Of a stretch of DNA of 6,088 nt, positions 1 to 6,088 are shown one piece after another; within the stretch, counting starts at the first letter, position 1; every line of letters starts with the position of its first letter. The stretch lies in IMG/VR virus record IMGVR_UViG_3300014972_000058; one strand, given 5' to 3'. Made by a program: the position numbers and the translations under genes. The notes beneath the pieces were generated by a model that worked only from the letters and a program-made list of their open reading frames with translations, did not search any database and was not told the DNA's origin. The stretch comes from a virus. Taxonomy: Duplodnaviria > Heunggongvirae > Uroviricota > Caudoviricetes.

Positions 1-91
1 TGGCGTTATCACGGTAATGATTCAGCCCCAGACTAAGCGCACCACAGGCCACCAGCAGGGCAATGATGACCACGCACAGTACGCGGTTCAT
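1..91 (-). CDS. Rz: Rz-type i-spanin (inner-membrane spanin subunit), first 30 codons only; gene continues past the window start
   Basis: Reverse-complement of 1-91 translates to MNRVLCVVIIALLVACGALSLGLNHYRDNA: an N-terminal transmembrane segment followed by the NHYRDNA motif recalled from lambda Rz (…VNHYRDNAITYK…). Lies downstream of the endolysin as expected. The embedded Rz1 frame would be outside the window. Confidence 0.75.
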   Translation of the reverse strand, partial: MNRVLCVVIIALLVACGALSLGLNHYRDNA

Positions 92-92
92 T

Positions 93-230
93 TCACCACC
101 AGCGTATCTGACCGATGAAATAACCGGAGGCCATAATCACAAACACCAGCCAGATAAGAATGAACTTCCAGGTGGATAATTTTTCAGCCATCACTCGAAT
201 CTCCCGAATCAGTTTGCTAAAATCAAACAC
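93..230 (-). CDS. Hypothetical small single-pass membrane protein (45 aa from GTG at 230; 32 aa if ATG at 191), stop adjacent to the Rz start
   Basis: Hand translation: MFDFSKLIREIRVMAEKLSTWKFILIWLVFVIMASGYFIGQIRWW. AAAGGAG lies 5 nt upstream of the GTG; hydrophobic stretch WKFILIWLVFVIMASGYFIG; stop TGA at 95-93 is one base from the Rz ATG at 91-89 (TGAaATG), suggesting translational coupling. No family recognised. Confidence 0.4.
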   Translation of the reverse strand: MFDFSKLIREIRVMAEKLSTWKFILIWLVFVIMASGYFIGQIRWW

Positions 231-266
231 ACTTTCTCCTTTGACTTTTCCGGAGTCAGGAAACAC

Positions 267-300
267 AAAACCCCGCTTGGTGCCAACAAACGGGGTTTTT
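267..300. terminator. Hairpin with U/A-rich flanks on both strands (bidirectional terminator-like) between the endolysin and the small ORF/Rz
   Basis: AAAACCCCG (267-275) pairs with CGGGGTTTT (291-299) around a 15-nt loop; followed by TTTTTACTTTTATT on the plus strand and TTTTGTGTTTCC on the minus strand. Confidence 0.4.
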
Positions 301-389
301 ACTTTTATTCACTTACGTTTCGCCAGTTCGCAGGATTTCGTGTTATCCGCCCGCGTGGCCATGCCTTATTTTTCAGCAAAATATTCTGC

Positions 390-923
390 TTATCTGTCGA
401 TTCCCCAGCACGCCAGCGCGCTCTCCTGGTCACGACGGGATACCTGACCATAACAGTTATTTGAGCGGACACGGCAGTCTCTGCCACCGTCCTTAATCCA
501 CCAGCGAATCGCCTCACACGCTCCCCTGCGATCACCTGCATTAATTCGTTTATAAAACGTCGACGGGAAACACTTACCGGGACCAATGTTGTACGGACAG
601 AATGACGCGATCCCCGCTTTCTGGGGTTCACTCAATGGCACTCTGATGTTTTTCTCCACCCATGCCAGCGCCTTATCACGCTCAATGGCGTTAACCCGGT
701 CGCATTTTTCCTTCGACAACTTCATGCCCGGAACGACAGGTTTGCCATCCACCAGGATGGCACCGCGGCAGATGGTCCAGATACCCGCGCCATCACGGTA
801 TGCCGTGGTGTGGTTACCTTCCTTTTCATCCAGAAACTGGTCGAGAATGTCAGGCGCAGGCGCACCAGCGGCAATCAGCGCCAGAACGGCAGCCGACAGG
901 CCGTATCTGATTTTTGCGTTCAT
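390..923 (-). CDS. R: SAR endolysin, phage 21 R / T4-lysozyme-like (GH24) muramidase
   Basis: 177-aa ORF with a Gly/Ala-rich weakly hydrophobic N-terminus (YGLSAAVLALIAAGAPA) typical of signal-anchor-release domains, then a lysozyme core with acidic and Thr residues (EKEGNHTTAYRDGAGIWT) and a …RINAGD.RGAC… block resembling P21 R-type lysozymes. Paired with a pinholin upstream. No obvious Shine-Dalgarno before the ATG at 923. Confidence 0.88.
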   Translation of the reverse strand: MNAKIRYGLSAAVLALIAAGAPAPDILDQFLDEKEGNHTTAYRDGAGIWTICRGAILVDGKPVVPGMKLSKEKCDRVNAIERDKALAWVEKNIRVPLSEPQKAGIASFCPYNIGPGKCFPSTFYKRINAGDRRGACEAIRWWIKDGGRDCRVRSNNCYGQVSRRDQESALACWGIDR

Positions 924-1028
924 GGATATTTATCAGGATTTATCGGTTTCTGAGCCCTAGATATGTTTATCAGTTCCAGCCTGTTGCCTCAGGCTGCTAA
1001 CAGGTCAATACAATCATGAGGATTATTT

Positions 1029-1301
1029 ATGGACAATAACACCATTTCTCTACAGGAGTTGCTCGACAGCATTTCCAGGCTTCGGGAAGACGTGAATACC
1101 CTTACCGTCGCCTTCTCATATCTGGCATTCTCAATTCCAAGGGAACAGATGCAATCAACGCTGGCATCAATCCAGTTTGAATCATGCAATCCCAAATGGT
1201 CTCAGGAACAACAAGACTCTTTCAGGCGGCTTGCTGTATTACTGGATGAAAAATATGCTGGTAAAATTACCATTTCGGCGGACTCTTCAGAGAACCCGTA
1301 A
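1029..1301 (+). CDS. Hypothetical 90-aa protein, antisense to the late operon and convergent with the YdfR-like gene (35-bp 3' overlap)
   Basis: GAGGA lies 7 nt upstream of the ATG at 1029. Predicted soluble, helix-rich product (MDNNTISLQELLDSISRLREDVNTLTVAFSYLAF…); no family recognised. A possible promoter TTGCCT(984-989)-N19-TACAAT(1009-1014) overlaps a 7-bp hairpin at 977-996. The competing minus-strand ORF 989-1195 has no RBS and odd composition. Confidence 0.45.
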   Translation: MDNNTISLQELLDSISRLREDVNTLTVAFSYLAFSIPREQMQSTLASIQFESCNPKWSQEQQDSFRRLAVLLDEKYAGKITISADSSENP

Positions 1302-1611
1302 TTATTCCCGGTAGTTTTCCTCTGTAGGTTATCAACACATCCTGCGCCTCTAAAATTACGGGGCGCTTTTCCGGCGACTGCTCATCCCCTTCACATAACC
1401 CGGCAGCAACATCCAGGAAGACCTGTCTGATGCTCCTTCTGGCTGCTGCCTCATAAAACTCCAGCGAGGCACCTTCAACACGGTCCAGCGAGATGTCCAG
1501 GTCAAAAATTTCACCGTCAAAGCGTTTTTTGTCCCGTAACGCTAAAGTTACCGTAACTTTATTCTCAAAATTGCGGATCCCTTTCACAATCAGTTCATAG
1601 TTTTGAGTCAT
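1267..1611 (-). CDS. ydfR: YdfR-like (DUF1327-type) small lambdoid prophage protein between holin and endolysin; C-terminal third diverged
   Basis: 114-aa ORF whose first ~70 residues (MTQNYELIVKGIRNFENKVTVTLALRDKKRFDGEIFDLDISLDRVEGASLEFYEAAARRSIRQVFLDVA…) resemble my recollection of E. coli Qin-prophage YdfR, which occupies the same holin-lysozyme position. GGGGAGAG RBS; ATG at 1611 sits 5 nt after the holin stop. Family assignment is from memory, not a search. Confidence 0.6.
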   Translation of the reverse strand: MTQNYELIVKGIRNFENKVTVTLALRDKKRFDGEIFDLDISLDRVEGASLEFYEAAARRSIRQVFLDVAAGLCEGDEQSPEKRPVILEAQDVLITYRGKLPGIITGSLKSPPKW

Positions 1612-1615
1612 TGAA

Positions 1616-1831
1616 TTACTCTCCCCGTGCAGCCTTACGACGGTCCTCTCTGATTTTGAAATACAGGTTAGTCAGATATGTCAGCAGCCCAAACAGCAGA
1701 CTCCCCAGCACGCCTATTGCCGCCCACTGAGACGGGGAAACCCTGTCCAGCAACTGCAGGAACCAGTAGCCCGTTCCCACCGCTGACGTGGTGTATGACA
1801 CACCTGTTGTGATTTTTTCCATCTGGTACAT
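1616..1831 (-). CDS. S: Class II pinholin (phage 21 S21-like) with dual-start motif (Met1 at 1831, Met4 at 1822)
   Basis: From the internal Met of the 97-aa track ORF: [71 protein letters not shown] (71 aa), closely matching the recalled S21 pinholin. GGAG lies 7 nt upstream of the ATG at 1831. The extension to 1909 has no homology and overlaps a terminator. Confidence 0.88.
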
Positions 1832-1865
1832 ACCCCGTCTCCCGTTATCCGGAAGCTGACAACAA

Positions 1866-1897
1866 TAAAAAAAGCCACCAGTTAAGTACTGATGGCT
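1866..1897 (-). terminator. Rho-independent terminator downstream of nanS-p, upstream of the holin
   Basis: On the minus-strand RNA a 9-bp stem (AGCCAUCAG / CUGGUGGCU, one G-U pair) with a 7-nt loop is followed by seven U. On the plus strand the same stem has a C-A mismatch and no U-tract, so it is minus-strand specific. Confidence 0.6.
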
Positions 1898-1981
1898 CTG
1901 ATAACTCATGCAGGCATCTCAGACGACCCACTGACACTACCGGTGAGTTTAACGATACCTTCCATTTGGCTGGCTCACTTT

Positions 1982-3835
1982 TTATGATGATGCCGGTGCA
2001 TTTATCTCCAGCACCAGACTTTCTATCTCAACGCCATACGCTGCATTTTTGGTAATATCCGTCAGCGTCAGCGCATTCAGCCCCAGTGTCAGACTGTCTT
2101 TTATGACCTGGAATGCCGGGCCAGCCACTCCATTCAGTTTCGGAGTAACCGTGGCACTGCCGGCGGTGAACACCAGCTCCAGCGTCTGCCAGTCGTTACT
2201 GTAATTCCCGAACTCGCCCAACTTTGTGTTTCCTGCTTTCTTGTGATGCATCAGATTCAGTTTGCCGTCTGTGGTCTGGGTGAAGAACGACATCAGGAAC
2301 GGGTTACCAGTCCCGGTCATCGCCACGACGTCAGGTAACGCTACATCGGTATACAGATAAATTCCCAGACCGAACTGGTTGTTGGTCAGTGCGCCTGACA
2401 GTCGAAACTTACAGCTCAGTCTGCCACCCCGTGTCAGCAGGGAGACTGCGTCATCCACCGGGCGCGTCAGGGACCAGGCTTTATTGCTCTGCTTGGTGAT
2501 CTTAAATACACCATCTGACAACTGAATTCCGCCATTCTTAATGCTCCAGCCCTGCGCAGCAGCGTCTCCGGCTGTCGGCAACAGGGAGATTGTGCGTATG
2601 GATGCATCTTCAGACGGCCCCGATGGCGTGTCGCCGCCGGGCGAGGGTTTGATTTCCGGTGCCTTACCACTAATGAAGGCTAAGGTGCGACCGGCTACGT
2701 TCAGAATAGCAGTTGCCATACGATCGGGAATAATGCCACGACGCGCCCATGAGCTGAAATGCGTCGGGCGATTTGATGATACCCAGTTTTTGTTCGTTCG
2801 GGATGCCGAACCGTAATAACCAGACCCGGCAATATCAGGATCTTCTGACGGGTTGTTTGTCGGTGTATTAACTCCGCTACCATCGGTCATAAAGGGAACA
2901 AAATAAATCTGCTGGGATTCTTTACCTTTATATGCACCATATACCACTTCATATTGCGTACCGTGTTCTTGTTTCCACGCGTATGTCGTGTCGCCACAAA
3001 TCCAGGGGACTGATGCCGGACTTCCACCGTGACACTGCGCCGCCAGCCCGGCAAGGTCAGCACGGAACTGCTGTACCATTGCAAGAAATGCTGCTGGCTG
3101 CTGGGCGTAACTGGCATTCGTCATATCGAATTCCCCCTGCATCCAGCATATCGCCAGCAAAACGTTTTTCGGGTTTTTCTGCAATGCTGCCTTCGTGCGG
3201 AAAAGCAGATCCTGATATAACGGCTTACCCACTCCCCAGCGAGCCGAATCCTGACTGGCTCCCGTGGACTCGCTGAATGTCCCCTCCGTGCCCTGGGTGA
3301 ATGCCGAACCACCACGACAGCATGGTACCAGCAGGATCCCCGCATTATTAGGGATATACGGAAGCAGTTTTTTGGCAATATGTAAGCCCTGTCCGACACA
3401 GCCGTACTGCCCTTTGCTCAGGTCAGCCCGGGGATGGTTAATCGTACTCATATCCTGAACATCATGCAGACAATGGTCAGCAGGAATGATGTCGTTAAAT
3501 ACGCATACTTCACCACCGGGAGTCACTGTGTTACGACGGGCCAGTTGCTTAATGCGCGGATGGGGCGCATCGTATGAATCCGGAAGCGGAAGCCCTTCAC
3601 CGTAAGCCATGGCATTGGATTGCCCGGCCAGTACGATGACGTAGTACCACTCCGGCTCAGTTGCACCACTGACGACCACATCACCTTCTGCTGCAATCGC
3701 CTGCATCAGGGTATAAGGGGTTATGGCCACCGGACTACCAAACGGCTGCCAGCCCTCCTTCAGTTTTTGTGTCAGTCGTTTCGCAAGGTCTGACGGCGAT
3801 GCCGCCCTGACCACGTCATAGTGTTTAAATGCCAT
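1982..3835 (-). CDS. nanS: Prophage NanS-p-type 9-O-acetyl-sialate esterase (DUF1737 N-terminus + SASA/SGNH esterase domain + C-terminal domain)
   Basis: 617-aa ORF; N-terminus MAFKHYDVVRAASPSDLAKRL… matches the DUF1737 start of Stx-phage NanS-p as I recall it; GQSN esterase motif at VIVLAGQSNAMAYGEG; GGAGG-type RBS before the ATG at 3835. Position (after the tRNAs, before S) matches the yjhS/nanS-p slot of Stx phages. Confidence 0.82.
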   Translation of the reverse strand: MAFKHYDVVRAASPSDLAKRLTQKLKEGWQPFGSPVAITPYTLMQAIAAEGDVVVSGATEPEWYYVIVLAGQSNAMAYGEGLPLPDSYDAPHPRIKQLARRNTVTPGGEVCVFNDIIPADHCLHDVQDMSTINHPRADLSKGQYGCVGQGLHIAKKLLPYIPNNAGILLVPCCRGGSAFTQGTEGTFSESTGASQDSARWGVGKPLYQDLLFRTKAALQKNPKNVLLAICWMQGEFDMTNASYAQQPAAFLAMVQQFRADLAGLAAQCHGGSPASVPWICGDTTYAWKQEHGTQYEVVYGAYKGKESQQIYFVPFMTDGSGVNTPTNNPSEDPDIAGSGYYGSASRTNKNWVSSNRPTHFSSWARRGIIPDRMATAILNVAGRTLAFISGKAPEIKPSPGGDTPSGPSEDASIRTISLLPTAGDAAAQGWSIKNGGIQLSDGVFKITKQSNKAWSLTRPVDDAVSLLTRGGRLSCKFRLSGALTNNQFGLGIYLYTDVALPDVVAMTGTGNPFLMSFFTQTTDGKLNLMHHKKAGNTKLGEFGNYSNDWQTLELVFTAGSATVTPKLNGVAGPAFQVIKDSLTLGLNALTLTDITKNAAYGVEIESLVLEINAPASS

Positions 3836-4028
3836 GAATCCTCCCGGGCGGGATAATGTTGTGAGTCAGATAAGGAGCAGGCTGAAGTCCGGAAGTTACA
3901 GGACAATGGCAGAAGGGAGACTACAGCCCGCAATTCGAAAAAGACCGCGCAGTTGCGCAGAGTGATTACTATGGGGTATTATTCGCCAGCTGAAATATTA
4001 CTTCACGTTTTATTGTTTATTCCTTGCC

Positions 4029-4057
4029 GCCCGCGTCTCCCAGCGCGGGCTTTTTTT
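4029..4057 (+). terminator. Plus-strand rho-independent terminator with no plus-strand gene upstream
   Basis: GCCCGCG (4029-4035) pairs with CGCGGGC (4044-4050) around an 8-nt loop, followed by T7 (4051-4057). On the minus strand the stem is preceded by the A-run, so it is plus-strand specific. Confidence 0.55.
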
Positions 4058-4061
4058 GTCC

Positions 4062-4330
4062 ATAAGAAAGCCCCTCCGGAGAGGGGCTAAAGCCGCGTAT
4101 CTGTATCATCATGCACATGGTGCCGGGTGCCTCCCGGTGAGTTCAGCCCGGTGCCACTAAACCCGCGTCATTCTCGTTTTGATAATCAGAGATTATACCG
4201 TCACCAGTCGCCCCTCCGCTCAGGGGGATTCACCATGCGAAATTTTTTTAACAAATGCCCAGTCTGACAGGCAACTGTCAACTTACTGAATTGTGAGCAA
4301 CATAGCATTTAACGGGGAACCTGTTTTCTG
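4062..4330 (-). repeat. Copy 1 of a diverged ~240-bp direct repeat unit; candidate structured sRNA gene ending in a hairpin plus U-rich tract on the minus strand
   Basis: Shares with copy 2, in the same order: the perfect hairpin AGCCCCTC-CGGA-GAGGGGCT (4069-4088), CATGGTGCCGGGTGCCTCCCGGTGA.TTCAG (4116-4146), GCCCCTCCGC.CAGGGGGATTCACCATGC (4210-4238), TTTTAACAAA and CTGAATTGTGAG (4286-4297). Spacers between blocks differ in sequence and length. On the minus strand the hairpin is followed by UUCUUAUG. Confidence 0.5.
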
Positions 4331-4361
4331 CAGTAAAAAGGCCCACCGGAGCGGATGGGCC
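4331..4361 (-). terminator. Minus-strand intrinsic terminator immediately upstream (in transcription order) of repeat copy 1
   Basis: GGCCCA (4340-4345) pairs with TGGGCC (4356-4361) around a 10-nt loop; on the minus strand it is followed by UUUUUACUG (plus-strand A5 at 4335-4339). Confidence 0.5.
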
Positions 4362-4547
4362 TGGAAGGATAGCGGTCATGTGATGCCGGTTTCCCGGTAA
4401 CTCAGCACCGGTATCTGAGTCAACGTTTTCTCTACTGGGTCATTTCCGATACGCCCTGCCTGCTGACAGGCTTTCATCACATCTGAAAATATAGCACCCT
4501 GACTGATACTGTAGTACCTAAGGTTCCAGAAACTGTGATGTATCCGG

Positions 4548-4770
4548 CACAGAAAAGCCCCTCCGGAGAGGGGCTGGAGAGTGGCGCTATGTGCCATTGC
4601 ATGGTGCCGGGTGCCTCCCGGTGAATTCAGTACCAGCACCTGAATCCGCGATTATCCCATATACCTACTCGCTGATTGCCCCTCCGCACAGGGGGATTCA
4701 CCATGCCAGTTTCTTTTAACAAACTCCCCGCAAACCAGACAACAGTCAACCGCCTGAATTGTGAGACATT
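4548..4770 (-). repeat. Copy 2 of the diverged ~240-bp direct repeat unit; candidate structured sRNA gene with 3' terminator hairpin on the minus strand
   Basis: Same conserved blocks as copy 1, offset 468-487 bp: hairpin 4556-4575, block 4600-4630, block 4678-4706, CTGAATTGTGAG at 4754-4765. On the minus strand the hairpin is followed by UUUCUGUG. Lies between the tRNA-operon terminator and the 4331-4361 terminator. Confidence 0.5.
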
Positions 4771-4771
4771 T

Positions 4772-4794
4772 AAAAAAAGCCCGCAAAAGCGAGC
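4772..4794 (-). terminator. Rho-independent terminator of the tRNA cluster
   Basis: Minus-strand RNA GCUCGC-UUUU-GCGGGC (6-bp stem with one G-U pair) followed by U7; 16 nt downstream of the last tRNA. Confidence 0.6.
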
Positions 4795-4809
4795 CAGGGA
4801 AAATAAGTG

Positions 4810-4886
4810 TGGCGCGTTGTACTGGATTCGAACCAGTGACCGATTGCTTAGAAGGCAATTGCTCTGTCCGGCTGAGCTAACAACGC
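4810..4886 (-). tRNA. argO: tRNA-Arg (anticodon UCU), canonical cloverleaf with encoded CCA
   Basis: Reverse-complement GCGTTGT-TA-GCTC…GAGC-A-ATTGC-CTTCTAA-GCAAT-CGGTC-ACTGG-TTCGAAT-CCAGT-ACAACGC-G-CCA: all stems perfectly paired, anticodon TCT. Gene name assigned only by position in the ileZ-argN-argO order recalled for Stx phages. Confidence 0.85.
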
Positions 4887-4899
4887 AGGATACAGATAA

Positions 4900-4976
4900 T
4901 GGACCGCCTTCGGGGACCCGAACTCCGCGCAACCAGCTTCGAAAGCTGGCGCTCTTTCCTGATGAGCTAATGGCGG
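4900..4976 (-). tRNA. argN: tRNA-Arg-like (anticodon UCG by my fold), imperfect stems; may be functional or a decaying copy
   Basis: Reverse-complement CCGCCAT-TA-GCTC…GAGC-G-CCAGC-TTTCGAA-GCTGG-TTGCG-CGGAG-TTCGGGT-CCCCG-AAGGCGG-T-CCA. D and anticodon stems perfect; one A-A mismatch in the acceptor stem, one A-C mismatch in the T stem, and G at the usual A58 position. Name by position only. Confidence 0.6.
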
Positions 4977-4983
4977 TATGTGA

Positions 4984-5059
4984 TGGTGGCCCTTGCTGGA
5001 TTTGAACCAGCGACCTGGCGATTATGAGTCGCTCGCTCTCACCACTGAGCTAAAGGGCC
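4984..5059 (-). tRNA. ileZ: tRNA-Ile2 (anticodon CAU, lysidine-type, reads AUA)
   Basis: Reverse-complement GGCCCTTTAGCTCAGTGGTGAGAGCGAGCGACTCATAATCGCCAGGTCGCTGGTTCAAATCCAGCAAGGGCCACCA: canonical cloverleaf, CAT anticodon, and much closer to my recollection of E. coli ileX than to elongator tRNA-Met. Confidence 0.8.
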
Positions 5060-5108
5060 GGGAGCAGAATAATAATGGTGCGTAATTAATTCTGCAATCT
5101 CATCCGTT

Positions 5109-6088
5109 TCAAACGATTAAATCCTGAACTTCCCTGACTGTCTGCTCAAAACGTCCGGTCTCCAGTTCAACGCCAATCGCACGACGCCCGAGCGCCAGTG
5201 TCACTTTTACCGTTGAACCTGAGCCCATAAAAAAATCTGCAACCAGGTCACCCGGACGACTGCTTGCGCTGATTATCTGCTGCAGCATTTCTGCCGGTTT
5301 TTCGCACGGATGTTTCCCGGGATAGAACTGCACCGGTTTATGTGTCCACACATCCGTGTACGGCACCTGCGCCGTCACACCAAAATACCGCCGCAGATGC
5401 TTATATTCACTCTGCAGCTCCACATACTGCCGGTTCAGTGACGTATACGTATCCACCAGCTGGTGGTGGGGCTTTTCCAGTTCACCGCGCTGATGTTTCT
5501 CTTCTGCCACCCGGGCAAACAGCGACTGTAATTTCAGATAATCGCTTTCGTTCGGTAGCTGCCACTGACTGGCACTGAACCAGTGCGACACCATGTTTTT
5601 CTTTCCTGTGGCATCTGCAATCTGTTTTGCCGTTATCCCCAGGGCAGCGCGCGCATCACGAAAGTAAGAAATCAGCGGGGCCATCACATGCTGTTTCAGT
5701 GCACTGCCCTTCGCCGCATACCCGGCATCTTTCGGACGATACGGCCCCTGATAATGTTCCGCGAACAGAATGCGCTCTGTGGCGGGGAAATACGCCCGCA
5801 GGCTTTCCTTGTTGCATCCGTTCCAGCGTCCGGACGGCTTCGCCCAGATAATATGGTTCAGCACACTGAAGCGTTCACGCATCATGATTTCGATATCAGA
5901 TGCCAGGCGATGACCACAGAACAGGTAAAGACTTCCGACAGGTTTCAGCACCCGCCAGAACTGCGCCAGACACTGGTCCAGCCACTTCAGGTAATCATCG
6001 TCGCCCTTCCACTGGTTATCCCAGCCCTCAGGCTTCACTTTAAAGTACGGCGGGGGCGGGTGGCCCTGGAAAACCGAACGGTTGTTAC
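5109..6088 (-). CDS. DNA methyltransferase, beta-class amino-MTase (N6-adenine or N4-cytosine; PF01555-like), 5' end outside the window
   Basis: The in-frame minus-strand reading upstream of the track's GTG start at 6038 stays open to the window edge and encodes …VFQGHPPPPYFKVKPEGW…, a (D/N/S)PPY-type catalytic motif IV. The FxGxG SAM-binding motif (DFFMGSGST) lies near the C-terminus, giving the beta-class motif order. Stop at 5109-5111. Confidence 0.82.
   Translation of the reverse strand, partial: NNRSVFQGHPPPPYFKVKPEGWDNQWKGDDDYLKWLDQCLAQFWRVLKPVGSLYLFCGHRLASDIEIMMRERFSVLNHIIWAKPSGRWNGCNKESLRAYFPATERILFAEHYQGPYRPKDAGYAAKGSALKQHVMAPLISYFRDARAALGITAKQIADATGKKNMVSHWFSASQWQLPNESDYLKLQSLFARVAEEKHQRGELEKPHHQLVDTYTSLNRQYVELQSEYKHLRRYFGVTAQVPYTDVWTHKPVQFYPGKHPCEKPAEMLQQIISASSRPGDLVADFFMGSGSTVKVTLALGRRAIGVELETGRFEQTVREVQDLIV

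Follow-up and report, generated by a model that had tools for sequence, protein, structure and literature searches.

An optional opposite-strand gene of the phrog_2411/Ybl58 family in the lysis cassette of a lambdoid Escherichia coli prophage

The DNA analyzed here, a stretch of 6,088 nt that we refer to as the window, comes from a lambdoid Escherichia coli prophage, whose late region it represents, and is read on the minus strand. Inside its lysis cassette lies a 90-codon gene of the opposite strand (1029–1301, plus strand), and the locus raises the question of what such a gene does there: whether it serves lysis, whether it is accessory cargo, or whether it is a gene at all. An earlier note, made from the sequence alone, had offered two readings, namely a moron expressed in the lysogen whose transcription interferes with, or is silenced by, late transcription, and a device for timing lysis.

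Layout of the lysis cassette and its variable slot

Read in this direction, the window first contains, in order, a DNA methylase gene (5109–6038), three tRNA genes (4810–5059), two copies of the sRNA STnc100, and the gene for a 617-residue SASA/DUF1737 esterase (1982–3835). The lysis cassette opens with a class II (P21 S-type) holin gene, assigned by family match (1616–1831, minus strand), followed by a ydfR-like late gene (1267–1611, minus strand; DUF1327, E = 1.7e-42) and, as the downstream neighbor in the late operon, the gene for a Phage_lysozyme endolysin with a hydrophobic N-terminus (390–923, minus strand). The stop codon of ydfR and the start codon of the endolysin gene are separated by a 343-nt gap, and the plus-strand gene (273 nt, ATG start) occupies this gap and converges on ydfR with a 3' overlap of 35 nt (1267–1301). 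Its ATG is preceded, at a distance of 5 nt, by the Shine-Dalgarno sequence GAGGA (1019–1023, plus strand). These coordinates, as reported in the earlier note for the ORF, the GAGGA motif, the overlap and the gap, were all recovered on the sequence, and the 35-nt overlap with ydfR is annotated alike in independent phage and genome records. Positions 924–1301 yielded no match to a known RNA in Rfam.

The statement that the endolysin gene lacks an obvious ribosome-binding site was borne out, as no AGGAGG-like sequence was found upstream of its ATG (minus strand ...AAATCCTGATAAATATCC-ATG). The endolysin leader (924–977, minus strand), from which a strong Shine-Dalgarno sequence is absent, is common to cassettes without the insert. 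Because the same leader occurs in such relatives, the weak ribosome-binding site appears to be a trait of that type of endolysin and not of the insert. A strict consensus scan of 924–1611 revealed no terminator-like site on the minus strand; late transcription can thus reach the endolysin gene, and to do so it crosses the plus-strand ORF, as had been proposed.

Alignment with insert-free relatives showed homology to be lost at 967–977 and regained at 1272–1276, and the borders were also assessed by BLAST of window positions 301–2000 against all retrieved loci. The variable slot so delimited (∼978–1271) holds an insert of ∼290 bp that is absent or replaced in related cassettes. Its right border lies inside the last codons of ydfR, with the final two codons and the stop codon being supplied by the insert, which otherwise contains essentially only the 1029–1301 gene and its ribosome-binding site. 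The GC content of the insert is 44.2%, versus 55.2% for the endolysin gene, 48.2% for ydfR, and 53.2% for the holin gene. In K-12, which lacks the gene, ydfR of the Qin prophage overlaps rrrQ by 4 nt and nothing is inserted between them; vB_EcoS-733R4, with a ydfR sharing 97% identity with that of the window, has a 63-nt gap without the insert. The same slot contains a longer YdfR C-terminus together with a plus-strand ORF in Stx2 phage 86, and a YdfR extension only in phage 2H10. The phage 86 ORF was considered as a possible homologue of the 1029–1301 gene, but it is unrelated and belongs to phrog_1853.

Among 5426 complete E. coli genomes, the gene module was found at 1338 places in 1207 (∼22%), including REL606 (locus ECB_RS07100) and BL21, and the ydfR core at 8614 places in 4349, such that about one in six ydfR loci carries the 1029–1301 gene. 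A 100%-identical copy is carried by an ST131-type lysogen. The gene is therefore present or absent between otherwise adjacent genes, and the base composition of its insert differs from that of the neighbors. Morons typically have a distinct base composition. These properties, along with the occurrence of relatives in many contexts (see below), fit the moron option of the earlier note and show the 1029–1301 gene to be optional cargo, inserted separately where ydfR and the endolysin gene meet. The comparisons also mark this junction as a cargo slot for the exchange of differing backward-facing genes.

Coding status and properties of the encoded protein

An ORF of identical length is annotated in vB_EcoS-783R2, Chlobot, and phiSTEC1575-Stx2k (99.6, 91, and 83% DNA identity, respectively), and PGAP also calls it in RefSeq genomes, in every case as a “hypothetical protein” only. 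The earlier note had made its reading depend on conservation of the ORF in related prophages. The plus frame runs uninterrupted through each of the seven DNA copies compared, and a six-frame control showed that it is the sole frame open in every copy. Across five independent DNA lineages (dS up to ∼1.3), dN/dS for the plus frame was 0.19–0.41, and it was 0.19–0.37 for the part of the ORF outside the ydfR overlap. Variable sites showed a third-position excess, with counts of 14/13/24 by codon position among the lysis-cassette copies and 37/34/63 overall. The Shine-Dalgarno sequence also is kept: Chlobot, phiSTEC1575, and REL606 have GAGGA, and a relic located beside the adhesin gene iha has GAGGAG.

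A word-indexed search retrieved 62 clusters of proteins with identities as low as 59%, from Escherichia, Shigella, E. albertii, and Citrobacter; when 1.84 billion representatives were searched exhaustively with a profile, no more than 21 clusters were returned, the most distant at ∼25% identity. The phrog_2411 profile is also matched by the distant relatives P0065, P0072, and P0077 (E = 1e-19 to 6e-9), so that the remote homology is real. The frame stays open over the range from 100% to ∼25% identity in Escherichia, Shigella, Citrobacter, Serratia, Sodalis, and others. Frameshifted E. coli copies do exist (P0030, P0037, P0049, and P0061), and the gene is accordingly dispensable in some lineages. 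Taken together, the comparisons show that 1029–1301 is a genuine protein-coding gene under selection on the protein.

Two readings that deny this status were weighed against the same data. One treats 1029–1301 as a reading frame without function, either fortuitous or in decay, that lies in inserted junk DNA and was picked up by automatic annotation, a view with which the uninformative annotations, the frameshifted variants, and the lack of a strict promoter or terminator are compatible. We consider it very improbable given the integrity of the frame down to ∼25% identity, the dN/dS of 0.2–0.4, the third-position excess, the survival of the ORF in the iha relic with its decayed flanks, and the AF2 model described below. 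The other holds that the minus-strand ORF at 989–1195 (68 residues, TTG start), which has the same orientation as late transcription and would be read along with the late operon, is the one that is translated. Its low dN/dS (0.09–0.24) might seem to favor this proposal, but low values are expected of an antisense frame whose wobble positions coincide with those of a sense frame under constraint. The minus-strand frame is interrupted by a stop in phiSTEC1575 and by three stops in the iha copy, it ends earlier in Chlobot and REL606, and its product has no family match; we rejected it as a real gene and give next to no credence to its translation. The preference of the earlier note for the plus-strand ORF over 989–1195 thus held when relatives were compared.

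The 1029–1301 product has a calculated mass of 10.2 kDa, a pI of 4.5, and a GRAVY value of −0.43. Its maximal Kyte-Doolittle mean over 19 residues is 0.75, and by this measure no membrane-spanning segment was detected. Helices are predicted for residues 8–35, 38–51, and 59–77, followed by a disordered tail, and the AF2 model has a pLDDT of 81.7; the gene product is thus predicted to be a small, acidic, soluble, three-helix protein.

The earlier note had assigned the product to no recognizable family. This assessment stands for Pfam, NCBIfam, and PADLOC, where no significant match was obtained (for the defense models of PADLOC-DB 2.0, none at E ≤ 0.1), but it does not extend to PHROGs or UniRef. 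The phrog_2411 profile matched with E = 1.1e-58, aligning residues 1–90 to positions 1–90 of 90, and UniRef lists the exact protein as Ybl58; the product simply is a member of that family, from which it shows no difference. The gene and its family are accordingly already catalogued as hypothetical. No holin family was matched. A hit to “anti-silencing protein Mip” was dismissed (E = 0.037; 13.7 bits versus a 50-bit cut-off), and literature searches by name (ybl58) or protein accession found no papers. Of the homology and structure checks suggested in the earlier note, the former led to phrog_2411 and the latter to the AF2 model; no fold match gave a functional hint, and phrog_2411/Ybl58 was the only family found.

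Relatives in other contexts and the case for a role in lysis

The family is not confined to lysis cassettes. In phiSTEC1575-Stx2k, ydfR still flanks the gene on one side, and two holin genes plus an M15 peptidase gene flank it on the other. In Citrobacter meridianamericanus, it is found between a gene for a 238-residue, non-DUF1327 protein, which it overlaps by 14 nt, and a Phage_holin_3_1/CHAP lysis module. Two distant members occupy the opposite strand in other parts of phage late operons, P0066 flanked by the lambda-type tail genes M and L and P0065 beside DUF1441/terminase genes. Copies of ∼72% DNA identity have the iha adhesin gene as their neighbor in an IS-flanked island and an autotransporter gene as their neighbor on a plasmid. 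In the iha-adjacent copy, the 5' end of the endolysin gene and the 3' end of ydfR persist in decayed form, which makes this copy a lysis-cassette relic; the ORF is the one part that remains intact, and the form is present on at least 1000 contigs. A chromosomal branch is represented by the core gene X in the arrangement rne-pyrC-dinI-X-bssS-solA, which was found in Serratia, Chania, Gibbsiella, Chimaeribacter, Sodalis, and Acerihabitans and in which X is unnamed everywhere. Carriers besides E. coli include Shigella, E. albertii, E. ruysiae, and Citrobacter. A scan of genome representatives with the family alignment (A3) detected 2 loci only.

The proposal that the locus is a timing device for lysis must be judged against these contexts. 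According to this proposal, either the protein or an antisense RNA covering the 3' end of ydfR and the endolysin leader tunes how much holin, YdfR, or endolysin its own phage makes. The position of the gene inside the cassette and its 35-nt overlap with ydfR are suggestive of such a role, as is the fact that the gene mostly adjoins lysis genes in E. coli and Citrobacter phages. Furthermore, the insert parts ydfR from an endolysin gene to which it is translationally coupled in K-12 Qin, and antisense transcription could in principle lower the endolysin message. In contrast, relatives reside in tail operons, the terminase region, the iha island, a plasmid, and the Serratia core genome, all without lysis genes, and the neighboring lysis genes are of other types in phiSTEC1575 and Citrobacter. 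The 97% identical ydfR allele of vB_EcoS-733R4 works without the insert, the product has no membrane segment, unlike holins and antiholins, and conservation at the protein level speaks against a role for the RNA only. We therefore regard this part of the earlier note as not sustained, and a function in lysis control as quite improbable.

The contexts also bear on the convergent partner. A conserved two-gene convergent module consisting of the gene and a YdfR-like partner was considered and rejected, as the partners at three loci (L013, L019, and L023) are mutually unrelated and are not DUF1327 proteins. Across contexts, the gene converges on YdfR, on the 238-residue non-DUF1327 protein, or on a 71-residue ORF, which are unrelated to one another, and the chromosomal copies have no such partner. 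According to one report, K-12 YdfR binds the N-terminal domain of RNase E, and perhaps RNA (PMC13232886). A link to the 1029–1301 gene is conceivable, but the variability of the partner argues against an obligate pairing. An apparently autonomous, mobile small gene under selection has landed repeatedly, in backward orientation, in late operons, and such a history amounts to the behavior of a moron.

Candidate expression signals and comparison with noncontiguous operons

Strict consensus scanning revealed neither a promoter upstream nor a terminator downstream of the 1029–1301 gene. A relaxed weight-matrix scan, based on hexamer frequencies of the classical sigma-70 compilations, identified a weak candidate sigma-70 promoter, TTGCCT-19 nt-TACAAT (984–1014, plus strand), that is among the two best sites in the whole window. 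The candidate −10 element is kept in relatives, either as TACAAT or, in the iha relic, as TATAAT. The 19-nt spacer is long, and the predicted start at ∼1021 would leave almost no leader and strip off most of the Shine-Dalgarno sequence. The suggestion in the earlier note of a possible own promoter is thus weakly supported: it failed in the strict scan and found a candidate in the relaxed one. The candidate −35 hexamer, TTGCCT, forms the loop of a 7-bp inverted repeat, CAGCCTG-TTGCCT-CAGGCTG (977–996), whose stem is shortened yet present in Chlobot and phiSTEC1575. The fold of this hairpin is no better than that of shuffled sequence (z = −1.4). Hairpins with other stem sequences are located upstream of distant family members in several contexts, but a conserved structured leader was set aside as a reading in view of this z-score.

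A candidate for a weak intrinsic terminator of the plus-strand transcript, GCGCCUC-9 nt-GGGGCGC followed by UUUU (1344–1372, plus strand), lies inside the ydfR coding sequence, with its hairpin (1344–1366) ∼45 nt beyond the stop codon of the ORF. The predicted folding energy is −12.3 kcal/mol on the plus strand, compared to −9.6 kcal/mol and no U-run on the minus strand. The iha relic (L007) has a perfect 7-bp stem at this site, whereas that of phiSTEC1575 is weaker. With its 9-nt loop and only four U residues, the element was missed by the strict scan.

The arrangement in the window, with a plus-strand gene nested among the minus-strand holin, ydfR, and endolysin genes and no minus-strand terminator-like site in 924–1611, has the layout of a noncontiguous operon, an architecture of known kind. 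The moron tab of Pseudomonas phage JBD26 is expressed from the prophage, from the opposite strand and its own promoter (PMC10884400). Tab (gp31; partner anti-Tab, gp30), a protein without a known family, resembles the 1029–1301 product in being encoded by a small opposite-strand gene in a late operon (83 versus 90 residues) that converges on a small late-operon gene with a 3' overlap of 47 nt versus 35 nt, where the length and overlap of tab are taken from the annotated coordinates of the JBD26 record. The two differ in that tab is situated between terminase genes and has a dedicated, essential partner, while the 1029–1301 gene is in a lysis cassette and the convergent partner of its family varies. 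TaiEcA of phi80, likewise expressed from the prophage, interrupts a Q-dependent late operon, and its level drops when Q is expressed; Tai homologues mostly lie upstream of the module for packaging (PMC11364771). For Tha/Ith of Staphylococcus aureus 80alpha, the noncontiguous operon makes two expression states mutually exclusive (PMC11087260). TaiEcA/AtiEcA and Tha/Ith share with our locus an antisense gene nested in an operon, which in phi80 is likewise a Q-dependent late operon. The proteins themselves differ, with TaiEcA being 26.1 kDa in its tagged form and Tha being a HEPN RNase, as compared to the 10-kDa helical protein predicted here.

Classical parallels are provided by the lambdoid morons bor, beside Rz, and the gene for an IraM-like anti-adaptor, upstream of the holin gene; each is likewise a single gene on the opposite strand, optionally present at a module junction of the late region, and both are annotated in the same orientation in relatives. 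Bor is a lipoprotein and IraM is an anti-adaptor for RssB; the 1029–1301 product matches neither in Pfam or NCBIfam, and its gene lies inside the lysis cassette rather than beside it.

These comparisons invite the proposal that the 1029–1301 gene is the defense half of a defense/counter-defense pair of the Tab/anti-Tab or Tai/Ati type, with ydfR supplying a counter-defense made only in the lytic phase. Its geometry matches that of Tab/gp30 in JBD26 (PMC10884400), the family member P0065 sits where Tai homologues mostly do, upstream of the packaging module (PMC11364771), and late operons repeatedly carry the gene as an insert on the opposite strand. Homology to Tab was not found, however (hhalign probability of 0.1%), nor was a significant BLASTP alignment obtained between YdfR and gp30, the anti-Tab protein, so that neither half is related in sequence to its supposed counterpart. 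In addition, there is no PADLOC match, the gene converges on differing partners that are unrelated, ydfR outnumbers the insert about sixfold, and the chromosomal branch in Serratia has no such partner. We judge the proposal to be unlikely.

The explanation that we consider fairly probable is that the gene is an accessory moron of the small enterobacterial family phrog_2411/Ybl58 that is expressed from the prophage, is silenced by late transcription, and encodes a protein-binding product. We infer that the gene would be transcribed alone from the prophage by way of the weak candidate promoter just upstream, with the hairpin inside ydfR possibly terminating this transcript. On induction, the far stronger convergent late transcription toward the endolysin gene would switch it off. 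This reading, in which the gene is on in lysogeny and overrun after induction, is drawn by analogy with tab and tai, for which this logic was shown by experiment and to which the gene is unrelated. Binding to another protein, whether from the host or from an invading phage, is the most likely mode of action of the product, which would have no role in lysis by its own phage. Several observations weigh against the moron explanation: the strict scan revealed neither promoter nor terminator and the relaxed candidates are weak, no fold or family match hints at a function, and frameshifted copies occur in some E. coli lineages. The vertically inherited chromosomal branch in Serratia speaks against a purely phage-versus-phage role. 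A more specific version, according to which Ybl58/phrog_2411 is a prophage effector, acting in anti-phage exclusion or as a modulator of host stress, whose placement is a selected switch that is on in lysogeny and off in lysis, seems to us possible rather than likely.

For annotation, the outcome is that the plus-strand call is right and that the minus-strand ORF at 989–1195 is not a gene. The interest of the locus rests on the commonness of the gene, which is carried by ∼22% of complete E. coli genomes, on its presence in the workhorse B strains BL21 and REL606, and on a directly testable design. If the gene is expressed from the prophage and silenced late, it would provide another case in which the expression of an accessory gene is tied to the decision between lysogeny and lysis. 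The noncontiguous-operon logic of Tab, Tai, and Tha would then extend to a new protein family that is present in about a fifth of E. coli genomes.

The junction between ydfR and the endolysin gene

The junction between the ydfR-like and endolysin genes is a cargo slot. The DUF1327 core of YdfR ends at the same junction (near position 1275 of the window) in the window, Stx2 phage 86, and phage 2H10, and YdfR is 268 aa long in phage 86 (locus L009) and 183 aa in 2H10 (locus L010). The slot of phage 86 holds an unrelated phrog_1853 ORF (L009 803-1117, plus strand). A short convergent overlap with the neighboring late gene recurs at the ends of opposite-strand morons in late operons, spanning 7 nt in locus L019 (3001-3267 on the plus strand with 3261-3476 on the minus strand), 14 nt in the Citrobacter locus, 35 nt in the window, and 47 nt for Tab/gp30 of Pseudomonas phage JBD26 (locus L105, 1583-1834 on the minus strand with 1378-1629 on the plus strand). 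The overlapped partner genes are mutually unrelated, and the recurrent arrangement may reflect compaction or shared termination.

Variants and distant relatives of the 90-aa protein

Four Escherichia coli variants of the 90-aa protein (P0030, P0037, P0049, and P0061; clusters of one to eight members) are frameshifted into the +1 frame, which corresponds to the 45-aa ORF at 1177-1314 in the window, yielding 94-aa chimeras. These variants are either pseudogenes or sequencing errors. Distant relatives of the protein are encoded by a conserved, unnamed chromosomal gene in the interval between dinI and bssS of Serratia and allied genera (L011 4001-4279, L012 1463-1741, and L015 193-468); K-12 is not known to have an annotated gene at the corresponding position. 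Among distant members of the family, a hairpin lies approximately 50 to 80 nt 5′ of the start codon, at the same place in unrelated contexts (L013 ∼175-225, L017 ∼2925-2950, L019 ∼2932-2955, and L014 ∼78-100). The stems differ in sequence (CGCCAGTG/CACTGGCG, CGACTGTG/CACAGTCG, and CGTCAGCG/CGCTGGTG, the last of which includes G-U pairs on the plus strand), and these hairpins could represent a candidate conserved leader structure or a candidate operator.

Hairpins and RNA genes flanking the lysis genes

Just past the endolysin stop codon lies a GC-rich hairpin (CCCCG...CGGGG, 267-300) that resembles a bidirectional terminator, with A-runs and T-runs on either side of it on both strands. Small ORFs, rather than Rz directly, follow the endolysin gene, including one (93-191, minus strand) with a hydrophobic segment; in vB_EcoS-783R2, Rz is present further on past the endolysin gene. 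A second terminator-like hairpin, comprising 12 pairs followed by a T-run (1871-1899, minus strand), separates the esterase gene from the start of the holin gene, and its passage by late transcription would require Q antitermination. Upstream in the late region, a cluster of three tRNA genes (4810-5059, minus strand) is flanked by the methylase gene and copies of STnc100 (RF02076). The cluster encodes Arg-TCT, Arg-TCG, and a CAT-anticodon tRNA that ARAGORN assigns to Met; PGAP assigns the corresponding tRNA of a related prophage to Ile. The STnc100 copies lie in tandem 3′ of the tRNA genes, the same position as stx in Stx phages. Two are full copies (4058-4267 and 4545-4735, minus strand; 165 and 136 bits, against a gathering score of 47), and a weak, degenerate copy is located at 4333-4506 on the same strand. 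The two STnc100 units are recognizable by direct repeats, which are 88 and 31 nt long.

YdfR and RNA

In a 2026 paper (PMC13232886), K-12 YdfR, a homologue of the product of 1267-1611 (minus strand), is reported to co-purify with RNA and to bind RNase E at the catalytic N-terminal half of the enzyme. If this is true, the function of the "spare" gene that separates holin from endolysin may be related to RNA.

Follow-up and report, generated by a model that had tools for sequence, protein, structure and literature searches.

The window considered here, a stretch of 6,088 nt analysed at its full length, is best read along its minus strand, which is the late direction and bears the tRNAs, nanS-p and the lysis genes alike. 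In this orientation, the window presents a DNA methylase gene, the ileZ/argN/argO tRNAs, a 974-bp coding-free stretch, the nanS-p esterase gene, genes encoding a holin, YdfR and a lysozyme, and the start of Rz, of which only the first 91 nt lie inside the window. The features assigned, listed by position and with their basis in brackets, are as follows (CE10 is an Escherichia coli genome carrying a near-identical prophage).

1-1909, minus strand: lysis cassette (Pfam PF04971, PF07041 and PF00959; CE10 annotation)
93-266, minus strand: small membrane ORF (PHROG 6632)
390-923, minus strand: phage lysozyme (Pfam)
1267-1611, minus strand: YdfR, DUF1327 (Pfam)
1616-1831/1909 (ORF 1616-1909), minus strand: holin, P21-type (Pfam)
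1982-3835, minus strand: nanS-p, prophage sialate O-acetylesterase, 617 aa (Pfam DUF1737, SASA and DUF6645; SASA family esterase in CE10)
3836-3944, minus strand: conserved nanS-p leader (alignment, 78-90% identity)
3945-3960, minus strand: late-sense hairpin with a T-run, CTGCGCAACTGCGCGG TCTTTTT (terminator scan; alignment with 933W, phi296 and E2348/69)
3988-4057, plus strand: convergent Hfq-type sRNA (69/71 identical to an E2348/69 PP6 sRNA; terminator scan)
4058-4297, minus strand: STnc100 sRNA gene, copy a (Rfam RF02076, 165.4 bits, E=2e-38, over 4058-4267)
4333-4506, minus strand: middle unit, a diverged STnc100/PasD-like sRNA candidate (Rfam STnc100, 30.1 bits; predicted fold)
4545-4765, minus strand: STnc100 sRNA gene, copy b (Rfam RF02076, 136.3 bits, E=7e-31, over 4545-4735)
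4766-4771, no strand: empty joint, AAATGT in the late sense (junction comparison; BLAST break points)
4772-4795, minus strand: intrinsic terminator after the tRNA cluster (terminator scan; aligns with 933W and Stx2_95)
4810-4886, minus strand: tRNA-Arg (TCT), argO homologue (ARAGORN; Rfam 70.1 bits)
4900-4976, minus strand: tRNA-Arg (TCG), argN homologue, somewhat degenerate (ARAGORN; Rfam 42.9 bits)
4984-5059, minus strand: tRNA with a CAT anticodon (tRNA-Ile2), ileZ homologue (ARAGORN; Rfam tRNA 72.5 bits; tRNA-Ile by PGAP in CE10)
5109-6054, minus strand: DNA N6/N4 methyltransferase, 3' part (Pfam PF01555, E=3.7e-37; DNA-methyltransferase in CE10)

Rz is annotated as frameshifted in CE10. 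The last 34 nt of the window (6055-6088) matched nothing when compared with complete genomes of E. coli, viral contigs of IMG/VR and representative genomes of GTDB.

The order tRNA-Ile2, tRNA-Arg, tRNA-Arg, NanS-p, S, R and Rz, recognized as Stx phage-like in an earlier sequence-only reading of this DNA, was confirmed by ARAGORN, Rfam and Pfam, as well as by synteny with phage 933W. The three tRNA genes are identical to 933W ileZ, argN and argO at 76/76, 69/77 and 76/77 positions, respectively, with the argN homologue containing four non-canonical pairs according to Rfam. As in the late region of Stx-converting phages, the trio is followed by a terminator, which corresponds to the element annotated as such upstream of stx2A in 933W, and Pfam domains place S, R and Rz downstream of nanS-p. 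The nanS-p leader aligns with its counterparts in 933W, phi296, Stx2_KH16-043 and E2348/69 PP6 at the identity level given above. In the complete prophage, the methylase gene is placed between Q and the tRNAs.

Examination of the space between the tRNA cluster and nanS-p revealed two STnc100 genes, one diverged STnc100/PasD-like unit and, on the opposite strand, one convergent sRNA gene, each with its own predicted sigma-70 promoter and intrinsic terminator. A terminator scan of positions 3700-5200 returned 10 terminator-like sites, as compared to 1.5 +/- 1.1 in shuffled sequence. A consensus promoter scan of the slot called no minus-strand promoter; those given here are proposed from extended -10 motifs and the 5' end of PasD. 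The repeats previously noted in this coding-free region (an 88-nt pair of 80% identity, a 31-nt pair of 97% identity and a 22-nt terminator unit) are indeed real and terminator-bounded, yet what had been described as noncoding repeats are tandem STnc100 sRNA genes (RF02076).

Both STnc100 copies span model positions 1-206, the full model, and belong to the family, since each exceeds the RF02076 gathering score of 47 bits. Copy b, which is covered by repeat families D1-D3, presents a conserved upstream box (CTCACAATTCAG..GTTGAC, 4736-4765), a predicted extended -10 element (TGTTAAAAG), a putative 5' end near 4706, placed there from the 5' end of PasD2 (GCAUGGUG), and a terminator stem at 4556-4575. 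Copy a, which aligns with the STnc100 found downstream of stx2B in 933W, presents an upstream box at 4268-4297, a predicted extended -10 element (TGTTAAAAA), a putative 5' end near 4238 and its own terminator stem at 4069-4088. Comparison with CE10 supports a prophage late-region location for both. STnc100, also termed EcOnc27 or sRNA103 (PMC12711010), has been mapped 75 nt downstream of stx2 (PMC12370729) and was detected by Hfq CRAC as EcOnc27 (PMC4104026), while in EDL933, 11 expressed copies were seen by RNA-seq, with one being confirmed by Northern blot (PMC5331693). From the mosaic alignments, we infer that the tandem copies in the window arose by recombination between related prophages. 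A 13-nt inverted repeat bracketing the sRNA array was considered as the end of a mobile element and rejected as a probable coincidence, since both arms are terminator halves and are not conserved in 933W.

The convergent sRNA faces STnc100 copy a. Its predicted promoter comprises TTGCGC (3953-3958), an 18-nt spacer and TATTAT (3977-3982), with the -35 element being supplied by the plus-strand face of the hairpin at 3945-3960, itself conserved in 933W; the 5' end of the RNA is uncertain, possibly lying as far upstream as about 3879. The seed CCUUGCC (4022-4028), complementary to the target motif GGCAAGG, is followed by a terminator (4029-4050) and then U7. The sRNA of EPEC E2348/69 PP6 to which this sequence is nearly identical is 'E2348C_1409.E2348C_1408.IGR', which has RIL-seq support, with the cfa 5'UTR as partner at 767 chimeras, and whose 3' end maps to the same point as that of the window sRNA (PMC8550237 supplements). 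Homology that includes the seed and terminator, together with the same position and orientation, places the window sRNA in the EcOnc08/21/42 family. Assignment as AsxR or AgvB was rejected, given a different sequence and given that a search of the window at E<=1 yielded no match to RF02703 or RF02702, families with a conserved 3' region of about 42 nt (the AsxR match in 933W reaches 88 bits); alignment revealed only position, orientation and the -35 region to be in common. A weak OmrA-B match (25 bits, E=0.15) was ascribed to the terminator and dismissed as noise.

Convergent sRNA pairs have been described at the lambdoid PR' moron site, namely EcOnc27/AsxR in Sp5 and AgvB in Sp10/Sp17 (Tree et al., 2014, Mol Cell; PMC4104026). 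As in those pairs, the window sRNAs are flanked by the moron site and the conserved ORF of the esterase, STnc100/EcOnc27 is the sense partner and the antisense sRNA converges upon it terminator to terminator. By contrast, the window contains no moron CDS, has the sense partner in triplicate (two bona fide copies and a diverged one) and, in place of AsxR or AgvB, has an antisense partner of the EcOnc08/21/42 family.

The middle unit, lying between the two STnc100 genes, presents an extended -10 element (TGCTATATT, 4488-4496), a putative 5' end near 4481, a terminator stem at 4339-4362 and a predicted fold consisting of a closing helix, inner hairpins and the terminator. When the stretch was searched alone, the unit matched RF02076 with E=4e-5, aligning over its full length to the consensus architecture, although its score lies below the gathering score of 47 bits and so does not place it within STnc100; PasD2 itself scores 41.4 bits. 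Identity with PasD was also considered and rejected (local alignment z = 0.5). On sequence and predicted structure, the middle unit is thus classed as a candidate that would work as a relative of STnc100 and PasD, and is not filed as a member. It is present, as two alleles, in 673 of 5,426 E. coli genomes (about 12% of complete genomes).

PasD1 and PasD2 of EPEC E2348/69 (Pearl Mizrahi, 2021; Zhu, Shabalina and Storz, 2026 preprint) have been seen by Northern blot and RIL-seq, and PasD, found upstream of an esterase, shares an ancestor with STnc100 (bioRxiv 10.64898/2026.05.13.724894). Like the window units, PasD1 and PasD2 are located between Q and the sialate esterase, also have GCAUGGUGAAUCC as 5' end and are of STnc100-like architecture. 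They differ in the central part and seed, the window copies a and b being true STnc100 members.

The possibility that the middle unit (here taken as 4333-4544) is instead a gene encoding a small protein of 33-55 aa (PHROG 23557) appears unlikely. A 33-aa ORF is open in both alleles, is matched by PHROG 23557 and appears in some phage records as a hypothetical protein, yet that family, the sole protein-family match, derives from this very ORF prediction. The ORF has no evident Shine-Dalgarno sequence, no Pfam match was obtained and tblastn found no more distant protein homologues. Moreover, because the differences between the alleles are spread 8/10/9 over the three codon positions, the unit bears no coding signal; 14 codons differ nonsynonymously versus five synonymously. 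The predicted fold and Rfam alignment, on the other hand, fit the STnc100 architecture, and one hairpin pair is kept by changes on both sides between the alleles. Considered as an sRNA gene, the middle unit (about 4333-4506) may, at roughly even odds, represent an unnamed third lineage of the STnc100/PasD superfamily. Were this so, the window would show a three-member array of superfamily sRNA genes, and the site beside the toxin position would be one at which sRNA genes of prophages are duplicated, diverge and become reshuffled.

The reported absence of StxA and StxB from the slot was upheld. When Stx2A/B and Stx1cA/B were used as tblastn queries and both cassettes as blastn queries against the window, only chance-level matches were obtained. 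The best of these (27 bits) is on the wrong strand and falls inside STnc100 copy a, a gene that also adjoins stx in 933W, and all DNA matches (blastn with short words) are 16 nt or shorter. No ORF of stxA or stxB size is present, and a search of the window for stx remnants found none of any kind. By contrast, the view that the ~970 bp between the tRNAs and nanS-p constitutes the toxin slot did not hold. The roughly 1.33-kb stx2AB cassette of 933W and Stx2_95 maps to the joint at 4766-4771, with BLAST break points aligning window position 4768 with position 3413 of the sequence L003 on one side and with 4745 on the other. The tRNA terminator and the CTCACAATTCAG box are separated by 6 nt here, versus about 1.33 kb in 933W and Stx2_95. 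Judged from these cassette borders, the toxin slot is the 6-nt joint and not the 970 bp. Mosaic alignments further suggest that the tRNA/terminator segment and the STnc100 box serve as flanks for the exchange of cargo such as stx.

CE10 is 100% identical to the window over 3700-5100, with 14 differing positions over 9-6054, and presents the order Q, a small hypothetical gene, methylase, three tRNAs, slot, esterase and lysis genes. The same slot is carried by about 350 complete E. coli genomes, including the extraintestinal pathogenic CE10 and APEC O18; ATCC 11775 is a further carrier strain. In 933W, the order is tRNAs, terminator, stx2AB, STnc100, AsxR (antisense) and nanS-p. The window shares with 933W and Sakai Sp5 the tRNA trio, the tRNA terminator, STnc100, the nanS-p leader and gene, and the lysis gene order, the synteny with 933W being interrupted by stx2AB at the joint. 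It differs in the absence of stx2AB, in having a methylase gene between Q and the tRNAs, and in its Qin-like lysis cassette that includes YdfR; the Q gene is 690 nt long in CE10 and 474 nt in 933W. The entire window backbone is matched by the Stx2a phage Stx2_95 (LC567838; Q, hypothetical gene, methylase, three tRNAs, stx2AB, intergenic region, yjhS), with stx2AB added at the joint. Both Stx2_95 and the stx-free PPyecE_EH1910 (LC567835) have a backbone of Q, a 198-nt ORF and methylase, with nanS-p, holin and endolysin downstream; in PPyecE_EH1910, a toxin-antitoxin pair and a TerB-like gene stand where the tRNAs and stx would be. Another Stx2a phage, Stx2_KH16-043, has STnc100 between stxB and nanS-p, while a Stx1c phage carries intact stx1AB, two STnc100 copies and the esterase. 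The stx-free Traversvirus phages phi296, phi315 and phi367, as well as TL-2011a, resemble the window in their tRNAs, terminator, STnc100, convergent sRNA and NanS, and differ in that STnc100 occurs only once and 38 nt of filler occupy the joint, versus 6 nt here.

Taken together, it is about 85% probable that the window corresponds to the early part of a lambdoid prophage late operon of Stx phage-like build without the toxin, in which the slot is a small-RNA gene block. A rival view is that such a prophage descended from a Stx phage by precise deletion of or recombination at stxAB, rather than from a lineage that never carried the toxin. Descent by loss is suggested by the backbone, including Q, methylase and tRNAs, held in common with Stx2_95, by the joint falling exactly at the cassette borders and by the repeated loss proposed in the literature next to esterase-linked sRNAs. 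Still, such descent seems improbable, given how the window retains no trace of stx, how the closest Stx phages reach no more than 87-92% identity in the parts held in common, how toxin-free prophages of 99.8-99.9% identity occur commonly among extraintestinal and commensal strains and how the same empty arrangement, with a different filler, recurs in other toxin-free phages, phi296 among them.

It is more doubtful still that the repeat units function solely in cis, whether as stacked terminators, insulators or late-operon recombination sequences, rather than as trans-acting sRNAs. The strong enrichment of terminator-like sites and the coincidence of unit borders with mosaic break points and the stx cassette border agree with such a role, yet homologues of these units are discrete, abundant, Hfq-bound RNAs (EcOnc27 by Hfq CRAC), with STnc100 copies in EDL933 and PasD having been detected by the RNA-based approaches cited above, and with the E2348/69 homologue of the convergent sRNA taking part in hundreds of RIL-seq chimeras. 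A role in cis and one as trans-acting sRNAs are not mutually exclusive.

Finally, that the repeats represent another cargo, taken up in place of the stx cassette, is scarcely credible, for although stx is absent and the repeats fill the tRNA-to-nanS-p space, the observation that the sequence-only reading had itself named as telling against this idea, namely repeat units alongside intact stx, was made in 933W, Stx2_95 and the Stx1c phage, with STnc100 lying between stxB and nanS-p in 933W, Stx2_KH16-043 and Stx2_95 and at the published site close to stx2, with two copies beside intact stx1c, and with most phage records that match the slot being Stx-converting phages. Since STnc100 adjoins intact stx in Stx phages, the sRNAs are backbone and not replacement cargo.

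With the slot understood as a small-RNA gene block, its place in late transcription can be considered. CE10 has its Q gene some 1.7 kb upstream of the tRNA cluster, with a candidate tR' being found 72 nt after the Q stop codon. The slot is a known moron position, in agreement with the earlier proposal, and in near-identical prophages it lies downstream of Q, which itself falls outside the window. By analogy with homologues described in the literature, the tRNAs and sRNAs would be transcribed on their own in the lysogen, where the sRNAs would act through Hfq on host and virulence mRNAs, and the successive terminators would prevent these transcripts from extending into nanS-p and the lysis genes. 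Once the prophage is induced, RNA polymerase modified by Q would start from PR' and pass through all of the terminators into nanS-p, S, R and Rz.

The arrangement of convergent sRNAs at the Q/PR' moron site is already known from Tree et al. (2014) and later papers; the sRNA block offers no new principle, and mild novelty attaches only to its middle element, which is unnamed. The main value of the analysis lies in correcting annotation, in that the tRNA-to-nanS-p space in toxin-free relatives is a block of Hfq-type small-RNA genes rather than junk repeats, with the same block accompanying stx in real Stx phages. In addition, the toxin cassette can now be placed precisely between two borders, the tRNA terminator and the STnc100 upstream box, and such a joint is useful for recognizing the gain or loss of stx and the presence of alternative cargo.

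In genome annotation pipelines, the slot region is labelled "hypothetical protein".

Across the window, the late region is read along the minus strand, and the order proposed from the sequence alone, namely, three tRNA genes followed by nanS-p and the lysis genes, was confirmed by ARAGORN, Rfam and domain hits. In the direction of reading, the features are:

5109 onward, minus: DNA methyltransferase, upstream of the tRNAs
4984-5059, minus: tRNA (anticodon CAT), ileZ homologue (ARAGORN, Rfam; 76/76 identical to 933W ileZ)
4900-4976, minus: tRNA-Arg (TCG), argN homologue (ARAGORN, Rfam; 69/77 identical to 933W argN)
4810-4886, minus: tRNA-Arg (TCT), argO homologue (ARAGORN, Rfam; 76/77 identical to 933W argO)
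1982-3835, minus: nanS-p, 617 aa, with DUF1737, SASA and DUF6645 domains
1616-1909, minus: P21-type holin (domain search)
1267-1611, minus: DUF1327/YdfR protein (domain search)
390-923, minus: phage lysozyme (domain search)
first 91 nt of the window, minus: Rz-like protein, N-terminus only

The argN-like tRNA differs from 933W argN at eight positions, shows four non-canonical pairs when aligned by Rfam, carries TTCGG rather than TTCGA in its T-loop and scores 42.9 bits, as compared to 54.8 bits for 933W (Rfam). Decay is possible for this tRNA, ileZ and argO being intact.

The 974-bp coding-free slot between the tRNA cluster and nanS-p (3836-4809) contains no ORF resembling StxA or StxB, as the sequence-only reading had held, and only chance-level matches were obtained in tblastn searches with Stx2A/B and Stx1cA/B or short-word blastn searches with both cassettes. 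The repeats reported there are real, comprising an 88-nt pair of 80% identity, a 31-nt pair of 97% identity and a repeated terminator unit, and terminator-like sites are enriched, 10 being found vs. 1.5 +/- 1.1 in shuffled sequence. Rfam revealed two full-model matches to the sRNA STnc100 (RF02076; gathering score 47), namely, copy a (4058-4267, minus; 165.4 bits) and copy b (4545-4735, minus; 136.3 bits).

The sequence-only reading had further considered that these repeats replaced the toxin genes. The same sRNA genes, however, accompany intact stx. In the Stx2 phage 933W, ileZ-argN-argO and a terminator precede stx2A and stx2B, after which come STnc100 (207.7 bits), the oppositely oriented AsxR and nanS-p, while in a Stx1c phage, two STnc100 copies separate stx1AB from the downstream esterase. 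The Stx2a phage Stx2_95 shares the backbone of the window: Q and a 198-nt ORF precede the methylase and three tRNAs, and stx2AB is then followed by an intergenic region, yjhS (nanS-p) and the lysis genes. Of 303 phage records matching the slot, over half carry names of Stx-converting phages. Junction alignment placed the tRNA terminator (GGCTCGCTTTTGCGGGC and a T-run) some 1.33 kb from the STnc100 upstream box (CTCACAATTCAG..GTTGAC) in 933W and Stx2_95, with stx2AB in between, whereas in the window only 6 nt (AAATGT, 4766-4771) separate the two. As judged from these comparisons, the sRNA genes of the slot thus belong to the backbone rather than standing in for the toxin. Hence, of the two origins originally offered, replacement of the toxin by the repeats falls away, while a stx-free relative of Stx phages stands, as does the description of the locus as a moron site. 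Such a relative could have lost stx or never have carried it. Given that no stx deletion scar was found in the window, that identity to the nearest Stx phages reaches only 87-92% over common parts, and that toxin-free copies of 99.8-99.9% identity are common, a naturally toxin-free lineage is favoured over one that lost stx.

The slot is 100% identical in prophages of many E. coli, such as CE10, APEC O18 and ATCC 11775, and 353 genomes hold at least 80% of it as a single piece. Elsewhere, its content varies. At the joint where stx2AB lies in Stx2 phages, the toxin-free phi296 has a 38-nt filler, and it contains a single STnc100. Phage vB_EcoS-640R1 presents STnc100, the middle unit lying between copies a and b, and STnc100, without nanS-p. 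In prophage PP6 of EPEC E2348/69 (L008), ISEc13 (IS4-family) lies within the STnc100 gene (7112-8485), with the convergent sRNA seen by RIL-seq being intact. In PPyecE_EH1910 (L010), which is stx-free and has the same Q-methylase backbone, the place of the tRNAs and stx is taken (6155-7753) by genes annotated as 'plasmid stabilization protein', 'transcriptional regulator' and 'TciA/TerB-like protein'. The first two are read as a toxin-antitoxin pair, and the whole represents alternative cargo at the moron site. Mosaic break points coincide with the ends of sRNA units; conserved flanking segments may have allowed slot content to be swapped through homologous recombination.

A plus-strand terminator (4029-4050, with seven U after it) faces that of STnc100 copy a in convergent orientation. 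Of the 71 plus-strand nt up to 4057, 69 are identical to the PP6 sRNA 'E2348C_1409.E2348C_1408.IGR', for which Hfq RIL-seq identified the cfa 5'UTR (767 chimeras), dppA and tir as partners and GGCAAGG as target motif, with EcOnc08/21/42 being, according to those authors, the EHEC homologues (PMC8550237 supplements). CCUUGCC at 4022-4028 (plus) is complementary to that motif. In 933W, AsxR holds the same position and orientation, yet is unlike in sequence except for a common -35 region; Rfam detected neither AsxR nor AgvB in the window.

The middle unit (4333-4506, minus) yielded a full-length but sub-threshold STnc100 alignment (30.1 bits; E=4e-5 when searched alone). EPEC PasD2, which according to a 2026 preprint shares a common ancestor with STnc100 (bioRxiv 10.64898/2026.05.13.724894), scored 41.4 bits on the same model. 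The predicted fold follows the STnc100 plan, with a closing helix in which the 5' end pairs with the segment just ahead of the terminator, inner hairpins and then the terminator, and TGCTATATT precedes the closing helix at STnc100-like spacing. The unit is found in 673 of 5,426 complete E. coli genomes as two alleles, one of at least 99% identity and the other of 85.5%. Both keep a 33-aa ORF open; however, inter-allele differences are spread 8/10/9 over the codon positions, with 14 nonsynonymous vs. 5 synonymous codons, and in the variable first hairpin, pairing is kept, one pair being altered on both sides. With moderate confidence, the middle unit is considered to be an sRNA gene that has diverged, and not to encode a protein.

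An extended -10 element (TGTTAAAA[A/G]) is common to both STnc100 copies and 933W, lying 6 nt ahead of GCAUGGUG, the mapped 5' end of PasD2 (PMC8550237 supplements). Promoters of the sRNA genes were predicted from these two features; a general promoter scan made no call at the proposed STnc100 and middle-unit sites. A perfect 13-nt inverted repeat (GCGGGCTTTTTTT; 4045-4057 and 4772-4784) brackets the entire sRNA array, both arms being 3' halves of terminators. Conservation of the repeat does not extend to 933W, making coincidence the probable explanation.

In the CE10 prophage (L001), the order is RusA, Q, 198-nt ORF, methylase, three tRNAs, slot, esterase, holin, YdfR, lysozyme and a frameshifted Rz. 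At 11801-11868, a TATAAA hexamer is followed some 50 nt on by a hairpin and eight-T run, the hairpin lying 72 nt past the Q stop codon. These may correspond to a PR'/tR' pair and, if so, would yield a short RNA resembling lambda 6S or StxS. In lambdoid late control, intrinsic terminators are read through by Q-modified polymerase. Upon induction, this polymerase would get to nanS-p and the lysis genes by running past the tRNA terminator, the three terminators of the sRNA genes and a hairpin (3945-3960), while in the lysogen, the same terminators would confine transcription started at the tRNA and sRNA promoters. Window positions 1-8 and 6055-6088 found no match among complete E. coli genomes, GTDB representative genomes or IMG/VR contigs, mismatches to CE10 and all complete E. 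coli genomes numbering 6 over the former and 20 over the latter. Such divergence could stem from an unsequenced allele, from editing of the ends or from assembly errors there. At the 3' side, the match breaks off inside the methylase gene, beside the DPPY motif; the upstream position of Q, which lies outside the window, is accordingly established for near-identical prophages.

What is known of STnc100 expression and Hfq binding was established with homologues. In EDL933, eleven STnc100 copies are transcribed, one being confirmed by Northern blot (PMC5331693), EcOnc27 was found by Hfq CRAC (PMC4104026), and overexpression of sRNA103/EcOnc27 is reported to raise espA and fimZ transcripts (PMC12711010). 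Given the convergent sRNAs that Tree et al. (2014; PMC4104026) described at the PR' moron site, and later efforts placing STnc100 75 nt after stx2 (PMC12370729), tying STnc100 variants to clinical outcome (PMC12711010), mapping PasD and STnc100 beside Q and the sialate esterase (bioRxiv 10.64898/2026.05.13.724894) and documenting nanS-p in non-Stx prophages as well (PMC10462455), the presence of toxin-adjacent sRNAs is already known. The unnamed middle unit is the only mildly new element here.

Within the lysis cassette, a small membrane-protein ORF (93-266, minus; core MAEKLSTWKFILIWLVFVIMASGYFIGQIRWW) that matches PHROG 6632 and is not annotated in CE10 has a stop codon overlapping the Rz start codon. 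A 90-aa antisense ORF (1029-1301, plus) overlapping ydfR at its 3' end matches PHROG 2411, has no Pfam family and is listed as hypothetical in CE10. In 933W, the ant gene is inserted between R and Rz. In the gap from the lysozyme gene to the small ORF/Rz of the window, a GC-rich hairpin (268-300) with T-runs on both sides resembles an additional intrinsic terminator within the late operon.

Follow-up and report, generated by a model that had tools for sequence, protein, structure and literature searches.

The late region of a lambdoid prophage carries, in the place that stx holds in Shiga-toxin phages, tandem units with the appearance of structured RNA genes, which raises the question of what these units are and what they might do. 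We analysed the locus in a 6,088-nt stretch of Caudoviricetes DNA (IMG/VR record IMGVR_UViG_3300014972_000058; the window), which holds Q, a methylase, three tRNAs, the units, a NanS-type esterase, holin and lysozyme. The window is identical to E. coli CE10 and APEC O18, the gene order in CE10 being Q, methylase, tRNAs, units, esterase, holin. The original prediction, made from the sequence alone, had placed two candidate sRNA genes at 4062-4794. We identified the region, which extends from about 4058 to 4797, as a head-to-tail array of three STnc100 genes, two canonical and one strongly diverged; family membership, strand, fold and genomic slot were all established in this analysis. What the original prediction correctly recovered from raw sequence is a curated RNA family and not a new class.

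Two copies of the small RNA STnc100

Copies 1 and 2 are STnc100 (Rfam RF02076), a previously described small RNA of lambda-like prophages in E. coli. This family, which is very widespread, ranks among the bacterial 'sRNAs' most often annotated. An Rfam covariance-model search of the window, a check proposed with the original prediction, gave full-length minus-strand matches over model positions 1-206 for both copy 1 (4267-4058; 165.4 bits, E 2e-38) and copy 2 (4735-4545; 136.3 bits, E 7e-31). Membership was taken as a score of at least the curated 47-bit cut-off across the entire model, which both copies pass, and chance is excluded because one curated covariance model fits both end to end. 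A structured non-coding RNA family on the late-gene strand is thus what had been foreseen, with units of about 207-240 nt.

STnc100 is one RNA under three names, known as EcOnc27 in prophage Sp5 of E. coli O157 Sakai (Tree 2014, PMC4104026) and as sRNA103 in EDL933 (PMC7873438, PMC12711010). Copy 1 is ~90 % identical to the unit of Stx2a phages, and copy 2 contains exact matches, at 4686-4705 and 4613-4632, to the published qPCR primers for 'STnc_100' (PMC12370729), so the suggestion of an undescribed sRNA pair falls away. Five blocks had been reported as common to the copies and all were found, in the stated order; a repeat search returned pairs of 88 nt at 80 % identity (4210-4297 / 4678-4765), 31 nt at 97 % (4116-4146 / 4600-4630) and a 22-nt hairpin repeat at 100 % (4067-4088 / 4554-4575). 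Over whole units the copies are 70.6 % identical. Their parts are as follows.

4058..4297, minus: STnc100 copy 1, counterpart of the copy after stx2B in Stx2 phages
4297-4286, minus: copy 1 leader box CTCACAATTCAG, conserved
4238-4231 with 4122-4115, minus: copy 1 P1, which closes the core
4227-4211, 4137-4123 and 4164-4157 / 4146-4139, minus: copy 1 P2, P5 and Pb
4207-4202 with about 4153-4148, minus: copy 1 pseudoknot Pa
4114-4089 and 4088-4069, minus: copy 1 variable linker and terminator
4545..4765, minus: STnc100 copy 2
4765-4754, minus: copy 2 leader box
4706-4699 with 4606-4599, minus: copy 2 P1
4695-4679, 4621-4607 and 4647-4640 / 4630-4623, minus: copy 2 P2, P5 and Pb
4675-4671 with 4637-4633, minus: copy 2 pseudoknot Pa
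4598-4576 and 4575-4556, minus: copy 2 linker and terminator

A third, strongly diverged unit

The interval 4331-4547, previously taken for a spacer, contains a third unit of the same architecture with a terminator of its own. Its match to the STnc100 model (4506-4333) scores 30.1 bits (E 0.001), under the 47-bit cut-off for membership.

4333..4539, minus: strongly diverged STnc100-like unit between copies 1 and 2
4482-4475 with 4385-4378, minus: its P1
4471-4458, minus: its P2-like hairpin
4397-4386, minus: its P5, shrunk to CCGG-GAAA-CCGG
4421-4415 / 4405-4399, minus: its Pb
4362-4339, minus: its own terminator

The third unit keeps every helix with altered sequence and retains the pseudoknot pairing as a 7-bp Pa duplex (-9.4 kcal/mol). 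It was found in 673 of 5426 complete E. coli genomes, and in a homologue from strain 4/2-1, 85 % identical, the P2 and terminator hairpins differ yet are just as stable. The three window units have mutually unrelated linkers. Identity with PasD was ruled out for the third unit, its alignment with PasD2 of E2348/69 showing only common STnc100-type core features.

Covariation supports a pseudoknotted fold

The fold comprises the closing helix P1, hairpins P2 and P5, hairpin Pb, and a pseudoknot, Pa, in which the segment following P2 pairs with the Pb loop; all helices are kept in all three window units. The stems originally proposed proved real, CATGGTG/CACCATG corresponding to P1, CCCCC/GGGG to P2 and CCGGG/CCCGG to P5. 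The consensus helices of the family, namely the closing helix, the CCCCC/GGGG hairpin, the GGGUUCAG/CUGAACUC hairpin and the CCGGG-AGGCA-CCCGG hairpin, are all present and supported by covariation. The z-scores from single-sequence folding were unremarkable, at -1.3 to -1.8, and for copy 2 the fold of lowest energy wrongly pairs P2 with the terminator; the structural case therefore rests on covariation.

Covariance analysis, another check suggested at the outset, was carried out on a MAFFT alignment of 100 sequences from many Enterobacterales genera. Paired cells amounted to 84.3 % against 73.6 % in shuffles, none of 500 shuffles reaching the observed value, and pairing fell to 40-47 % when helix partners were slid out of place. 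Double changes were numerous in P1, P2 and Pb, which constitutes strong covariation in these three helices. For the pseudoknot we used a register-free comparison of cognate and non-cognate duplex energies; the cognate mean was -8.9 kcal/mol as against -5.4 kcal/mol (z = -15), and the own partner beat the non-cognate in 97 % of sequences. Counting by fixed-register columns of the same alignment gave only 55.9 % paired because the Pa strands are out of register in many rows. The pseudoknot, which is not in the Rfam consensus line displayed by the search, is strongly supported. The string GAAUCC...GCGG.GGGGC, which the search pattern did not impose, is at least 90 % conserved across genera; the invariance of the block CACCGGGAGGCACCCGGCA is uninformative since the search pattern imposed it.

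The same alignment bears on whether the units encode a small protein or a type I toxin-antitoxin-like module. A short ORF does run from the P1 ATG on either strand, RefSeq has a partial 'hypothetical protein' pseudogene call opposite copy 2, and ribosome footprints have been reported on some EDL933 copies. However, only 13 of 100 family members have the P1 ATG, a rarity explained by the covariation of P1, ORF length and frame vary between copies, and the substitutions fit helices rather than codons. The earlier view that no reading frame is conserved thus holds, and we regard a coding function as extremely improbable.

Selfish or decaying DNA, whether a miniature mobile element or duplicated junk, would account for units that are multicopy within genomes and sit in intergenic regions of unrelated kinds, among them those ahead of KdgM-family porin genes in 9 species, and unequal crossing-over could generate the arrays. 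It is nonetheless a very unlikely explanation, given that four helices are maintained by compensatory changes across genera, that the middle unit and its 85 %-identical relative keep their helices through different sequences, that the porin-associated copies are flanked by no terminal-repeat or target-duplication signature, and that homologues are abundant Hfq-bound transcripts.

The units occupy the stx slot of lambdoid prophages

The following features flank the array.

1982..3835, minus: SASA-family (NanS-p/YjhS-type) carbohydrate esterase gene, the first coding gene downstream of the array
3945..3960, minus: fifth late-strand terminator-like hairpin, upstream of the esterase gene and conserved in Sakai Sp5
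3990..4057, plus: candidate convergent partner sRNA in the AsxR/AgvB slot, with a putative start coordinate
4778..4795, minus: intrinsic terminator after the tRNA cluster, directly upstream of copy 2
4810..5059, minus: tRNA cluster with anticodons CAT (annotated tRNA-Ile, ileZ-like), TCG (Arg) and TCT (Arg)

The assignment of the units to the stx slot was confirmed by the Stx2a phage Stx2_95, in which the order is tRNAs, stx2A, stx2B, STnc100, yjhS/nanS esterase. In Stx2 phages stx2AB lies between the tRNAs and the counterpart of copy 1, the genes preceding stx in Stx phages being the counterpart of the tRNA cluster, and in Sakai Sp5 STnc100 begins 75 nt past stx2B. Units of other genera are flanked by Q antiterminators (PF03589, PF06530) on one side and P21-type holins on the other. 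The location in the window is likewise that of STnc100, on the late strand between Q/pR' and the lysis genes, with a putative convergent partner sRNA. A PasA homologue between esterase and holin was considered and rejected, as the window lacks the ~300-nt segment that bears PasA in E2348/69 and only a terminator is shared.

Terminators, promoter-like elements and a candidate convergent partner

The minus-strand terminators predicted to bound the units were found at 4795-4778, 4575-4556, 4362-4339 and 4088-4069, and between 3800 and 5200 there are 10 terminator-like sites against 1.3 expected. Across the family a terminator lies no more than 130 nt downstream (median distance 27 nt) in 61 of 144 units, compared with 15 % of controls. 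At a threshold of 8 of 12 matches, 43 % of units but 6 % of control windows have promoter-like -35/-10 pairs that end 4-8 nt before P1. A scan of the minus strand of the window found no strong consensus promoters; a looser anchored search gave weak candidates for copy 1 (CTGTCA-17-AAAAAT, 8/12) and copy 2 (7/12). The Sp5 copy has no terminator between it and stx2B, so some members of the family could be 3'-UTR products and not primary transcripts.

These terminators could instead act in cis. The units would then be riboswitch-like attenuators or a terminator stack in the late operon, the core sensing a ligand or protein and gating read-through into the esterase and lysis genes, with short RNAs as terminated by-products. 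The core is aptamer-like in being closed by P1, having a pseudoknot and near-invariant loops, and preceding a variable stretch that leads to an intrinsic terminator. A span of 975 nt just before the esterase and lysis genes contains five late-strand terminators, and the units are co-directional with the downstream gene (holin, esterase, KdgM-family porin) in every conserved context found. Set against this, promoter-like elements are enriched where transcription would begin at the P1 base, and in the prophages inspected the units follow the pR'-tR' leader rather than form it. A search for the features of a riboswitch (a conserved aptamer with a mutually exclusive platform, and coherent downstream genes) recovered the aptamer-like core alone: no alternative (antiterminator) pairing proved to be conserved, the resemblance between P2 and terminator in copies 1 and 2 is missing from the Sakai and middle units, and the downstream genes are heterogeneous in function. 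Over half of the family is without a detectable terminator, and Q already accounts for lambdoid late read-through. We consider action in cis unlikely.

Back to back with the terminator of copy 1 is a plus-strand terminator (4029-4050) which, together with homology to an EPEC candidate, points to a convergent partner sRNA. The putative partner closely resembles the EPEC RIL-seq candidate 'E2348C_1409.E2348C_1408.IGR' and otherwise has only a weak 25-bit OmrA-B match, identical in Stx2_95. The sequence at 3945..3960 also supplies a -35-like TTGCGC that may belong to a promoter of this partner. AsxR sits at the equivalent place in Sakai, although membership of the candidate in the AsxR/AgvB family was ruled out by sequence.

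The prophage region in which AgvB/AsxR-type anti-sRNA sponges were found is also that of the units, and it had been proposed that the units themselves might belong to this class. That proposal is refuted and we give it almost no credence: RF02702 and RF02703 had no match in the window at E<=1 while the Sakai positive control returned AsxR at 88.1 and AgvB at 40.9 bits, and the ~42-nt 3' block common to the sponges is absent from the window units.

Homologues suggest Hfq-dependent base-pairing sRNAs

Published data on homologues indicate what the units may do. In EHEC, EcOnc27 gives Northern bands of ~235/247 nt, the 247-nt species being destabilised without Hfq, and crosslinks to Hfq across its 3' ~80 nt (PMC4104026 supplement). 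Eleven STnc100 copies are transcribed in EDL933, one of them Northern-verified (PMC5331693). Over-expression of sRNA103 raises fimZ and espA transcripts (PMC7873438, PMC12711010), and variation in the copy downstream of stx2 is a reported predictor of haemolytic uraemic syndrome (PMC12711010). For PasD, a distant relative, RIL-seq gave targets (PMC8550237 supplement), and in our alignment its seed falls within the equivalent 3' linker.

From these homologues and the anatomy of the units, which also suggest how they are transcribed and terminated and where the seed lies, we infer that the units are probably sRNAs that are transcribed independently and act by Hfq-dependent base pairing, each with a folded core that is conserved, a variable 3' seed and a terminator. 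In the lysogen each unit would have a weak sigma-70-type promoter and an intrinsic terminator of its own, and transcription between them would yield a discrete RNA of about 185-240 nt. The conserved core would act as a stable scaffold, while the unit-specific stretch from P1 to the terminator, the terminator hairpin and the U tail would make up a module that binds Hfq and supplies the seed for pairing with host or phage RNAs; as the linkers differ between copies, so would their targets. As a by-product, the stacked terminators may block read-through in the lysogen from upstream accessory genes (morons) into the lysis genes, and in lytic growth RNA polymerase modified by Q would transcribe through all units.

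Plain base-pairing sRNAs do not usually have an invariant, pseudoknotted core of several helices, and its presence here hints at a function beyond, or other than, base pairing. The core might itself be the functional part, as a protein-binding RNA that sequesters or recruits a host or phage protein or as a tRNA-like processing substrate. The very high conservation of junctions and loops across genera and the pseudoknotted multi-helix fold would suit such a role, and with up to six cores in an array the number of binding sites would be multiplied. Nevertheless, Hfq crosslinks fall in the 3' module and not in the core (PMC4104026 supplement), the contexts inspected offered no candidate partner and showed no consistent linkage of any protein gene to the units, and the constancy of CACCGGGAGGCACCCGGCA reflects the search pattern; we therefore think it rather improbable that the core acts in place of base pairing. 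A combination of the two, equally tentative, is a modular cassette in which an ancient near-invariant pseudoknotted core binds a protein or small molecule (or directs processing) and is joined to exchangeable 3' targeting linkers, stacked by prophages. Were this so, lambdoid prophages across Enterobacterales would stack two to six cassettes, diversifying regulatory output, and the pseudoknot and the below-cut-off third unit would be its first structural hints. For experiments on the core, the leads are the pseudoknot, tandem arrays differing mainly in the 3' linker, and diverged members missed by standard annotation.

Comparison with known systems

Copies 1 and 2 share with STnc100/EcOnc27/sRNA103 the strand, leader box, core helices and terminator, as well as a slot past moron genes and ahead of the nanS esterase and lysis genes. 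Their lengths of about 220-240 nt compare with the 235/247-nt Northern bands of EcOnc27, and as with EcOnc27 a (putative) convergent partner RNA follows copy 1. Unlike Sp5, which has stx2AB and one unit, the window has three tandem units; its 3' linkers differ, its middle unit is under the Rfam cut-off and its convergent partner is not AsxR.

PasD1/PasD2 of EPEC E2348/69, homologous to EcOnc13, are distant STnc100 relatives, PasD2 scoring 41.4 bits to the STnc100 model, and the same conclusion was reached by Zhu, Shabalina and Storz (2026). PasD resembles the window units in lying directly upstream of the esterase gene, and it is Hfq-dependent with its seed in the 3' linker. No window unit is PasD by sequence, however, and the diverged middle unit represents a separate lineage.

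The pR'-tR' leader RNAs, lambda 6S RNA and StxS, are likewise short terminated RNAs of the lysogen late region, and StxS binds Hfq. They start at pR' right after Q, whereas tR' and the moron genes come before the STnc100 units, which appear to have promoters of their own.

AgvB and AsxR (RF02702, RF02703) share with the units the prophage neighbourhood, Hfq binding and the combination of a conserved part with a variable targeting part. They differ in being 51-60 nt long, on the opposite strand and antisense to the late operon, with no complex fold and no sequence or model similarity to the units. They are convergent neighbours of STnc100-type RNAs and not relatives, STnc100 being the late-strand partner of a convergent pair of which AsxR or AgvB is the other member.

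An array of three STnc100 units

We scanned the window with Rfam 15 and obtained three minus-strand matches to STnc100 (RF02076; also EcOnc27 or sRNA103):

4267-4058 (-), copy 1, STnc100, 165.4 bits, E 2e-38
4735-4545 (-), copy 2, STnc100, 136.3 bits, E 7e-31
4506-4333 (-), third match, STnc100-like, 30.1 bits, E 0.001

Copies 1 and 2 match the entire model (206 positions, cut-off 47 bits), while AgvB (RF02702), AsxR (RF02703) and Esr41 gave no match in the window at E ≤ 1; in the positive control, prophage Sakai Sp5, STnc100 (207.7 bits) was followed directly by AsxR on the opposite strand (88.1 bits). The original prediction, of two structured units forming either an undescribed sRNA pair or AgvB/AsxR-type sponges, is thus confirmed as an observation and supported in part as an interpretation: a structured sRNA family was correctly recognised, but given the Rfam matches and the EcOnc27/sRNA103 literature it is one already described, and the less well supported AgvB/AsxR sponge is ruled out by model, size and strand tests. 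As predicted, the copies share ordered blocks (88 nt at 80 %, 31 nt at 97 % and a 22-nt hairpin at 100 % identity, within units 70.6 % identical overall) and are bounded by terminators, four minus-strand terminator-like sites flanking the units. Positions 3800-5200 hold 10 such sites against 1.3 expected, and the remainder of the window 4 against 3.8.

Both copies are real; the supposed spacer between them (4331-4547) is however alignable to each at 56-58 % identity, and is a third, diverged unit keeping the same element order from leader box to terminator:

(-), leader box ATCACAGTTTC, from alignment with copies 1 and 2
(-), P1, a perfect 8-bp closing helix, AUGUGAUG/CAUCACAU, both strands altered relative to CAUGGUG/CACCAUG
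(-), a hairpin at the P2 position and the Pb hairpin, both present
(-), P5, shortened, CCGG-GAAA-CCGG
4362-4339 (-), its own terminator

This unit is found in 673 complete E. coli genomes, at ≥99 % identity in 346 and at ~85 % in 327. The ~85 % form, in strain 4/2-1 likewise flanked by two canonical copies, differs chiefly at two hairpins, P2 and the terminator, both re-formed with other sequences, the remaining core being near-identical. Judged from this comparison, such rebuilding of hairpins is what a maintained RNA, and not a decaying remnant, would show. Alignment with PasD2 ruled out that the third unit is PasD.

Fold and covariation

When one genome per species was searched for the 19-nt P5 block, 120 loci were recovered, the majority in Enterobacterales (genera including Salmonella, Shigella, Klebsiella, Enterobacter, Kosakonia, Pantoea, Erwinia and Rahnella) with a few GC-rich chance matches in unrelated phyla; all 18 loci re-tested were called STnc100 at Rfam's own cut-off. 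In a profile search, what the different genera have in common was a P1-closed core of ~105-140 nt; leader and 3′ segments are specific to lineages. Among 100 non-redundant cores, aligned with MAFFT without structural information, 84.3 % of cells assigned to P1, P2, Pb, P5 and a trial pseudoknot were paired, compared with 73.6 % in shuffles (0 of 500 as high); 460 cells were changed on both sides compared with 186, and sliding partners by 1-3 columns reduced pairing to 40-47 %. Of the originally proposed stems, P1 (85.7 % paired) and P2 (98.2 %) carry many compensatory changes in this alignment, as does the further helix Pb (82.5 %); P5 is invariant only because the search pattern imposed it. 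Folding energies of single sequences are unremarkable (z -1.3 to -1.8). Covariation and the Rfam match together bear out a structured, non-coding family; compensatory evolution contradicts a selfish repeat, and a small ORF, also less well supported, is at odds with the presence of an ATG in just 13 of 100 members, in keeping with the predicted lack of a conserved frame.

The segment following P2 is complementary to the Pb-hairpin loop in nearly all sequences, its letters varying between members, and since it links a strand within the loop to one beyond the hairpin, the pairing is an H-type pseudoknot. Counted at fixed columns it is 55.9 % paired, a figure blurred by alignment register, and we therefore utilized a register-free duplex-energy test, in which a sequence's own segments averaged -8.9 kcal/mol compared with -5.4 kcal/mol for segments of different sequences (z = -15; own partner better in 97 % of sequences). 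The pairing occurs in all three window units; the Rfam consensus line given with the search result does not include it.

Transcription units

The best-supported reading is of three independently transcribed, terminator-ended sRNA genes, each of which would start at its own promoter and comprise the conserved folded core, a unit-specific linker (GCAUGAUGAUACAGAUACGCGGCUUU, AAUGGCACAUAGCGCCACUCUCC and GACCGCUAUCCUUCC in the window) and a terminator. Of 110 distinct units, 43 % have a promoter-like pair that ends 4-8 nt before P1 with ≥8/12 matches, compared with 6 % of random windows drawn from these loci, and a terminator lies ≤130 nt downstream in 61 of 144 units (median 27 nt past P1) compared with 15 % of controls. 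Prophages of other genera have, past the Q gene, a promoter and short terminated leader and only then the core, which has good upstream -35/-10 pairs (e.g. TTGACG-17-TACATT) and a predicted start at the base of P1. Window candidates are weaker (copy 1 8/12, copy 2 7/12). E. coli-type units carry an additional conserved leader of ~60 nt, and for EcOnc27 the sizes on Northern blots (235/247 nt) suggest that transcription begins close to the conserved CACAATTCAG box. Such upstream pairs count against a cis attenuator or terminator stack, which is less well supported, there being no conserved alternative pairing and the downstream genes being heterogeneous; a protein- or ligand-binding RNA, likewise less well supported, is without a candidate partner. 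Hfq crosslinks of EcOnc27 map to the 3′ module of linker and terminator (PMC4104026), and by alignment the RIL-seq-derived seed of PasD (PMC8550237) falls in the linker equivalent to that of STnc100.

The stx slot and a convergent candidate

The window is a lambdoid prophage late region with its late genes on the minus strand. The 1301 bases around the array are 100 % identical to E. coli CE10 (O7:K1), APEC O18 and other chromosomes, and ≥80 % of this stretch is present in one piece in 341 of 5426 complete E. coli genomes. CE10 is annotated with antiterminator Q, a small ORF, a DNA methyltransferase, tRNA-Ile(CAT)/Arg/Arg, an unannotated 975-nt gap, a SASA-family (NanS-type) esterase, holin, a YdfR-family protein and lysozyme; the STnc100 array is this gap. 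Its predicted placement in the stx slot holds, the order in Stx2a phage Stx2_95 being tRNAs, stx2A, stx2B, a single STnc100 unit and yjhS/nanS, and the unit of Sakai Sp5 beginning 75 nt past stx2B. Copy 1 corresponds to that unit (~90 % identity to Stx2a phages), and copy 2 together with the intervening sequence takes the place of stx2AB here. Further features of the window are:

4984-5059 (-), CAT-anticodon tRNA, tRNA-Met per ARAGORN versus tRNA-Ile (ileZ-like) per RefSeq and the Stx-phage literature, presumably read as Ile once lysidine-modified
4591-4716 (+), RefSeq partial 'hypothetical protein' pseudogene opposite copy 2, overlapping the STnc100 core, most likely a spurious call
1871-1899 (-), strong late-strand terminator between esterase stop (1982) and holin start (1831); in E2348/69 this intergenic region has an extra ~300 nt holding PasA, absent from the window
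1029-1301 (+), 90-aa ORF (annotated hypothetical protein of CE10) opposite the lysis genes, overlapping the YdfR-family gene at its 3′ end
3990-4057 (+), candidate sRNA converging on copy 1, its terminator (4029-4050) back to back with that of copy 1
3945-3960 (-), terminator-like hairpin CTGCGCAACTGCGCGG with T run, directly upstream of the esterase gene

The plus-strand candidate sits in the AsxR/AgvB slot of EHEC prophages; membership of those families was ruled out, neither model matching it. It is identical in Stx2_95 and shares ~88 % identity with 'E2348C_1409.E2348C_1408.IGR', a candidate from EPEC RIL-seq; the seed proposed for that candidate, CUUGCG, is CUUGCC in the window. Upstream lie a -35-like TTGCGC (3953) and a -10-like TATTAT (3977). 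The 3945-3960 hairpin is conserved in Sakai Sp5, and in both phages its palindrome also provides the -35-like hexamer of the convergent RNA.

STnc100 in other genomes

Conserved neighbours elsewhere agree with the window: upstream are Q antiterminators, which belong to two unrelated families, and downstream are holins of the P21 type. Tandem arrangement is frequent, with 2-6 units in 15 of 110 arrays (six on a Pantoea plasmid). Arrays of 3-6 cores outside Escherichia are spaced at ~120-570 nt (loci L051, L039, L082, L098, L091, L048 and L079 of the species scan, L039 lying on the 400-kb plasmid pAPP145_2 of Pantoea sp. App145), some units having no recognisable terminator. In nine species of Klebsiella, Kosakonia and relatives (L058, L093, L032, L052, L017, L120, L040, L070 and L043) a single co-directional core precedes a KdgM-family porin gene by ~100-200 nt, in no obvious prophage late region, with a conserved upstream box TGTGTAAAAGT and a spacer of variable length. 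Other copies away from obvious late regions adjoin dcp. Matches to isrI (RF01392) directly adjoin the units of two Enterobacter loci (L085 and L031), and six loci have, beside their units, a conserved ~62-aa ORF (MKEGYYWIQH...) that matches nothing in Pfam.

Comparison with known relatives

A 'convergent sRNA dyad' of an STnc100-type RNA and AsxR was described in Sakai Sp5 by Tree et al. 2014 (PMC4104026), with EcOnc27 as its late-strand member, which has an Hfq-CRAC peak on its 3′ ~80 nt and was detected at ~235/247 nt by Northern blot, the 247-nt species being destabilised without Hfq. Later papers equate EcOnc27 with EDL933 sRNA103 and the Rfam STnc100 prediction, and report increased fimZ and espA transcripts upon sRNA103 over-expression (PMC7873438, PMC12711010). 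EDL933 has 11 transcribed copies, one Northern-confirmed (PMC5331693), and STnc_100 has been found in STEC outer-membrane vesicles (PMC12370729), the published primers matching copy 2 exactly. To this already known family, to which the array belongs, we make modest additions: the below-cut-off third unit, a second prophage lineage in which the three-unit array recurs, a pseudoknot supported by covariation, and an identity for the candidate that converges from the plus strand. STnc100 is also described as frequently neighbouring, and distantly related to, the EPEC sRNA PasD (Zhu, Shabalina and Storz, bioRxiv 2026), and PasD2 reaches 41 bits with the STnc100 model.
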